From Persephonella sp. (GTDB taxonomy: Bacteria; Aquificota; Aquificia; Aquificales; Hydrogenothermaceae): a stretch of DNA of 64,000 nucleotides. The stretch covers positions 166 through 64,165 of the forward strand of contig JALVKE010000198.1 in the NCBI GenBank assembly GCA_027028005.1. The letters are read 5' to 3'. Positions within the stretch are counted from its first letter, which is position 1. Each line of letters starts with the position of its first letter. Below are positions 1 to 64,000 of the stretch, in pieces. The notes under the pieces are model-generated. The model was not told where the DNA came from, ran no database searches, and worked only from the letters and a program-made list of their open reading frames with translations. A program made the translations under genes and the position numbers.

Positions 1-1
1 A

Positions 2-145
2 AAAAATAAAACCATCATCCTTCAACCAGAAAGTAATCTAAGAGAAAGAGTTAAAAAAGCTCTAAAACTGCAGGATGAACTTTTAAAAAGAGGCATAGAA
101 AGTAGAATAATCCCTCAATGTCATAAAGTATTAGGTCTTCCTTAG
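2..145 (+). CDS. C-terminal fragment of a gene cut by the window edge; product unknown
   Basis: Frame 2 is open from the window edge to TAG at 143-145 (...LKRGIESRIIPQCHKVLGLP*). No motif recognised. Confidence 0.3.
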   Translation, partial: KNKTIILQPESNLRERVKKALKLQDELLKRGIESRIIPQCHKVLGLP

Positions 146-212
146 GTTAATAGACTAAAAAGCTTATTTGCTTTAAGATATTTTCAATATAATAAAAATA
201 CAAAGGTGAGAA

Positions 213-1121
213 ATGGAACTTCTTCAAGCTATTATTTTGTCTATTAGAGACCTAGGAAGATGGGACATAAAGATTATATCTATTGTTAATGGAATTATAT
301 GGCTTTTTATATGGATAGGAATAGGATATTTTTCGTGGGATTATATCTTTTCATTTACTATGCAACTTCTAAATCTTATTCCTTTCTCCTTTATTAAGTT
401 TAGTGGTGGATATGTTATCTACACTATACTTGGTATACAGGCAATCTTAATAACTATAGGAATTTTATTTGCTTTATTAAATGAACCTATAGAGAGGGCT
501 CTTGAAAAAACTCACTTTCATTATTTAGGCATTACCATTGGAATTGCTGTGATACTATTTTGGGGTTTTATATTTTTTGTTTTTAAAGATGAAATTCTTG
601 GTTATATTTTTCATGTGTTAAAAGTTTTACCCTTTAAAACTGTTGAAGAGTTAATAGGTGCTTTTTTAGCAGTCCTTTATCTATATCTTCTATATACAGC
701 TTCTATATTTTTTTCTTTCCTTTTTATATCCATTCCAAAGTTAAAACAACTAGCTAAACAGGAATATCCTGATATAGAGATAGGAAATATAAACTATCCA
801 AAACTCTTTTTTATTCTTTTAAGAGATTTTATTATCTTTTTTGTGCTTGCCATTATTTTATACCCTGTTATGTTAATTCCTGTTTTAAACTTTTTAACGC
901 TTCTTCTTTTGTTTGTTATATCTATAAAGGAAAGTTACTACTACCTTATAAAATCTATGTTTAAAGAGCATATATCTAAAATAGAACTGTGGATTATTTC
1001 TCTTATATCAGCGATGTTAAACTTCCTACCTGTAATTAATATTTTTTCTCCTGCATTTGAGATTTTGACCCTTTATCATCACGCTCTAGAAAAGAAAAAG
1101 AAAAAACTAAAGCTAAATTAA
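213..1121 (+). CDS. polytopic integral membrane protein, function unknown
   Basis: 302-aa ORF with AGGTGA Shine-Dalgarno 6 nt upstream of ATG. It has 7-8 long hydrophobic segments. No catalytic motif recognised. Confidence 0.6.
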   Translation: MELLQAIILSIRDLGRWDIKIISIVNGIIWLFIWIGIGYFSWDYIFSFTMQLLNLIPFSFIKFSGGYVIYTILGIQAILITIGILFALLNEPIERALEKTHFHYLGITIGIAVILFWGFIFFVFKDEILGYIFHVLKVLPFKTVEELIGAFLAVLYLYLLYTASIFFSFLFISIPKLKQLAKQEYPDIEIGNINYPKLFFILLRDFIIFFVLAIILYPVMLIPVLNFLTLLLLFVISIKESYYYLIKSMFKEHISKIELWIISLISAMLNFLPVINIFSPAFEILTLYHHALEKKKKKLKLN

Positions 1122-1772
1122 CTGTTTTATGATATTTACTCCATAGCTGGTGCCTATTCTGTCTGCACCAGCTTTTATCATAGCTAAAGCTGTTTTGTAA
1201 TCCCTAATACCCCCTGCTGCCTTAACTTTTAACTGTTCTCCAGCTAAACTTTTAAATAGTTTAACATCTTCAACTGTAGCACCTTTTGGCGCAAAACCTG
1301 TTGATGTTTTTATAAACTCAGCTCCACTGTTTTTAACTAGCTTTACAGCTATAACTTTTTCATCATGATTTAGATAGGCTGTTTCAACAATTATCTTGTG
1401 AATACAGTTTTCAGTATACTGAACTAGAGTTTTTAATTCGTTTTCTACATAAGAAAAATCTTTTGATTTAAAAGCAGATATATTCCAAACAATATCAAGC
1501 TCATCTGCTCCATCTTGGCAGGCTAGCGTAGCTTCAAGAAGCTTTGTCTTTAAAAGATTTGCTCCTAGAGGAAATCCTACAACAGAACAGACCTTGACAG
1601 ACCTGTCTTTTAGTTGATTCTTTGCAAAGGATACATAGAATGGATTTACACACACAGCATAAAAACCAAACTCAACAGCTTCTTGACATAGTTTTTCTAT
1701 ATCTTTATACGTCGCATAAGGTTTAAGATTTGTATGATCTATATATTTAGCTATGTTTAAGGACGAAGGCAT
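1113..1772 (-). CDS. deoC: deoxyribose-phosphate aldolase
   Basis: IDHTNLKP near the N-terminus, Schiff-base lysine context FIKTSTGF, and GGIR near the C-terminus. The ORF runs to 1823, but ATG at 1772 (MPSSLNIAKYIDHTNL) fits homologues and shortens the overlap with prmA. Confidence 0.85.
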   Translation of the reverse strand: MPSSLNIAKYIDHTNLKPYATYKDIEKLCQEAVEFGFYAVCVNPFYVSFAKNQLKDRSVKVCSVVGFPLGANLLKTKLLEATLACQDGADELDIVWNISAFKSKDFSYVENELKTLVQYTENCIHKIIVETAYLNHDEKVIAVKLVKNSGAEFIKTSTGFAPKGATVEDVKLFKSLAGEQLKVKAAGGIRDYKTALAMIKAGADRIGTSYGVNIIKQLI

Positions 1773-2586
1773 ACCATAAATCCTCAGATTTTTCAGGTGA
1801 TTCTGGTTTTGATATTTCCTCAACTATTTCAAGATTATGAGCTTTTGCCAAGTCTAAAAACTCCTTTTTCTCTTTATCCTTAAAAATACCAGAAATAATC
1901 AGATACTTTTTAAAATGAGAAGGAATGTACTTAAAATATTTTCTAAAAATATCTATTTGAAGGTTTGCAAGAATTACATCAAACAAATCATCTATATCTT
2001 CAACAGATTTTTCTTCACAATCTATATTAACCTGATTTTCCCAAGCGTTTATCTTGCACTCTTCTACAGCTTTATCATGTATATCTATAGCTTTTACTTT
2101 CGAAGCTCCTAGCTTTGCAGCAGCTATTGCTAAAATACCTGTTCCTGTTCCTATATCTAAAACAGAATCACCCTTTTTTACATACTTAGGAAGAAGAGAC
2201 AGAACCAGTTGAGTTGTTGCATGTAATCCAGTTCCAAAAGCCTGTGCTATTTTCAGTTTTATTGGAATAAGCTCATTTTCCTTATATATTTCCCATTCAG
2301 GAATAATGATAAATGGTGGTATCTCAATAGGTTTAAAATTTTCTTTCCATTTTTCTTCCCAGTTTTCTTCTTGCAGATCCTCTTCCAGCACTATCTTTCC
2401 ATTTCCGAGATCTTCAAATATTTCATTAACAGCAGATTTTAAAGAATTTACCTCGCTATCCTCTGCATAAATAGCAAAAATCGTATTTTCCTCATCTTTA
2501 TTTATAATTTCCAGTCCATAACCATTTAACTCAACAACAAATAGCTCAAAAAGATCTGTTGGAATCTGATATATCAATTTTTTCAT
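1747..2586 (-). CDS. prmA: ribosomal protein L11 methyltransferase
   Basis: 279 aa. SAM-binding motif VLDIGTGTGILAIAAAKLGA and PrmA-like N-terminal domain (FGTGLHATTQL). Confidence 0.85.
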   Translation of the reverse strand: MKKLIYQIPTDLFELFVVELNGYGLEIINKDEENTIFAIYAEDSEVNSLKSAVNEIFEDLGNGKIVLEEDLQEENWEEKWKENFKPIEIPPFIIIPEWEIYKENELIPIKLKIAQAFGTGLHATTQLVLSLLPKYVKKGDSVLDIGTGTGILAIAAAKLGASKVKAIDIHDKAVEECKINAWENQVNIDCEEKSVEDIDDLFDVILANLQIDIFRKYFKYIPSHFKKYLIISGIFKDKEKKEFLDLAKAHNLEIVEEISKPESPEKSEDLWYAFVLKHS

Positions 2587-2588
2587 AC

Positions 2589-3011
2589 TTAAACTCTTTT
2601 TATTTCAAAGATAAGATTTCCATAAACATCGAAGAAAAATCTTACTTTTAATGATTTACCATTAATGTTCTTTGTAAGTTCTATAAAATCTTTTACTTCA
2701 ACATCTCCATTACTTTTTATTCTTATCCTTCTGTAATGAGTAGCTTCCTCTGTTTTCAAAGAGTAGGTTATTTTTAAGTGGATTCCATCTGAGTATTCAA
2801 TCTTTTTTATCTCATCAAGATCTGGGAGAGGAGCAGTTTCTATTTTTTCAAGCCAATCTTCATATAGATCTGGTTGTTCCACAGATATCTTTAGATAATC
2901 TTCTATTTCCTCTACATTAATTTCTGAAAGCTCCTCTTCCAGTATTGCTTTTACATAGGAGAGAAATTCTAAAAAATTTTCTTCTACTTCCTTCCGTAGA
3001 CTCTCTTCCAA
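2589..3011 (-). CDS. hypothetical acidic protein in the hspR-dnaJ operon
   Basis: 140-aa ORF packed tightly between hspR (11-nt gap) and prmA (2-nt gap). The N-terminal half is very E/D-rich. No motif recognised. Confidence 0.5.
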   Translation of the reverse strand: MEESLRKEVEENFLEFLSYVKAILEEELSEINVEEIEDYLKISVEQPDLYEDWLEKIETAPLPDLDEIKKIEYSDGIHLKITYSLKTEEATHYRRIRIKSNGDVEVKDFIELTKNINGKSLKVRFFFDVYGNLIFEIKRV

Positions 3012-3022
3012 GATAAAATCCT

Positions 3023-3454
3023 CTACTTATCTTCGTTTTTTCTGTATCTATTATACATATACTCTTCAAGTTTGGTAATCTCTACTTTGGGAATTTTAAC
3101 AAGGGCATTTTGCTGAGCTTCTAAATCTTCAGCATACCTTCTTTTTATCTCCTCCTGTATAAACTCTAAAAGATACTCTATCTGTTTTTGCATCTGTTCC
3201 ATCTGTTCTTTCATTCTGAGAATAGCATCTACTCCTGCAAGATTAACTCCAAGTTCCCTTGTTAAGAAAAGAATAAATTCAAGCTTTTCTATATCTTCCT
3301 GCGAGTAAAGTCTTGTCTTTCCTTCTGTTCTTGAAGGTGTTAAAAGACCTTCTCTTTCATACAGTCTTAATGTTTGAGGATGTATATTAAACATTCTAGA
3401 TACAGCACCTATCATATAGACAGGTTCTTTTTTTCTATTGTTTTCTCTCTTCAT
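3023..3454 (-). CDS. hspR: MerR-family heat-shock regulator (HspR-like)
   Basis: N-terminal MerR HTH (IGAVSRMFNIHPQTLRLYEREGLLTPSRT.GKTRLYS). It lies immediately downstream of dnaJ, as in hspR operons. Confidence 0.75.
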   Translation of the reverse strand: MKRENNRKKEPVYMIGAVSRMFNIHPQTLRLYEREGLLTPSRTEGKTRLYSQEDIEKLEFILFLTRELGVNLAGVDAILRMKEQMEQMQKQIEYLLEFIQEEIKRRYAEDLEAQQNALVKIPKVEITKLEEYMYNRYRKNEDK

Positions 3455-3469
3455 AGCGCCTCACCTCTT

Positions 3470-4630
3470 TTATGGTTTTTCATATCTGGTTTGGGGTTTT
3501 GGAATTTCTTTATCAAGTTCCTCAACAAGTTTTTTAGCTTTTTTAGATAGTTCTTTTATTGACGGTATTATCACATTAACTACAGCAACTAAATCCCCAT
3601 AACCAGATGATTTAAGTCTTGGCATCCCCTTCCCTGGTATTCTTATATGCTCTCCACTTTGAGTACCTGGTGGTATCTCTATCTTTTCTGTTTTTCCATC
3701 TAATGTAGGGACTTCTATTTGTGTACCTTTTATAGCTTCTGTAACAGTTATATTAACTTTTACATACAGATTATCCCCTTTTCTCTCAAAAAGCCAGTGA
3801 GGTTGAACATTTACTATAATCCATAGATCTCCGGGAGGTCCTCCGAATTTTCCACTGTGACCTTTTCCAGGTACTCTTAGCTTTGTTCCATTATCTACTC
3901 CAGGGGGAATCTTTACCTTAACAGTTTCTGTTTTTAGAACAAGACCTCTTCCATTACAAACATCACAAGGTTCCTGTATAACCCCTGTTCCACCACATTC
4001 AGGACAGGTTTGAGCTATCTGCATAAAACCTGATGAGTAAACAACCTGACCTGTTCCACCACACTGTGGACATGTTCTTGGAGTTGAACCAGGTTTAACA
4101 CCAGTTCCTGCACATTTTTCACATACAACATATCTTGGGACTTCTATTGTAAGAGTTGTTCCTTTATACGCATCTTCTAAAGAGATAGTAACTGTTTGAT
4201 ATATATCCTCTCCTCTTTCTTTCTGATATGTTCTGCCTTTTTTCTCTCTTCTTGTTCTTCTACTTCCACCAAAGAATCCACCAAGAATATCTTCTAAATC
4301 TTCAAATATACTTCCAAAATCTCCTCCTCTGGATCTTCCACCAAAGCCAAATAAATCTTCAATATTTATATCTTCAAAGCCTCCAGCACCAGCTCCACCA
4401 CCACTAAATGCAGCATGTCCAAATTGATCATACATTTTTCTTTTTTCAGGATCAGATAAAACCTGATATGCTTCACTGATCTCTTTGAATTTTTCTTCAG
4501 CTTCTTTTTTATTATTTGGATTTAGATCTGGATGATATTTTCTTGCAAGTTTTCTATAAGCTTTTTTTATTTCCTCCTGAGTTGCGTTCCTGCTAACCCC
4601 CAATATTTCATAGTAATCTTTTTTTGCCAT
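3470..4630 (-). CDS. dnaJ: molecular chaperone DnaJ
   Basis: J domain with HPD (KYHPDLNP), a G/F-rich linker, and four CxxCxGxG repeats ([32 protein letters not shown]). GAGGTGA RBS. Confidence 0.95.
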
Positions 4631-4667
4631 TTATCACCTCTTATTCTATCCTTTATTATCAATCATT

Positions 4668-4696
4668 AATATATAACTTTAGTCTAATATTGTCAA
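4668..4696 (-). promoter_or_regulatory. candidate sigma-70 promoter of the dnaJ-hspR operon
   Basis: On the minus strand: TTGACA (4696-4691), a 17-nt spacer, then TATATT (4673-4668), about 35 nt upstream of the dnaJ ATG. Confidence 0.4.
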
Positions 4697-4802
4697 ATTA
4701 TCACAAATAGTTAAATGAAAAAATTTTAGTTATATTCTTAACATTTGTCAAAAAATTTTTATTATATAAAATAAACTGAAACTATGTACCTGTAAGATTT
4801 TT

Positions 4803-5927
4803 ATGCTGAAAAAAATATCTTTTGCTTTATTTGACAGTGGAGAAACTATACTAGGTGCCCTTGTATTTTCCACATTTTTTCCTCTCTATATAACAAATTA
4901 TCTAGATACAAAGATATACACCTTTCTATATGGGATTTCCTTTGGAATTTCATTTATATTAGCACTGATACTAGGTAAAGTTGCAGATGAAAAAGGTTTA
5001 AGAAAAGGCTTTTTTCTCCTTTTCTCTATACTTACAACTTTAAGCGGCATTGCTTTATATCTTTTTTACAAAAGTATATATTTAGCTCTTTTTGTTTTTA
5101 TCCTGATGGCTATTTTTCATCAACAAACAATTGTTTTTTACAACTCTATGCTTGTTTCTTTTGAAGATAAGGGTTTTACATCTGGACTTGGAGTTGCATT
5201 TGGATATGTAGGTTCTGCTATTTCCTTGATATTTCTGGCAAAACTTTTAAAGATTCCTGATGTATTTTTAATCTCAGCAGTTATCTTTCTCTTTCTATCA
5301 TTTCCATCCTTTTTATTTTTAGAAAATCCAAAGGTGAAGACTAAGGTTTCTATAAAAGAAATAATTAAAGAGAGAGATTTTCTTTTTACAATTATATCGA
5401 TCCTTTCTCTTACAGAAGTTGCAAATACACTAATAGCAGTGATGGGAATCTATCTAAGGGAGGTTTACAGATTTGAAGACTTCCTTATTTACAGGATAAT
5501 TGGAATTTCAGCAATTGGTGGAGTGATAGGCGGTATCTTTTGGGGATATTTATCTGATAGATTTAGAGTTGAAAAGATATTTTTACTTGGTTTTTTCTTG
5601 TGGATTTTCTTTTTAATATTACTACCTTTTATACCGGCGGATTTTGTCTACTTTATAGGATTTTTAGCAGGTTTTTCCCTTTCTCATATCTGGACAGTAT
5701 CCAGGATACTTCTTATAGAAAAGTTTCCAGAAAAGCAGGTTTCAACAAGAATGTCTTTTTTATCCTTAACAGAAAGAATAGCATCAACAACTGGTCTAGT
5801 TGTATGGAGTTTTTTGCTCCTAATAACAGATAATAATTTTAAGCTCTCAGCATTTTTAATGATTTTATTTCCAATAGCAGGGTTGTGCTTTTATAGAGTT
5901 TCTTATAAGAAGCATTTTAAAACTTGA
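4803..5927 (+). CDS. MFS-type transporter (possible lysophospholipid/LplT-like or UMF1-type)
   Basis: 374 aa with about 11-12 hydrophobic helices and an MFS-like layout. Same strand as, and upstream of, the Aas-like gene. Confidence 0.7.
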   Translation: MLKKISFALFDSGETILGALVFSTFFPLYITNYLDTKIYTFLYGISFGISFILALILGKVADEKGLRKGFFLLFSILTTLSGIALYLFYKSIYLALFVFILMAIFHQQTIVFYNSMLVSFEDKGFTSGLGVAFGYVGSAISLIFLAKLLKIPDVFLISAVIFLFLSFPSFLFLENPKVKTKVSIKEIIKERDFLFTIISILSLTEVANTLIAVMGIYLREVYRFEDFLIYRIIGISAIGGVIGGIFWGYLSDRFRVEKIFLLGFFLWIFFLILLPFIPADFVYFIGFLAGFSLSHIWTVSRILLIEKFPEKQVSTRMSFLSLTERIASTTGLVVWSFLLLITDNNFKLSAFLMILFPIAGLCFYRVSYKKHFKT

Positions 5928-5978
5928 CAACATTTTATTTATAGCCAATACTTAAATCTCATACAGGAGGATATCTTA

Positions 5979-6286
5979 AGTGGTTTAACTTTTATTGAAA
6001 AAAGAATTGAAGGAAGCTTTAGAATTGACAGTAAAAGTATCAAAGCAAATAAGAAAGGATTTTGAAGGAAAGAGGAAAAAGATCCGTAAGGGGTTATACA
6101 GTGGAGCAAAAAGAACAAAAGGTTTTATTATCTGATTTTTTATACATAGATAGAGAAAGAATAGCTTCCTATTATGCTCAAATCTTTGGTGGAGATTTAT
6201 TAAGTGTAGAAGAGGTTCTGGAATATCTGGAAGATTACCTAAAATCACCGATGCACTATCAGAAGCTTTTCTTTATAGTGCACTAA
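5979..6286 (+). pseudogene. possible decayed or frameshifted small gene (two adjoining frames), product unknown
   Basis: AGGAGG at 5965-5970 has no clean start codon after it. One frame (SGLTFIEKRIEGSFRIDSKSIKANKKGF*) stops at 6063-6065. The -1 frame continues from 6062 (LKERGKRSV...FLYIDRERIASYYAQIFGG...) to 6286. The junction lies in a T4 run at 6060-6063. Confidence 0.2.
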
Positions 6287-6379
6287 AGGAGTTTCTTCTT
6301 GCTACGTCCCCCAATGGTATTTCTTCCAGATAGCATATATATAGTATATAGTATTTGATTATAAAATTGATGAATAACT

Positions 6380-8815
6380 ATGGATTTTATAAAAATATCC
6401 AATCATGCAAAACTGATTTATAAAGACAGGCAGATAGACTCAAAAGAGATACAGGAAAATATTGATTTTTTTTCAAGATTTATAAAAGGAAACTCTAAAG
6501 TCTGTATTTTTTCAAAAAACAGACCTGAATGGATTTATACTTTTTTTGCTACATGGAAAAAAGGTGGAATAAATATTCCTATTGATTTTATGTCCTCTGT
6601 AGATGAGGTTAGCTATATACTGAATGATTCAAGACCTGATTTTATCTTTACATCAGAAGAAAATCTTAAAACAGTTGAAAAAGCTATAGAAAGCCTCAGT
6701 TACAAGCCAAAGATATTAATTTTTGAACATATGAAAGATGGGGAGTTTGAGGAGAAAAAAGTTGATAAAAACGTTGATGATACAGCTGTTATTCTTTACA
6801 CATCTGGAACAACAGGAAAACCAAAAGGGGTTATGCTTTCATATGAAAACCTTCTATCAAACATAGAGGGGTTAGATGACAGAAAAATAGCAACTTCTGA
6901 TGATTCAACTATAGCAATACTTCCTTTCCACCACTCTTACCCTCTTATGGTGAGTATGCTTTATCCCCTCCATATTGGAGCAAAGATAGTTTTTATAGAA
7001 ACTCTATCAGCATCTGAGATACTAAATGTGATGAAAAAGGAAAAAATATCTGTTCTAATTGGTGTTCCAAGACTTTATGAGCTTTTCCATAGAAAGATAT
7101 TTGAAAAGATAAATCAAAATCTAATTGCAAAAGGTCTGTTTAAGATTGTTAAGAAAATTAATAATCAGAATCTTAGCAAAAGGATATTTGAAAGAGTGCA
7201 TAATGAGTTTGGAGGAAATATAAAGTTCTTTGTTAGTGGTGGAGCAAAACTTGATATAGATATTGCAAAGGACTTATGGGCTTTAGGTTTTAAGATAATA
7301 GAGGGATATGGATTAACAGAAACATCACCAATTGTTTCCTTTAATCCAAAAGAAAAAATAAAGCTTGGTTCTGTTGGAACACCTATTAAAGATGTAGAAG
7401 TAAAGATTGAAGATAGTGAAATCCTTGTAAAAGGTAAAAACGTTTTTAAGGGATATTTAAATAATCCTGAAAAAACAAAAGAGTCTTTTAAGAATGGATG
7501 GTTTTTAACAGGGGATTTAGGTTATATAGATGAAGAGGGTTATCTTTATATAACAGGTAGAAAAAAAGAGATAATAGTCCTTCCAAATGGAAAAAATATA
7601 AACCCTGAAGAGATTGAAAACAAAATAAAGAAAATTTCAGATATTGTAAAAGAAGTAGCAGTTTTACAAAAAGATAACCACCTTTTTCTAATAGTTTATC
7701 CTGATTTTGAGAAGATAAAAGAAAAAGGAGTAGTTAATATAGAAGAAACAGTAAAATGGAAAGTAATAGACAAGTACAATTTAACTGTTCCTCCCTATGA
7801 AAGAATTCATGGCTTTAAGATAGTAAAAAGAGAACTTCCAAAAACGAGACTTGGAAAGATAAAAAGGTTTATGCTTGATGAGTTTTTAAAAGAAGAAGAA
7901 AAAGAAAAATCTGTAAAAGAACCAGAGTTTATAGAATATAGAATAATAAAAGATTATCTTGAAAAAGTTGTAAAAAGAAAGGTATATCCTGATAACCATA
8001 TTGAGATAGATTTAGGACTTGATTCTTTAGAGAAGATAGAGTTTTTAACATTCTTAGAAAATAGTTTTGGTATTGATATCTCAGAAAAAGAACTTGCTAG
8101 GTATCCAACTGTTGTTGAGATAGCTAAATATGTAAAAGAGAAGAAAAGAAAGCTTGAAGTTGAGGAGGTAAACTGGAAAAAAGTTTTAGAGAAGGAGATA
8201 AAGGTTGATATATTTGAAAGTGGGATTCCTCTAATACTTCTAAAGTATCTTTTAAAGCCTGTTTTCAAGGTTTATTTTAGATTGGACGTAAAAGGGACTG
8301 AAAATATAAAGGAGAAGAACGCTATCTTTATATCAAACCATCAGAGTTATTTAGATGGTTTTCTAATAATTTCAACGCTTCCAAATGATGTTCTGAAAGA
8401 TATATACTTTTTAGCAGAAGAGACCTACTTTAACGATAGATTTAAGAAACTCATTGGAAAAATCTTCCATGTGATTCCTGTAAATATCAATAAAAATCTT
8501 AAGGAAACTCTTCAAAAAACAGCTTATATTTTAAAAAATAGAAAAAGTGTGTTGATATTTCCAGAAGGAGCAAGAACAAGAGATGGAAATCTCCTTGAGT
8601 TCAAAAAAGCATTTGCCATCTTAAGCAAAGAGCTTAACAAACCTGTTCAACCTATAGTCATAAAAGGTGCTTTTGATGCTTTTCCTATAGGTTCAAAATT
8701 TCCAAAACCTAAAAAAATAACTATTGAATATCTAAAACCTATCTATCCAGATAGTAAAGATATAGATGAGATAGTAAACATTTCAAGAGAAATGATAGAG
8801 AAGAAACTTTTATAG
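6380..8815 (+). CDS. three-domain fusion: acyl-AMP ligase (acyl-CoA/acyl-ACP synthetase) - carrier protein (PP-binding) - PlsC-type lysophospholipid acyltransferase (Aas-like)
   Basis: AMP-binding motifs YTSGTTGKPKGV, GYGLTE, TGDLG and PKTRLGKIKR. Carrier motif DLGLDSLEKIEF (Ser549 codon at 8024-8026). Acyltransferase HX4D motif NHQSYLD (8336-8356) and FPEGARTRDG. Confidence 0.85.
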   Translation: MDFIKISNHAKLIYKDRQIDSKEIQENIDFFSRFIKGNSKVCIFSKNRPEWIYTFFATWKKGGINIPIDFMSSVDEVSYILNDSRPDFIFTSEENLKTVEKAIESLSYKPKILIFEHMKDGEFEEKKVDKNVDDTAVILYTSGTTGKPKGVMLSYENLLSNIEGLDDRKIATSDDSTIAILPFHHSYPLMVSMLYPLHIGAKIVFIETLSASEILNVMKKEKISVLIGVPRLYELFHRKIFEKINQNLIAKGLFKIVKKINNQNLSKRIFERVHNEFGGNIKFFVSGGAKLDIDIAKDLWALGFKIIEGYGLTETSPIVSFNPKEKIKLGSVGTPIKDVEVKIEDSEILVKGKNVFKGYLNNPEKTKESFKNGWFLTGDLGYIDEEGYLYITGRKKEIIVLPNGKNINPEEIENKIKKISDIVKEVAVLQKDNHLFLIVYPDFEKIKEKGVVNIEETVKWKVIDKYNLTVPPYERIHGFKIVKRELPKTRLGKIKRFMLDEFLKEEEKEKSVKEPEFIEYRIIKDYLEKVVKRKVYPDNHIEIDLGLDSLEKIEFLTFLENSFGIDISEKELARYPTVVEIAKYVKEKKRKLEVEEVNWKKVLEKEIKVDIFESGIPLILLKYLLKPVFKVYFRLDVKGTENIKEKNAIFISNHQSYLDGFLIISTLPNDVLKDIYFLAEETYFNDRFKKLIGKIFHVIPVNINKNLKETLQKTAYILKNRKSVLIFPEGARTRDGNLLEFKKAFAILSKELNKPVQPIVIKGAFDAFPIGSKFPKPKKITIEYLKPIYPDSKDIDEIVNISREMIEKKLL

Positions 8816-8933
8816 TGTTTAAAAATTAGATTACCAATGTTAGAAAATCTATCTTTCTAATTAGAGGAAACATATCCTTATACAAAAAGATAAAAACTTT
8901 TTCATAATCATAGAGTATAAATATTCAGAAAAA

Positions 8934-8955
8934 GGGGCTCTAGAGCCCCTTTTTT
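8934..8955. terminator. bidirectional stem-loop terminator
   Basis: Perfect palindrome GGGGCTCTAGAGCCCC (8934-8949), flanked by an A-run upstream and T6 downstream. It abuts the stop of the gltD-like gene. Confidence 0.6.
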
Positions 8956-10405
8956 ATTCTTCTTTATTGTACTCCCATTTTCCTGTCATAAGGTACTCAT
9001 GAATAGCTTCTGCTGCATCTCTTCCGTGTCTGATTGCTGTTACAACAGTATCTCCACCATTTACAACATCCCCACCTGCAAATATACCTTCAACATTTGT
9101 TCTGTATTTCTCGTCAACTGTTGAGAGATTATTCCATTTATCAATCCTTAGACCAGGAACATCTTTGTATGCTACAGGATTATCTCCCTGACCAACAGCC
9201 ATAATAACGACATCACACTCTATTATATGCTCAGAGCCTTCAACAGGTTTTGGTCTTGGTCTTCCACCTTTTTCATCTGGAACAAGCTCCATTTTTACAC
9301 ATTTAAGACCAACAACTTCTCCATTTTCATTTCCAATAACCTCTATTGGCTGTGTTAACCAGTGGAATATTGCTCCTTCTTCAGCTAAGTGATCCCACTC
9401 TTCATCTTTTGCTGAAGATGTATCTCTTGTTCTTCTATATACAAGATGTGTTTCATTTCCAAGTCTTATAGATGTAATCATACAGTCAACAGCTGTAAAT
9501 CCACCACCAATAACAGCTACTCTTTTTCCTTTTGGAAGTTCAACATCTTCCTCAGGGGCTAGTAGTGGATGGGTATGTCCTACATTAACTTTCATGAGAA
9601 ATCCTATGGCAGTGTATACTCCTTTTAAATCTTCTCCAGGAATTCCCATCTTCTTACCACGACCGGAACCAACTCCTATAAATATTGCATCATACTCCTT
9701 TTGAAGCTCAGGAATTGTAATATCTTTTCCTACTGTTACCCCTGTTCTTATCTCCACCCCAAGCTTTTCTATTAGACCAATCTCAAAGTCTAAAGCGTGT
9801 CTATCTAACCTAGCCATTGGAATGCCATATCTCATAACACCACCAGTGAAAGGCAGTGCCTCAAAAACTGTTACAGAATGTCCTTTTTTAGCAAGGAAAT
9901 AAGCTGCTGCTAAACCTGCAGGTCCTGCTCCTATAACAGCCACCTTCTTTCCAGTAGGAGGTTCTTTTTCATCTACCCATTCAACCCCTGCCATTCTTAC
10001 TGAATCGCCAACAAATCTTTCAAGACCACCAATACTAACAGCTAAACCATCATCTTTAAATGTTAGTACACAAGTACTTTCACAAAGTCTATCCTGTGGA
10101 CAAACCCTACCACATACAGAAGAAAATGGATTTTTCTCCCTTAGAATTTTGTAAGCTCCAAAAACATCATCATGCTGAATTCTCTCAATCCACTTTTCCA
10201 TCTCACTTTCAACAGGACAAGAAGGAGTACAAGGTGGCTTTTTACACAGGATACATCTAAATGCCTCATCCTTTGCAGCAGTGTGACCATAACCTAAAAT
10301 AAACTCTTTGAATGTGTGTTTTCTTACTTCTGGAGGAAACATAGGTAAAGGAATTCTGTCATGTCTTCTATAATTAGGTCTTTGTCTTTTCTTTTCCTGC
10401 GACAT
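8954..10405 (-). CDS. GltD-family NAD(P)H-dependent oxidoreductase (glutamate synthase small-subunit-like), stand-alone
   Basis: N-terminal Cys clusters (CILCKKPPCTPSCP; CGRVCPQDRLCESTC). Two Rossmann motifs (VAVIGAGPAGLAAA; VAVIGGGFTAVD). C-terminal GGDVVNGGDTVV. AGGAGG RBS. Confidence 0.85.
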   Translation of the reverse strand: MSQEKKRQRPNYRRHDRIPLPMFPPEVRKHTFKEFILGYGHTAAKDEAFRCILCKKPPCTPSCPVESEMEKWIERIQHDDVFGAYKILREKNPFSSVCGRVCPQDRLCESTCVLTFKDDGLAVSIGGLERFVGDSVRMAGVEWVDEKEPPTGKKVAVIGAGPAGLAAAYFLAKKGHSVTVFEALPFTGGVMRYGIPMARLDRHALDFEIGLIEKLGVEIRTGVTVGKDITIPELQKEYDAIFIGVGSGRGKKMGIPGEDLKGVYTAIGFLMKVNVGHTHPLLAPEEDVELPKGKRVAVIGGGFTAVDCMITSIRLGNETHLVYRRTRDTSSAKDEEWDHLAEEGAIFHWLTQPIEVIGNENGEVVGLKCVKMELVPDEKGGRPRPKPVEGSEHIIECDVVIMAVGQGDNPVAYKDVPGLRIDKWNNLSTVDEKYRTNVEGIFAGGDVVNGGDTVVTAIRHGRDAAEAIHEYLMTGKWEYNKEE

Positions 10406-10420
10406 ATTAAACCTCCTGCT

Positions 10421-11335
10421 TTATTTTCTAAATAAGAAACTCATTAACGATTTTTGTGCGTGAAGCCTGTTTTCTGCCTGGTCAAATATAACATCTGCAA
10501 ACTTTTCAAAAACCTCTTCAGTTATCTCTTCACCTTTATGGGCAGGTAAGCAGTGCATCACAATAGATTTACTATCAGCAACCTTAAGAAGATTTTCATC
10601 TATGGTATATCCCTTAAACACATTTACCTTTTCTTTCTCCCCTTCCTGTCCCATACTAACCCATACATCTGTATACAGAATGTTTGCACCTTTTGCTGCT
10701 TCATAAGGATCATTTAATATCTCAACCTTACTTCCTGTTTCCTTTGCAAACTTTAGAGCCTCAGCAACAGCCTTTCCATTTGGCTCATACCCTTCAGGAG
10801 AGGCAACAGATATATCTAGTCCCATCATAGCACATCCGATAAGGAGTGTGTTTGCCATGTTGTTTCCGTCTCCTATATAAGCCATCTTTAATCCTTCAAG
10901 TCTTCCAAATATCTCGTATATAGTCTGAAAATCTGCTAAAACCTGACATGGATGGGCATAGTCAGTAAGAGCATTTATCACAGGAAAATCTGAGTATTTA
11001 GCAAGTTCTTCAACTTCCCTGTGGGCATAGGTTCTTATTACAAGTCCATCTAAGTATCTAGATAAAACCCTGGCAGTATCTTTTATATCCTCTCCCCTGC
11101 TCATCTGTGTAGAGGAACCCTGTATGTATATAGGCTGTCCTCCCATCTGGTAAACACCAACTTCAAAAGAGATCCTTGTTCTTGTGGAAGGTTTCATAAA
11201 AACAAGACCTATAGATTTATTCTCAAGGGTTCTATCAGAAAACTTATCTTTTTTTAGTTTTATAGCATAATCTATGATTTCCTCTACCTCTTTCTTATTT
11301 AAGTCTGAAATATTTAAAAAATCCCTCTTCACCAA
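10421..11335 (-). CDS. argF: ornithine carbamoyltransferase
   Basis: STRTRISFE carbamoyl-phosphate motif, HPCQ, and HCLPAHKGEE. The start is TTG at 11335 or GTG at 11332, after AGGAGG. Confidence 0.9.
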   Translation of the reverse strand: MVKRDFLNISDLNKKEVEEIIDYAIKLKKDKFSDRTLENKSIGLVFMKPSTRTRISFEVGVYQMGGQPIYIQGSSTQMSRGEDIKDTARVLSRYLDGLVIRTYAHREVEELAKYSDFPVINALTDYAHPCQVLADFQTIYEIFGRLEGLKMAYIGDGNNMANTLLIGCAMMGLDISVASPEGYEPNGKAVAEALKFAKETGSKVEILNDPYEAAKGANILYTDVWVSMGQEGEKEKVNVFKGYTIDENLLKVADSKSIVMHCLPAHKGEEITEEVFEKFADVIFDQAENRLHAQKSLMSFLFRK

Positions 11336-11492
11336 AATCCTCCTGTATTCTGATTAAGTAAAAAATATAACATTGTTTGATTTCTTAATCAATTGAGAAA
11401 AGGTTTATTTTTCAAAGCTTTTATGAATGTTCTCATAAAAATTATGGATCTAAAACCAAACTTTTATAAAAATCTTTTTAAGGAGGTTTAAG

Positions 11493-11738
11493 ATGGCTAA
11501 AGATATATTTCAGATGGATAAGGATACAGAAGTTTGCTTTTGTGTGAACGTAACTCTTGGAGAGATTTTAGAAGCTATAAAAAACGGAGCTTGTACCTTA
11601 GAAGAGATAATGGATGCTACTGATGCAGGGACAGCCTGTGGACTGTGTAGATCACCTGAGGATGATCCAGATGGAGAAAGAGAGATCCATCTAACAGAAA
11701 TTCTACAGCAGGCTAAAGAAAAGGGTTTATGTGGCTAA
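11493..11738 (+). CDS. BFD-like [2Fe-2S]-binding domain protein
   Basis: CFC...(32 aa)...CGLC pattern (CFCVNVTLGEILEAIKNG..TLEEIMDATDAGTACGLC), typical of the bacterioferritin-associated ferredoxin domain. AAGGAGG RBS. Confidence 0.75.
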   Translation: MAKDIFQMDKDTEVCFCVNVTLGEILEAIKNGACTLEEIMDATDAGTACGLCRSPEDDPDGEREIHLTEILQQAKEKGLCG

Positions 11739-11772
11739 TGTTTTCAAAACGTTATGAATTCTTGTTATGATA

Positions 11773-11787
11773 TTACTCATTGAGTAA
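11773..11787. promoter_or_regulatory. perfect 7-1-7 palindrome, candidate operator upstream of iscU-like gene
   Basis: TTACTCA-T-TGAGTAA lies between a TTGTTA (-35-like, 11762-11767) and an A/T-rich -10-like region. Confidence 0.3.
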
Positions 11788-11809
11788 AAATACTGTGAAA
11801 TATAAATTA

Positions 11810-11834
11810 AGCACGTATAAATCGTGCTAGGAGG
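11810..11834 (+). promoter_or_regulatory. stem-loop abutting the Shine-Dalgarno of the iscU-like gene
   Basis: AGCACG (11810-11815), loop TATAAAT, CGTGCT (11823-11828), followed directly by AGGAGG (11829-11834) and ATG at 11842. Confidence 0.3.
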
Positions 11835-11841
11835 TTAAACT

Positions 11842-12300
11842 ATGTTTGAATATACAGAGAAGGTTATGGATCACTTTATGAACCCAAGAAACCTAGGAGA
11901 GATACCTAATCCTGATGGATACGGGCAGTGTGGTAATCCTTCTTGTGGAGATGCAATGTTATTTACTATAAAAGTAAATAAAGAGAACGATGTTATAGAA
12001 GATGTTAAGTTTAAAACATTTGGTTGTGGTTCAGCTATAGCTGTTTCTTCTGTTCTTACAGAGATGGTAAAAGGAAAGCCTATAGACTACGCTTTGAACT
12101 TAACATATAAAGAGATTTTTGAAGAGCTTGGAGGTTTACCACCTCAAAAAATTCACTGCACAAACCTTGGACTTGAGACACTTCACGTTGCTATTAAAGA
12201 CTATCTTCTAAAGCAAGGTAGAGTTGAAGAAGCTAACAAAATACCTGACTGCATAGAAGAGGAAGAAGAAGAAGGCTTAGATTTAGAACATATTGGATAA
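11842..12300 (+). CDS. iscU: Fe-S cluster scaffold, NifU N-terminal/IscU type
   Basis: The three scaffold cysteines sit in canonical contexts (GNPSCGDAM, FKTFGCGSAIA, KIHCTNLG). Acidic C-terminal tail. Confidence 0.9.
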   Translation: MFEYTEKVMDHFMNPRNLGEIPNPDGYGQCGNPSCGDAMLFTIKVNKENDVIEDVKFKTFGCGSAIAVSSVLTEMVKGKPIDYALNLTYKEIFEELGGLPPQKIHCTNLGLETLHVAIKDYLLKQGRVEEANKIPDCIEEEEEEGLDLEHIG

Positions 12301-12350
12301 AAATAAGGGCTTTTGCCCTTTTTATAAAAATAAAAAAGTATTTAGGGAAG

Positions 12351-13421
12351 ATGGAGAAAAAAGAGAAGATAAAAGCAGTAGCTTTATACTCAGGTGGTTT
12401 AGATAGCACTCTTGCTATTAAACTTATTCAAAATCAGGGAATAGATGTTCTTGCTATACATTTTTACACAGGTTTTTGTATCACAGAAACAAAGAGAAGA
12501 CGTGGTGAAAAGAAACCAGATGGTTCTCACTACATGAACCCAGCATTAAAGTATGCAGCTAAGTACGGATTTAAACTTGAGATTGTTGATATATCTGATG
12601 AGTACTTTGATATCATTCAAAATCCAAAATATGGATACGGAGCTAACATAAATCCTTGTATAGACTGTAGAGCCTTTATGTATAAAAAGGCAAAAGAGAT
12701 AATGGAAAGAGAAGGGGCTCACTTTATCATATCAGGAGAGGTTCTTAATCAAAGACCTATGAGTCAGCATCTAAAAGCTATGAAGATCATTGAAAGGGAA
12801 GCTGGTGTTGAAGGACTGGTGGTTAAACCTCTTTCTGCTAAAGTTTTACCACCTACTATTCCAGAAAAAAAAGGATGGATAGATAGAAACAAGCTTGAAG
12901 GTATTGTTGGAAGAAGTAGGAAAAGACAGCTTCAACTAGCTAAAGAGCTTGGTATAGATGAGTTTGAACAACCTGCAGGAGGTTGCTGTTACCTAACAGA
13001 TGAGAACTTTGCTAAAAAGTATAAGGAAACAATATCTGCACAGGGATTTATATCTAGAGATGATCTATACCTGTTAACAGTAGGCAGACACTTTAGACTA
13101 CCTTCTGGAACAAAAGTTATAATCTCTAGAAATGAAGGAGAGGGAAACTTTATAAAAGGTTTAAAGAAAAATTACTGGTATTTTGAGCCTGTAGGTAAAG
13201 GAGCAGTAGCAATAGCAAAACCTATAGAAGAGAGACCTCTTACAGAAGAGGAGATAAAGCAGATAGCAGATCTAGTGGCAAGATACTGCAAGACAGATGA
13301 GGAAGGTAAGATAAATATAAAATATAAGGCTCCTGAAACAGATTTACTCTCAAAAAACAAAGAAGGTATAATTTTAGGAGAAAAACCTGAAGAAAGCTTA
13401 CTTGAAAGCTGGAGGATATAA
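12351..13421 (+). CDS. PP-loop ATP pyrophosphatase, ThiI/MnmA-like thiolation enzyme lacking a THUMP domain
   Basis: SGGLDS PP-loop (ALYSGGLDSTLA), ThiI-like SGEVLNQRPMSQ and VKPL motifs, Cys pairs (NPCIDC, GGCCY). 356 aa. Confidence 0.65.
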   Translation: MEKKEKIKAVALYSGGLDSTLAIKLIQNQGIDVLAIHFYTGFCITETKRRRGEKKPDGSHYMNPALKYAAKYGFKLEIVDISDEYFDIIQNPKYGYGANINPCIDCRAFMYKKAKEIMEREGAHFIISGEVLNQRPMSQHLKAMKIIEREAGVEGLVVKPLSAKVLPPTIPEKKGWIDRNKLEGIVGRSRKRQLQLAKELGIDEFEQPAGGCCYLTDENFAKKYKETISAQGFISRDDLYLLTVGRHFRLPSGTKVIISRNEGEGNFIKGLKKNYWYFEPVGKGAVAIAKPIEERPLTEEEIKQIADLVARYCKTDEEGKINIKYKAPETDLLSKNKEGIILGEKPEESLLESWRI

Positions 13422-13676
13422 ATGGCAGAAAAATTAGATAACATAAAACCAGATATTGTTCATGATGCAACAGGGACATTTTGTCCTATCCCTATAACAG
13501 AACTTGCTAAGGTTATGAAACAGGCAAAAAAGGGGCAGATTGTTGAGCTTTTAGCTGATGATGAAGGTGCTATTCAAGATGTTCCTGCATGGTGTGAAAC
13601 AACAGGGAATGAATATTTAGGATATAAAGAGGAAGATGGAGTTCTAGCATTTTACGTTAAGAAAACTCAGGATTAG
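13422..13676 (+). CDS. TusA/SirA-like sulfur carrier protein
   Basis: CPxP active-site motif (GTFCPIPITE) and an 84-aa two-layer alpha/beta-size protein. The start is coupled to the upstream stop (TAAATG). Confidence 0.8.
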   Translation: MAEKLDNIKPDIVHDATGTFCPIPITELAKVMKQAKKGQIVELLADDEGAIQDVPAWCETTGNEYLGYKEEDGVLAFYVKKTQD

Positions 13677-13685
13677 GTAGGAAAG

Positions 13686-13910
13686 ATGACAAAGGTTACA
13701 GAAGATACAAAAGTTTTCCATCTTCTAGAAGAGTATCCAGAAACAGAAGAGATTATAAAAAAGTACTTTTCGTACTTTTACGAACATAGACTTGTTGATA
13801 TTGCTTTAAAAAGGCTATCTATAAAGGGAGCTTTTACAGTTTTAGATATCCCAGAAGAAAAACAGAAAGAATTTTATAGAGAGATAGAAGCTTTAATATC
13901 TAAAAAATAG
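13686..13910 (+). CDS. DUF1858-like small protein
   Basis: The N-terminal pattern IT.DT.V..LLEEYPET..I resembles the DUF1858 / hybrid-cluster-associated domain, but the usual cysteines are absent. Confidence 0.45.
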   Translation: MTKVTEDTKVFHLLEEYPETEEIIKKYFSYFYEHRLVDIALKRLSIKGAFTVLDIPEEKQKEFYREIEALISKK

Positions 13911-13934
13911 CATAACAAAGTGAGGTTGTCTGTT

Positions 13935-14210
13935 ATGGTAGAGAATTTAAAAACAAAAGAGAATGAGGTAGAAGAAGTCTTAGAAAAAATAAGACCTGCT
14001 TTAGCAGCAGATCATGGGGATATAAAACTTGTTAAAGTGGAAGATAACGATGTTTATCTTGAGCTTTTAGGTGAATGTAGCACATGTCCTGTGCCAGACA
14101 TCACAATGAAAGATGTAATTATAGTAATGATAAAACAGATGCTCCCGTGGGTTAAAACAGTATATATTGGCCAAAAAAAATTTGAGTTAAATCCTACATT
14201 TTCAGGATAA
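13935..14210 (+). CDS. NifU C-terminal (Nfu-type) Fe-S cluster carrier
   Basis: IRPALAADHGDIKLV...GECSTCP CxxC motif. The ORF opens at GTG 13920, but GAGG at 13922-13925 lies 9 nt before ATG 13935 (MVENLK...). Confidence 0.8.
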   Translation: MVENLKTKENEVEEVLEKIRPALAADHGDIKLVKVEDNDVYLELLGECSTCPVPDITMKDVIIVMIKQMLPWVKTVYIGQKKFELNPTFSG

Positions 14211-14213
14211 AGT

Positions 14214-15065
14214 ATGCAGTTAAACGGGGAAACGTTAGTTTACGGTATTATTGGTTATCCTGTAAAACATTCAAAATCTCCAACCTTTCAAACAGCAGCA
14301 TTTCAATCTTTAGGAATAAATGCTGTGTATGTTCCCTTTCATGTTAAGCCAGAAGATTTAGAAAAAGCTGTAGAAGGGATAAAAGCTCTCTCTGTAAAAG
14401 GTGTTAATATAACAATCCCTCACAAAGAAGAAGTAATTAAATATGTAAATGAGATCTCTGAGGAAGTAAAGTTTATTGGTGCTGCAAATACTATAGAAAA
14501 TATAGATGGATATCTAAAAGCTTACAACACAGATGCTTACGGTTTCATAAGAGGATTAAAAGAGCTGTTAGAAAAGGCAGAAAAGGATATCTCAGATCTT
14601 TCTTTTCTTGTTTTAGGGGCAGGAGGAGCTTCTAGAGCTGTTGTATACGGTCTTTTAAAAGAAGGTACAAAAAAAATATACCTGGCAAATAGAACATTAG
14701 AAAAAGCAGAAAAGTTAATATCAGATTTTAAACAGCTAAATAGAATTGTTGAGAAAACTATTGAACCTGTAAGGTTAGATAAGGTGGAAGATTATCTAGA
14801 TAAAGTAGATGTAATTGTTAATACAACATCTGTTGGATTACATCCTGAGGATAAGCCTCTCTTTGATTATGAAAAAATTATGAAAAAACATATTATTGTT
14901 GATATAATATACAAAAAGACACCTTTACTTAAAAAAGCAGAAGAAAAAGGGTGTCTTTGGCAGGATGGTCTGCCTATGCTCTTATATCAGGGGGTGAGGA
15001 GTTTTGAGATATGGACAAAGAGAGAAGCTCCTGTTGAAGTAATGAGGAAGATACTAGAAAAATAA
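14214..15065 (+). CDS. aroE: shikimate dehydrogenase
   Basis: GYPVKHSKSP, NITIPHK, NTDAYGF, and Rossmann motif LGAGGASRAV. Confidence 0.9.
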   Translation: MQLNGETLVYGIIGYPVKHSKSPTFQTAAFQSLGINAVYVPFHVKPEDLEKAVEGIKALSVKGVNITIPHKEEVIKYVNEISEEVKFIGAANTIENIDGYLKAYNTDAYGFIRGLKELLEKAEKDISDLSFLVLGAGGASRAVVYGLLKEGTKKIYLANRTLEKAEKLISDFKQLNRIVEKTIEPVRLDKVEDYLDKVDVIVNTTSVGLHPEDKPLFDYEKIMKKHIIVDIIYKKTPLLKKAEEKGCLWQDGLPMLLYQGVRSFEIWTKREAPVEVMRKILEK

Positions 15066-15261
15066 AAAAGAGCTCCTAAAAAGGAGCTAAGAAAGGGAGG
15101 AGGTTTTAGGAGAAAACATTGGCGCTGCTTGGGCTTTCCTAATTCCTTAATTATAGTTTATCCTTAGGTAAGTGAAATATCTGTGAATGTTAACTTTTTT
15201 GAAAACTTCATTTTAAAACCTTATAATTTCTAACAGCATATCAAATATTATGAGGGTTAGC

Positions 15262-16230
15262 ATGGCTGATATTGGAATTGATTTAAACAGGTTTATCTTA
15301 GAAGAAGAGAGAAAACATCCAAATGCTACAGGTTCATTAACTCAAGCTTTAATGTCCATTGAAGCGGCATCAAAGATAATAGCCTCTCAGGTTAGAAAAG
15401 CAGGTTTAGCAGGTATTTTAGGAAAAGCTGGGAAAACAAATGTTCAGGGAGAAGAGGTTCAAAAGTTAGATGAGCTTTCAAATGAGATACTGATAGATAT
15501 GCTTTCTGACAGTGGAGAGTTTTATGCTCTTGCTTCAGAAGAGCTAGATGAACCTATATATCCTGAAAAAGGGAAAAATGCAAAGTATGTGATAGCTTTT
15601 GACCCTTTAGATGGTTCTTCAAATATTGATGTGAATGTGAGTATAGGAACAATCTTTTCCATTCATAGAAGGATAGGAGATGGCGTTGAAAACTTCCTTC
15701 AGGAAGGGTATAAGCAGGTAGCAGCAGGGTATATCATATACGGTTCTTCCACAATGTTTGTTTTTTCAACAGGAAATGGTGTCAATGGATTTACATTAGA
15801 CCCGTCTGTAGGTATGTTTTTACTTTCCCACCCAGATATGAAACTTCCTGAAAAAGGAAAAATTTACTCTATAAATGAAGCTAATGAGAAGAAATGGATA
15901 GATGAAAATCTAAAGAAGTTTATAGATGCTTTAAAAGATGAAGGTTACACATCAAGATATATTGGTTCAATGGTTGCAGATGTCCATAGAACATTGATAA
16001 AAGGGGGAATATTTGGATATCCTGCAGATAAAAAGAATGTTAATGGAAAGCTTAGACTTTTATATGAAGCTTCCCCAATGTCTTTTCTTATAACACAGGC
16101 AGGTGGAAAAGCAACAACTGGAAAAGAAGATATTCTTAACATAAAACCTCATGAGATACATCAAAGGGTTCCTGTATTTTTAGGAAGTAAAAAGGAAATA
16201 GATCAACTGTTGTCTTTTATAGGTTCTTAA
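15262..16230 (+). CDS. fbp: fructose-1,6-bisphosphatase class 1
   Basis: DPLDGSSNID metal-binding motif, GSSTM and YPAD..NGKLRLLYE. GAGGG lies 6 nt before ATG 15262, although the ORF opens at 15250. Confidence 0.9.
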   Translation: MADIGIDLNRFILEEERKHPNATGSLTQALMSIEAASKIIASQVRKAGLAGILGKAGKTNVQGEEVQKLDELSNEILIDMLSDSGEFYALASEELDEPIYPEKGKNAKYVIAFDPLDGSSNIDVNVSIGTIFSIHRRIGDGVENFLQEGYKQVAAGYIIYGSSTMFVFSTGNGVNGFTLDPSVGMFLLSHPDMKLPEKGKIYSINEANEKKWIDENLKKFIDALKDEGYTSRYIGSMVADVHRTLIKGGIFGYPADKKNVNGKLRLLYEASPMSFLITQAGGKATTGKEDILNIKPHEIHQRVPVFLGSKKEIDQLLSFIGS

Positions 16231-16231
16231 T

Positions 16232-16606
16232 ATGGAATATTTAGCTGTTATGCTTGGGGGAGCTTTAGGTGCTCTCTCAAGGTTTTTAACATCTGCATTT
16301 ATAAACAAGCTTGTAGGAATTGAATTTCCAGCAGGAACTCTTTTTGTTAATACGTTAGGCTCTTTTATCCTTGTATTCTTCACAGTTCTTTCTATTGAAA
16401 AACTTGCTATAGACCCTCTATGGAGATTGTTCTTTGCTGTTGGTTTTCTAGGAGCTTTTACGACATTCTCTACATTTTCCTATGAAACTATAGCTATGTT
16501 TCAGGAAGGAGAGATACTAAAAAGTGCCTTAAATATCATTCTCAACAATCTTCTTTCTATAACAGCTGGTATACTAGGACTTATTCTAGCAAGGTTATTA
16601 ATGTAG
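16232..16606 (+). CDS. crcB: fluoride channel CrcB/FluC
   Basis: 124 aa with 4 TM segments. GGALGALSRF and GFLGAFTTFSTF signature motifs. It starts 1 nt after the fbp stop. Confidence 0.9.
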   Translation: MEYLAVMLGGALGALSRFLTSAFINKLVGIEFPAGTLFVNTLGSFILVFFTVLSIEKLAIDPLWRLFFAVGFLGAFTTFSTFSYETIAMFQEGEILKSALNIILNNLLSITAGILGLILARLLM

Positions 16607-16616
16607 GAGTATAAAC

Positions 16617-16952
16617 ATGAAAATAGAAGGAGAAGCTCTTTTAGTAAGAATTTTTGTCGGTGAAAAAGACAGAACAGATGGAAAGCTTTTGTATAAAAAG
16701 ATTGTTGAGATCTGTAGAGAGAACAATGTGGCAGGAGCAACTGTTTTTAGAGGTATTTTAGGATATGGTGCTTCAAGTAGAATTCATGCTGCCTCTTTAC
16801 TAACATTATCAGAGGATTTACCTGTTGTTATAGAGATTGTGGATAAAGAAGAGAGAATAAACAGTGTCCTTCCTCTAATAGAACCGTATATAAAAAGTGG
16901 TCTTATAACAATGGAAAAGGTCAAAGTAATAAAATATGAAGGAAAATCATAA
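16617..16952 (+). CDS. DUF190 (PII-like) protein, usual CrcB partner
   Basis: LLVRIFVGEKDR..GK.LY..I......GATVFRGILGYG pattern. Adjacent to crcB. Confidence 0.8.
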   Translation: MKIEGEALLVRIFVGEKDRTDGKLLYKKIVEICRENNVAGATVFRGILGYGASSRIHAASLLTLSEDLPVVIEIVDKEERINSVLPLIEPYIKSGLITMEKVKVIKYEGKS

Positions 16953-17004
16953 CAAAAACATCCTATAGAGTATATCTTAATCTTAAAAAGGGAAAGGGGA
17001 TTTT

Positions 17005-17607
17005 ATGTACGCCGGTGTAGAGATAAGCAGTAATAAAACATTTACTGTTGCTTTAATGGATAGTAATAGAAATGTTTCTTATATAGGTCACTTCTGGAAG
17101 GAGGGTTTATACTGGTTTTTAGACCACACAAAGATAAAAATTCTCACATTAAATCTAAACTTTAAAGATAAAAAACATCTATCTACAAACTTTAAGATAT
17201 ATCTCGATCTAAAAAATGTTCTTCTATCTCAGTTTGAGTTTTTTGAGTTCCCAGAGATAGATAAAGAAAAGGTTTTTGCATTAACAGACACAGATAGATT
17301 TTTTAAAAAATCTATTAGAAAGGAGCTTTTACCTATATACACTAGAGAAGGTTTAGAACAGAGGATTTACAATCTCCCAAAGTCAGGAATACATCTTCCA
17401 AAATATATGCTTTCAAAGGATAGGAATAGATTAAAAAGGGAGCTTAACGCTACTGTTTCAGCTTTTACCTCTTTTGCTATTGATAAAGATCTGTATACAG
17501 TAGAAGAGGAAAATGGAGAAAAGATTGTAGTCCCTATATACAGATTTGTCCCTAAAGAAAAGAGGGTAATAACAGGTTCAGCCTCAACATTAAGAAATCC
17601 TCTCTAG
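17005..17607 (+). CDS. hypothetical protein (possibly RNase H-fold/DUF429-like)
   Basis: 200-aa ORF with a GGGGA RBS. The N-terminal strand YAGVEISS and later TDTDRFF loosely resemble RNase-H-fold nucleases. Weak evidence. Confidence 0.45.
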   Translation: MYAGVEISSNKTFTVALMDSNRNVSYIGHFWKEGLYWFLDHTKIKILTLNLNFKDKKHLSTNFKIYLDLKNVLLSQFEFFEFPEIDKEKVFALTDTDRFFKKSIRKELLPIYTREGLEQRIYNLPKSGIHLPKYMLSKDRNRLKRELNATVSAFTSFAIDKDLYTVEEENGEKIVVPIYRFVPKEKRVITGSASTLRNPL

Positions 17608-18090
17608 TTTTATAAAGTATTTTCCATATATCTTTATCTCCTTTGGAAATCTTTCATCTTTACCAAACACAAGAACAATCTTCTTAACTTTTTTACTTTT
17701 TAACGGATAGATAATGTATGTATTTCCTTTTTTCTCTAATCTATATGGATATGTTTTCCCTCTTTCATCTGCCTTCCTTGTTCTTAAAAACTTTACTATA
17801 AGAGGGAGCCATGGTTTCTTTTTAAGTATCTTTTCCTTTGTATACTTTCTTATCTTATTGTTCTCTTTTTCATACAGAAAAAAATCGTTATCTTTAGCCT
17901 CAAAAACAAAGTTATAGTCGTATATAAAACGTAGATATGGGTATACTTTTCCTTCCACTTTTATTTCATCTTTTTTCCACTTAAACTCTACCGTTCCAAT
18001 AGGAATAAAACCATAATAAACTTTATATAGAGCTTCATCCCCAAAGGCAACAGATATATATACTATAAGTATAAAAATTAGTTTTCTCAT
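17590..18090 (-). CDS. secreted hypothetical protein (DUF3108-like?)
   Basis: Signal peptide MRKLIFILIVYISVAFG, then a beta-rich sequence (YKVYYGFIPIGTVEFKW). Confidence 0.5.
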   Translation of the reverse strand: MRKLIFILIVYISVAFGDEALYKVYYGFIPIGTVEFKWKKDEIKVEGKVYPYLRFIYDYNFVFEAKDNDFFLYEKENNKIRKYTKEKILKKKPWLPLIVKFLRTRKADERGKTYPYRLEKKGNTYIIYPLKSKKVKKIVLVFGKDERFPKEIKIYGKYFIKLERIS

Positions 18091-18159
18091 TCTATTTTCC
18101 TTTCATCTTTATGATTATGTTAATATTCTAATAATATATTTATGAAAATAAAATGAAAT

Positions 18160-18483
18160 CTACTTCCCTAATCCAAGATCTAAAAATAGAACCATACATT
18201 TCCCAAAATAAAAAAAGATTAAAATAAGATTAAACATAAATGCCCTTTTAAGAGAAACTGATAAATCTTCCTTAAAGTAGAACTTGAAAAATAAAAAAAG
18301 AACCAGTGTTAAAACAGGAATAGACACAATTACAAGATTTGAGATTTCTATATCTGCATGGGAAGTAAGTTGGTAACTGAAGTATATATGACGAAGGTTT
18401 AACATATATAAAATCTTTTGGAGAAAAAGAAGAGATAAAAACCATATAAAAAAACCATACATATAACCTCTAAAGAGTTTCAT
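18160..18483 (-). CDS. small membrane protein, hypothetical
   Basis: 107 aa with three hydrophobic segments. It directly follows the 66-aa ORF. Confidence 0.4.
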   Translation of the reverse strand: MKLFRGYMYGFFIWFLSLLFLQKILYMLNLRHIYFSYQLTSHADIEISNLVIVSIPVLTLVLFLFFKFYFKEDLSVSLKRAFMFNLILIFFYFGKCMVLFLDLGLGK

Positions 18484-18684
18484 CTAGCATCTGCATATCT
18501 TTCTTGAAGAAAAGACTTTTTGAAAAGCTTTTTCAAAAGCTTCGTATCTGTCTATGCCCTGAGATAAAAATGCTTCAACATTTATTTTTAAATCTTCTAA
18601 CTCTTCATTGGAAAAATCAAATATATCTTTTAAATACAGCTGTTTTTTTAGAAATGTTTCATTTATCAAGTTTTGTGCTTTCAA
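18484..18684 (-). CDS. small hypothetical protein
   Basis: 66-aa ORF with a TTG start overlapping the recN 3' end by 26 nt. No motif recognised. Confidence 0.3.
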   Translation of the reverse strand: MKAQNLINETFLKKQLYLKDIFDFSNEELEDLKINVEAFLSQGIDRYEAFEKAFQKVFSSRKICRC

Positions 18685-20263
18685 TAAGTTTCTCCGCTAG
18701 ATTAAGGGTTTCTTGGTTAATTTTACCAGTTAGCATACGGGCGATCTCTTCTTTCCTTGTTTCTCTATCAAGGACTTTAATAATAGCTTTTGTTTTCTCA
18801 TCAATAAATGCTTTATCTATGTAAAAATGCTTATCTGCATACGCAGCAATTTGAGGAAGATGGGTAATAAGGATAATCTGATAATCTTTTGAGAGTTTTT
18901 TTAGTTTTTCAGCTAGAAGAACTGCTGTTTTTCCACCAAGTCCCGTATCTATCTCATCAAAAATCATACTCTCTATATTACTTCCTGTTGTAAGTTTTAG
19001 AGCAAGAGATATTCTTGATATCTCTCCACCAGATGCAACATCTCCTAATAGAGAAGGATAGTATCCTCTATTTGCAGAAAATAAAAATATGATGTTATCC
19101 TTTCCAAATCTATCAAGTTCTTCTTTTTCTTCTATCTCAACAACAAATTGAGCTTCCTTAAGTCCTAACTGTTTTAGATGCTCTTCTATCTCTTTTGAGA
19201 GTTCTTTACTTTTTTGATCTCTTATAGCTGATATTTTTTCTGCTAGTGTATGTAACCTTCCCTCAATCTCTTCTATCTGCTGCTGTAGTTTTGGAATCTC
19301 AAACTCAAGATTTTCTAAATAATCTATCTTTTCCTTAAACTCCTCTTTTATCTTTAATAATCCTTCCTCATCTGTATTGTATTTTAGCTCCAGTTTGTTT
19401 ATAAGGTTAAGTCTTTCTTCTATCTCAAGAATCTCATTCTCATCAAATTCTAAATCCATATCTGAAAGAGAGTATGAGGCTTCCTGTAGGAGAATTTTTG
19501 CTTCTTCTAAAGATTTGTATATCTCTTCTAGTGAAGGAGCTGCATCTTTTATCTTCTGAATATTTCTTAAAACAGTATTTAGGTTATCTAGAATGGAGTT
19601 TTCCTCATCTTCTAAAAGATTTTTAGAAAGATAAACAACTTCTTTTATATTCTGAATTTCTGAAAGATACCTGTACCTTTTCTCTAACTCCTCTTTTTCC
19701 CCTACTTTTATATCAGCTTCTTCAAGTTCTGCTAGTTGAAACCTTATAATATCAAGTTCCCTTATTCTTTCAGACTGTTTTTCTAAAATTTCCCTTTCTT
19801 TCTCTTTAAGTTCTTTATATTTAGAAAAAAGCCTTTGATATTCATCTAACAATCCTTCTAAAGATGCATATCTATCTAACACTTCCCTGTAAAAACTCTT
19901 TTTAAAGAGATTTTGTTGATGGTATTGAGTATGGATCTCTATTATATTTTCTGATGCCTCCTCTACAGCTGTCCTTGTTGCTCTCCTTCCGTTTATATAG
20001 TAGATACTTTTACTATTCTTTATCTGCCTTGCAAGTATCAGAGTTCCATCCTCAGAAAACTCATTTTCAACGTTATCAAACACTATTTCAACATATGTTC
20101 CATCTTCGTAAGAACCTTTCTTTCCTAAAACAAACTCTATCGCATCAATTATGAGAGATTTACCTACTCCTGTTTCCCCTGTAAAAACATTCAACCCTTT
20201 ACAGAACTCTAATGTTATATCTTCTATATATAGATACTTTTTTATATATACCTGAGATAACAT
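18659..20263 (-). CDS. recN: DNA repair protein RecN
   Basis: Walker A GETGVGKS, a long coiled-coil centre, and a C-terminal SGGE signature (ASGGEISRISLAL) with Walker B MIFDEID. Confidence 0.9.
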   Translation of the reverse strand: MLSQVYIKKYLYIEDITLEFCKGLNVFTGETGVGKSLIIDAIEFVLGKKGSYEDGTYVEIVFDNVENEFSEDGTLILARQIKNSKSIYYINGRRATRTAVEEASENIIEIHTQYHQQNLFKKSFYREVLDRYASLEGLLDEYQRLFSKYKELKEKEREILEKQSERIRELDIIRFQLAELEEADIKVGEKEELEKRYRYLSEIQNIKEVVYLSKNLLEDEENSILDNLNTVLRNIQKIKDAAPSLEEIYKSLEEAKILLQEASYSLSDMDLEFDENEILEIEERLNLINKLELKYNTDEEGLLKIKEEFKEKIDYLENLEFEIPKLQQQIEEIEGRLHTLAEKISAIRDQKSKELSKEIEEHLKQLGLKEAQFVVEIEEKEELDRFGKDNIIFLFSANRGYYPSLLGDVASGGEISRISLALKLTTGSNIESMIFDEIDTGLGGKTAVLLAEKLKKLSKDYQIILITHLPQIAAYADKHFYIDKAFIDEKTKAIIKVLDRETRKEEIARMLTGKINQETLNLAEKLIESTKLDK

Positions 20264-20305
20264 TGCTGACCTTTTGTAGAAATTTTGGAAAATATTTTAA
20301 CAGAA

Positions 20306-20893
20306 TTAGTTAAAAAAACCTTCTTTAAAATGATTGAAAAGATAGTCAGCTTTTGAGGATAATGGGTAGCTCATGTTGTTTATCATCCAGTCTAAAGATT
20401 GGGATAAGATGCTTCCTGTAAAAAATTTAACTAACGCTTCTTCATCATATTTACTAAATAAACCTTTTTGCTTTCCATCTTTGAATATCTCTTTTATATG
20501 CTTTTCAAAATTCTGTAATATTTCTTTAAGTCTATTTAACTTTTTATCACTTCCAAGATATATAACGTCAGAAAAAATAATTCTTGGTATTATTTTTGTT
20601 TTTTCTATAAAAAGTAGATACTCTTTATATATAGTCCTTAGCTGATCTTCTATATCGTCCTTTGATTTAGCTTTTTTTAAAATTTCTTTTAGTTGCTGCT
20701 CTATATAATCTAGATAATAAAGAATCATCTCATCTTTACTATTAAAATATTTGTATATTGCTGGTTGAGTTACCCCAAGTTTTTTAGCCACTTCCGTTGT
20801 AGAAACTTCGGAAAAGCCTTTTTCTGCTATTATCTGATTTATTGCAGAAAAAACCTCTTCCTTCCTTTCCTGAACACTCTTTCTTTTTCTCAA
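20306..20893 (-). CDS. TetR-family transcriptional regulator
   Basis: N-terminal HTH STTEVAKKLGVTQPAIYKYFNSKDE. Confidence 0.85.
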   Translation of the reverse strand: MRKRKSVQERKEEVFSAINQIIAEKGFSEVSTTEVAKKLGVTQPAIYKYFNSKDEMILYYLDYIEQQLKEILKKAKSKDDIEDQLRTIYKEYLLFIEKTKIIPRIIFSDVIYLGSDKKLNRLKEILQNFEKHIKEIFKDGKQKGLFSKYDEEALVKFFTGSILSQSLDWMINNMSYPLSSKADYLFNHFKEGFFN

Positions 20894-20969
20894 TGCTGTA
20901 TCCTCTTTGGTAATTTTTGTTACTGTTAGTATAATCTAAAAATCCCCCTGTTATAAACATATAAGTTAT

Positions 20970-21965
20970 TCATTCTAAAGATAAATTTGAGTTTTTAAGT
21001 TTATCAACAAGAAAGGATTTCTTTCTTTTTGCTTGATACATAAGGCTATCAGCTTTTGCTACCAACGATTCTAAAGTATCATTTTTATCTAGCTCTATAA
21101 CCCCAAAACTTAGATCTATATCTTCGCAGTTTTTATCTCCACATAACTCTTTTTTATTTTCAAGAAGTATCTTTCTTATTTTATGTGCAAGATTTACAGC
21201 ATCCTGTTTTCTTGTAAAAGGAAGGAAAAGGATTATCTCATCTCCTCCAATTCTAATAGGTAAATCAGCTTTTCTTAAAATCTCTTTAATTAAAAAACCA
21301 AATTTTTGCAAAAATATATCTCCTGCTAAATGTCCATAGGTATCATTTAAATTTTTAAAATTATCTATATCCATATAAACTACAGAAAGAGGATACCTAT
21401 ATCTTTTAGCCCTTTCAATTTCTATTGGTATAATTCTCTCAAAAAATCTTCTATTATAAAGACCTGTTAACTGATCTGTATATGCCTGTTCTATTAGATT
21501 GTTTTCTATCTTATCCTGTTCTATACTTTTTTTCAAAATTTCTTTTACCTTTTTTAAATAGGAAATATCTTTTGATGAAAATGGAACTTCTCTAGCACCG
21601 ATAATATATTTGTTATCTGGAAGTTTCATTAGAAAAAAACTTAGATTACCACTTTGATTTCCAAAAAACTTAAAAATGTTATAATCCTTATCACAGTTAT
21701 TAAGAATTATTAATGATTCCTTAGATAAAGCTTTTTTTAGAAAATTTTTGTACTTCACTAATTTAGTTAAATCAGATATATAAAAATATTTATCTGAGTC
21801 AATATAGTATCCAAAGTCATCCCTAATAAAGATAGCTGATCTTAAATTAAAAAAGTTGGAAATATTTTCTATTACACTACGAAAATTATCTATCTTATAC
21901 TTTTTATCGTATAAGTTATTGATAATATCAAACAGAATGTTCATCTTTTCGTTTTTATTTTTCAT
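20970..21965 (-). CDS. diguanylate cyclase (GGDEF) with uncharacterised N-terminal sensor domain
   Basis: DQLTGLYNRR, DIDNFKNLNDTYGH and RIGGDEI motifs. An RKAD I-site lies 5 residues upstream of GGDEI. Confidence 0.85.
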   Translation of the reverse strand: MKNKNEKMNILFDIINNLYDKKYKIDNFRSVIENISNFFNLRSAIFIRDDFGYYIDSDKYFYISDLTKLVKYKNFLKKALSKESLIILNNCDKDYNIFKFFGNQSGNLSFFLMKLPDNKYIIGAREVPFSSKDISYLKKVKEILKKSIEQDKIENNLIEQAYTDQLTGLYNRRFFERIIPIEIERAKRYRYPLSVVYMDIDNFKNLNDTYGHLAGDIFLQKFGFLIKEILRKADLPIRIGGDEIILFLPFTRKQDAVNLAHKIRKILLENKKELCGDKNCEDIDLSFGVIELDKNDTLESLVAKADSLMYQAKRKKSFLVDKLKNSNLSLE

Positions 21966-21985
21966 ATCAATATCACCATTATTTT

Positions 21986-22010
21986 TTTAAAAAGGGGGGA
22001 GAAATCCCCA
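21986..22010 (-). terminator. rho-independent terminator (minus strand)
   Basis: On the minus strand: GGGGA-TTTC-TCCCC, followed by CC TTTTT. Located downstream of the 90-aa ORF. Confidence 0.5.
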
Positions 22011-22041
22011 GGGGGAGAGTGAATCGATTTAAATATTAATT

Positions 22042-22314
22042 TTAACTTTTTTTATAGTTTTTTATATCTTCTTCTTTTATTTCGTCCCATAATATTATTT
22101 TTACATCTTTATTTTTTTTCCTGTAGTAGAACTCATATATAGCTAATCGCCATAGATCCACATCTATTTTTCTTATTTTAAAGCTTGGTTTAAAATTCTG
22201 CTCGAATTCATTTTCCATAGTACTGTAGAGTTCGGCAATATATATGCCAACTCTATAAGTACCTCTTAATATTAAATCATCATTAAAAATAAGTAATTTG
22301 CGTTTGTAAAGCAA
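22042..22314 (-). CDS. small hypothetical protein
   Basis: 90-aa ORF with a TTG start and its own downstream terminator. No motif recognised. Confidence 0.4.
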   Translation of the reverse strand: MLYKRKLLIFNDDLILRGTYRVGIYIAELYSTMENEFEQNFKPSFKIRKIDVDLWRLAIYEFYYRKKNKDVKIILWDEIKEEDIKNYKKS

Positions 22315-22420
22315 GTTTACAAATTTATTTTAAAATTTTTACATATTCTTTTTCCAAGAAAAAAATAAGTCAAATATTTATATATATTATTAAATCAGTT
22401 ATTAGATAAAAAATCAAAAT

Positions 22421-22439
22421 TATTAACAATTTGTTAATA
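22421..22439 (-). terminator. AT-rich 9-1-9 palindrome downstream of the permease gene
   Basis: TATTAACAA-T-TTGTTAATA, followed on the minus strand by a T-rich stretch (ATTTTGATTTTTT). Confidence 0.35.
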
Positions 22440-22443
22440 TTTC

Positions 22444-23502
22444 TTACAGGTTCTTTCTTAGCTTTGGATCTAAAGCATCTCTAAGGGCATCTCCAAGAAT
22501 ATTAAATGCTAGTATAGCTATGAAAATAGCTATACCTGGAGATAAAATCCATGGATAAGATGCAATTGCAGATACATTTCTTGCAGCAGAAAGCATATTT
22601 CCCCAACTAGCATAAGGTTCCTGAATACCTAAACCAAGTAATGATAAAGCACTTTCTCCCAATATGTATCCAGGAATTGCTAATGTTGCAGAAATCAAAA
22701 GATACGAATACGTATTAGGCAGTATATGTTTAACAATTATCCTTAAAGGCGATGCTCCATAAGATTTAGCAGCTATTACAAAATCCTGCTCTCTTATAGA
22801 CAGAACCATTCCTCTTATAACCCTTGCCAAACCTGCCCAGCCTATAAATGAAAGAATTACAACAATAAGGAAGTAAACCTGAACAGAGGACAAAGTTATA
22901 GGAAAAACAGCCCTTAAAGCCAGCATAAGGTAAAATCCAGGGAAAGACATTATAATTTCAGAGAGTCTCATCAGTACATTATCTACCATTCCACCAAAGT
23001 AGCCAGATATTCCACCAATAATTGCACCTATTGTAAATGAGACGAGAACGCCAACTATTCCAATGGATAGAGAAATTCTCCCACCATATAGAAGTCTAGA
23101 GAATATATCTCTTCCTAAATGATCAGCTCCTAGTAAAAATATCTTTCCATTTTTAACGCCGAAAAGATGTATGTTAGTAGGAATAAAACCTAAAAGATAA
23201 TGTTTATCCCCTTCTATAAAGAAATATATAGGATACTTCTTTTTTTTATTTACTTTGTAAATCTTAAAAACAGGATCAACTAATTCGTATTTATATACAA
23301 AAGGTCTTAAATTAAAATTGCCCTTTTCATCAAAAAAATGTATCTGTGTAGGTGGATGATAAGGTGTATCTCTATGCTGTTTATCGTATGGATAAGGGGA
23401 TATAAAATCAGCAAATATAGCAAGGAAGTAAAGAATAATCAATATGTACAATGATAGATAGGCTAATCTGTTTTTCTTTATATATTTAAAAATCTCTCTC
23501 AT
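22444..23502 (-). CDS. ABC transporter permease, OppC/DppC family (orphan)
   Basis: N-terminal OppC-type extension, six TM segments, and an EAA-like loop (AAKSYGASPLRIIVKHILPN). Confidence 0.85.
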   Translation of the reverse strand: MREIFKYIKKNRLAYLSLYILIILYFLAIFADFISPYPYDKQHRDTPYHPPTQIHFFDEKGNFNLRPFVYKYELVDPVFKIYKVNKKKKYPIYFFIEGDKHYLLGFIPTNIHLFGVKNGKIFLLGADHLGRDIFSRLLYGGRISLSIGIVGVLVSFTIGAIIGGISGYFGGMVDNVLMRLSEIIMSFPGFYLMLALRAVFPITLSSVQVYFLIVVILSFIGWAGLARVIRGMVLSIREQDFVIAAKSYGASPLRIIVKHILPNTYSYLLISATLAIPGYILGESALSLLGLGIQEPYASWGNMLSAARNVSAIASYPWILSPGIAIFIAILAFNILGDALRDALDPKLRKNL

Positions 23503-24485
23503 TTATTTTCCTTTTCTTCAAAATACTCATAAGCATCAATGATATCTAGATAAACACCGTCAAAATTTGAAGATATAATCTTATCAAGATACGAATTTTC
23601 ACTACCGTATATAATATTCTGCCAGTCTTTCATCCAGTATTTAACCTTGTAGTTTCCAGGCCAGTTTGGATTTTCTTCATCTAACCACTCTGGAGGTTTC
23701 GTATACCATTCATTTTTCCAATAGTATCTGTAATTCTCAGCCTCTCCTATACTCATATATGCGATAACAAGTCTTCTAGCCCCATTTTTTTTATATTTGA
23801 TTTTATCAACATCCTCTTCTGTAAGTAACTCTCCTTTAAAGAACGCATCAATGATAAGAATATCATAATTGGTGTTTTTAAGAGTTGTTAGAAAATCTTC
23901 CTTTTTTTCAAAATTTTCAGGATTTATTAGATAAAGGAAATTTTTTGCTTCCTGTAGTGTGTATACATCATTATCATTTTCATTAAAAGGTTTAGGAGGA
24001 TATATAGGAATACAGTTTAACTCTCTGCATGTTGCTATTGATATATATCCTTTCTGGTAGTTCTCTTTATAAGAGTCATCTACTTTAGATTTATCCCAAC
24101 AGTAATCAACCACAAGTATCTTTTTTCCTTCTTGTTTTAATCTATCTAAGAAAGATATCAGCCAGTTTCTCTCTTCCTCTGGAGTTGGAAGATTATCTTC
24201 CTCATATCCATAGAATAAATCCTCTTGTGCCTGTCCATCTATAGCATTAACATACTCGTCAGCTAATGGACCATCAGGCTCTCCGTTTTCTGTTACTATT
24301 TCTACACCATTTTGAGGAATAACTATAAAATCTGATTTTATAGATTTTGCATAGTTAGATATACCAATAACAAAACTTCTCATTTCCTGTTTATAATCTA
24401 TAGATCTTTCCTTGAAATTAGAATTTGAATTTCCACAACTAAAAAGTTGAAATATAACAATAAAATATAAAAGTATTTTTTTCAT
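23499..24485 (-). CDS. GH114-like (endo-alpha-1,4-polygalactosaminidase / TM1410-type) lipoprotein
   Basis: Lipobox LFSC|G. AYMSIGEAENYRYYW and DGVYLDIIDAYEYF resemble GH114 signatures. The stop overlaps the permease start (ATGA). Confidence 0.6.
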   Translation of the reverse strand: MKKILLYFIVIFQLFSCGNSNSNFKERSIDYKQEMRSFVIGISNYAKSIKSDFIVIPQNGVEIVTENGEPDGPLADEYVNAIDGQAQEDLFYGYEEDNLPTPEEERNWLISFLDRLKQEGKKILVVDYCWDKSKVDDSYKENYQKGYISIATCRELNCIPIYPPKPFNENDNDVYTLQEAKNFLYLINPENFEKKEDFLTTLKNTNYDILIIDAFFKGELLTEEDVDKIKYKKNGARRLVIAYMSIGEAENYRYYWKNEWYTKPPEWLDEENPNWPGNYKVKYWMKDWQNIIYGSENSYLDKIISSNFDGVYLDIIDAYEYFEEKENK

Positions 24486-24512
24486 TTTACCTGTTTTTAT
24501 GGCTAATTCTTC

Positions 24513-24544
24513 AAAAAAAAAGCCTCTGAAAATTTTTCAGAGGC
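24513..24544 (-). terminator. rho-independent terminator of the PEBP pair
   Basis: On the minus strand: GCCTCTGA-loop-TCAGAGGC, followed by T9. Confidence 0.7.
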
Positions 24545-24587
24545 ATAAAGCATGGGAGCTTTAAGAAGCTTCATATATATAATAACA

Positions 24588-25100
24588 TTATCTTTTGTAT
24601 AATCCCATAAGTTCAGTTGTCCCTACTATATGACCGTTAATAGCTTTTATCACTTCCTGTATTTTTGCCTTAGGAGGTATACCTAATGTATTCTTATCTA
24701 TAGCAAATAACTTAAAAAAGTATCTATGGGGCTTACCAGGAGGTGGACAGGGTCCTCCATATCCTACTCTTCCAAAATCGTTTATTCCTTGTTTTATTCC
24801 ATTTACCTCAGGTTTCTTTGGAAAATTTTCTGCTATGCCTGTAGATGTGGCAGGTATATCGTAAACAATCCAATGTATGAATGTTCCTATTGGCGCATCT
24901 GGATCCTCTACTATGATAACAAAACTTTTTGTTCCTTTTGGGGCATTTTCCCATGTAAGGGGAGGAGAAATATCTTCCCCATCACAAGTATATTTTACAG
25001 GAATAAAATCTCCGTAGTTAAAGGCTGGAGACATTATCTTAAAGTTTTGTGCGAATACTGATGTATAAAAAAGCATGAGGAGAACTAGTATAAGCCTCAT
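24588..25100 (-). CDS. YbhB/YbcL (PEBP) family protein, secreted paralogue
   Basis: Signal peptide MRLILVLLMLFYTSVFA. Motifs DPDAP, HWIVYDIP and GYGGPCPPPGKPHRY. Confidence 0.85.
   Translation of the reverse strand: MRLILVLLMLFYTSVFAQNFKIMSPAFNYGDFIPVKYTCDGEDISPPLTWENAPKGTKSFVIIVEDPDAPIGTFIHWIVYDIPATSTGIAENFPKKPEVNGIKQGINDFGRVGYGGPCPPPGKPHRYFFKLFAIDKNTLGIPPKAKIQEVIKAINGHIVGTTELMGLYKR
24722..24800. repeat. near-identical tract shared by the two PEBP paralogues (copy 1)
   Basis: 79 nt with 3 mismatches against 25231-25309. The core 24733-24788 is a 56-nt exact match. Confidence 0.85.
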
Positions 25101-25558
25101 CTTTGATAAACCCCCATAGTATATCCTTCAGATATAATATGTCCTTCTATAGCTTCTCTAACAACTGAATGATGCTCTCCTGGAGGAAGACCTAATGTTG
25201 GAACATCAAGCGCTAAAACTATAAAGAAATATCTATGAGGTTTACCAGGAGGTGGACAGGGTCCTCCATATCCTACTCTTCCAAAATCGTTTATTCCCTG
25301 TTTTATTCCTTCTATCTCTGGAACTTTAGGAAAGTTTTCCGGTAAACCATTAACTGTTGGTGGAATGTCATAAACTACCCAGTGAGTAAATGTACCCATT
25401 GGCGCATCTGGATCTTCCATTATTAAAGCAAAGCTTTGAGTATTAGGTGGATAGTTTCCCCATACAATTTCAGGAGAAATATCTTCTCCATCACAAGTGT
25501 AAACAACAGGTATTAATGTTCCTTCTTCAAATGCTGGACTTTTTACAATTATACTCAT
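25097..25558 (-). CDS. YbhB/YbcL (PEBP) family protein, cytoplasmic paralogue
   Basis: Same motifs (DPDAP, HWVVYDIP, GYGGPCPPPGKPHRY) but no signal peptide. Its stop overlaps the downstream paralogue's start. Confidence 0.85.
   Translation of the reverse strand: MSIIVKSPAFEEGTLIPVVYTCDGEDISPEIVWGNYPPNTQSFALIMEDPDAPMGTFTHWVVYDIPPTVNGLPENFPKVPEIEGIKQGINDFGRVGYGGPCPPPGKPHRYFFIVLALDVPTLGLPPGEHHSVVREAIEGHIISEGYTMGVYQR
25231..25309. repeat. near-identical tract shared by the two PEBP paralogues (copy 2)
   Basis: Matches 24722-24800. The rest of the two genes is clearly more diverged. Confidence 0.85.
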
Positions 25559-25714
25559 CTTCTGCCCTCCTTTTTTTATTAAAGATAAAGAAAAAATAAA
25601 AATTTTCCACAGGGAATATTTGCTTGATTTTTTATAGCTTTAGTTCAGAGATATATGTTTTACAGAGCTAAAAATAGAAGAAGAAAGAGTTTATGAAAAA
25701 CATTAATAAAATAT

Positions 25715-26250
25715 TTACTTAAATAGTTGTTCTGCATCTATTCCTACATCACATTCACATAATTTTAACTTTAAAATTCCTTTATCACTATCAAATATCT
25801 TTTCATATCTGTTTTCCTTAAGCTCAAAAGCTCTAACCTTTTCTAGTTCAGGATAAACAATAATGTAGTATTTGACTTTCTCGTCTTTGTAGAGCTCAAA
25901 CTTTATTTTTTCATCTTTTACAGAAGTGCTTTTAGATATTACTTCAAATACAGCTTCAGGAGGAATTTTTATATACTCCTCTATCTCTTCACACGTAACA
26001 GATACATCAGGTCTAAAAACTGTTTCATTGTTAACTATCCAGTCTAGCTCTACATAAACACTGTAGGCTTTATCTTTACATCTACCTTTCTCCATATTCA
26101 AAATGGTAGCTATATTTCCAAGAATTTTTGATATTTTCCAAAAGGAGATGGAGTCATAGCAAAAGGTATTCCGTCTATTAGTTCCCAATCACCTTCCCAA
26201 AGCTTATAATCGTCTATTGTGTATCTTGGCATATATTTTTCTACAATCAT
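25715..26250 (-). pseudogene. Uma2-family (DUF820) endonuclease, reading frame broken by a 1-nt deficit
   Basis: The N-terminal frame from ATG 26250 (MIVEKYMPRYTIDDYKLWEGDWELIDGIPFAMTPSPFGKYQK) stops soon after an A5 run (T5 at 26125-26129 on the plus strand). The -1 frame continues (ILGNIATILN...FRPDVSV...EVISKST...). Confidence 0.7.
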
Positions 26251-26388
26251 TTTTTTGCCTCTATATAGTTAATCTATCATTAAATATAAAAATCTACCTT
26301 GAACTTTTCAAAAAACTTTTTTATAAGAGATACTGATTGACTGCAATTATTAGAATATTAATCTTTAAGAGTTTTTTTTGAAGAAAAG

Positions 26389-26414
26389 AGCTCCCCTTTA
26401 AGGGAGCTTTTTTT
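26389..26414 (-). terminator. stem-loop terminator after the frdB/CCG-subunit operon
   Basis: AGCTCCC (26389-26395) pairs with GGGAGCT (26402-26408). Flanked by T/A runs, immediately after the stop at 26414. Confidence 0.5.
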
Positions 26415-27298
26415 CATGAGAATGCTTTTATTACTTTTTCTGGAGTTATAACATGTTTTTGAAGACCTAATTCATGAGGTTTAAAACCTATAGCTAAACC
26501 GATTAACTGCGGAAGGTGAAGTATTGGCATTCCAATACGTGTTCCTATTCTCTCTTCAGCTTCTTCTTGCATTGCATCTAATTGAGTATGGCATAAAGGA
26601 CAAGGAGTAACCATAAAATCTGCTTGTGCTTTTTTTGCTGATGCTGCATCATAAGCTGTCAATCTTAAAGTTACCTTCTCCTCTGCTGACCAAAAAGAAT
26701 GAAATCCACAACATGCAAGTTTTGCTTCATGTTCTGCAGGATTTCCACCTAAAGCTTCAATAATCATTTCTAAAGATTTTGGATTGTCTGGATCTTCATA
26801 TCCTATTAGGTAAGGAGGTCTTATAATATGACATCCGTAGAATGGGGCTATATGAAATTCTCTTAATGGTCTTATCACCATACTTCTTAAAGTGTCAAGA
26901 CCAACACCATCTATAATCTCCCAAAGAAAATGTGTAACTTCACTTGTCCCTTTATACTCTAATCCTGCTTCTTTTAAAACATCATTCACAGCTTCCTTTA
27001 GCTCAGGATCATTATCTAGTTTGAATTTTGTTTCTCTAAGCATAACTGTACATGTATTACAGATAGTCAATAGATCTAATCCTAGCTCTTCAGCTAAAGC
27101 TAGGTTTCTTGCATTTATAGTAAGGGCTAGAAATTCATCTTTTTCTTGAACTGCTCCTGCACCACAACAAGAAGCTGCATCAAGCTCAATAAGCTCCATA
27201 CCAAGTTTTTCCGCAACTAACTTTGTTGACTCGTAAAGCTCCGGAGCTACCCCTTTTGCAGAGCAACCTGTATAAAAAGCATATTTTAAATCAGTCAT
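26414..27298 (-). CDS. CCG-domain subunit (HdrB/SdhE/TfrB-C-terminal type) of fumarate reductase/succinate dehydrogenase
   Basis: Two cysteine-rich CCG motifs (ASCCGAGA, LACCGFHS) with partner Cys (TGCS, CNTC, PCPLC). The start overlaps the frdB stop. Confidence 0.8.
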   Translation of the reverse strand: MTDLKYAFYTGCSAKGVAPELYESTKLVAEKLGMELIELDAASCCGAGAVQEKDEFLALTINARNLALAEELGLDLLTICNTCTVMLRETKFKLDNDPELKEAVNDVLKEAGLEYKGTSEVTHFLWEIIDGVGLDTLRSMVIRPLREFHIAPFYGCHIIRPPYLIGYEDPDNPKSLEMIIEALGGNPAEHEAKLACCGFHSFWSAEEKVTLRLTAYDAASAKKAQADFMVTPCPLCHTQLDAMQEEAEERIGTRIGMPILHLPQLIGLAIGFKPHELGLQKHVITPEKVIKAFS

Positions 27299-28362
27299 TA
27301 CTCATTACCTCCAGTTTCTGCAAAGTTTGCTCTTTTTGCTGTTTTTCTTTTGTCTTCATATATAACTCCCATAATTTGAGGAAGCTTAATATGTACCTCT
27401 TTTTCTTTCTCTTTTGCTTTTTCATATATAATTTTTATTTCTTCAAGTCTTTTTATCTTGTGCCCTCCAAAGAAATCTGCATAGTTAACCTTTCCTTTGA
27501 ATAACATCTTTATACCAAATGGTGCTCTTTTAATAGCACCAACTATTCCTTCCTGTCTCATAGGGAGGAGCATTTCATTTAAAAGACCTCTATTTAAAAT
27601 ATCCTGCTCAAATATCTCAGCGTGTATTTCTCCAGGTGTTTTAAATCCTTCTTCAGCAGCCATTATTCTAAGTCTTACGATATTTTCATAAGGTTGAACT
27701 TCTTTAGGACATCTAGTTGTGCATTCCCAACATCTTACACACCATTCAAGGTTTAAATCCTCTAAAACAGCTTCAAGTCTTTCTCTTTTTGCTCCATCTC
27801 TTGTATCTGCAGCAAACCTGTAAGCTTTAGAGTGAACCATAGGTCCAAGGAAATCTTTATTTACCTTTAGAGCATTACAGTCTGACATACATGAAGCACA
27901 TAGGATACAATCAGAGGCAAAATCTATCTTATTATGATCTTCAGGAGACTGTCTATACTCTTTCCCATCTTTTGGTGGGGCCTCTTTTGGAATAAACCAA
28001 GGCTTAACTTTTTTCATCTTATCAATAAGCCAATCCATATCGTATATAAGATCTTTTAGAGGCCTAACATTTCCAATAGGATCTACAGTTATGGTATCTG
28101 TATGGTATTTTTCTAATATATGTGTTACCTGTACTTTACAGGCTAAAGTTGCATGACCATTTATTCTCATTGCACAGGATCCACATATAGCAGCCCTACA
28201 GTTATATCTAAAAGAAATGGAAGGATCCTGCTCTTCTTTTGCTTTAAATAAAGCAGCTAATACTGTCATTCCTTTTTCTACAGGAAGTTCATAGGTCTGA
28301 TAGTAAGGCTGGGAGTCTTTTGTTGGATCATATCTAAAGACTTTCAGTTTGAACGTTTCCAT
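27298..28362 (-). CDS. frdB: fumarate reductase/succinate dehydrogenase iron-sulfur subunit with about 100-aa C-terminal extension
   Basis: 2Fe-2S motif CRAAICGSCAMRINGHATLAC, then CILCASCMSDC and CVRCWECTTRCP clusters. ATG 28362 follows GAGGTG, although the ORF opens at GTG 28371. Confidence 0.85.
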   Translation of the reverse strand: METFKLKVFRYDPTKDSQPYYQTYELPVEKGMTVLAALFKAKEEQDPSISFRYNCRAAICGSCAMRINGHATLACKVQVTHILEKYHTDTITVDPIGNVRPLKDLIYDMDWLIDKMKKVKPWFIPKEAPPKDGKEYRQSPEDHNKIDFASDCILCASCMSDCNALKVNKDFLGPMVHSKAYRFAADTRDGAKRERLEAVLEDLNLEWCVRCWECTTRCPKEVQPYENIVRLRIMAAEEGFKTPGEIHAEIFEQDILNRGLLNEMLLPMRQEGIVGAIKRAPFGIKMLFKGKVNYADFFGGHKIKRLEEIKIIYEKAKEKEKEVHIKLPQIMGVIYEDKRKTAKRANFAETGGNE

Positions 28363-28455
28363 TATCCTCACCTCTTGGCGTAATAAAACGGTGTTTGTGA
28401 TATTTTAAAACGAGAATACTAAAAAATCAAAAATATTCAAGGAATAATATACATT

Positions 28456-28890
28456 TTAAACATAACTCCATAGCATAACCCTAAATGTTGGATCAAATTC
28501 CCTGATAATAGGAAACTTTGTTGGTAAAAATATCATTTCAAAAGCTACGGCTACCTCAGAATCAAATAGATGACCTCCCACTACAGAAAAATCTTTTAAA
28601 GCTATAGATATATGTGCATGAATAAATGATTCGTTATTATCATTATCTGGATTTACAGAAGTATTTCCATGGAAAGAAACTACTTCATATATACCTTTTA
28701 TTACTGTTTTATTAAAATCTCCCTTTAAGGGGTCAAATACTCCAATATGAGGATTTCTAACACCTCCTATTGCCCAAAAGAAACCTGAGTTTAGATTTTC
28801 TTCTTTTAAAAATTTTTGTATGCTTTCTATAATTTTTTCACTATCTGACAGGCCTATAACATAAAAATTTCCTGATTTTTTGTAGATCAT
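28456..28890 (-). CDS. PPC/DUF296 domain protein
   Basis: 144 aa. The pattern of beta-strands and HAHISIA-type histidines (SFIHAHISIAL..GGHL) is typical of DUF296. Confidence 0.6.
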   Translation of the reverse strand: MIYKKSGNFYVIGLSDSEKIIESIQKFLKEENLNSGFFWAIGGVRNPHIGVFDPLKGDFNKTVIKGIYEVVSFHGNTSVNPDNDNNESFIHAHISIALKDFSVVGGHLFDSEVAVAFEMIFLPTKFPIIREFDPTFRVMLWSYV

Positions 28891-29028
28891 AGCAATATTA
28901 ACCTCAACGTCTATTTTTATATGTATATCGGAATGAGTTTATAACTTTTGAAACGTTTATAATATTTCATTGAAATATAAAAAAGAGAAATATATTTAGA
29001 GCAAAAACAAAGCACTTAAGGAGGATTT

Positions 29029-30141
29029 ATGAAACTAAATATAGGTATAGTAGGACTTCCAAATGTTGGGAAATCAACAATTTTTAATGCGTTAACAGAA
29101 ACAGGGAAAGCTGAGATAGCAAACTATCCATTTTGTACTATTGAACCAAATGTTGGAATAGTTAATGTTCCTGATAAAAGGCTGGAGAAACTTGCTGAGA
29201 TGGAGAAATCTCAAAAGATAATACCTGCAACTATTGAATTTGTTGATATTGCAGGTCTTGTTAAAGGTGCAAGTAAAGGGGAAGGTTTAGGAAATCAGTT
29301 TTTAGCAAATATAAGAAATGTTTCAGCTATAGCACATGTTGTTAGATGTTTTGAAGATAGTGATGTTGTTCATGTTGAAGGTTCTGTAAATCCTGTTAGG
29401 GATGCTGAGATTATTGAGACAGAGCTTATTCTTGCAGATCTTCAAACTGTTGAAAAAAGACTTGAAAAAGTTATAAAACCTGCAAAATCAGGAAACAAAG
29501 AGGCAAAATTTGAGGTTCAGGTTTTAGAAAAAGCAAAGAAGATACTGGAAGATTTAAAACCTTTAAGGACTCATCTAGATGAGTTTGAGGAAGAAGAGAT
29601 TGAGTATATGAAAAAAACTATCTTCCCTTTAACAATCAAACCTATTATGTATGTTGCAAATATTAACGAAGAAGATTTACCAAATGGGAAAGATAATAAG
29701 TATGTTAAAGCAATAAAGGAAAAAGCTGAAAAAGAGGGAGCACCTGTTGTTGTTCTCTGTGGAAAAGTTGAACAGGAACTTGTGGAAATACCAAAAGAGG
29801 AGAGAGGAGAGCTTTTAGAAGCTTATGGTCTTTCTGAACCTGGATTAAATAAGATGATAAGAACAGGATACTCTCTTTTAGACCTAATAACGTATTTTAC
29901 TGCAGGTGAAAAAGAAGCTAGAGCATGGACTATAAAAAGAGGGACAAAAGCTCCCCAAGCAGCTGGAGAGATTCACTCTGATTTTGAAAGAGGGTTTATT
30001 GCTGCTGAAGTTATAAATTTTGATGATCTTATTAAAGCTAGTTCTCTTCAAAAAGCTAAAGAGCTTGGGCTTCTAAGAGTTGAAGGTAAAGATTATGTTG
30101 TTCAAGATGGTGATGTAATGCATTTTAGATTTAATGTGTAA
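29029..30141 (+). CDS. ychF: redox-regulated ATPase YchF
   Basis: GLPNVGKST P-loop, DIAGLV, and a C-terminal TGS domain (RAWTI..GTKAPQAAG.IHSDFERGFI). Confidence 0.95.
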   Translation: MKLNIGIVGLPNVGKSTIFNALTETGKAEIANYPFCTIEPNVGIVNVPDKRLEKLAEMEKSQKIIPATIEFVDIAGLVKGASKGEGLGNQFLANIRNVSAIAHVVRCFEDSDVVHVEGSVNPVRDAEIIETELILADLQTVEKRLEKVIKPAKSGNKEAKFEVQVLEKAKKILEDLKPLRTHLDEFEEEEIEYMKKTIFPLTIKPIMYVANINEEDLPNGKDNKYVKAIKEKAEKEGAPVVVLCGKVEQELVEIPKEERGELLEAYGLSEPGLNKMIRTGYSLLDLITYFTAGEKEARAWTIKRGTKAPQAAGEIHSDFERGFIAAEVINFDDLIKASSLQKAKELGLLRVEGKDYVVQDGDVMHFRFNV

Positions 30142-30188
30142 AGTTATGTTAATATAATCAAAATTTAACAAAATTTTGGGGTTTTTTA

Positions 30189-30395
30189 ATGCCTAAATAC
30201 AAATTTAATAAAATTGTTAAATTTAATGAAAACTTTGTAGGGAGTAAAGCTGATTTGCTCCCTATGAGACCTGATTTAAAAAGGTTCTCAAAATTTTTAT
30301 GGAGTGGGAATGACGAAGGTATATGGTGTGTATATAGGCAAGATCCTAAGACAAAAGAGATATTAAGAATTGAGTTTTTTGCCCCAAAAAAATAA
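30189..30395 (+). CDS. small hypothetical protein
   Basis: 68-aa ORF. No motif recognised. Confidence 0.35.
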   Translation: MPKYKFNKIVKFNENFVGSKADLLPMRPDLKRFSKFLWSGNDEGIWCVYRQDPKTKEILRIEFFAPKK

Positions 30396-30479
30396 GGTTA
30401 AAAAGCTAAAATAGATATATCTTATTTATTTTTAATTTCTTAGTTTTTTCTCTTTAAATTTTATTAATAAAGGTTTAAT

Positions 30480-31223
30480 ATGCTTTTTATACCATTTTTG
30501 GCAGTTTTAATAGGATGGGTTATTCAAGGACTTATTGGTTTAGGTTCAGGAATTATATCTACAGCTATTTTACTTTTTTTCTTTGAAGCAAAGACAGTTG
30601 TAGTATCCCTTTCTATACTAGCTTTACTAGGAACTGTTTATCTTTCTATATCAAACTTTAAAGGAAGGTTCTTCCTAAAAGAGATTTTTATTCTTGTATC
30701 TTTTTCCTTTTTAGGAGCTGGTTTTGGAAGTTATCTTTTAAAGATTATTGATCAAAAGCTAGTAGAGGAAGTTTTTGGAGTTGTTATAATTTTCACAGGT
30801 ATATATGATCTTCTTTTAAAGAAAAGAGATATTCATTTTTCAGAAAATTTTAAAACACTGTTTGGTGCTTTAACAGGCTTTTTAGGTGGTTTAGTTTCTG
30901 GTTTGATTGGTGGAGCAGGTCCTTTATATGCATTTTATTTAAATCAGTATTTTCATTCAAAGGAAGATTTTAAGTTTGTTATCTCTTTTATCTTTGCAAT
31001 ATTAAATATTGAGAGAATTTTATTCTACCTTTTGTCTCCAGATTTAAGGAACTTATTTTCTATGGAAATAATTATCCCTGGGTTATTTGCAACTATTTTA
31101 GGAGCTTATATAGGAAATACCTTTTGTAAGTGTATTTCTGTTGATGGTTTTAAGAAAATTGTTTCATTAAGTATCACTATATTTGGTTTTTACTTTTTAA
31201 TAAAAGGCTTATCTATGCCTTAA
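30480..31223 (+). CDS. TauE/SafE-family (DUF81) membrane transporter
   Basis: 247 aa with about 7-8 TM segments and a duplicated G-rich helix pattern (GLIGLGSG; GLVSGLIGGAGP). Confidence 0.75.
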   Translation: MLFIPFLAVLIGWVIQGLIGLGSGIISTAILLFFFEAKTVVVSLSILALLGTVYLSISNFKGRFFLKEIFILVSFSFLGAGFGSYLLKIIDQKLVEEVFGVVIIFTGIYDLLLKKRDIHFSENFKTLFGALTGFLGGLVSGLIGGAGPLYAFYLNQYFHSKEDFKFVISFIFAILNIERILFYLLSPDLRNLFSMEIIIPGLFATILGAYIGNTFCKCISVDGFKKIVSLSITIFGFYFLIKGLSMP

Positions 31224-32150
31224 TGTTAAATCTCCTGAATATATAGTTTTTATACCTTTTTCTGTATCTAGTAAAAGCCCTCCTTCTTTATTTAAACCTA
31301 AAAGAACGCCTTCAAGATCTATCTCAGGAAGATAAACATTTTCTCCTTTCCACAGTAAAGCATCTTCAACAGTTTTTAAGATTTTTTCAGGTTTTACATC
31401 ATCAAGACATGCTTCTAGGTTTTCTAAAATTTTTGCAAATATTTCTTTTCTTGGAAGTTCTCTTTTTTCCTCTATAAGAAGAGATGTTGCAGGTCTATCA
31501 ATACTTTTAAACGACTCCTCTGTATTGTTTACATTTATCCCTATCCCTACAACAATCTTTGATATCTCATTTCCCTCTATCTCACTTTCTATTAAAAAAC
31601 CTGCAAATTTCTTATTGTTTATATAAAGGTCATTAGGCCATTTTATGTATATTTTTTGAAAGATAAAATCTTCCAGCGTTCTTTTAATAACAGCTGGAAA
31701 TAAAAGGGAGTAGATAAGAAAGTCATTTATAGGAAGTGTTTCTTTCAAAACAATGGAGAAGTAAAGTCCTTTTCCCTTCTGAGATATCCATTTTCTTCCC
31801 TTTCTTCCTTTTCCAGCTGTCTGATTTTCTGCAAGAACAACTGTTCCATGTGGAAGATTTTTTTCTTTCGCATACACATTTGTTGAATTAATCTCTTCAA
31901 AAAATATGTAGTTCTCCCCTAACCAGTATGTTTTTAAATACTTTTTTAATTCATAAAGAACTAGGTGTTCTGTTGATTTTACTAGTTTATAGCCCTTTGG
32001 AGAATGTTCTATTATATATCCTATTTTCTCAAGTTTCTTTATTCTTTTCCATACTGCTGTTCTTGATATTTTTAAAATAGATGATAATTTTTCACCGGAG
32101 ATATAATCTTTTTCAATAAGCTTCAGGATTGTTTCATCTATTTTGTCCAT
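31209..32150 (-). CDS. birA: bifunctional biotin-protein ligase / biotin operon repressor
   Basis: N-terminal wHTH (SGEKLSSILKISRTAVWKRIKKLE) and the biotin-binding loop GKGRKGRKW. Confidence 0.9.
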   Translation of the reverse strand: MDKIDETILKLIEKDYISGEKLSSILKISRTAVWKRIKKLEKIGYIIEHSPKGYKLVKSTEHLVLYELKKYLKTYWLGENYIFFEEINSTNVYAKEKNLPHGTVVLAENQTAGKGRKGRKWISQKGKGLYFSIVLKETLPINDFLIYSLLFPAVIKRTLEDFIFQKIYIKWPNDLYINNKKFAGFLIESEIEGNEISKIVVGIGINVNNTEESFKSIDRPATSLLIEEKRELPRKEIFAKILENLEACLDDVKPEKILKTVEDALLWKGENVYLPEIDLEGVLLGLNKEGGLLLDTEKGIKTIYSGDLTLRHR

Positions 32151-32544
32151 TAAAGAGCTCTTTTATCTGATTTGGAATAGATATAGTTTTCCTAGTTGAT
32201 CTATCAATACAACAGTGTTTGGTCTTTCCTGTTGCTAAAATTTTTCCTTCTCTTTCTACTGTATATTCAAACCAGAAGAAAAATCTATCCATTTTTGTTA
32301 AAACTGTTTTTATAAAGAAACTATCACCAAAAAAGAGAGGTTGTTTATATCTAACTGAAAGTTCTAAAAGAACAATATCTACATTAAGCTCTTCTCTAAC
32401 TCTGTGATAAGGAAAACCAAACTCCTCAAGGAAAAAACCTCTTGCTTCCTCAAAATATCGGGGATAGTTTGAGTGGTGAACTATCCCCTGTGCATCTGTC
32501 TCATAAAAGAAAACTTTTCTTCTGTATAAAACCTGTTTACTCAT
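32134..32544 (-). CDS. YbgC/4HBT-type acyl-CoA thioesterase
   Basis: V.FYETDAQGIVHHSNY hot-dog fold N-terminal motif. 136 aa. Confidence 0.8.
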   Translation of the reverse strand: MSKQVLYRRKVFFYETDAQGIVHHSNYPRYFEEARGFFLEEFGFPYHRVREELNVDIVLLELSVRYKQPLFFGDSFFIKTVLTKMDRFFFWFEYTVEREGKILATGKTKHCCIDRSTRKTISIPNQIKELFNGQNR

Positions 32545-32968
32545 TTGTCTCTTCTTTTTCTGTTTCTATCTCTTCACTTATAGCTTCCCATAGCCTCATA
32601 GCTCCAGCTATGTATCCTTTTATATAGTTATCTATTGTTATTGATATTGTTATTGCATCATCAAGGTTACCATGGTCTAGATCAAACTGAGTAAGTAAAA
32701 CTACTGTAATCACTCCTTTTTCTGATAGAGCTTCCCATGCTTCTCCGTATGGAAAAGCCATCTCAATTCTTCCATTATCTTTATGTAAAACAACAACAAG
32801 ATAAGGTTCATGTTCTTCCTCATCATAATCCACATCTACTTCAACTTCCCAACAGGTTTCCTTATTTTCTATCATCTCTTTTATATAGCTATCAGGATCA
32901 ACAATAACAACAAGTTCTTCATCTTCTGTAATTCTAACATCGTATGGATGATACACATGCTCTTCCAT
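32537..32968 (-). CDS. hypothetical highly acidic protein
   Basis: 143-aa ORF overlapping both neighbours (1 nt and 8 nt). Very D/E-rich. No motif recognised. Confidence 0.5.
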   Translation of the reverse strand: MEEHVYHPYDVRITEDEELVVIVDPDSYIKEMIENKETCWEVEVDVDYDEEEHEPYLVVVLHKDNGRIEMAFPYGEAWEALSEKGVITVVLLTQFDLDHGNLDDAITISITIDNYIKGYIAGAMRLWEAISEEIETEKEETNE

Positions 32969-34353
32969 TATTTAACTCCTCCTAACAGTTTTTTTGCTGC
33001 TTCTAATACTTCCTCAACCTGATGTTTTTCAGGCATTTCAACATATATTCTTAAAACTGGTTCTGTTCCAGAAGCTCTAAAGAGAACCCATCCATCATTT
33101 TCAAATATGAACTTTACTCCATCTGTAGTATCTACTTCTTTTATTTTAAATCCTGCAAGTTCTTTTAAAGGTTCTTTTTTTAATTTTTCCACAAGTTTTC
33201 TTCCTTGATCCCCTTCTACTTGAAGATCAAGTCTTTTATAATAGGCTGTTCCAAATTCTCTAAAAACATCCTCTATTATCTGTGTTAAAGGTTTTCCGTG
33301 GAAATGTATCATTTCAAGTATCATAAGTCCTGATAATAAACCATCCCTTTCTGGAATATGGAAACCAAATCCATATCCTCCTGACTCTTCTCCTCCAAAT
33401 GCTATCTTTTCTTTTAAAAATAGCTCAGCTATATATTTAAACCCTACAGGTGTTTTATACAGTTTTCTTCCTTCTTTCTCACATATTCTATCTACAAGGT
33501 AAGATGTGGAAACTGTTTTTGCTACAGCTCCAGGAACTTTTTTATTTCTAATTGTATGTAGTAAAAGAAGTACATATCCAAGCTGTGTATTTACAAATTC
33601 TCCTCCTTCATCTACTATCCCAACTCTATCTCCATCACCATCGTTAGCTATTCCAAGGATAGCCTCTTCTGCTACCACCTTTCCCATCAAAAGAGGTATA
33701 TTTTTTTCTATTGGTTCAGGATGATGAAATCCAAAAAATGCATCTCTATAATGATTTATTTCTATAACATCAATAAATGTTTCTTCTAAAGCCTTATGTA
33801 AAAGTCCCATTGTTGATCCATGCATAGGATCATGAATTACTTTTTCAGGTTTCTGTTTGAAAACTCCTGGAGTTAAGTAGCTTTTTAACTTTTCTACATA
33901 GTAATGATTAAAATCCATTTCTTCCCATTTTGTGACACCAGTCTTAGGCTTGTTTTCTCCAATTCTTTTTTCTACGTCAGATATAATTTCTGGAGTTGCT
34001 GGTCCTCCATACCCACCTTTTATTTTATAACCATTGTACTGATATGTATTATGAGAAGCTGTGATCATAACTCCTTCATCAGCATTTAGTTCCCTTGTCA
34101 TAAGAGATAAAGCTGGAGTTGAACATATACCCGAAGATAAAATAACTTCAAAACCATTACTTGCGAAAACTTCTGCTACAAGAGAAGCAAACTCTTCAGA
34201 CATAAACCTTGGATCGTAGCCTACTACAACTTTTTTTCCGTCGTTTTCTTTCAAATGATCTGCGTGTGCTTGTGCAACTTTTGCCACATTATCAAATGTA
34301 AAATCTTTAGCTATAACAGCCCTCCAACCATCTGTTCCAAATTTTATACTCAT
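32968..34353 (-). CDS. phosphoglucomutase/phosphomannomutase
   Basis: Active-site loop TASHNT, Mg loop NDGDGDRVG, sugar loop GGEESGG. Confidence 0.9.
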   Translation of the reverse strand: MSIKFGTDGWRAVIAKDFTFDNVAKVAQAHADHLKENDGKKVVVGYDPRFMSEEFASLVAEVFASNGFEVILSSGICSTPALSLMTRELNADEGVMITASHNTYQYNGYKIKGGYGGPATPEIISDVEKRIGENKPKTGVTKWEEMDFNHYYVEKLKSYLTPGVFKQKPEKVIHDPMHGSTMGLLHKALEETFIDVIEINHYRDAFFGFHHPEPIEKNIPLLMGKVVAEEAILGIANDGDGDRVGIVDEGGEFVNTQLGYVLLLLHTIRNKKVPGAVAKTVSTSYLVDRICEKEGRKLYKTPVGFKYIAELFLKEKIAFGGEESGGYGFGFHIPERDGLLSGLMILEMIHFHGKPLTQIIEDVFREFGTAYYKRLDLQVEGDQGRKLVEKLKKEPLKELAGFKIKEVDTTDGVKFIFENDGWVLFRASGTEPVLRIYVEMPEKHQVEEVLEAAKKLLGGVK

Positions 34354-34500
34354 TATTATCCTCCGAAAAGAACATAAAATTACAGTTTACATTTTAGAGC
34401 TTTTCTTTTTAGTAGGCAAATAAGCTAATAAATTAAGAATATATACCGATATTTATTAATACTTTTTAATAAAAAGTAATCTGAATTAATAAGGTTTAAG

Positions 34501-35550
34501 ATGAAAAAGTTAACCTGTAATTTCTACGAAGAAATAAAGAAAAAAAATAAGCTATCTCAGGAAGAGATAAAAAAGTTAATGGATATCGTTCGTAAAGAAC
34601 TTAGTTTCTTAATTAAATTTAACATTCCTCCTCTTCCTAAAAACTATGAAAGATGGTTTTTAATATTCTGTCATCTATCTGAAACTGGTAAAAAGCTAAC
34701 AGACCTGGAAATAATAGGTTTATACAAACAGGTGTTTAATGAAGACATAGTGGAGATAACAAAGGAAAAAGATGAAGAACTAACAGAAAAACTAGCAGAT
34801 GTTGCGGAAAAGTTGGATATGATAATGATGTCTTTAATTGAAAATATTGATACTCATCAAAGAAATATAGATAATCATACAAGAGAGTTGGAATACAGCA
34901 AATCTATATCCTATAAAGATTTAACTGCAGCAATAAATAAGATATTAGAGGAAATTTATGAACTAAAGGAGCAGAATCTTAACCTAAAGAGGGAAGTTGA
35001 AAGATATCATGAGGAAATAAAAAGGTTACAAAAGGAACTTTCCATAGCAAAAGCTGAAGCTAGTTTTGATTTTCTTACAGGCCTTGTAAATAGAAAAAGA
35101 TTTGAGAGAGCTATTGAAGATGCAATAAGGGATTTTCATAAAAAAAATTATCCTTTTTCTATAATATTTGTTGATATAGATGATTTTAAAAGAATTAACG
35201 ATACATATGGACATTTAGCTGGAGATATAGTTTTAAAAGAGATAGCTTCTATATTTAAGTTTTATTTAAGAGCTAACACCATTGTTGCAAGAATAGGTGG
35301 AGAGGAATTCTGTATACTTCTTCCTGGTGTTGAAATTGAAGACGCTAGAAAAATAGCAGAAAGATTAAGAAAAATTATAGAAAATAGGGAGATAAAACTT
35401 GAAGATGGAACATCTATAAAGGTTACAGCTTCTTTTGGTGTAACGCAGGTAAAAATGGGAGATACAGTAAAATCTATTCTTGAGAGAGCTGACAAAGCTT
35501 TATACAAAGCAAAAAGAAAAGGAAAAAACAGAGTAGAAGTTGAATTGTAA
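34501..35550 (+). CDS. diguanylate cyclase (GGDEF) with coiled-coil N-terminal region
   Basis: DFLTGLVNRKRF, DIDDFKRINDTYGH and RIGGEEF motifs. No RxxD I-site (RANT instead). Confidence 0.85.
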   Translation: MKKLTCNFYEEIKKKNKLSQEEIKKLMDIVRKELSFLIKFNIPPLPKNYERWFLIFCHLSETGKKLTDLEIIGLYKQVFNEDIVEITKEKDEELTEKLADVAEKLDMIMMSLIENIDTHQRNIDNHTRELEYSKSISYKDLTAAINKILEEIYELKEQNLNLKREVERYHEEIKRLQKELSIAKAEASFDFLTGLVNRKRFERAIEDAIRDFHKKNYPFSIIFVDIDDFKRINDTYGHLAGDIVLKEIASIFKFYLRANTIVARIGGEEFCILLPGVEIEDARKIAERLRKIIENREIKLEDGTSIKVTASFGVTQVKMGDTVKSILERADKALYKAKRKGKNRVEVEL

Positions 35551-35837
35551 CTTCCCATATTTAAATGTAGGGTTTACTGCTTCCTTTTCTTTGAGATCAA
35601 ATTTGCACAAAGATGTGCAGAGCACAGGCATTACTTGTTTTACTTTGTATCACTAGTTTAGCTTTTATCCCATCTTTTAAAAGATGAGCTTTTTCGGATC
35701 TTATCTGTAAAATCTAGAGACATTTACTTCAATTTTAAGACCTAAATATTAAGATTTCTAATAGTTTTATAATCGTATTCTCAGCCAATTAATACAATAC
35801 TTTCTATTTCAAAGCATTTGTTAAAAACAAAATTAGC

Positions 35838-35867
35838 CTCTGCCTTTTAAAGGCAGAGATTTTTTTT
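35838..35867. terminator. bidirectional rho-independent terminator
   Basis: CTCTGCCTTT/AAAGGCAGAG palindrome, followed by T8 on the plus strand and a T-rich tract on the minus strand. It lies 6 nt from the typA stop. Confidence 0.65.
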
Positions 35868-35872
35868 ATCCC

Positions 35873-37690
35873 TTAAGGTTTTTTTAAGTTTTTCTTTCTT
35901 ATTCTAATGGCGTCAGGAGTTACTTCTATAAGTTCATCTTCAGCTATCCATTCCATAGCTTTCTCAAAATCCATCTCTTTGTGTGGTGTAACTTTTATAT
36001 TTTCATCATTTGCAGCAGCTCTAACGTTTGTAAGTTTTTTCTCCCTTGTTATGTTTACCCACAGGTCCTTATCCCTGTTGTGCTCTCCTATTACCATTCC
36101 TTCATAAACTTCTGTTCCTGGAGGAATAAAGAAGATTCCCCTATCCTGAAGACCGAAAATAGCATAAGGAGTTGCTACACCTTTCCTATCTGCCACAAGG
36201 GCACCATTTTGTCTTGTTTTTATATCTCCAAACCAAGGCTCCCAACCTTCAAAAATCGTGTTTATTAAACCTTCACCTCTTGTATCTGTCTTAAACTCAG
36301 AACGGTATCCTATAAGACCCCTTGATGGAACTAAAAACTCAAGTCTTACCCTTCCACTTCCGTGATTAATCATATTTATCATTTTTCCTTTTCTTGAACC
36401 AAGCTTTTCTGTAACAACTCCAACAAACTCCTCAGGAATATCTATAAGAACCCTTTCCACCGGCTCATGCTTAACACCATCTATATCTTTTGTTATAACC
36501 TCAGGTTTTGATACCTGAAACTCATATCCTTCTCTTCTCATCATCTCAGCAAGGATAGAAAGCTGCAGCTCCCCTCTTCCCATAACAAGGAAAGCTTCAG
36601 GGTTATCAGTGTCTTCAACTCTTATAGCAACATTTGTAAGAGTTTCTTTATAAAGCCTTTCTCTTAGATGTCTTGATGTTAAAAACTTTCCACTTCTTCC
36701 AGAGAAAGGAGAATCATTTACAGAAAAGATCATAGATATAGTAGGCTCTTCTACAGTTATTGGTGGTAGAGCTTCAGGATTTTCTGCGTCTGCTATTGTA
36801 TCTCCTATATGGATATCATCAAGACCTGCTATCGCTATGATATCTCCTGCTTTTGCTTCTTTTGTTTCTATTCTTTTTAGTCCTTCGTATGTGTATAAAG
36901 CTCTTACTGTCCCTTTTAAAACTGTTCCATCCCTCTTTACAACTGATACCTGCTGCCCAACTTTTACAGTTCCATTAAACACTCTTCCTATAGCAAGTCT
37001 TCCAACATAATTATCGTAGTCCAAAGATGTTATTAGAAATTGAAGTCCTTTTTCAGGGTCATACTCAGGTGCTGGCATATAATCAACGATTTTTTCAAAA
37101 AGAGGTCTCATATCTTTAGAGTCATCTTCAAGCTCTTCTTTGGCTATTCCTTCCTTTCCGATGGTATATAGGATAGGAAAGTCAAGCTGTTCTTCTTCTG
37201 CATCAAGGTCTATAAAAAGGTCATAAATCTCGTTTATAACCTCGTTTATCCTTGCATCTGGTCTATCTATCTTATTTATAACAACAAGAGGAGTTAATCC
37301 TGCCTCTAAAGCTTTTTGCAGAACAAATCTTGTCTGTGGCATTGGTCCTTCTGCTGCATCAACAAGAAGGATAACACCGTCAACCATTTTTAAAGTTCTT
37401 TCTACCTCTCCTCCAAAATCAGCGTGCCCCGGTGTATCAACAATGTTTATCTTTATATCTTTGTATCTGATAGCTGTGTTTTTTGCCATTATTGTTATTC
37501 CACGTTCTCTCTCAAGGTCTATGTTGTCTAAAACTCTCTCTTCTACCTCTTCATTTTCCCTAAACGTTCCACTCTGCTTTAAAAGAGCATCTACAAGAGT
37601 GGTTTTTCCATGGTCAACGTGGGCTATAATAGCCACGTTTCTAATATCCTTTCTTAATGTCTTTTTTCTGTTTTCAACGGTTTCTTTCAA
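35873..37690 (-). CDS. typA: translational GTPase TypA/BipA
   Basis: [14 protein letters not shown] and NKID GTPase motifs. 605 aa with an EF-G-like domain order. Confidence 0.95.
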
Positions 37691-37765
37691 ATCTTTACCT
37701 CTCTAAAATTATTTAAAATGTTATTTTATAATCAGAAATTTATAAAAAAACTATGATTTATCAAA

Positions 37766-38281
37766 CTATCTACTAACAATTTTTGTTTTTTTGATAATAA
37801 CAGGAGCTATAGGGACATCTGACATGCCTTTTACTGTATGAGTTGGAATTCTTGCTATCTTTTCAACAACAGACATTCCCTCTATAACTTTACCAAAAAC
37901 GGTGTATCCGTACATATCAACAGATTCAGGATCTCCATAATCAAGTTTATAGTTATCTGAAAGATTTATATAAAACTGAGACGTCGCACTGTCAGGGTCT
38001 GAAGTTCTTGCCATTGCAACAGTTCCCCTTAGATTTTTAAGACCGTTATTTGCCTCATTTTTTATAGGGGGATACGTTGGCATCCTGTAGTTCAAATCTT
38101 TATCAAACCCTCCACCTTGAACTACAAAGTTTGGAATTACTCTATGGAAGATAAGACCTTCATAAAAACCATCTTCTACATACCTTAAGAAGTTTTCTAC
38201 TGTAACAGGAGCCTTTTCAGGGAACAACTCTATCTTGAAAGAACCAATATTAGTTTCTATCTCAACAACTGGATTACCCAT
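37766..38281 (-). CDS. cyclophilin-type peptidyl-prolyl isomerase
   Basis: FHRVIPNFVVQGG and SQFYINL motifs. ATG 38281 (MGNPVV) gives an 8-nt overlap with the upstream gene, although the ORF opens at 38299. Confidence 0.85.
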   Translation of the reverse strand: MGNPVVEIETNIGSFKIELFPEKAPVTVENFLRYVEDGFYEGLIFHRVIPNFVVQGGGFDKDLNYRMPTYPPIKNEANNGLKNLRGTVAMARTSDPDSATSQFYINLSDNYKLDYGDPESVDMYGYTVFGKVIEGMSVVEKIARIPTHTVKGMSDVPIAPVIIKKTKIVSR

Positions 38282-39167
38282 TTCCTCCTCCTTTTGCATA
38301 AGCTAAAGCTCCATATGCACCGCTAAACTCTCCAAGTTTAGATAGACCAATTTCTACATCTCTAAAAGGAAGAGGAAAGGCTAACTTTTTTAAATCAGCA
38401 GTAGCCATCTCAACTAACGCTGGATAATGCTCAGGTATTCCTCCAGAGAGAATTATTTTATCTGGGTTAAAAAGATGAACAAGGTTCATAAGACCATATG
38501 CCAGATATCTAGAAAACTCTTCTAAACTTTCCATTGCTATCTCATTTCCCTCATTTGCAAGGATAATGATCTCAGATGAAGGGATATGTTTATCTGTTTT
38601 AAAAAAGTAAATTCTCTCAAGCCCATAGGAAGAGACATAAGCCTCTAAACATCCTTTTCTTCCACAGTGACAGAGCCAACCATTTTTATCTATAGTCATA
38701 TGTCCCACTTCCATAGCAGAACCAGAAACACCTGTAAGCAGATTTCCATTTATAACAGCTCCACCGCCTAAACCTGTCCCAAGAGTAAGACATAAGAGTA
38801 TCTCAGCATCTTTTCCAGCTCCGTATATATACTCTCCGTAAGCTGCTAAAGTTGCATCATTTTCAACATACACAGGAACATTAAGCCTTTTCTCAAGTTC
38901 CTCTTTTAGATTTAGATCTTCAATAGGTTTTATATTTGGAGAAGCTGTTATCCTGCCAGTTTTTTTATCTATCAAACCTGCCACTGCAACTCCAAGAGCC
39001 TTTGGAGAGTGTTTTTCCACTATATTTTTTATCTCTTTTAAAAGCTCCTCTCTATTTCCCTGTGAGACAATATCCTTAACAAAAATTTTACCTGTTTCAA
39101 TCCCATCACTGTTTTCAAAAGCATACTTTATAAATGTTCCACCAATATCTAATCCTAAATACCCCAT
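38274..39167 (-). CDS. ROK-family glucokinase
   Basis: N-terminal LGLDIGGT, and the ROK zinc motif GHMTID.NG..CHCGRKGCLE. Confidence 0.85.
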   Translation of the reverse strand: MGYLGLDIGGTFIKYAFENSDGIETGKIFVKDIVSQGNREELLKEIKNIVEKHSPKALGVAVAGLIDKKTGRITASPNIKPIEDLNLKEELEKRLNVPVYVENDATLAAYGEYIYGAGKDAEILLCLTLGTGLGGGAVINGNLLTGVSGSAMEVGHMTIDKNGWLCHCGRKGCLEAYVSSYGLERIYFFKTDKHIPSSEIIILANEGNEIAMESLEEFSRYLAYGLMNLVHLFNPDKIILSGGIPEHYPALVEMATADLKKLAFPLPFRDVEIGLSKLGEFSGAYGALAYAKGGGNG

Positions 39168-39680
39168 TTAACCTCTCTCTTTAAGCATTGCTGTTAGTAT
39201 TTTCATCATTTCAGGCATAGCCTTTGGATCTGTTCCTGTTATGATGTTTCCATCAACCTCAACAGGTTTTCCTGTGTATATTGCTCCTGCATTTTCTATA
39301 TCATCTCTAATGGAGAAAAATCCTGTAACCCTTTTTCCTTTTATTATCCTTGCTGAGATTAGTGCCCATGGTCCATGACATATAGCAGCTACAATCTTTC
39401 CTTCGTTATACATCTTTCTTATAAACTCTAATGTTTCTTTATCTCTTCTAAATCTATCAGGAGCATAACCACCAGGGATAAATACACACTCGTACATATC
39501 AGTGTTATCAGGATCTATTTTTTTAGAGGCATGGAATATCATTCCTTTCTTTCCTACAAACTCTCCAACTCTAGGAGCTAGAACATCAACAATATAACCT
39601 TCCTCTTTGAACCTGTATAAAGGATATATAAACTCAACATCCTCAACTAAATCTTCTAACAGCAAAGCTATTCTTTTCAT
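39168..39680 (-). CDS. DJ-1/PfpI-family protease/deglycase
   Basis: Nucleophile elbow AAICHGP and FIPGG. 170 aa. Confidence 0.85.
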   Translation of the reverse strand: MKRIALLLEDLVEDVEFIYPLYRFKEEGYIVDVLAPRVGEFVGKKGMIFHASKKIDPDNTDMYECVFIPGGYAPDRFRRDKETLEFIRKMYNEGKIVAAICHGPWALISARIIKGKRVTGFFSIRDDIENAGAIYTGKPVEVDGNIITGTDPKAMPEMMKILTAMLKERG

Positions 39681-39682
39681 GA

Positions 39683-40354
39683 TTACTTCTCCTGGGAGTA
39701 TTTAGCTTTTACATATATATATCTTAAAGGATTTACAGGTTTTCCGTTTTTTCTTATCTCATAATGGAGATGAACCCCTGTAGTTCTCCCTGTCTTGCCA
39801 GCGTATCCTATAATCTGTCCTGCTTTAACAGGCTGATTCTTACCAACCCTCTTATAGGCAAGATGAGCATACCACGTTTCATATCCATTTTTGTGTCTTA
39901 TAATTACAACCTTCCCATAACCTCTTTTCCATCCTGAAAATACAACAACACCATCAGCTGTTGCCCTTACAGGCTGTTTGTACGTCGCTTTAATATCAAT
40001 TCCTGTATGAAACTTTAAAATGCCAGTAAATGGATCAGGTCTGTAACCAAATTTTGATGTTATAACTCCTTTTAATGGAAAACCGTAAGGTATCTTTCTA
40101 GAGATATATCTTCTACTGTAAGAAACATTTTTCTTTTTGTATGTGTTTTTTGTAGAAGAAATCTCTTTTGATACAAGTTTTTCAATAGAAGCAATAAGGG
40201 ATAACTTTTCCTCTTTTAACTGTGCTATCTGATTTTCCTGCTTTTTTATTAACTGTTTAAGCTCTTTTTCCTTTTTTAAATGATAAACATGTGAAGAAAA
40301 GGCAAAAACGGCAAAAACTGTAAGGGCAACGCTGTAAATCTTATACAGTTTCAT
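39683..40354 (-). CDS. M23-family (LytM-type) metallopeptidase
   Basis: N-terminal TM and coiled coil. Zinc motifs HTGIDI and GVHLHYEI. Confidence 0.85.
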   Translation of the reverse strand: MKLYKIYSVALTVFAVFAFSSHVYHLKKEKELKQLIKKQENQIAQLKEEKLSLIASIEKLVSKEISSTKNTYKKKNVSYSRRYISRKIPYGFPLKGVITSKFGYRPDPFTGILKFHTGIDIKATYKQPVRATADGVVVFSGWKRGYGKVVIIRHKNGYETWYAHLAYKRVGKNQPVKAGQIIGYAGKTGRTTGVHLHYEIRKNGKPVNPLRYIYVKAKYSQEK

Positions 40355-41334
40355 TAGCAGTTCTCCTTTAGAATTTTTGCAGCTTCCTTTGCGTGATACG
40401 TTATTATGATGTCTGCGCCAGCCCTTTTTATAGATGTTAATGTTTCCATCATAACCTTCTTTTCGTCAATCCATCCTAATTTTCCAGCTGCCTTTATCAT
40501 AGAGTATTCACCACTCACATTGTAAGCAGCTACAGGAAGATTAAAGTTTTTTCTTATATCACTGATGATATCTAGATACGCCAAAGCAGGTTTTACCATA
40601 ACAATGTCTGCACCTTCTTCTATGTCTAAAGCTACTTCTCTTAAAGCTTCTCTTCTGTTTGCAGGATCCATCTGATACGTTCTCCTGTCTCCAAATGCAG
40701 GAGCTGACTCAGCAGCATCTCTAAAAGGTCCGTAGTAAGCAGATGCGTATTTTGCTGAGTAAGACATAATAGGAATGTTTGAAAAGCCTGCCTCATCTAA
40801 AGCTTCTCTTATTGCTTTTACAACGCCGTCCATCATTCCAGAAGGAGCTACCATATCTGCCCCAGCTTTTGCATGAGATACAACCTGTTTTTTTGTATTT
40901 TCCAAAGTAAGGTCGTTATTCACATCATGTTCATGTAAAACTCCGCAGTGTCCATGCTCAGTGTATTCACAGAAGCATACATCAGTTATAACGTACAACT
41001 GAGGATAATTCTTTTTTATATGTCTTATAGCCTTTTGTATAATCCCCTCTTCACTCCATGTATCACTTCCAACAGCATCTTTATGAGAAGGAATTCCAAA
41101 AAGAAGCACTGCAGGGATTCCAAGCTCTACAACTTCATCAAGTTCCTCATCTATTCTATCTAGTGAATACCTGTGGATTCCAGGCATTGAAGGAATTTCT
41201 ATCTTTATATTTTCCCCATCTTCTATAAATAGAGGATATATAAAATCGTCTACAGACAGATTGGTCTCCCTCACAAGTCTTCTTATATTTTCGTTTCTTC
41301 TCAATCTCCTTGGTCTGTGGATAGGAAAAGCCAT
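40354..41334 (-). CDS. hemB: porphobilinogen synthase
   Basis: HRPRRLR N-terminus, Zn-site [14 protein letters not shown], and Schiff-base lysines (VMVKPAL; [10 protein letters not shown]). Confidence 0.95.
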
Positions 41335-41483
41335 GGCATCTCACCTCAACTTTTTATAAAAATTTTTTGTCTATATCTCATTACTTCAAGATAGCGTTTC
41401 TGCATATAGAAGCTGATTTTTTTAGTTTACCACAGGCTTAAGAAAAAAATGAGTAGTAGAAAAACAGAAAGTTTTTATCTCTG

Positions 41484-41512
41484 TTGACAAGCTTAATAGT
41501 AACTATTATCAT
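41484..41512 (+). promoter_or_regulatory. candidate sigma-70 promoter of the periplasmic redox cluster
   Basis: TTGACA (41484-41489), a 17-nt spacer, then TATCAT (41507-41512). The first gene's ATG is at 41554 with a GGAGG RBS. Confidence 0.45.
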
Positions 41513-41534
41513 TATCTTAACAGTAATCATTACT
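41499..41534. promoter_or_regulatory. Fur/PerR-family operator candidates
   Basis: ATTATCATTATC (41505-41516) is the reverse complement of GATAATGATAAT, the first 12 nt of the classical Fur box, and overlaps the -10. A perfect 6-1-6 palindrome AGTAAT-C-ATTACT lies at 41522-41534 (TAATnATTA core). Confidence 0.4.
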
Positions 41535-41553
41535 AATACTATGGAGGTTTATT

Positions 41554-42321
41554 ATGATTGTTAAAACTATCTTTACCACGGTATTTTTACTTACAGTTTT
41601 TATTTCTGCATTAGCTAATGAGGAGATAAAAGTAGGAAATCACTATTTAGTAGCCTATGTAAAGTATTTTGCTATGGCTAATGAGAAAAATTACCACAAC
41701 TCTTCTGGTACCGGGATTATTGAGGGATACGTAATATTCAATGGGAAAAAGATTCCAAAAAATAGAAGAAAGCTGATAACAAAGGACAGGAAGGTATGTG
41801 GGAAAGGTTTCAAAATTGATAGAGTCTACATAATTGGTAAAAATAAAGGTGTTAAAAACGCCGTTGTCTATATTTCAGATCTAAAAGTAAAAAAACCGGA
41901 AGAAAGATTGTTAATTCAGAAAAAGTGTGAATTCCATCCTAGAGTACTTTCTATGTCAGCTGGTTCTGTACTTGTAATAAGAAATGATGATCCAATCAAA
42001 CATGAGGCTACAGGAGTACAGAACTTTGAAACAATTTTCAAGGTTCCTCAACCTAAAAAAGGGATGGTGGATAAAGTTAGATTAAACAATCCAGGCATTG
42101 TAAAAATCACCTGTAGTATTCATGGATGGATGATAGCATGGGCTGTTATTCCTCCAAATCCATTTCACGCTGTAACAGATGAAGAAGGAAAATTCGTTAT
42201 AAAAGATGTTCCTGCAGGAGAATACACTTTAAAACTTTGGCATGAAGGATTTGGGGAAAAAGAAATAAAAGTTAACGTTCAAGAAGGGAAAACTACACAC
42301 GTTACATTCAAGGTTCAATAG
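41554..42321 (+). CDS. secreted cupredoxin-like protein with C-terminal carboxypeptidase-regulatory-like (Ig-type) domain
   Basis: Signal peptide MIVKTIFTTVFLLTVFISALA. Candidate type-1 Cu ligand pattern (H..KHEATG ... CSIHGWM = C-x2-H-x2-M). C-terminal TDEEGKFVIKDVPAGEYTLKLWHEG. Confidence 0.6.
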   Translation: MIVKTIFTTVFLLTVFISALANEEIKVGNHYLVAYVKYFAMANEKNYHNSSGTGIIEGYVIFNGKKIPKNRRKLITKDRKVCGKGFKIDRVYIIGKNKGVKNAVVYISDLKVKKPEERLLIQKKCEFHPRVLSMSAGSVLVIRNDDPIKHEATGVQNFETIFKVPQPKKGMVDKVRLNNPGIVKITCSIHGWMIAWAVIPPNPFHAVTDEEGKFVIKDVPAGEYTLKLWHEGFGEKEIKVNVQEGKTTHVTFKVQ

Positions 42322-42345
42322 AACATCTATTTAGGAGGTATAAAA

Positions 42346-43443
42346 ATGAAAGGGAAAATGTTCACTTTTGCAATTAGTCTAGGGCTTATAGTAGGGGTTT
42401 CATTTGCCAATGGAGATATGAGGCTTAAATCTCTTCCAGATAAACCTCCTGAGCCAGAGGATAACCTAACAACACCTGAAAAAGTTGAGCTTGGAAAGTT
42501 CCTTTACTTTGATCCCAGGTTATCAGGAGATGGAAGTACATCCTGTGCAACATGTCATGACCCTTCAGAAGCTTGGGGTAAAAATCAGGTAATGTCTCCA
42601 GCGTATCCTGGAAATGCACATTTTAGACATTCACCTACTATCTTAAACTCGGCATATAACTCTTTAATGTTTTGGGATGGTAGAGCAAAAACTCTGGAAG
42701 AGCAGGCAAAGAAACCTATTATCACACCTTTTGAGATGAACCTTCATTATGATCTTATGATTGAAAGACTAAGAGCTATATCCAAGTACAGAAGTATGTT
42801 TAAAAAAGCATTTCCCAATGATAAAGAACCTGTAACACTGGAGAACACTGTAAAAGCTATTGCTGCATTTGAAAGAACTATAGTCTGTAATGATACTCCA
42901 TTAGACAGATATCTTAGAGGAGATAGCAATGCCCTGAGCAAAAAGCAAAAGTTAGGTTTAAAGTTATTCCTAGGTAAGGCAGGTTGTATCCAGTGTCATA
43001 ACGGTGAAAACCTAACTGATAATAAATTTCATGTTACAGGCGTTCCCAAAAGTAAGGCAGAAGATAACGTCCTAACAAAGATAACAAGAAATTTTGCTAT
43101 AAGACAGTTTGGGTTTGATAATCCATATCAGTTTGATAGAGATTTAGGCAGATTTTTTATAACAAAAGATCCAGAGGACAAAGGAGCATTTAAAACTCCT
43201 ACTCTAAGAAATGTAGCACTTACCCCACCTTACATGCATAATGGAGCCTTTAAAACACTAAAAGAGGTAGTTGAATTTTACAATAAAGGCGGAGGAGATG
43301 CTCAAAATAAAGATTCCCGTCTAAAACCTTTAAATCTTTCAGAAGAAGAAAAATCAGCATTAATAGCATTTTTAAAAGCATTAACATGCGAAAACATACC
43401 ACAAATAGAAGAACCTGAGTTACCAGATTTTGATCAAAAATAA
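42346..43443 (+). CDS. di-haem cytochrome c peroxidase (CcpA/MauG family)
   Basis: Signal peptide. Haem motifs CATCHD and CIQCHNG. PTLRNVALTPPYMHNGAF signature. Confidence 0.9.
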   Translation: MKGKMFTFAISLGLIVGVSFANGDMRLKSLPDKPPEPEDNLTTPEKVELGKFLYFDPRLSGDGSTSCATCHDPSEAWGKNQVMSPAYPGNAHFRHSPTILNSAYNSLMFWDGRAKTLEEQAKKPIITPFEMNLHYDLMIERLRAISKYRSMFKKAFPNDKEPVTLENTVKAIAAFERTIVCNDTPLDRYLRGDSNALSKKQKLGLKLFLGKAGCIQCHNGENLTDNKFHVTGVPKSKAEDNVLTKITRNFAIRQFGFDNPYQFDRDLGRFFITKDPEDKGAFKTPTLRNVALTPPYMHNGAFKTLKEVVEFYNKGGGDAQNKDSRLKPLNLSEEEKSALIAFLKALTCENIPQIEEPELPDFDQK

Positions 43444-43459
43444 AAAGGAGGTTATAAAA

Positions 43460-44479
43460 ATGAAGATTTCAAGAAGAAATCTCATTAAACTATCTGCAAC
43501 AGCTGGTTTAACAGCTTTTACAGCAACTTCAATATCTCCACTTCTGGGAGTTATAAATGTAGCACAGGCTAATCCTTTGAAGAAGACAAAGATTGTTCCT
43601 TTTAATTTTGCAGTAATTGGAGATGCTCATCTGTACGAAATACCAAACCACAGATTTGATAAAACCCTTGAAAAAGCTGTGAACCAGGTCCTGAACATGA
43701 AACCAAAACCTGATTTTGTAGTGTTTTTAGGAGATCTTGCGAACTTTGGTAAGAAAGAAGAGCTTTTAAAAGGAAAAAGAATTTTAGATAAACTGAGAAA
43801 AGCAAAAATTCCTTACAGGATAATTCCTGGAGAACATGATTGGTACTTTGATTTAGGAAAATTCTGGAAAGAGCTTTTTGGCTCGCCTTATTGGAGCTTT
43901 AACTATAAAGGAGTTCACTTTATAGGGATGAACTCTATAATCGTTAAAGATTTCTGGACAACAAGAGATATGACTCCATGGGAAAGAATGCTTGCTATAG
44001 CTGAACTTGAATGTGATATATGTGGATTATGGGGAGTTGGAGAAAAACAACTTCAATGGTTAAAAGAAGATGTAAAAAATCTTCCTCCTGATACTCCTAT
44101 AGTTATTTTTACACACTCACCATTGTGGAACTATTATCCCCGTTGGAATTTCCAGACTAAAGATGCAGATGCAATAAGGGATATTCTCTCAAAATTTGAA
44201 AAAGTTATAGCTATACATGGACATGTACATCAAGTTGTTTATAACAGAACAGGAAATATGGTTCATATTGGAAACCTTGCAACATCCTGGCCTTGGCCTT
44301 ATCCACCTGTTAAACTGCCATACCCAAAAATAATTATGAACAGGGTAGATCCTGGAGATATGTACGATGGAGTAGGATTTTCCACAACATACATAGATGA
44401 TACATTCTTAGGGAATATGAAATATGTAGAGTGGGCAGATCTAATACCAAAAGACTTTAAAAACAGTATTCCATTATAA
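43460..44479 (+). CDS. Tat-exported metallophosphoesterase (calcineurin-like)
   Basis: Twin-arginine signal MKISRRNLIKLSATAGLTAF...AQA. Motifs IGDAH, GDLANFG, PGEHD and HGHVH. AAGGAGG RBS before ATG 43460, although the ORF opens at 43430. Confidence 0.8.
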   Translation: MKISRRNLIKLSATAGLTAFTATSISPLLGVINVAQANPLKKTKIVPFNFAVIGDAHLYEIPNHRFDKTLEKAVNQVLNMKPKPDFVVFLGDLANFGKKEELLKGKRILDKLRKAKIPYRIIPGEHDWYFDLGKFWKELFGSPYWSFNYKGVHFIGMNSIIVKDFWTTRDMTPWERMLAIAELECDICGLWGVGEKQLQWLKEDVKNLPPDTPIVIFTHSPLWNYYPRWNFQTKDADAIRDILSKFEKVIAIHGHVHQVVYNRTGNMVHIGNLATSWPWPYPPVKLPYPKIIMNRVDPGDMYDGVGFSTTYIDDTFLGNMKYVEWADLIPKDFKNSIPL

Positions 44480-44494
44480 AAGGAGGTGTAAGCT

Positions 44495-44949
44495 ATGAGA
44501 ATAAAAAATACATTCCTTACAGGAATATTACTTGCAGGTGTTCTTATAAGTGAATCAAATGGTAAACCTCCATTTGAGAAAGAAGAATTAAAACTTATGA
44601 AAGAAGAATTAATTAATCTTGTAAAAAAGGGGATGAGCTTTGGCACAGTCCAAAACTTGGGACAAATGGTCTAACCTGTGCCAACTGCCATCCAGATGCA
44701 GCCTACTCAAACCCAAATACATTTCCTAAATATCAGTCTAACATAGGTAAAGTAGCTACATTAAGAGAAATGATAAACTGGTGTATTCAAATTCCTTTAG
44801 AAGGAAAATCCTTACCAGAAGACAGTGAAGAAATGAAAGCTTTAGAAACATACTCCATATATATGTATAGAGGATTTAAACTAAAACCAGGAGATAATGA
44901 GAAAGCCTATCCTTCTATAAAAGTTGAATCAGGTCCAGGATATCCTTAG
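44495..44949 (+). pseudogene. small periplasmic cytochrome c. The frame switches by -1 at A-AAA-AAG (44623-44629), either as a frameshift mutation or error, or as programmed -1 frameshifting.
   Basis: AGGAGG RBS (44481-44486). The zero frame encodes a signal peptide plus 59 aa to TAA at 44672-44674. The -1 frame continues as GDELWHSPKLGTNGLTCANCHPD... to TAG at 44947-44949. The joined product would be 151 aa. Confidence 0.7.
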
Positions 44950-44956
44950 ATTGAAT

Positions 44957-44978
44957 GAGAGACCCTAAAGGGTCTCTC
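44957..44978 (+). terminator. stem-loop after the cytochrome c gene (no clear U-tract)
   Basis: GAGAGACCC-TAAA-GGGTCTCTC, a 9-bp perfect stem starting 8 nt after the stop codon. Confidence 0.4.
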
Positions 44979-45336
44979 ACAAAAACAATTTTTAAAATCT
45001 AAAAACAATCTTTAAAAAGTACATATTGTTCTCTTTAATATAAAAAATATTTCTGAACGTATTCCCGGACTGTTCTTTTGAAAAAAATACTATCAACTGT
45101 GTCCTTTAAGATACCTGCTAAATACTTAAATCTTATTTATCCGTTTTAAAACTGGTTTTTAATTTTTTCAAAGAATTTTTGCTGTAAATCTAATAATTTC
45201 ATTATGTACTGATGAAACAGCTTTATGTTTGAAATACTATACCACTGTTATCTTGGTAGTTTATCAAATAATCTTGTATTTCTTGTAAAATAATGAATTA
45301 AAGAGAATTTTATTGTTTGTATTAAGGAGGAAAACA

Positions 45337-47031
45337 TTGAGAGCATCTCAGTACTTTATACCTACTATGAAAGAAGCTCCAGCAGAAGCTGAAGTTCCAA
45401 GCCATATATATCTATTAAGGGCAGGGTACATAAGAAAGCTGGCAGCAGGAATATATGAGTATCTTCCCCTTGGTCTAAGGGTATTAAGAAAGATAGAAAA
45501 TATTATAAGAAAACATATGGATGAAGCAGGAGCTTTAGAAGTTCTCCTTCCAATTTTAACTCCTTCAGAGCTTTGGCAGGAAACAGGTAGGTGGGAAGTA
45601 TATGGAAAAGAGCTTTTTAGAGTACAAGATAGAAAAGGAAGATGGTTTGCTTTAGGACCAACCCACGAAGAAACAATAACAGACCTTGTTAGAAAAAATA
45701 TCCGCTCGTACAAAGATCTTCCTAAAAACTTCTATCAGATACAGACAAAATTTAGAGATGAGGCAAGACCAAGATACGGTCTTATAAGAGGAAGAGAATT
45801 TATAATGAAAGATGCCTATTCTTTTGATGTATCGGAGGAAATGGCTGTTAAGTCTTATGAGATTATGAAAGAAACATATCACAAAATATTCTCTGAGTTA
45901 GGTCTTGATTTTCTTATGGTAGAAGCAGATGTTGGTGCCATTGGTGGCAAGTATTCTCATGAGTTTGTTGTAAAAGCTGCAAATGGAGAAGCTCATATTG
46001 TTTACTGTGAGAATTGTGGATATGCTGCCAATGTTGAGGCTGCAAAGTATGAGTTTGAGCTAGACAAACTACCACCAGAAGAACCTAAACCTCTAGAAAA
46101 AGTTTACACTCCAGGAGTATCCTCTGTTGAAGAGGTAGCAAAGTTTTTAGGAGTAGACCCTAAAAAGATTGTAAAAACATTGGTTTACATACTAGATGAT
46201 GGATCAGCTGTTGCTGTTTTAATAAGAGGAGATAGAGAATTAAATGAAACAAAACTTATTAACTATTTTAAAGCTCTAGATGCACATCTTGCATCTTCTG
46301 AAGAGTTAGAAAAGCTTGGTATTGTTGAAGGATTTGTTGGACCTATAGGGCTAGATATTCCTGTATATGCAGATATCTCAGTTAAAGACCTTCACAACTT
46401 TGTTGTTGGGGCAAATGAGAAGGATTATCACTACATAAATGTAAATATACCAAGAGACTTTGAACCTGTAGAGTTTGTAGATTTTTCAACAGCAAGAGAA
46501 GGAGACCCTTGTCCTGTATGCAAGTCTCCTTTAAAAGAAACTACCGGTTTAGAAGTTGGACATATCTTTCTCCTTGGAACTAAATACTCAGAAGCTATGA
46601 AAGCTTACTTTGTTGATAAAGATGGAAGAGAAAAACCTATAATAATGGGATGTTATGGTATAGGTGTTAGCAGATTAATGGCAGCGGCTGTTGAACAGAA
46701 TCACGATGAAAATGGTATTATATGGCCTGAAAATATAGCACCATTTAAACTTCAAATACTAGCATTGAATACAAAAGATAAAAATGTAATGGATATTGCA
46801 GAAAATGTATATAAAAAGGCAAAATCTAAAGGTATAGAAGTTTTGTTTGATGATAGAGATATTTCTCCAGGAGCTAAGTTTAAGGATGCAGATCTTATAG
46901 GTATACCATACAGAATTGTAGTAGGAAGGGGAGCAAAAAACGGGAAGGTAGAGTTTCAAAAAAGAGCTAATAGTGAGAAAAAAGAAATAGAAATAGAAAA
47001 AGTAGATGAGATTTTAGATGAGCTAGTTTAA
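45337..47031 (+). CDS. proS: prolyl-tRNA synthetase
   Basis: Class II motifs (FRDE.RPR.GL.R.REF, GCYGIGVSR) and a bacterial-type insertion domain. TTG 45337 follows AAGGAGG, although the ORF opens at 45313. Confidence 0.95.
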   Translation: MRASQYFIPTMKEAPAEAEVPSHIYLLRAGYIRKLAAGIYEYLPLGLRVLRKIENIIRKHMDEAGALEVLLPILTPSELWQETGRWEVYGKELFRVQDRKGRWFALGPTHEETITDLVRKNIRSYKDLPKNFYQIQTKFRDEARPRYGLIRGREFIMKDAYSFDVSEEMAVKSYEIMKETYHKIFSELGLDFLMVEADVGAIGGKYSHEFVVKAANGEAHIVYCENCGYAANVEAAKYEFELDKLPPEEPKPLEKVYTPGVSSVEEVAKFLGVDPKKIVKTLVYILDDGSAVAVLIRGDRELNETKLINYFKALDAHLASSEELEKLGIVEGFVGPIGLDIPVYADISVKDLHNFVVGANEKDYHYINVNIPRDFEPVEFVDFSTAREGDPCPVCKSPLKETTGLEVGHIFLLGTKYSEAMKAYFVDKDGREKPIIMGCYGIGVSRLMAAAVEQNHDENGIIWPENIAPFKLQILALNTKDKNVMDIAENVYKKAKSKGIEVLFDDRDISPGAKFKDADLIGIPYRIVVGRGAKNGKVEFQKRANSEKKEIEIEKVDEILDELV

Positions 47032-47048
47032 GGGAGAAATTCTCTCCC
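47032..47048 (+). terminator. short stem-loop after proS
   Basis: GGGAGA-AATTC-TCTCCC immediately after the stop, followed by ATTTATCTT. Confidence 0.35.
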
Positions 47049-47140
47049 ATTTATCTTATAAAATCAATAACATAATATGTGAATTTGATATAATAAACGT
47101 TTGTTATTCTTGAATAAAATTTAGAAAAAAGGAGTAGGGA

Positions 47141-48502
47141 ATGAGCGTTACTGTTGAAGAAAAAGGATTAGTAAGAACTCTAACAATAGAAGAGTCTGGG
47201 GAGAAAATAAAGAATTTAACAGACCAGGTTATAAAAGAAATAGCAAAACAAGTTAATATTCCAGGTTTTAGAAAAGGCCATGTACCAGCTTCAGTTATAA
47301 AGGCAAAATACAAAGATATTATCAAAGAAGAAGTTGCAAAGAAATATATCTCTGAAGAACTTCAAAATATACTTCAAGAAAAAAATCTTTCTCCAGTTTC
47401 TCCAGATGTTACATTTGGAGATATTGAACTAAAAGGAGATACTTTAAAACTAAAAGTGGCATTTGAAGTTGCTCCTGAGTTTGAACTTAAAGAATACGAA
47501 GGAATGGAAATTCCTACAATTAAATATGAAGTAAAAGATGAAGATGTTGAAAAGGCAATAAACACTTTACTTGAACAGAGAGCAAAGTATGAACCTGAGG
47601 ATAAACCTATTGAAGAAGGAGATCTCATTAAAATTCACTACCATATAATCGCAGATTCAGGGGAAGAAGAAGAGGATGACTTTGAAGTTATAGTAGGTGC
47701 AAATCAGCTTAGACCAGAAATTGAGAAGGAGATTATAGGAAAAAAAGTAGGAGATGAAGTAGAAGTAAAAGATGTTCCTCTTTACGATGAAGAAGGAAAA
47801 GAGTTTGGAAAGGCTACAGTTAAAGTAAAAATCTTAGAAGTTAAAAAGAAAATACTCCCTGAATTTAATGATGAGTTTGTAAAAGAAGTAGGTCTTGGTG
47901 AAAATGTTGAGGAAGCTAAAAAGAAAATAAGAGAAGATCTACAGAAGAAAGTGGAAGAAGCTAAAAACAGAGAGATAGAGCAAAAGATAATAGATAAACT
48001 TGCACAGCAGTATGATTTTGAGGTTCCATCATCTTTAGTTAAAGCTGAGCTTGAGTATCTTCTGCAAGACTATGCAAAACAACTTGAAAGTATTGGAATA
48101 AAACCAAATCAAGAGATGCTTGCAGCTGCAGCTAGGGGTTTAGAACAGACAGCTGTAAAAAATGTAAGAGTAATGTTTGTTTTAAATAAGATTGCAGAAA
48201 AAGAAGGTATTGAAGTAACAGAAGAAGAGATTAATAAAGAGATAGAGGAGTTGGCAAAAGCGTACGGAGCTACAACAGAACAGATGAGACAGTATCTTGA
48301 AGAGCAGGGAACTATAAATAATATTGTTTATAGTATTCTAAGAAGGAAAGTTATAGATAGAATTAAAGAAAAAGCTAATATCATAGAGTTAACTCCAGAA
48401 GAGTATGAAGAAAAATATGGAAAAAAGGAAGAGGGTATTGAAGAAAAGAAATCTGAGGAGAAGCAGGAAACTCCAGAAGTAGAAGAAGCAAAAAAGGAAT
48501 AG
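47141..48502 (+). CDS. tig: trigger factor
   Basis: N-terminal ribosome-binding motif (IPGFRKGHVP), a central FKBP domain, and a long acidic C-terminus. Confidence 0.95.
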   Translation: MSVTVEEKGLVRTLTIEESGEKIKNLTDQVIKEIAKQVNIPGFRKGHVPASVIKAKYKDIIKEEVAKKYISEELQNILQEKNLSPVSPDVTFGDIELKGDTLKLKVAFEVAPEFELKEYEGMEIPTIKYEVKDEDVEKAINTLLEQRAKYEPEDKPIEEGDLIKIHYHIIADSGEEEEDDFEVIVGANQLRPEIEKEIIGKKVGDEVEVKDVPLYDEEGKEFGKATVKVKILEVKKKILPEFNDEFVKEVGLGENVEEAKKKIREDLQKKVEEAKNREIEQKIIDKLAQQYDFEVPSSLVKAELEYLLQDYAKQLESIGIKPNQEMLAAAARGLEQTAVKNVRVMFVLNKIAEKEGIEVTEEEINKEIEELAKAYGATTEQMRQYLEEQGTINNIVYSILRRKVIDRIKEKANIIELTPEEYEEKYGKKEEGIEEKKSEEKQETPEVEEAKKE

Positions 48503-48556
48503 AAAATTTTTATAAAAGGATTAAATTGTCCCCAAAAATTTTTTATGGAGGTCTTG

Positions 48557-49165
48557 ATGGATAAAAATATAGATAAAATTGTTAGCCAGCTTGTTCCTAT
48601 TGTTATTGAGCAAACTCCTAGAGGAGAAAGAGCTTATGATATTTATTCTAGACTTTTAAAAGACAGAATTATCCTTTTAGGGTCTCCAATAGATGATCAT
48701 ATAGCAAATCTTGTTGTTGCTCAGTTATTATTTTTAGAGTCTGAGGATCCTGATAAAGATATTTATATGTACATAAACTCTCCTGGTGGTGTAGTTACAG
48801 CAGGCTTAGCTATATACGATACAATGCAGTATATAAAGCCTGATGTTTGCACAATATGTATGGGACAGGCTGCATCTATGGGAGCTTTCCTTTTAGCAGC
48901 TGGAGCTAAAGGAAAAAGATATTCACTTCCTAGTTCTAGAATAATGATCCACCAGCCTTTAGGTGGCTTCCAAGGGCAGGCAACAGACATAGAGATACAT
49001 GCTAGGGAAATTCTTAGATTAAAAAAATACCTAAATGAGAAACTGGCTGAGCATACAGGGCAACCATTAGAAAAGATTGAACAAGACACAGAAAGAGATT
49101 ACTTTATGTCTGCACAGGAAGCTGTTGAATATGGTTTAATAGATAAAGTTATTACCAAGAGGTAA
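48557..49165 (+). CDS. clpP: ATP-dependent Clp protease proteolytic subunit
   Basis: Catalytic Ser context GQAASMGA and His context [13 protein letters not shown] lies 5 nt before ATG 48557. Confidence 0.95.
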
Positions 49166-49167
49166 AA

Positions 49168-50400
49168 ATGGAAAAGGAAAATAAATGCTCATTTTGTGGA
49201 AAACCACAGAGTGAAGCAAAAGTTTTAATAGCAGGTCCAAATGATATATACATATGTGATGATTGTATATCTCAGTGTAATCTTCTTATAAAAGAAGAGC
49301 TAGAAAACAAAGGGCAGGAGCTAGAGGAGTTAAAAGAACTCCCTACTCCCCCTGAAATAAAGAAGAAGCTAGATGAGTACGTTATAGGACAGGAAAGAGC
49401 AAAGAAGATTCTTTCTGTAGCTGTTTACAATCATTACAAACGTATATTTTCAAAAGAAAAGTTTTCAAGCGATGATGTAGAGCTTGAGAAAAGTAATATT
49501 CTTCTTATTGGACCAACAGGATCAGGAAAAACGTTACTAGCAAGGACATTAGCAAAAATTTTAAATGTTCCATTTGCTATAGCAGATGCTACAAATATAA
49601 CAGAAGCAGGATATGTAGGAGAGGATGTAGAAAGTATTTTAGTTAGATTAGTTCAGGCTGCCGATTATGATATAGAAAAGGCAGAAAAAGGAATTATTTA
49701 CATTGATGAGATAGACAAAATAGCAAAAAAATCAGGAGAAAATCCATCTATAACAAGAGATGTATCAGGAGAAGGCGTACAGCAGGCTCTACTAAAGATA
49801 CTTGAAGGAACTATTGCAAATATTCCTCCTCAAGGAGGAAGAAAACATCCTCATCAAGAGTTTATTCAACTAGATACAACAAATATTCTCTTTATACTTG
49901 GTGGAGCTTTTGTTGGTCTAGAAGATATTATTAGACAAAGAATAGGTAAAAAAGCTATTGGATTTGCAACAGAGATTAGATCTAAAGAAGAGGAAGGAGA
50001 TATACTTTCTCAAGTGAGGGTTGAAGACCTTATAAAGTTTGGTCTTATTCCTGAGTTTATAGGAAGGATTCCAGTAATAGCAACTCTTGAGGAACTAGAT
50101 GAAGATGCCCTTGTTAGAGTTCTCACAGAACCAAAAAATGCTCTTATAAAGCAGTACAAAAAATTACTTGCTATGGATGGTGTAGATCTAGAGTTTACAG
50201 AAGATGCTATAAGGGAAATTGCAAGAGAGGCAATTGCCAGAAAAACAGGAGCAAGGGGACTTAGAGCTATTGTGGAAGAAATAATGCTAGATGTTATGTA
50301 TGAAATTCCACAGGCAAAAGGTGTTAAAAAAGTTGTAATAGACAGAGAAGTTGTTCAAAAGAAAAAACCTCCAATGATGATTTTTGAGAAAGCAAGTTAA
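49168..50400 (+). CDS. clpX: ATP-dependent Clp protease ATP-binding subunit ClpX
   Basis: N-terminal zinc finger CSFCGK...CDDC, Walker A GPTGSGKT, Walker [10 protein letters not shown]. Confidence 0.95.
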
Positions 50401-51006
50401 ATGGCTACAGTAAAAAAAGTAAAGTTTATAAAAAGTGCAGTTAAGCCGGAGGATTATCCTCCTCCGGATAAACCAGAAGTTGCTGTTGTTGGTAGATCAA
50501 ATGTAGGAAAGTCTTCTCTAATAAACGCTATTTTTAAAAGAGATATAGCTAAGGTTTCTTCATCTCCGGGGAAAACCCGTCTTATAAACTTCTTTCTTCT
50601 CAATGACAAAATATACTTTGTTGATCTTCCAGGATATGGATACGCTGCTGTTTCAAAAGCTGAAAGAGAAAAATGGAGAAAGATGATAGAAAAGTATTTC
50701 TACACAAGAGATAATTTAGGTCTTGTAATACTTTTAGTAGATAGTAGACACGAGCCTACTAAGTTAGATATTATGATGAAAGAATGGTTAGATTCTCTAG
50801 GGATACCATATATAGTGGTTGCTACAAAGGCAGATAAATTAAATCAAAGTGAAAAGGCAAAAACAAAGAAAAGGATAAGGGAAACATTAAAACTTCCGAA
50901 AGATTTTCCGATATTTTTAACATCTTCAAAAGAAAAAACAGGTATAAAAGAATTAATGTCTTACGTTTTAAATCATCTAGAAGCTCATTCTAAAGAATCA
51001 GATTAA
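50401..51006 (+). CDS. engB: ribosome biogenesis GTPase YihA/EngB
   Basis: GRSNVGKSS, DLPGYG and TKADK motifs. Confidence 0.9.
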   Translation: MATVKKVKFIKSAVKPEDYPPPDKPEVAVVGRSNVGKSSLINAIFKRDIAKVSSSPGKTRLINFFLLNDKIYFVDLPGYGYAAVSKAEREKWRKMIEKYFYTRDNLGLVILLVDSRHEPTKLDIMMKEWLDSLGIPYIVVATKADKLNQSEKAKTKKRIRETLKLPKDFPIFLTSSKEKTGIKELMSYVLNHLEAHSKESD

Positions 51007-51237
51007 CTGTAAATCCTTTTTATAAATTAATAAACTTATAATCTATTTTACAGTATCAGTGTAAAACTTGATTACAACAGTACTTATGTAAGAAACATTT
51101 ACAAAGATCTTTCCAACAAGGTTTTTGCTTGTTTGAAACAACATATCTATAGAAATGTAAATGGAAATAACATTTATGTATAAATATATCCTCTTCAAAC
51201 CTCTTTAAAAATTAACATTTTCAATAACTTGCATTTT

Positions 51238-51253
51238 TGGCATTGTGCTTGCT
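51238..51253 (+). promoter_or_regulatory. sigma-54 (RpoN) -24/-12 promoter
   Basis: TGGCAT-TGTGC-TTGCT against the consensus TGGCAC-N5-TTGCW. GG (51239-51240) and GC (51251-51252) have exact spacing. It lies about 57 nt upstream of ATG 51310. Confidence 0.6.
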
Positions 51254-51309
51254 TTATATAAAATCAAAATTTGAAATTTAAACTTAAACACTCAAAGGGG
51301 GTAAAAACC

Positions 51310-53262
51310 ATGAGAAAATTAGCAAGATCGGCGCTACTTGGTGCTATGGCAACAGGTATCATAGCAGGAGTTGCAAAAGCACACACGTCACATGCTGAAT
51401 TTTATTTTGAGTTTTCAGGAACACACTCAACCAACGATATGATCACTGTTCCTTGTGAAGCTTCTGATTATCTTGCAAAACAAAGTGTTGAGTACAATTT
51501 AGATCCTAACAAGCCTTCTCCTATGGGAAATAACACAGGAGTTTTCATTAAGTACAAACCTGCTAACCAGTTAAACAATGCTGACAACATTGTTTTTACT
51601 CTGAAAAATGCAGTTTTTGGAAATAGTCTAAAAAAATGTTGGCTAGTTTTCTACGAACATAATGGAATTGATACAACTGGTAATGGTGTAGGTGATACTA
51701 GCTTTGATGTAAACAGAGATGGTGATGCGTATGATATGATTGTTGTTGCTGAAACAAGAAATACTGTGCAGCTAAAAAAATCTATTGAACTTAACGTTGG
51801 AGATGCAGGTAGAGGTATTCCTGCTAATGCTATTTATTACCTATGGTGTAACGAAGCAGGTGAACCTAGTTTAATTGATGCAGATGGAACAGCAGGGTCT
51901 CCTCAAATACCTAGTAATTATTCAAGATATGCACCTGTAATAAATATCACATCAGATTTATACGATTCAGATACTACAGATACGTGCAAATTATCTGATC
52001 CAGGAGATAAAGTATGTATTTCAGCAACTGGATATACATGTTGTCCTCCAGGAAGTGGTGAATTAGATGGTTATAAAACTATTAAGGATTACTGTATTAT
52101 AGATACTGCATGTCAGTTCATATTAGGTATGAAAGCTAGCTTATCTATTATAGATATGTATCCACAACTTAATACTGCTACTTGTGAAAATAGTAAATCA
52201 GGTTTAATTAAATGTTACGATAAAAATTATGAACCTGGTACTGCTTTTGTACCTGTAGGTGACGATAACGATATTTTAAGAACAAATCATTGTACAGATC
52301 GTTATGCTGCAGATGGAACTATCTCTATACTTAATGATCCAAGAAATCTTGTAGATGATGATATTGTTCTTGGAGTTAATAAATGGAGAGGTACATTCTC
52401 AGTATCAATAAGTGATGTAGACAATAACTATGCTTGTGATAATAGAAATGGAAGAGGCTTTAGAAAAGGTCCTTATGAAGCTTTAGATTTCCCTAATAGA
52501 ATGTTTATTGATAACAATGGTAATCCAACATCTCCAGCAGCAGCTCATATTCCTTTAAATCCAGGAAGAGCTTGTAGTGCTGAGAATATAAATGTAGTAA
52601 ATGGAGATCCAAATACTGGTACAACTAATACTATTAAAATTAGAAGAGATAGTGTATGGACTGACGATGTATACATGGGTGTAAACAAGAAAAGACTCTG
52701 GTGGGTAAGATGGGGTCTTGAAGAAGAATTAAAGATTTACTCTCCAGACAATGATACTTTTACTGTAAGCCTTAATGAAGAAGAAGCTGCTAAGTGTGAT
52801 ACAAGAAAATGCTGTTATGATGCAGACGGAACAGCTTACTTCAAGAAATGGGAACCAAATGGAGATGAAGCATATATTCCTTACATGATAGATGATAGCC
52901 AGTTTTACATCGTTATATCAAACAACTCTTGCTGGGATGCTGAAATCTACGCTAGAGTTTGGGATTCTGCAGGTAGAGTTGTTGATAATGTATACCTTGG
53001 AAAAATTGGCAAAAACTCAGTTAGATTTATAACAGGTGCTTCTATAGCATTTGAAGCTAGAAAAGAACATCCACAAATCCTTAGAAACATAATACCTCTT
53101 TACTCAGTAATGTTAACAATAGGTGCACCTAAGAGAGATGTAGAAATAGCTGCTTACGATAACAGAAATGGAAAATCTAAGATGGTACCTGTTTATGATA
53201 ATGGAGCTCACCACTGGAGCTATAGAAACGTTCCATTTAACCAAGATATATTTGAAAAATAA
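51310..53262 (+). CDS. secreted cysteine-rich protein of unknown function (envelope/surface protein candidate)
   Basis: AAGGGGG RBS before ATG 51310. Signal peptide MRKLARSALLGAMATGIIAGVAKA|H. 18 Cys by my count, N/D/G/T-rich, and a composition unlike its neighbours. Strong terminator downstream. Confidence 0.7.
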   Translation: MRKLARSALLGAMATGIIAGVAKAHTSHAEFYFEFSGTHSTNDMITVPCEASDYLAKQSVEYNLDPNKPSPMGNNTGVFIKYKPANQLNNADNIVFTLKNAVFGNSLKKCWLVFYEHNGIDTTGNGVGDTSFDVNRDGDAYDMIVVAETRNTVQLKKSIELNVGDAGRGIPANAIYYLWCNEAGEPSLIDADGTAGSPQIPSNYSRYAPVINITSDLYDSDTTDTCKLSDPGDKVCISATGYTCCPPGSGELDGYKTIKDYCIIDTACQFILGMKASLSIIDMYPQLNTATCENSKSGLIKCYDKNYEPGTAFVPVGDDNDILRTNHCTDRYAADGTISILNDPRNLVDDDIVLGVNKWRGTFSVSISDVDNNYACDNRNGRGFRKGPYEALDFPNRMFIDNNGNPTSPAAAHIPLNPGRACSAENINVVNGDPNTGTTNTIKIRRDSVWTDDVYMGVNKKRLWWVRWGLEEELKIYSPDNDTFTVSLNEEEAAKCDTRKCCYDADGTAYFKKWEPNGDEAYIPYMIDDSQFYIVISNNSCWDAEIYARVWDSAGRVVDNVYLGKIGKNSVRFITGASIAFEARKEHPQILRNIIPLYSVMLTIGAPKRDVEIAAYDNRNGKSKMVPVYDNGAHHWSYRNVPFNQDIFEK

Positions 53263-53292
53263 TTTGCTCTCATCCACTCTCCCTTCTTCTAT

Positions 53293-53318
53293 ACCCTCCC
53301 GTATGGGAGGGTCTTTTT
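53293..53318. terminator. bidirectional rho-independent terminator
   Basis: ACCCTCCC-GTAT-GGGAGGGT, followed by CTTTTT. It sits between convergent genes. Confidence 0.65.
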
Positions 53319-53320
53319 AC

Positions 53321-55276
53321 TTATATCTCTTTAAAAGATACTATCTTTCCATTTTCTTTAATGTATTCTACTAGTTTTTTATATGTTTCATTTGAAGATA
53401 ATGTTTTACTATCTCCAATAATAATTAGTTTTCTTTTTGCCCTTGTTAAAGCAACATTTAATCTTCTTAAATCATCTAAAAAACCTATCTCCTCTTCTGG
53501 ATTTGAGCGAACAAGAGAGATAATAATCACTTCTTTTTCTCTCCCTTGAAAGCCATCTACTGTTTTTACTTCAACATCAGGTATAAGTTTCTTTAAGTAC
53601 TCTTCATGATCTTTATATGGAGTTATAATTCCAATATCTTCAGATTTTACCCCTACTTTTTTTAGTAGATCTACTACCTTTTTAACAATCTCAGCCTCCT
53701 GAGGATTGTACTTTGATTTACTTCCTTTTTTCTGCTGCTCTAATAGTTTCCCCTCTGTGTCTATGAAAACAATAGGTGTATCATCTGTGATAGGATTTTC
53801 TCCAACGTTCCCTGTAATATCTGAAAGTTTCCTATCTTTAACTTCTTCAGCTGATATAAGTTCTCCATTGTAAAACTCTCTAGAAGAAAACTCTTTTATA
53901 ATATCGTTCATTCTATACTGCACTCTAAGCATGTATGAAACTTGTGGATAAAGCTTCATAAATCTTTCAAACATAGTGAAAGATAGAGGTTTTGCATCAG
54001 GATGTAAAACTGTAGGAGGTAGCTGTTTGTGATCTCCAGCAAGGACAGCCTTTCCAGCTTTTATTAATGGTATAAGACAGCTTGGTTCTGTTGCTTGAGA
54101 TGCTTCATCAATAAAAACAACATCGAAATAATGTTCCATTAAAAACTCACTTCCACTTCCTGAATTTGTAGCACATACAACTTCACTGTTTGATAGTATG
54201 TCTTGAATAATCTCTTCTTCTATTCTTTTTTTCTGTTCTATTAATTTTTTTATGTCTTTTTGAAGTCTTATCCATTCAGCCATGCTCTTTAATGTTTCTA
54301 TTTTATGTCCTCTAACTTTTTTCCCTGCTTTTGCATGTTTTAATATCTGATCGTAGGATAGACCTCTTCTTCTTTGAGGAATTGGCTTTAGATAATTTTC
54401 CTGAAGGGCTTTTAATTTATTTATCTTTTTTTCTAAATTTTTAATCTCTGCATATTTAGGGTGATTAAAAGCTTTAGCGTCTATAGAAACGTCTAGGAGC
54501 TCTTTTTTTAGTCTAGCAGGATGTCCTATTCTAACTACATTAACATTCCTCTTTATAAGACCTTCAACTATATTATCTACTGCTGTATTACTATCAGCTG
54601 TTGCAAGAATTCTTTTTCCTTTTTTTATATGTTGCATGATAACTTCTATAAGAGTAGTTGTTTTTCCTGTTCCTGGAGGACCATGAATAAGGAAAAGCTT
54701 TTCACTACAAACAGCTCTTTTTACAGCTTCCTTTTGAAACTCATTAAGGTCTTCATTAAAAAACTCTATATCTTCCTCTTCACAAACGTCAGGTTTCCCA
54801 TGACCTAAAACAATATCCTCTGGATACAAGGAGTAACCTTTTTCAAAAAATTCTAACGTTCCAAGCATCCTTTTAAAAGTAATGTCATTTACAAAAAGGT
54901 CTACTCTCCATTTTTTTCCTGAAGGAAGTTTCTGGGAGAATACTATTGTTATAAAATATTTTCCTTTTTCAAAAACAGTTCCTTCTATTCCATCTTTTAA
55001 AGGATGTTTTCTACTAACAAGTACTACATCTCCAACATTTATCTGATGTTCTGGCATATCTTCCCTGTAAAATCTGTATACCTGAAAATCTCCAATAATC
55101 TCTCCTACATAAACAGCTTTCAGATTTAAAATTGCTCTACCTTTCTTTTCTCTCTCTTTTCCTGATAGGTTTATTATCTCATTTAGATGAAACTCTTTTT
55201 CTGCATCTCTCTCTAGTTCTATATAAAAACTCCAGTAGTCTGCATACTCGTGTTTATCTTTAAAGGTTAATTTCAT
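53321..55276 (-). CDS. Upf1/DNA2/IGHMBP2-like superfamily-1B helicase
   Basis: Motif I HGPPGTGKTTT, II FIDEASQ, V VDGFQGREKEVIIISLVRSN, VI LNVALTRAKRKLIIIGD, plus an N-terminal beta-barrel-like region. AGGAGG lies 6 nt before ATG 55276, although the ORF opens at 55318. Confidence 0.85.
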   Translation of the reverse strand: MKLTFKDKHEYADYWSFYIELERDAEKEFHLNEIINLSGKEREKKGRAILNLKAVYVGEIIGDFQVYRFYREDMPEHQINVGDVVLVSRKHPLKDGIEGTVFEKGKYFITIVFSQKLPSGKKWRVDLFVNDITFKRMLGTLEFFEKGYSLYPEDIVLGHGKPDVCEEEDIEFFNEDLNEFQKEAVKRAVCSEKLFLIHGPPGTGKTTTLIEVIMQHIKKGKRILATADSNTAVDNIVEGLIKRNVNVVRIGHPARLKKELLDVSIDAKAFNHPKYAEIKNLEKKINKLKALQENYLKPIPQRRRGLSYDQILKHAKAGKKVRGHKIETLKSMAEWIRLQKDIKKLIEQKKRIEEEIIQDILSNSEVVCATNSGSGSEFLMEHYFDVVFIDEASQATEPSCLIPLIKAGKAVLAGDHKQLPPTVLHPDAKPLSFTMFERFMKLYPQVSYMLRVQYRMNDIIKEFSSREFYNGELISAEEVKDRKLSDITGNVGENPITDDTPIVFIDTEGKLLEQQKKGSKSKYNPQEAEIVKKVVDLLKKVGVKSEDIGIITPYKDHEEYLKKLIPDVEVKTVDGFQGREKEVIIISLVRSNPEEEIGFLDDLRRLNVALTRAKRKLIIIGDSKTLSSNETYKKLVEYIKENGKIVSFKEI

Positions 55277-55336
55277 TAAATTCCTCCTAAAATTTTTAAA
55301 ATAAGACAACTTAAGCAAAATCTACTATTTTCAAGT

Positions 55337-56254
55337 CTATTTTTCTCTTTTTGATAAAAGCCAGTAAACAACCCCTAAAGATAAAACAATAGCCCCATAA
55401 CTAAGGAGCTGAAGATACTTTTCTGCAGATAAAGATGCAATGAGTATCTTTCTAATCATAGCCGCTAAAGCTACTCCAATAAATGCACCTATAGCAAAGC
55501 CACCACCTTTTAAATGTTTTATTTCTTCCTGCATTAACTCAGAAACAGCCCATAAAATAAGTAGTGTACCTAGTGTGGCTATAATGGCTTTATCAAAAGC
55601 TACCTGCATAGTTATCATCTGATAAACATCGTATAAGAAAAGTCCAAGGACAAAAAATGAAACAAGGATTAATGCACCAACTAAAGCAAAATCTAACATA
55701 TCAGCAAACTTTCTAGAGAAACTGTAGAGCATCTTTTCTAATGTTGTCATCTCCTCATATCTACTTAACTCTTCCTCTCTGTATGCAAGGGTTAAAACAT
55801 CTAGATTTATGTCTAAAAGTTTACCTATTGATGAAACAAGCTGATTTCTCTCTTCAGATAGTCCAAACTCTTTATTAATCTTTTCAATAAAAAATCTCCT
55901 TATAAAATTAAAAGAAGCATTTACGTAGTGAGTAGGTAATCCTATCTCAACGTGTTTCTCACCAATTTTATGAAGTTTTAAAAAATACGTATAATCATAC
56001 TTCCCTGAAAATAGATCTAAATACCATTCCTTTAATTTTTCCTGATGTCTTTTAACTGTTTCTTCATCTTTTAGAAACTTTTTTGATTGAGGAAATCTCA
56101 AGATAAATCTGTAAAATCTATCAACAAACTCATCAACATATTTAACCATTACAGGTTTTAGTTTTTGAATGTTTTTTACATCTTTTTTAGTAAACTCAAA
56201 ATCTCTCTTTATCTGTTCAAAATCTATCAGTTCAAACATTTCTGTTTTTTCCAT
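55337..56254 (-). CDS. globin-coupled-sensor (protoglobin-type) domain fused to a PsiE-like 4-TM membrane domain
   Basis: The N-terminal 160 aa show a sensor-globin pattern (F...FT.KD...I..L.P.....VDEFVDRFY.FI...P....FL.DEETV.RHQEKL..W...LF.G.YD..Y...LHKIGEKHVEIGLPTHYV). The C-terminal hydrophobic helices end in WLLSKREK, like PsiE. Confidence 0.65.
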   Translation of the reverse strand: MEKTEMFELIDFEQIKRDFEFTKKDVKNIQKLKPVMVKYVDEFVDRFYRFILRFPQSKKFLKDEETVKRHQEKLKEWYLDLFSGKYDYTYFLKLHKIGEKHVEIGLPTHYVNASFNFIRRFFIEKINKEFGLSEERNQLVSSIGKLLDINLDVLTLAYREEELSRYEEMTTLEKMLYSFSRKFADMLDFALVGALILVSFFVLGLFLYDVYQMITMQVAFDKAIIATLGTLLILWAVSELMQEEIKHLKGGGFAIGAFIGVALAAMIRKILIASLSAEKYLQLLSYGAIVLSLGVVYWLLSKREK

Positions 56255-56257
56255 CTC

Positions 56258-57529
56258 TTACCTCTCTAACAGGACTATACTTTCTATATGATACGTTTGA
56301 GGAAACATATCTATCATCTTGACGCTTTTTAGATGAAAGCTCCCCTCTTTAAAAAGGTTTATATCTCTTGCTAATGTTGATGGATTGCAGGACACATAAA
56401 TAACTTTTTCAACAGATGTTGTTAGATTGATTTTATCAATTAGTTTTTGGCTTAATCCTGTTCTTGGTGGATCAACGACTATTACTTCAGGTTTTTTTTC
56501 GTCTATAAGAAATATGGCATCTCTAGACTCCATTCTAAAGAATGAAACATTTTTCATCTTATTTAACTTTCTATTGTGATTAGCATCCTGAACTGCATAT
56601 GGATTAGACTCAACACCTATAACATTTTCAGCAAATCTTGCTGAAGGAAGAGTTAATGTTCCTACTCCACAGTAAAGATCTATAACTGTTTTGTATCTTT
56701 TATCTTTTAAAAAAGATACAACTTCTTCAATTAGATTGGAAACCTGAAATCTGTTTACCTGAAAGAAGCTATCTATTGAAACTCTGTATGTTATATCTCC
56801 AACTTTTTCAAATGCAAAAATATCTCCTATAGTGAATAATCTCTCTGTATATCCATCTGGCTTTTTTCTGTATATACCTACTCCTTTAATATTTTTGGAT
56901 ATAAACTGCCTTAGATGTTTTAAACCAAGGGGAAATCTTTTTATTCTCCTTGGATATATGAACTTTACAAGCATTTCATCCTGATTTGAAGAGTACATGT
57001 GAACTTCCAATGGTTGAAAGGTTAAGAAAGGAAGTGTGTTTCTAACCCCATTTATACCGTTATCTAGATCTTCTTTTAAAAGAAGACAAGCATCAATATT
57101 AACGATCTCTTTACTATCTCTCTTGTAAAATCCAACTCTTTCTCCATATACCTTTAACTGTGTTCTATTTCTATATCTAAAAGCTTCTAGTGAAGGAATA
57201 ACCTTATCTACTTTTAAATTCTCTAGCTTTCCTATTCTTAATAATGTTTCTTCAAGTATCTCTTTTTTTATTTCAACCTGTTTTTCGTAAGGTATATGCT
57301 GATAATCACATCCGCCACAGTATGTAAAGTATTTACACAGTGGATTTACTCTGTCTGGAGAAGGTTCTATAACTTCCTCTAAATCACATTCAACAAAACT
57401 TTTCTTCTCTTTTTTTATTTTTACTTTAACAGTTTCTCCTGGTAAAACATAAGGAACAAAGCAGGTTTTTCCATCTATCTTTCCTATTCCTTTTCCACCA
57501 TATACAAGCTTTTCTATCTTTACTTCCAT
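56258..57529 (-). CDS. rlmD: 23S rRNA (uracil-C5)-methyltransferase, RumA/RlmD type
   Basis: N-terminal TRAM domain, Fe-S Cys motif CKYFTYCGGCDYQH, SAM motif DLYCGVGT, DPPRTG, and catalytic Cys context YVSCNP. Confidence 0.85.
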   Translation of the reverse strand: MEVKIEKLVYGGKGIGKIDGKTCFVPYVLPGETVKVKIKKEKKSFVECDLEEVIEPSPDRVNPLCKYFTYCGGCDYQHIPYEKQVEIKKEILEETLLRIGKLENLKVDKVIPSLEAFRYRNRTQLKVYGERVGFYKRDSKEIVNIDACLLLKEDLDNGINGVRNTLPFLTFQPLEVHMYSSNQDEMLVKFIYPRRIKRFPLGLKHLRQFISKNIKGVGIYRKKPDGYTERLFTIGDIFAFEKVGDITYRVSIDSFFQVNRFQVSNLIEEVVSFLKDKRYKTVIDLYCGVGTLTLPSARFAENVIGVESNPYAVQDANHNRKLNKMKNVSFFRMESRDAIFLIDEKKPEVIVVDPPRTGLSQKLIDKINLTTSVEKVIYVSCNPSTLARDINLFKEGSFHLKSVKMIDMFPQTYHIESIVLLER

Positions 57530-57635
57530 TTTTTCCTCGCAGATTTATGAGATTTTATAAATTTGAAAAATTATACAGTGTTTATAAAGCTATAAAGAGT
57601 ATTAAATGCAGAGAGATAAGATATATATAAAATTT

Positions 57636-58325
57636 TTAAATAAGCCCTTTATTTGCAAAACTAAAATAGTCTTTTTTTCCTATAACTAAATGATCTAAAA
57701 TCTCAAAACCAAGTTTCAATGCTAGCTCTTGAACATTTTTAGTAAACTCTATATCTTCTTCTGAAGGCTTGGAAGAACCTTCTGGGTGATTATGAGCTAA
57801 TATAATTCCATAAGCATTTAATTCTAGAGCATGAACAAATATATCCCGTGGTTTTATATTTATTACATTTAAAGAACCTACTGCTACTGTTTTTACTCCT
57901 AAAACCTGATTTTGAAGATTAGTGTAAATACATACTAATTTTTCCTGTTTTTCTTTATGTAAAAACTTAACAAGATTATAAACATCTGAAGGATTACTTA
58001 CTACAATCTTTTCTTCTTCCTCTTCCATTCTTTTAGCTATTTCCACAATAGAAAGTATCTGAAGAGCTTTTGCAGAACCTATGCCTTTAATTTTTAAAAG
58101 GTCTTCCAATGTTATACTCTTTAAATCCTTTAAAGATTTATCTTTTAAAATAAGATCTGCTAAACCTAAAACATTTAAATCTCTTGTTCCCTGTCCAATA
58201 GATAAAGCTAAAAGTTCAATGTCCGAAAGTTTATCTATACCATATTTTAAAGCCTTTTCTCTAGGAAGAAGGTCTTTTGGAAGGTTTTTTATACTTTTTC
58301 TGTAGATATATTTGTTGAATTTCAT
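57636..58325 (-). CDS. radC: RadC-family (JAMM-type) protein
   Basis: HhH region (LLKIKGIGSAKA) and JAMM motif HNHPEGSSKPSEED. Confidence 0.9.
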   Translation of the reverse strand: MKFNKYIYRKSIKNLPKDLLPREKALKYGIDKLSDIELLALSIGQGTRDLNVLGLADLILKDKSLKDLKSITLEDLLKIKGIGSAKALQILSIVEIAKRMEEEEEKIVVSNPSDVYNLVKFLHKEKQEKLVCIYTNLQNQVLGVKTVAVGSLNVINIKPRDIFVHALELNAYGIILAHNHPEGSSKPSEEDIEFTKNVQELALKLGFEILDHLVIGKKDYFSFANKGLI

Positions 58326-58490
58326 CTTAATAACAGCTTAATAATTTTTAAATAGTTTAACATAAAAATTTGAAACCTTTAATTTTCCCTTTTAAAAACA
58401 TAAATATATTATTGCTTAATAATTGGTATTGAATTTGCTCTTAATAAAAATATCATAGATTTTAAAACTGGCGTAAGCGGGGGAGATAAA

Positions 58491-59033
58491 ATGAATAGAG
58501 ATATACTGAAAATGACAATACAAAAAAATTTAGAAGAAATATCGAAAAAGTTTAATTTATCCATTCCTAACGAGATAATTTTATACATTTCCTCTATAAT
58601 AGCTTTGCACTATAAAGGCATACCTTTGTATCTAATTGATATCTCTGAAGAAAATCCCTTTAGACTAAACAAGATAAGAGGAGATATTTCTCTTATTCTT
58701 GTAGGATTATTTAGAGAGTGGGTAAACAGAAAAAACAGACCTTTGAAGCCTTCTGATTATATCAACGTTGGAAAGTTAAGTTATTTCAACGTATACATCT
58801 ATTTAGAAAGTAACTACGGGGAACTTTTCTACAGAGAAGTAAATAAAGATTATATAAAAGATGTTAAAAATATTTACAGTTATATAGATATATTTAGATC
58901 TCTTAGTGAAGAGTTTGAGACATATACAGATTTTTTAAATCTGTATAGAAAAGAAATAGCTGAGATTGAAAATTTCTTTGATAAATTTTCCCAGTTAAGA
59001 AGAGATGAGTTTAAAAGGTTTTTTGGAGAATAA
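58491..59033 (+). CDS. hypothetical protein
   Basis: 180-aa ORF with a GGGGGAG RBS. No motif recognised. Confidence 0.5.
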   Translation: MNRDILKMTIQKNLEEISKKFNLSIPNEIILYISSIIALHYKGIPLYLIDISEENPFRLNKIRGDISLILVGLFREWVNRKNRPLKPSDYINVGKLSYFNVYIYLESNYGELFYREVNKDYIKDVKNIYSYIDIFRSLSEEFETYTDFLNLYRKEIAEIENFFDKFSQLRRDEFKRFFGE

Positions 59034-59101
59034 TCATATTTTAAAACTGAAATTTAGATTATATTAATTAGTAGATACTAACCTAAACAAGGAGAAAAAA
59101 G

Positions 59102-59419
59102 TTGCTTGAGCTTGCAGGTATAGGAATTGGTTACTCTTTTACAGCTATTTTTATGTTTTCAATGGTGCTTCTCTATATCATCGATTTTAAGTATAAAACA
59201 GCACCTTCTAAAGTTTACTACTCAAACATGTTTATAGGTGTGCTTGCACTTCTTGTATTTTTGTTGATCCTTATGTTTACAGGAAACTTTATGATAAAAA
59301 TAATGTTTGACGAAATAGATAGATCAACTGTTTACAGATTTTCTGTGTTTGGAATAATGTTTGGAATACTCTCTTTTCCTTTTCTAGCAAGACTTGGTCA
59401 AAAGTTAATGTATAGATAA
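59102..59419 (+). CDS. small membrane protein, hypothetical
   Basis: 105 aa. TTG start after AAGGAG. Three hydrophobic helices. Terminator immediately downstream. Confidence 0.45.
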   Translation: MLELAGIGIGYSFTAIFMFSMVLLYIIDFKYKTAPSKVYYSNMFIGVLALLVFLLILMFTGNFMIKIMFDEIDRSTVYRFSVFGIMFGILSFPFLARLGQKLMYR

Positions 59420-59424
59420 AAAAA

Positions 59425-59440
59425 GGGGCTTTAAAGCCCC
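59425..59440. terminator. bidirectional stem-loop terminator
   Basis: GGGGCTTTAAAGCCCC palindrome, flanked by A7 upstream and a T-rich sequence downstream, between convergent genes. Confidence 0.6.
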
Positions 59441-59448
59441 TTCTATCT

Positions 59449-61401
59449 TTATTTATTTAAAAGCTCCAATGCTTCTAGTATTTCTAGACCTGACTCGTGG
59501 ATAGACGTTCTGCCTATAAATCCAGCAAGTCTGGCAACAGCTAATTCTTTTTCAAAGGTTTCTTTGTCTAAACCTGATATTCTAAGAGCTTCTTCCCAGT
59601 TTTTAGGAAGAATTCTAACCCTCTTCTCCTTAACATATAGATTTCCTACCTGCTTGATAGCCTGTAGTATTCTAACAATAAGTGGATTTATTGGATCAGC
59701 TATGCCTTCAGGAACTCCAGACAATGCTTTTTTGATAAGTTTACCTGGCTCCGTTAATCTAAGACCATTGTTAGGAAGAACATCAAGTATGTATCTAGCT
59801 TCAAGTTTATTTACTGCATACTGAACTTCCTCTTTAAGGGTTTCATCAAACTCCTTAAATAACTCTTCTAAAAACATTCCATATTCAGGGATTTTATGTA
59901 GAACCATTAATTCAAATCTTGTAAGGTGAGGAATCCTTTTAATAGCATAAGCTAATCTTTCGTATAACTCTCCAGACTTTGTAGGGTATCCTCCACCTAC
60001 TAGACCTTCCTTTACCCCTTCTTCATACCAGTTATAATTTGGCGCACCAAACTCTGTTTTTGTTATTGTTACAGCTTTAACGCCTGTTGCTGTAATCTCT
60101 CTTACACCTCTTTCTTTTATATCTTTTAGTACCTCGACTCCATGAGGAGTAAACTTGTATATAAGCTTACCTTTCTTCTCATCAACTTCAGAAACTATAA
60201 GGTTAAAAGACTCTAGAGAGTATAAAGATTCCATTACAGTATCAAATAATTTTTCATACCATTCATTCCCTTTTTCCCAGAAATGTTTGAATAGATCTTC
60301 AACAGTAAATAATTCAGCCCATTTTTTCTTTAGCTCTTCTTTCTTCTGATATCCCATAGCTTGATTTAGCATTCTACCGTAAAACTCTTTAAGATGTTTA
60401 TACTCTTTTAAAGGCTTTTCAAGTAAGTAGTGAACAATTTCTTCTGCTGTTGCAAGAATTTCAGGATTTTCTTTATGTTTTTCCCAAACTTTTTCTAGAC
60501 CTATAAGAATTTCTTCATCTAATGTTTCAAGGTTAAACGTTTTTACAGGTCTGTACTCTCTTTCATTCCATAGTCTATAAACTTCAAGTAGATGTTCTCC
60601 TGCAGGTAATAAATTTCCTTCAGCATCTATAAAAGCAAGTTCCTGTAATACTTCAAGTTCTTGAGTTGTAAGAGCTTCTATTCCACTGTCTAATACTTTT
60701 AAGAGAGCATACATATAATCCTCATTTATTATTGTTCCTAGAGATGGTGCCATTGTTTGAATAGTTTTTTGAACGGCTTGACCAAGACCTGATAATGTAT
60801 ATACATCAGAGTTAGGAACAGAAAAAGATATTAATCTCATCGATTCCATAATTTCAAGATTTCTACCGTGAACAGGTAATGTACTTGTTTCTGCTGGTCC
60901 TGGAGGAATAGACGCTATATATCTTCCTAATTCTCTAGATATTTCTAATCTAGGTTTTGCTTTCTGATAGATATCATAAATAGCCTTTGCATACTCATTT
61001 ATCTCTTTAAACCATCCTTTTTTTTCTTCATGTCTTTCTTCTGCTAACCCTCTTTCAGCTAAAGGTTTAAATGTTAATTCTCCTGTAAGATTCCCACTTC
61101 TTATCGCAGCATCAATCATAGCAATCACTTCTGATCCAATCCATCTAAATCTCTCATCCCATTCTGATGGATGTTTTAAAAGACCTTTTTGTATCATCTC
61201 TTCCATAAGATAAACAAGATTTCTACCCCAGTATGTAAGCACATACTCTATTGGGCTACTTCCCTGTTCAAGAAGATTTTGAAGTTCCAGTTCTAAATAT
61301 GGATCCTCCTCAGCTTTTATGGTTATTTGACAGGCTGAACCTTTTTCTTCTTGAGATTTAGCGTTTAAAAGTGCCAGTGCATGTTCCTTTTTTATAAGCA
61401 T
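59449..61401 (-). CDS. large cytoplasmic protein apparently built from repeated winged-helix-like units; function unknown
   Basis: 650-aa ORF with an AAGGAGGG RBS. It has recurrent helix-turn-helix plus wing signatures ending in x-(L/F)T-x-x-G-x-x-(L/V) (YTLSGLGQAV, LLPAGEHLLEV, FTPHGVEVLK, PTKSGELYERL, RLTEPGKLIKK, IHESGLEILEAL). Confidence 0.6.
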   Translation of the reverse strand: MLIKKEHALALLNAKSQEEKGSACQITIKAEEDPYLELELQNLLEQGSSPIEYVLTYWGRNLVYLMEEMIQKGLLKHPSEWDERFRWIGSEVIAMIDAAIRSGNLTGELTFKPLAERGLAEERHEEKKGWFKEINEYAKAIYDIYQKAKPRLEISRELGRYIASIPPGPAETSTLPVHGRNLEIMESMRLISFSVPNSDVYTLSGLGQAVQKTIQTMAPSLGTIINEDYMYALLKVLDSGIEALTTQELEVLQELAFIDAEGNLLPAGEHLLEVYRLWNEREYRPVKTFNLETLDEEILIGLEKVWEKHKENPEILATAEEIVHYLLEKPLKEYKHLKEFYGRMLNQAMGYQKKEELKKKWAELFTVEDLFKHFWEKGNEWYEKLFDTVMESLYSLESFNLIVSEVDEKKGKLIYKFTPHGVEVLKDIKERGVREITATGVKAVTITKTEFGAPNYNWYEEGVKEGLVGGGYPTKSGELYERLAYAIKRIPHLTRFELMVLHKIPEYGMFLEELFKEFDETLKEEVQYAVNKLEARYILDVLPNNGLRLTEPGKLIKKALSGVPEGIADPINPLIVRILQAIKQVGNLYVKEKRVRILPKNWEEALRISGLDKETFEKELAVARLAGFIGRTSIHESGLEILEALELLNK

Positions 61402-61435
61402 GTAAGCCCTCCTTTTAAATTAAGTTATATTAAAT

Positions 61436-61464
61436 AAAATAATTCTTTATTTTTTGTTTGTCAA
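61436..61464 (-). promoter_or_regulatory. candidate sigma-70 promoter of the 650-aa gene
   Basis: On the minus strand: TTGACA (61464-61459), a 17-nt spacer, then TATTTT (61441-61436). Confidence 0.3.
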
Positions 61465-61613
61465 AAAATTTTAGTAACAGTTTGTTAAATAAATTTATAA
61501 AATTTATTTAAGCATCTTGCAAGAATTTAAAAAAACCCTATGATTCTAATTATACATCTACCATTATATAGGCGTATAATAATAGATTTAAAATATTAAT
61601 TTGAGGTTTTATC

Positions 61614-63359
61614 ATGCCTAAAAAGAGAGGAGCTGACATCGTTATTGATGTTTTATTAGAGGAAAATGTTGAAATAGTCTTTGGACTACCAGGGGGAGCT
61701 ATCATGGAAGTTTATGATGCTCTTTATAAAGCCCCCCTTAAAAATATATTAGCAAGACACGAACAGGCAGCTGCTCACATGGCAGATGGATACGCAAGGG
61801 CAACAGGTAAAGTTGGAGTTGTTCTAGCAACATCTGGTCCAGGAGCAACAAATCTAGTAACAGGTCTTGCAACAGCCTATATGGACTCTGTTCCAATGGT
61901 TGCTATAACAGGACAGGTTCCTACCCACTATATAGGAACAGATGCTTTTCAGGAAGCTGATGTTGTTGGAATAACAAGACCTATAACAAAACATAATTTC
62001 CTAGTTACAGATATAAAAGATCTAGCTCTTATCCTCAGGGAAGCTTTTTATTTAGCAAGAACAGGAAGACCAGGACCTGTTTTAGTAGATATCCCTAAGG
62101 ATATCACTCAGCAAGAGTATGATTATAAAATGCCTACTGAAAAAGATGTTATAGATGCACTTCCAGGATACAAACCCCACTATGAAGGAAATCCTATTCA
62201 GATAAAAAAGGCAGCAGAACTTATAAGAAAGGCAAAAAGACCTGTTTTATACGTTGGTGGTGGAGCTGTTATATCTGGAGCTGCCGAAGAAGTTAGGAAG
62301 TTAGCAGAACTTGCTAGGATTCCAGTAACTACTACAAATATGGCTAAAGGTGTTTTTGATGAGACACATCCTTTAGCTCTGCACATGCTTGGTATGCATG
62401 GAACATACTACGCAAATATGGCAGTTTATCATTCAGATCTTCTTATTGCTGTTGGAGCAAGATTTGATGATAGGGTAACAGGAAAGATTGATGAGTTTGC
62501 ACCAGAGGCAAAAATTATTCATATAGATATAGATCCTGCTTCTATTAGCAAAAATATACATGTTGATGTTCCTATTGTTGGAGATGTAAAAAATGTTTTA
62601 CAAAAACTTTTAAAGGAATTAGAGAAAAAACCTGTTGAATGGGTTTCTGCTAGGGAAAGCTGGTTAAAACAGATAGAAAGATGGAGAGAAAAACATCCTT
62701 TAACATATCAGAAATCAGATAAGATAATAAAACCTCAGTTTGTTATAGAAGAGATATATAAGGTTACAAATGGTGAAGCTATTATATCTGCAGGGGTTGG
62801 ACAGCATCAAATGTGGGCTGCTATGTTCTACAAATATAAGTTTCCTAGACAGTTTTTAAACTCTGGTGGACTTGGTACAATGGGATTTGGATTTCCTGCT
62901 GCTGTTGGTGCTAAATTTGGTAAGCCAGATAAAACGGTTTTTGCAATAGAAGGAGATGGTTCTTTTGTTATGAATATGCAAGATGTTATTACTGCTGTTC
63001 AATACAGAATTCCAGTAAAAATAGCAATTATAAACAATGAGTTTTTAGGTATGGTTAGACAATGGCAGCAGTTTTTCTACGATAGTAGATATTCGTCTGT
63101 TTGTTTAGCTGTTCATCCTGATTTTGTGAAACTTGCAGAATCTATGGGAGCAGTTGGATTAAGAGCTACAAAACCAGATGAAGTTAGACCTGTTTTAGAA
63201 AAAGCTATGGAGATAAATGATAGACCAGTTATTATGGACTTTGCTGTTGATAGAGAAGAAAACGTTTTACCTATGGTTCCTGCAGGAAAAAGCTATAGAG
63301 AAATGATACTTTCACCTAAACAAAAAGGTGAAGCAGAAACAATGTATTTAGTAGGATAA
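61614..63359 (+). CDS. ilvB: acetolactate synthase large subunit
   Basis: ThDP enzyme motifs ([44 protein letters not shown]). Confidence 0.95.
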
Positions 63360-63372
63360 AAGGGGTAAGAAA

Positions 63373-63939
63373 ATGAGTGAAAATATAGCTCCATTAAAAG
63401 TTAGACCTGAAATAAAAACAGAAGTAAGAAAACATATTATTGTTGTAAGGGTTCAACATAACTTCGGTGTATTAACCAGGATAACAAGTCTTTTTGCTGG
63501 TAGAGGATATAACATAGAAAGTCTTACTGTAGGAAAAACCCACGAACCAAATGTAGCCCGTATAACTATTGTAGTTGAAGGGGACGAAAGAATAATTGAA
63601 CAGATAATAAAACAGTTAAGAAAACTAATTGAAACGCTGAGAGTTAGAGATATAACAGACCTTCCCCATATAGAAAGAGAACTTGTATTAATAAAGGTAC
63701 ATGCAGGAGAAGACAAAGCTAGAGATGAGATAATGAGACTTGTAAATATTTTTAGAGCAAAAGTTGTTGACGTCTCCCCAGATACATACACCATAGAAGT
63801 TACAGGAGATAGTGATAAGATAGATGCTCTAATTGACCTTCTAAGACCTTTTGGTATTAAAGATATAGCGAGAACAGGAACGTTAGCTTTAGTTAGAGAA
63901 AGTGCTAAGCAAAAGGTTAAAGAAAAAGTTTTAGAGTGA
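63373..63939 (+). CDS. ilvH: acetolactate synthase small (regulatory) subunit
   Basis: N-terminal ACT domain (HIIVVRVQHNFGVLTRITSLFAGRGYNIESLTVG) and a C-terminal ALS_ss_C-like half. Confidence 0.9.
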   Translation: MSENIAPLKVRPEIKTEVRKHIIVVRVQHNFGVLTRITSLFAGRGYNIESLTVGKTHEPNVARITIVVEGDERIIEQIIKQLRKLIETLRVRDITDLPHIERELVLIKVHAGEDKARDEIMRLVNIFRAKVVDVSPDTYTIEVTGDSDKIDALIDLLRPFGIKDIARTGTLALVRESAKQKVKEKVLE

Positions 63940-64000
63940 TGTTAAAAAAAATATATTTACTTTTATTTTTACTAATCTATTTCTCCTATGGAGATAGTAT
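63939..64000 (+). CDS. 5' end of a secreted/membrane protein gene cut by the window edge
   Basis: The ATG overlaps the ilvH stop (TGATG). MLKKIYLLLFLLIYFSYGDS looks like a signal peptide. Confidence 0.35.
   Translation, partial: MLKKIYLLLFLLIYFSYGDS

Follow-up and report, generated by a model that had tools for sequence, protein, structure and literature searches.

What might a cupredoxin, a di-haem protein, an exported metallophosphoesterase and a small cytochrome c accomplish together in the periplasm of Persephonella sp.? Their genes, here g1 to g4, lie in the 64,000-nt stretch of DNA that we analyzed (the window; Table 1) and form one periplasmic operon. They are co-directional, as first annotated, and their spacers were again measured at 24, 16 and 15 nt; AAGGAGG ribosome-binding sites were seen by inspection upstream of g3 and g4. 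The genes g1, g2 and g3 are intact ORFs in which all motifs quoted by the first-pass annotation were recovered at defined residues, and the export signals it listed correspond to hydrophobic, Sec-like N-termini on g1, g2 and g4 and an SRRNLIK twin-arginine motif on g3. Its suggestion of an undescribed periplasmic module, more than an ordinary ccp locus, is supported by the recurring gene order described below; literature text searches found no paper on the g1-g2-g3-g4 gene set, and the module is real, conserved and apparently uncharacterized. We tentatively propose, with a probability of roughly 0.45, that it is a periplasmic sulfur-compound system with the cupredoxin and the di-haem protein as redox partners.

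Table 1. Features of the g1-g4 operon (positions in the window)
Feature	Position	Strand	Basis
Putative promoter and operator	41484..41534	+	Promoter scan, 11/12 match
g1, secreted 255-aa cupredoxin-domain protein	41554..42321	+	Pfam, conservation, AF2, Foldseek
g2, secreted 365-aa di-haem protein, CCP_MauG superfamily	42346..43443	+	PF03150, 191 bits
g3, Tat-exported 339-aa metallophosphoesterase	43460..44479	+	PF00149, 63 bits; TAT signal
g4 5′ part, frame 0	44495..44674	+	Signal peptide, N-terminal helix, 15 out-of-frame codons, TAA
A_AAA_AAG heptamer, in phase with frame 0	44623..44629	+	Read from sequence; product of 1-nt deletion
g4 3′ part, -1 frame, SoxA/TsdA-fold cytochrome c domain	44623..44949	+	PF21342, alignments
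Hairpin, likely operon terminator	44957..44978	+	Read from sequence; perfect 9-bp, GC-rich

The order g1-g2-g3-g4, with an intact g4, is found in every fetched Aquificota locus that reaches the next gene (19 loci in all, 14 complete), and also in one Leptospiraceae MAG and in the cultured Hydrogenivirga caldilitoris. Its recurrence in Aquificota is more than chance. Across many phyla, g4 lies directly downstream of g3 in 79/79 loci with at least 900 nt of downstream sequence. When both flanks are available (50 loci), g3-g4 is joined by an Lcl_C-domain gene only in 22, by g2 only in 13, by g1 and g2 in 13, and by g1 only or by g2 and Lcl_C in 1 each; g1/g2 and the Lcl_C-domain gene after g3-g4 are almost mutually exclusive. 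The combinations g2-g3-g4, g1-g3-g4 and g1-g2 alone all occur, and g1-like and MauG-like pairs stand on their own in Planctomycetota (L022, L028). The four-gene unit originally described does recur in Aquificota, but the conserved unit is g3-g4, a widespread, unstudied enzyme pair of a metal-dependent hydrolase and a cysteine-ligated haem protein, with g1 and g2 as lineage-specific accessories.

The twin-arginine N-terminus of g3 scores 18.1 bits with TIGR01409 (cut-off 16.7), and the protein contains GDAH (54-57), GDLANFG (91-97), GEHD (124-127) and HGHVH (253-257), with a complete di-metal ligand set (Asp55/His57, Asp92, His126, His219, His255/His257). Motif III, GEHD, has Glu125 in place of the usual Asn, and neither this motif nor any ligand varies among 18 sequences from Aquificota and Gammaproteobacteria (53-84% identity, 53-60% between the two groups); many Trp, Pro and Arg residues of the family are likewise invariant, e.g., in TSWPWPYPPV and YYPRWNFQT. 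A homologue search gave 420 matches, and a representative library gave 53 at E<1e-30. Foldseek with the AF2 model (pLDDT 73) found Rv0805 (E 1e-12, target-normalised TM-score [TMt] 0.82), GpdQ and purple acid phosphatases, and the first 5′-nucleotidase only at rank 38, placing g3 among the di-metal hydrolases of the metallophosphoesterase fold and the Rv0805/GpdQ type. The parallel with SoxB drawn earlier does not hold, as g3 has no 5′-nucleotidase C-terminal domain; an enzyme of the SoxB/5′-nucleotidase branch is ruled out in favor of the cyclic-nucleotide/glycerophosphodiesterase branch. Purple acid phosphatases have a Tyr ligand in GDxxY, which is missing in g3 because it reads GDLANFG.

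These fold neighbors, the retained metal ligands and the CpdA/Icc label given to the family by automatic annotations would suit an ordinary periplasmic phosphoesterase that cleaves phosphodiesters or phosphomonoesters for nutrient scavenging or nucleotide turnover, with g4 only setting or sensing the redox state of the di-metal site, as in the reductive activation of purple acid phosphatases. We consider this unlikely: the resemblance of g3 to characterized phosphoesterases is marginal (E about 1e-3 against PDB sequences; 31 bits with NCBIfam CpdA, cut-off 225), and its invariant Glu replaces the metal-2 Asn. An obligate Cys-ligated haem partner (79/79 loci) is also unlike phosphate scavenging, as are SoxYZ, HiPIP and FccAB neighbors and nearby regulators of the LysR rather than the Pho type.

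With its reading frame repaired, g4 encodes a single-domain cytochrome of 151 aa with the SoxA/TsdA fold, which matches PF21342 at 45 bits (cut-off 27). It aligns with the haem-1 domain of Rhodovulum SoxA (E 4e-9), placing its Cys on Cys114, and in an alignment with TsdA the same residue falls on the ligand Cys. The first-pass annotation correctly placed the CANCH His 31 residues before the MINWC Cys, but both are in the -1 frame; its speculation that this Cys is a distal haem ligand is strengthened by the two alignments. Gly46, His50, CxxCH-Pro, Met93, Trp96, Cys97 and Tyr120 are each at least 95% conserved among 59 g4 sequences, with the candidate ligand Cys invariant in the family. His66 and Cys97 are the probable ligands of the single haem, an arrangement shared with SoxA and TsdA. 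The homologue search gave 346 matches, of which the 120 listed are 113-171 aa long with PF21342 only. The closest likeness is to the non-catalytic haem-1 domain of di-haem SoxA; the thiosulfate-binding Arg109, Arg119 and Ser127 of TsdA are replaced by Asn, Met and Pro.

The gene neighborhoods of g3-g4 in other phyla independently support the sulfur-compound option, one of three that had been offered alongside peroxide detoxification and MauG-like maturation. SoxY or SoxZ lies within 5 kb of the pair in 18/99 loci, typically in tight g3-g4-LclC-SoxY-SoxZ-HiPIP operons whose SoxY proteins have a C-terminal GGCGG. FccB accompanies the pair in 8 loci and HiPIP does so in 11, FccAB genes are among the neighbors in other phyla, and the pair is adjoined by a SoxC-like Mo enzyme in L075 and a SoxB-like 5′-nucleotidase protein in L048. 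In one SoxYZ-linked locus the pair coexists with a canonical SoxB-like gene, and g3 therefore cannot be a mere stand-in for SoxB. Sulfur genes are absent from the flanks in about 80% of loci, and no Sox genes were found in the window or beside any Aquificota cluster. These observations count against the sulfur-compound option, as do the absence of the TsdA thiosulfate-binding residues from g4, its likeness to a non-catalytic haem domain and the branch to which g3 belongs.

Residues 18-49 of g1 form a low-confidence linker between the signal peptide and a type-1 cupredoxin domain. Judging from the Pfam match and the sequence, this domain seems to lie within a CarboxypepD_reg-like beta-sandwich; Pfam itself matched only CarboxypepD_reg at the C-terminal residues 200-254. 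The motifs KHEA (149-152) and CSIHGWM (187-193) contain the candidate Cu ligands His150, Cys187, His190 and Met193, with the C-x2-H-x2-M spacing of amicyanin. His150, His190 and Met193 are invariant in 28 homologues and Cys187 is present in at least 90%, while the 22 locus-derived sequences keep all four at no less than 95%; a disulfide may link two other conserved residues, Cys82 and Cys125. The AF2 model (pLDDT 86.5) matched cupredoxins in Foldseek (5fc9 at E 3e-6), among them pseudoazurin, amicyanin and plastocyanin (TMt 0.5-0.7), the EfeO cupredoxin domain (7wgu) and FtrB (8vuk). The modeled fold and the conserved His/Cys/His/Met set bear out the original cupredoxin-like call, and structure and conservation together point to a type-1 cupredoxin.

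The di-haem protein g2 has haem motifs at CATCH (67-71) and CIQCH (214-218), PYMHNG at 295-300, and the inter-haem Trp in FWDGR (109-113). Its top whole-length PDB match is Geobacter CcpA (237 bits), followed by MacA, and it scores 269 bits with TIGR MauG and 256 bits with MbnH, both under the family cut-offs. However, Tyr312 (EFYNKG) aligns with Met297 of Geobacter CcpA and occupies the position of the MauG axial ligand Tyr294, where peroxidases have Met; the C-terminal segment is closest to MbnH (6e1c, 51 bits) and then MauG (45 bits), again with Tyr on Tyr294, and this Tyr is found in 34/34 g2-like genes of these loci. The second haem is predicted to have MauG/MbnH-type Tyr ligation, so that of the initial MauG/CcpA assignment the MauG class stands at this haem and the Met ligand of peroxidases is replaced. 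Di-haem proteins with His/Tyr ligation are known as protein-modifying oxidases, not electron sinks, a point against the sulfur-compound reading.

Such a ligand could indicate maturation, in which g2 and H2O2 would form bis-Fe(IV) and oxidatively modify (e.g., at Trp) a partner encoded next to it, either g1, as in the MbnP-MbnH copper-protein pair, or g3/g4, the modified protein being the real effector. Besides the Tyr, the distal segment LEEQAKKPxxxPFEM keeps its Gln, Pro and Glu, the order g1-then-g2 mirrors a copper protein followed by a MauG-like enzyme, g1-like and MauG-like pairs stand alone in Planctomycetota, and g3 has many invariant Trp residues. Nevertheless, g1, g2 and g3-g4 recombine freely (g1 is missing from 13 g2-g3-g4 loci, g2 from g1-g3-g4, and both from 22 loci), so no single substrate-enzyme pair fits all of them, and the maturation option raised earlier fits poorly in its pure form. 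The Cu ligand set of g1 is already complete and canonical and needs no modification, no mauA- or MbnP-like gene was recognized in these loci, and the sub-cut-off family scores of g2 also count against maturation, which we regard as improbable.

The putative promoter combines a -35 TTGACA (41484-41489), a 17-nt spacer and a -10 TATCAT (41507-41512). An AT-rich palindrome, AATAGTAACTATT, lies downstream of the -35 at 41497-41509 and a second, AGTAATCATTACT, at 41522-41534; the core of the latter, GTAATnATTAC, resembles operators of Fur-family metal- or peroxide-responsive repressors (Fur, PerR, Zur). The window contains a single copy of GTAATNATTAC, where 0.05 would be expected, and the TAATNATTA core is present within 120 nt upstream of g1 in 8/18 regions (the window and 7/17 orthologous loci), a density of 3.7 per kb against a background of 0.06 per kb. 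A regulator may bind these palindromes; such look-alikes suggest metal or peroxide control, which speaks against a sulfur reading.

Peroxide defense, with g2 as a peroxidase, g1 as its donor (compare pseudoazurin and Paracoccus CCP), Fur-family (PerR-like) control, and g3-g4 merely feeding electrons or acting as co-regulated stress proteins, would agree with the TAATnATTA between the -35 and the ribosome-binding site in the window and 7/17 orthologous promoters, the bona fide peroxidases among the whole-length matches of g2, and the g1-g2 pairs without g3-g4. Its probability is as low as that of maturation, as every g2 member has Tyr instead of the Met by which the electron-accepting haem is defined in peroxidases, the universal g3-g4 unit is left unexplained, and the full E. 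coli Fur consensus has no significant match in the window. Moreover, the best-conserved genes are g3 and g2 (each 91% identical to L002), with g1 at only 77%.

We found that g4, previously treated as one ORF, is split by a 1-nt deletion that had been silently read through. Frame 0 ends after 59 codons at TAA 44672-44674, whereas CANCH (44677-44691), the Cys codon (44782-44784) and the stop TAG (44947-44949) are in the -1 frame. Frame 0 departs from the ancestral one at 44621-44629, where GTA AAA AAG stands for GTT AAA AAA; the window reads CTT GTA AAA AAG GGG, one T fewer than CTT GTT AAA AAA GGG in relatives. The deletion is most simply understood as recent and inactivating. It leaves the module either crippled or with no more g4 than low-level -1 slippage on A_AAA_AAG provides. 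The split sequence is identical in three assemblies, the window, Logan SRR13622961 (L001) and ENA ERZ23491094 (L114), which may share a single sample or population of origin.

A programmed -1 ribosomal frameshift (or transcriptional slippage) tuning g4 dosage could be imagined instead, since the in-phase A_AAA_AAG is a classical dnaX-type slippery heptamer at which a -1 slip would give back exactly the ancestral ...LVKKGDELWH... protein. A stable hairpin is predicted downstream (dG -27.8, z -2.56), the shift is shared by the three assemblies, and no gene other than g4 is broken in the window, although it is 92% coding and has 255 A/T runs of 6-7 nt. Yet g4 is unshifted in all fetched relatives with a readable g4 region, one of them 94% identical in amino acids, the hairpin stem merely follows from the conserved WHS and TCAN codons and is not preserved in L004, no Shine-Dalgarno-like stimulator lies upstream of the heptamer, and the assemblies possibly represent a single source, making a programmed event less probable still than the readings above.

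Position 44978, initially given as the end of the cluster, is not where g4 ends but the end of a hairpin (GAGAGACCC-TAAA-GGGTCTCTC) that starts 8 nt past the g4 stop. This hairpin probably terminates the operon, and a 363-nt non-coding gap separates it from proS; no immediate T-run follows, and a simple terminator scan did not call it.

Least probable is a Fur-controlled ferroxidase-type system for metal (iron) handling, pairing a cupredoxin and a haem peroxidase as in EfeO/EfeB or FtrB, with g3 as an Fe-binding di-metal protein: the operator look-alikes, the EfeO and FtrB matches of g1 and the likeness of g3 to Fe-containing purple acid phosphatases favor it, but the operators are only weakly assigned, the cluster has no conserved permease or transporter beside it, three haems per operon would be odd under iron starvation, and g3 lacks the phosphatase Tyr ligand.

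For the sulfur-compound system that we prefer, g3 and g4 would be the functional core, acting on an anionic sulfur species or a protein-bound adduct such as SoxY-S-(S)-SO3-. In this scheme g4, through its Cys-ligated haem, would carry out a two-electron, thiol-linked step, the di-metal hydrolase g3 would release the terminal oxyanion, and electrons would leave through a small carrier. In Proteobacteria, this carrier would be HiPIP, encoded in the same operon as SoxYZ and the Lcl_C-domain protein; HiPIP is the electron acceptor of Allochromatium TsdA. In Aquificota, g1 and g2 would replace HiPIP, g2 having His/Tyr ligation and an intact peroxide-activating pocket, which suggests a chain from the substrate through the g4 haem, the g1 Cu and g2 to H2O2 or another oxidant. 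The SoxA family acts via a Cys S-thiosulfonate intermediate (PMC4423706), and a TsdA and SoxB pathway has been demonstrated genetically (PMC7608252); the division of labor that we propose for g4 and g3 would resemble that of SoxA and SoxB, or the TsdA and SoxB route of Erythrobacter flavus.

The unit of conservation in this cluster is a pair of genes, one for a Tat-exported metallophosphoesterase (g3) and one for a small cytochrome c (g4), and their pairing is obligate. Wherever the sequence runs at least 900 nt past g3, in 79 of 79 loci, a g4 homologue stands directly after it on the same strand. A metagenome scan found more than 567 loci, of which 80 were kept, and a protein search with g3 returned 420 homologues, with members from Gammaproteobacteria MAGs still 53-60% identical. 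Relatives of the cupredoxin gene (g1) were found by scanning one genome per species with a 15-sequence alignment as the query, which gave 30 loci. Together with the di-haem CCP_MauG gene (g2), g1-g2-g3-g4 occur in the same order and strand in every Aquificota locus that reaches far enough (Hydrogenothermaceae and Aquificaceae), the cultured Hydrogenivirga caldilitoris carrying an intact set at locus L115 of GCA_003664005.1, and one Leptospiraceae MAG also has them in order; these Aquificota and Leptospiraceae loci have an unbroken, single-ORF g4 throughout. Identity to the nearest species (locus L002) is 91% for g2 and g3, 84% for g4 and 77% for g1. Chance juxtaposition of the four genes is excluded by the recurring order and by the g3-g4 pairing. 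The neighbourhood check proposed in the first-pass annotation therefore came out in its favour for Aquificota loci long enough to test, but as the unit of conservation the four-gene set has to give way to g3-g4, with g1 and g2 as accessories.

The accessory counts rest on 50 loci having both flanks. The pair is accompanied by a protein with an Lcl_C domain (PF07603/DUF1566) only in 22 of them, by a g2-like gene only in 13, by g1 and g2 in 13, by g1 only in one and by g2 with Lcl_C in one, and g1/g2 and Lcl_C are therefore alternative accessories. In most proteobacterial loci the Lcl_C-domain gene comes after g3-g4 and is almost mutually exclusive with g1/g2 (L032-L087, e.g., L032 9557-10054); its product is secreted, of about 180 aa and with conserved Cys residues, and a PDB sequence search with it gave no match. 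The g2-only group has an N-terminal extension on the g4 homologue in place of a separate gene, and what looked like an additional gene separating g3 from g4 in the high-GC loci is simply this extension, of about 100 aa. In that high-GC g2-g3-g4 group (L088-L113, e.g., L108 8106-8867), the g4 homologue reaches about 250 aa, and its extra N-terminal region holds conserved-looking Cys, Met and His residues. The search for g3-g4 fusion proteins gave one low-quality candidate only, the metagenome ORF P0272. This possible fusion runs in frame from the C-terminal half of a g3-like metallophosphoesterase into a g4-like cytochrome domain with CAQCH, and its sequence degenerates at its end. The Planctomycetota loci L022 and L028, and L023-L025, L029 and L030, encode g1-like cupredoxin/CarboxypepD_reg proteins without g3-g4. 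The Planctomycetota g1-like genes are followed by two tandem MauG-like genes or form arrays of two or three g1-like paralogues, so the g1-g2 pairing is also an independent module.

Flanking ORFs were clustered and Pfam was run on the cluster representatives, and the neighbours of g3-g4 in other loci point to sulfur oxidation. SoxY or SoxZ lies within 5 kb of the pair in 18 of the 99 fetched loci, typically in one operon with a small electron carrier, and the SoxY proteins terminate in the GGCGG carrier motif. A HiPIP is found near the pair in 11 loci, the flavocytochrome c sulfide dehydrogenase FccB in eight, and a divergent LysR regulator in 19. The typical sulfur-linked layout is LysR, divergent from g3-g4-LclC-SoxY-SoxZ-HiPIP, with FccAB upstream. 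Several such operons have unrelated housekeeping genes on their flanks and thus stand alone, while those in L075 and L048 abut a SoxC-like molybdoenzyme and a SoxB-like 5'-nucleotidase-family protein, respectively. No sulfur genes of these kinds flank the Aquificota clusters or were seen among the window ORFs examined. Neighbour clusters c3, c21, c22 and c24 were discarded as antisense shadow ORFs of g3, HiPIP, LysR and Lcl_C/SoxY, respectively. In Aquificaceae, H. caldilitoris among them, a convergent gene for a TauE/SafE-family anion permease lies immediately downstream of the cluster (L115 9433-10341; also L010 and L019).

The g4 protein, repaired by reading through a 1-nt deletion so that the -1 frame is restored, matches the SoxA/TsdA cytochrome c domain PF21342 at 45 bits against a cut-off of 27, and the domain is present in all 120 g4 homologues among the matches listed. 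The Cys of its MINWC motif aligns with SoxA Cys114 (MINAC) and with the TsdA ligand Cys (RIGDC), and it is invariant in 59 sequences. It thus occupies the distal haem-ligand position and is a candidate ligand, which lends weight to the earlier speculation of a SoxA/TsdA-type haem. The thiosulfate-binding residues of TsdA are Arg109, Arg119 and Ser127 (PMC4423706), and g4 has Asn, Met93 and Pro at the aligned positions. Its best match is the non-catalytic haem-1 domain of di-haem SoxA. With about 150 aa it comprises one domain and has no second haem domain, it scores 42 against the cut-off of 110 of the SoxA equivalog TIGR04484, and no SoxX-like gene is adjacent. We rejected g4 as a catalytic TsdA/SoxA domain on the missing substrate triad; JGI pipelines label the family 'thiosulfate dehydrogenase' despite that absence.

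The g3 product has a valid Tat signal with SRRNLIK (TIGR01409 above its cut-off), scores 63 bits for PF00149 and has every metallophosphoesterase metal ligand. Its motifs GDAH, GDL, GEHD, THSP and HGHVH are all invariant, and motif III has Glu for Asn, a deviation that is invariant across phyla. Foldseek places it near Rv0805, GpdQ and purple acid phosphatases, with the first 5'-nucleotidase at rank 38. With 339 aa and PF00149 only, it differs from SoxB, which has MPE and 5_nucleotid_C domains in about 560 aa; architecture and fold neighbours rule out a SoxB orthologue, and of the likeness to SoxB drawn in the first-pass annotation the Tat export of a di-metal enzyme is shared. The protein also falls below the CpdA/Icc equivalog cut-offs (NF008359, 31 bits vs 225; SpdA, 32 vs 400), and in sequence searches it resembles solved or curated phosphoesterases no more than marginally. 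A CDIC (CxxC) motif at residues 185-188 is kept in Aquificota and many Gammaproteobacteria; other members have SPIA there, so the family can do without CDIC, which could be a disulfide particular to some lineages.

As a whole, we read the cluster as a periplasmic sulfur-compound module, with a probability of about 0.45. The g4 cytochrome would carry out a thiol-linked two-electron oxidation of a sulfur substrate or of a SoxY-bound adduct, and g3 would hydrolyze the terminal oxyanion in the manner of SoxB, from another branch of the fold that both share. Electrons would leave through a HiPIP in Proteobacteria and through the g1 cupredoxin in Aquificota, where g2 could either hand them to peroxide or provide a strong oxidant. 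In Erythrobacter flavus, a pathway of TsdA and SoxB gives a functional precedent for a Cys-haem cytochrome with a metallophosphoesterase-fold hydrolase (PMC7608252). Against the sulfur reading, g4 lacks the substrate triad, g3 has a fold of the phosphodiesterase type, and sulfur genes are absent from about 80% of the loci and from all those of Aquificota. A more specific version, possible though doubtful, is that g3-g4 is an unrecognised and widespread two-protein 'mini-Sox', in which a Cys-haem domain and a non-SoxB metallophosphoesterase act on SoxYZ or a free sulfur oxyanion; in Aquificota, electrons would pass from the cupredoxin to the MauG-class protein, with sulfur oxidation coupled to peroxide reduction or needing a bis-Fe(IV) oxidant. 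That g3 is instead a plain phosphoesterase with a redox-controlling cytochrome agrees with its fold, but neither the neighbours nor the invariant Glu fit, and we give it a low probability.

For g1, Pfam recognises the C-terminal CarboxypepD_reg segment only, but in an AF2 model (pLDDT 86.5) the Foldseek matches of the central domain are cupredoxins, the top ones being 5fc9, pseudoazurin, amicyanin and plastocyanin (E 3e-6 to 1e-4; TMt 0.5-0.7). Among 28 homologues Cys187 is at least 90% conserved, and His150, His190 and Met193 do not vary; in 22 locus-derived sequences all four ligands are at least 95% conserved. The C-x2-H-x2-M loop has the spacing of amicyanin. By its modelled Greek-key fold and ligand set, g1 is a type-1 cupredoxin with a predicted copper site, as the first reading of a cupredoxin-like protein had it.

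The g2 product carries the CCP_MauG domain (PF03150, 191 bits) with CATCH, CIQCH and FWDGR, the last holding the inter-haem Trp. Overall it is closest to Geobacter CcpA, and the CcpA Met297 column holds Tyr312. For the C-terminal segment of g2 the best alignments are to MbnH and MauG, EFYNKG falling on MauG LFYNKY (residues 262-297) and MbnH DIYSEGG, with the Tyr on MauG Tyr294. This Tyr is kept at the axial position in 34 of 34 g2-like genes of these loci, so that in the alignment the His/Met ligation of a high-potential electron-transfer haem is replaced throughout. A plain ccp gene is rejected on that ground; of the earlier MauG/CcpA peroxidase call, the domain and the two CxxCH motifs stand. 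Since g2 has Tyr at the MauG Tyr294 position but fails the curated equivalog cut-offs (TIGR03791 MauG, 269 vs 444; TIGR04039 MbnH, 256 vs 363), we place it, from its sequence, in an undescribed subfamily of MauG-class His/Tyr di-haem proteins. Its neighbours are the cupredoxin, metallophosphoesterase and cytochrome genes; no dedicated MauG/MbnH substrate (MADH beta subunit or MbnP) was found adjacent to it, and no mau or mbn genes were recognised among the examined genes of these loci. A MauG/MbnH-like maturation pair would account for the Tyr ligand and for the order of copper protein and then di-haem protein, but it agrees badly with the way g1, g2 and the core pair recombine freely, and we consider it improbable.

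Upstream of g1 lies a sigma-70-like promoter matching at 11 of 12 positions, with two AT-rich palindromes. GTAATCATTAC occurs once in the window against 0.05 expected. Of 18 regions compared, the window and 17 orthologous loci, 8 have the TAATNATTA core ahead of g1, namely the window and seven of the loci (L002-L005, L011, L013 and L021). Every one of the five Hydrogenothermaceae sequences is among these 8, as is the Leptospiraceae locus, and over the 120 nt upstream of g1 the density of the core is 3.7 per kb against a background of 0.06, about 60-fold enrichment. The palindromes resemble Fur/PerR/Zur 7-1-7 operators and are a putative operator; the match of the promoter to the full E. coli Fur consensus falls short of significance, and the regulator beside the core pair in Proteobacteria is LysR instead. 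These operator look-alikes, with the peroxidase-like N-terminal half of g2, are what a peroxide-defence chain would have in its favour; such a chain leaves the Tyr and the universal g3-g4 unit unexplained, and its chances seem small to us.

Coordinates of features in the window
Feature	Position	Strand	Description
g1	41554-42321	same as g2-g4	255 aa
g2	42346-43443	same as g1, g3 and g4	365 aa
g3	43460-44479	same as g1, g2 and g4	339 aa
g4	from 44495	same as g1-g3	151 aa once repaired
hemB	ends 41334	minus	neighbour on one side of the cluster
proS	starts 45313		neighbour on the other side
Promoter TTGACA	41484		before g1
Promoter TATCAT	41507		before g1
AT-rich palindromes	41497-41534		AATAGTAACTATT and AGTAATCATTACT, between -35 element and RBS
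CDIC motif	44012-44023		in g3
12-nt in-frame deletion	44540-44560		g4 signal-peptide/h-region, against closest relatives L117 and L002
A_AAA_AAG	44623-44629		in phase with frame 0 of g4
g4 frame-0 stop	44672-44674		after 59 codons
CANCH	44677-44691		-1 frame of g4
MINWC Cys	44782-44784		-1 frame of g4
Perfect 9-bp hairpin	44957-44978		3' of g4
Aas-like fusion	6380-8815		AMP-binding, carrier and acyltransferase domains
Two tandem ORFs	24588-25558		the one scanned (24588-25100) is a PEBP-family protein
S-layer protein	51271-53262		Slr4-like
DUF505 protein	59449-61401		full-length, 824 bits

The ORF coordinates bear out four same-strand genes spaced by 24, 16 and 15 nt, and every motif quoted in the first-pass annotation is in place; its g4, however, is not one ORF in the window, where frame 0 is closed by an early stop. 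The window reads CTT GTA AAA AAG GGG at the break and close relatives read CTT GTT AAA AAA GGG, so one T is missing; unshifted sequences include L117 (94% amino-acid identity) and L002. The window shares the broken sequence without any difference with L001, from a Logan assembly of SRR13622961, and with L114, a scaffold of an ENA metagenome. A sequencing artefact is unlikely given this agreement of three assemblies, the lack of any second visibly broken gene in a window that is 92% coding and has 255 A/T runs of 6-7 nt, and the position of the lost base, the T of GTT, outside any long homopolymer. Because the three assemblies agree and no other gene is broken, we treated the deletion, as read from assembled sequence, as real in this population. 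The slippery heptamer (X_XXY_YYZ) in phase with frame 0, at which a -1 slip would give back the ancestral protein, raises a minor rival, programmed -1 ribosomal frameshifting, to which we assign a slim chance: every fetched orthologue with a readable g4 is a single unshifted ORF, and neither the frameshift nor the predicted stimulatory hairpin is conserved. As it concerns the expression of g4 only, it is compatible with any of the functional readings, and the probabilities need not sum to one. An iron-handling module is very improbable.

Each of the four proteins falls in a known superfamily, but there appears to be no earlier characterisation of the g3 and g4 families, of the obligate link between them or of the four-gene operon of Aquificota; literature text searches for a metallophosphoesterase with TsdA, SoxA, SoxYZ or a MauG-like protein plus cupredoxin, and for DUF1566 with SoxY, returned nothing relevant. 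Should g3-g4 act on sulfur compounds, bacterial sulfur oxidation would gain a new enzyme system, one that well over 500 metagenomic loci carry and that spans thermophilic and mesophilic lineages. The metallophosphoesterase fold would then have been recruited a second, independent time for S-O/S-S chemistry, after SoxB, and single-domain His/Cys cytochromes, now labelled 'thiosulfate dehydrogenase' or plain 'cytochrome c' without a test, would gain a function. The Aquificota version encodes a MauG-class His/Tyr protein beside its natural partners (cupredoxin, di-metal hydrolase and thiolate haem), and to our knowledge few physiological roles are known in this class beyond MauG and MbnH. The question is directly testable, as cultured H. 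caldilitoris has an intact copy, and the g4 frameshift in this genome calls for care in annotation and offers a small natural experiment on A_AAA_AAG slippage. Scans of the whole 64-kb window for tRNA and Rfam RNAs found none.

Compared with the Sox core (SoxAX, SoxB and SoxYZ), the pair likewise combines a SoxA/TsdA-fold haem protein, with predicted Cys ligation, and a Tat-exported di-metal metallophosphoesterase-fold hydrolase. Unlike it, g4 is one 12-14 kDa domain without a SoxX partner or the Arg/Arg/Ser triad and fails the SoxA model cut-off, and g3 is a 34-kDa Rv0805/GpdQ-type protein with GEHD and without the 5'-nucleotidase C-terminal domain, and so fails the SoxB architecture. In E. 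flavus 21-3, a Cys-ligated cytochrome and a metallophosphoesterase-fold hydrolase are also encoded in one gene cluster, and TsdA and SoxB act in sequence on thiosulfate and tetrathionate, from thiosulfate to sulfur, without SoxYZ (PMC7608252); those proteins are a di-haem 36-kDa TsdA and 5'-nucleotidase-family SoxB proteins, whereas g3 and g4 belong to other families. MauG (TTQ biogenesis) and MbnH/MbnP (kynurenine-dependent copper protein) share with g2 the di-haem CCP_MauG fold, the inter-haem Trp, the distal Gln/Pro/Glu segment, the axial Tyr (MauG Tyr294) and a gene position directly after a periplasmic copper protein, but g2 lies below both family cut-offs, its N-terminal domain is nearer to true peroxidases, and the copper protein beside it is a canonical type-1 cupredoxin rather than MbnP or a quinoprotein precursor. 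The di-haem CCP systems with a cupredoxin (Paracoccus CCP/pseudoazurin; Geobacter CcpA/MacA) supply the best overall sequence matches of g2 and resemble it in the two CxxCH motifs, the peroxide-activating pocket and the adjacent cupredoxin; they differ in the electron-transfer haem, where His/Met becomes His/Tyr in all g2 members. Finally, Rv0805, GpdQ and purple acid phosphatases share with g3 the fold (TMt up to 0.82) and the full di-metal ligand set at just 15-18% identity, whereas g3 has Glu for Asn in motif III, lacks the purple acid phosphatase Tyr, is Tat-exported and has an obligate cytochrome partner.
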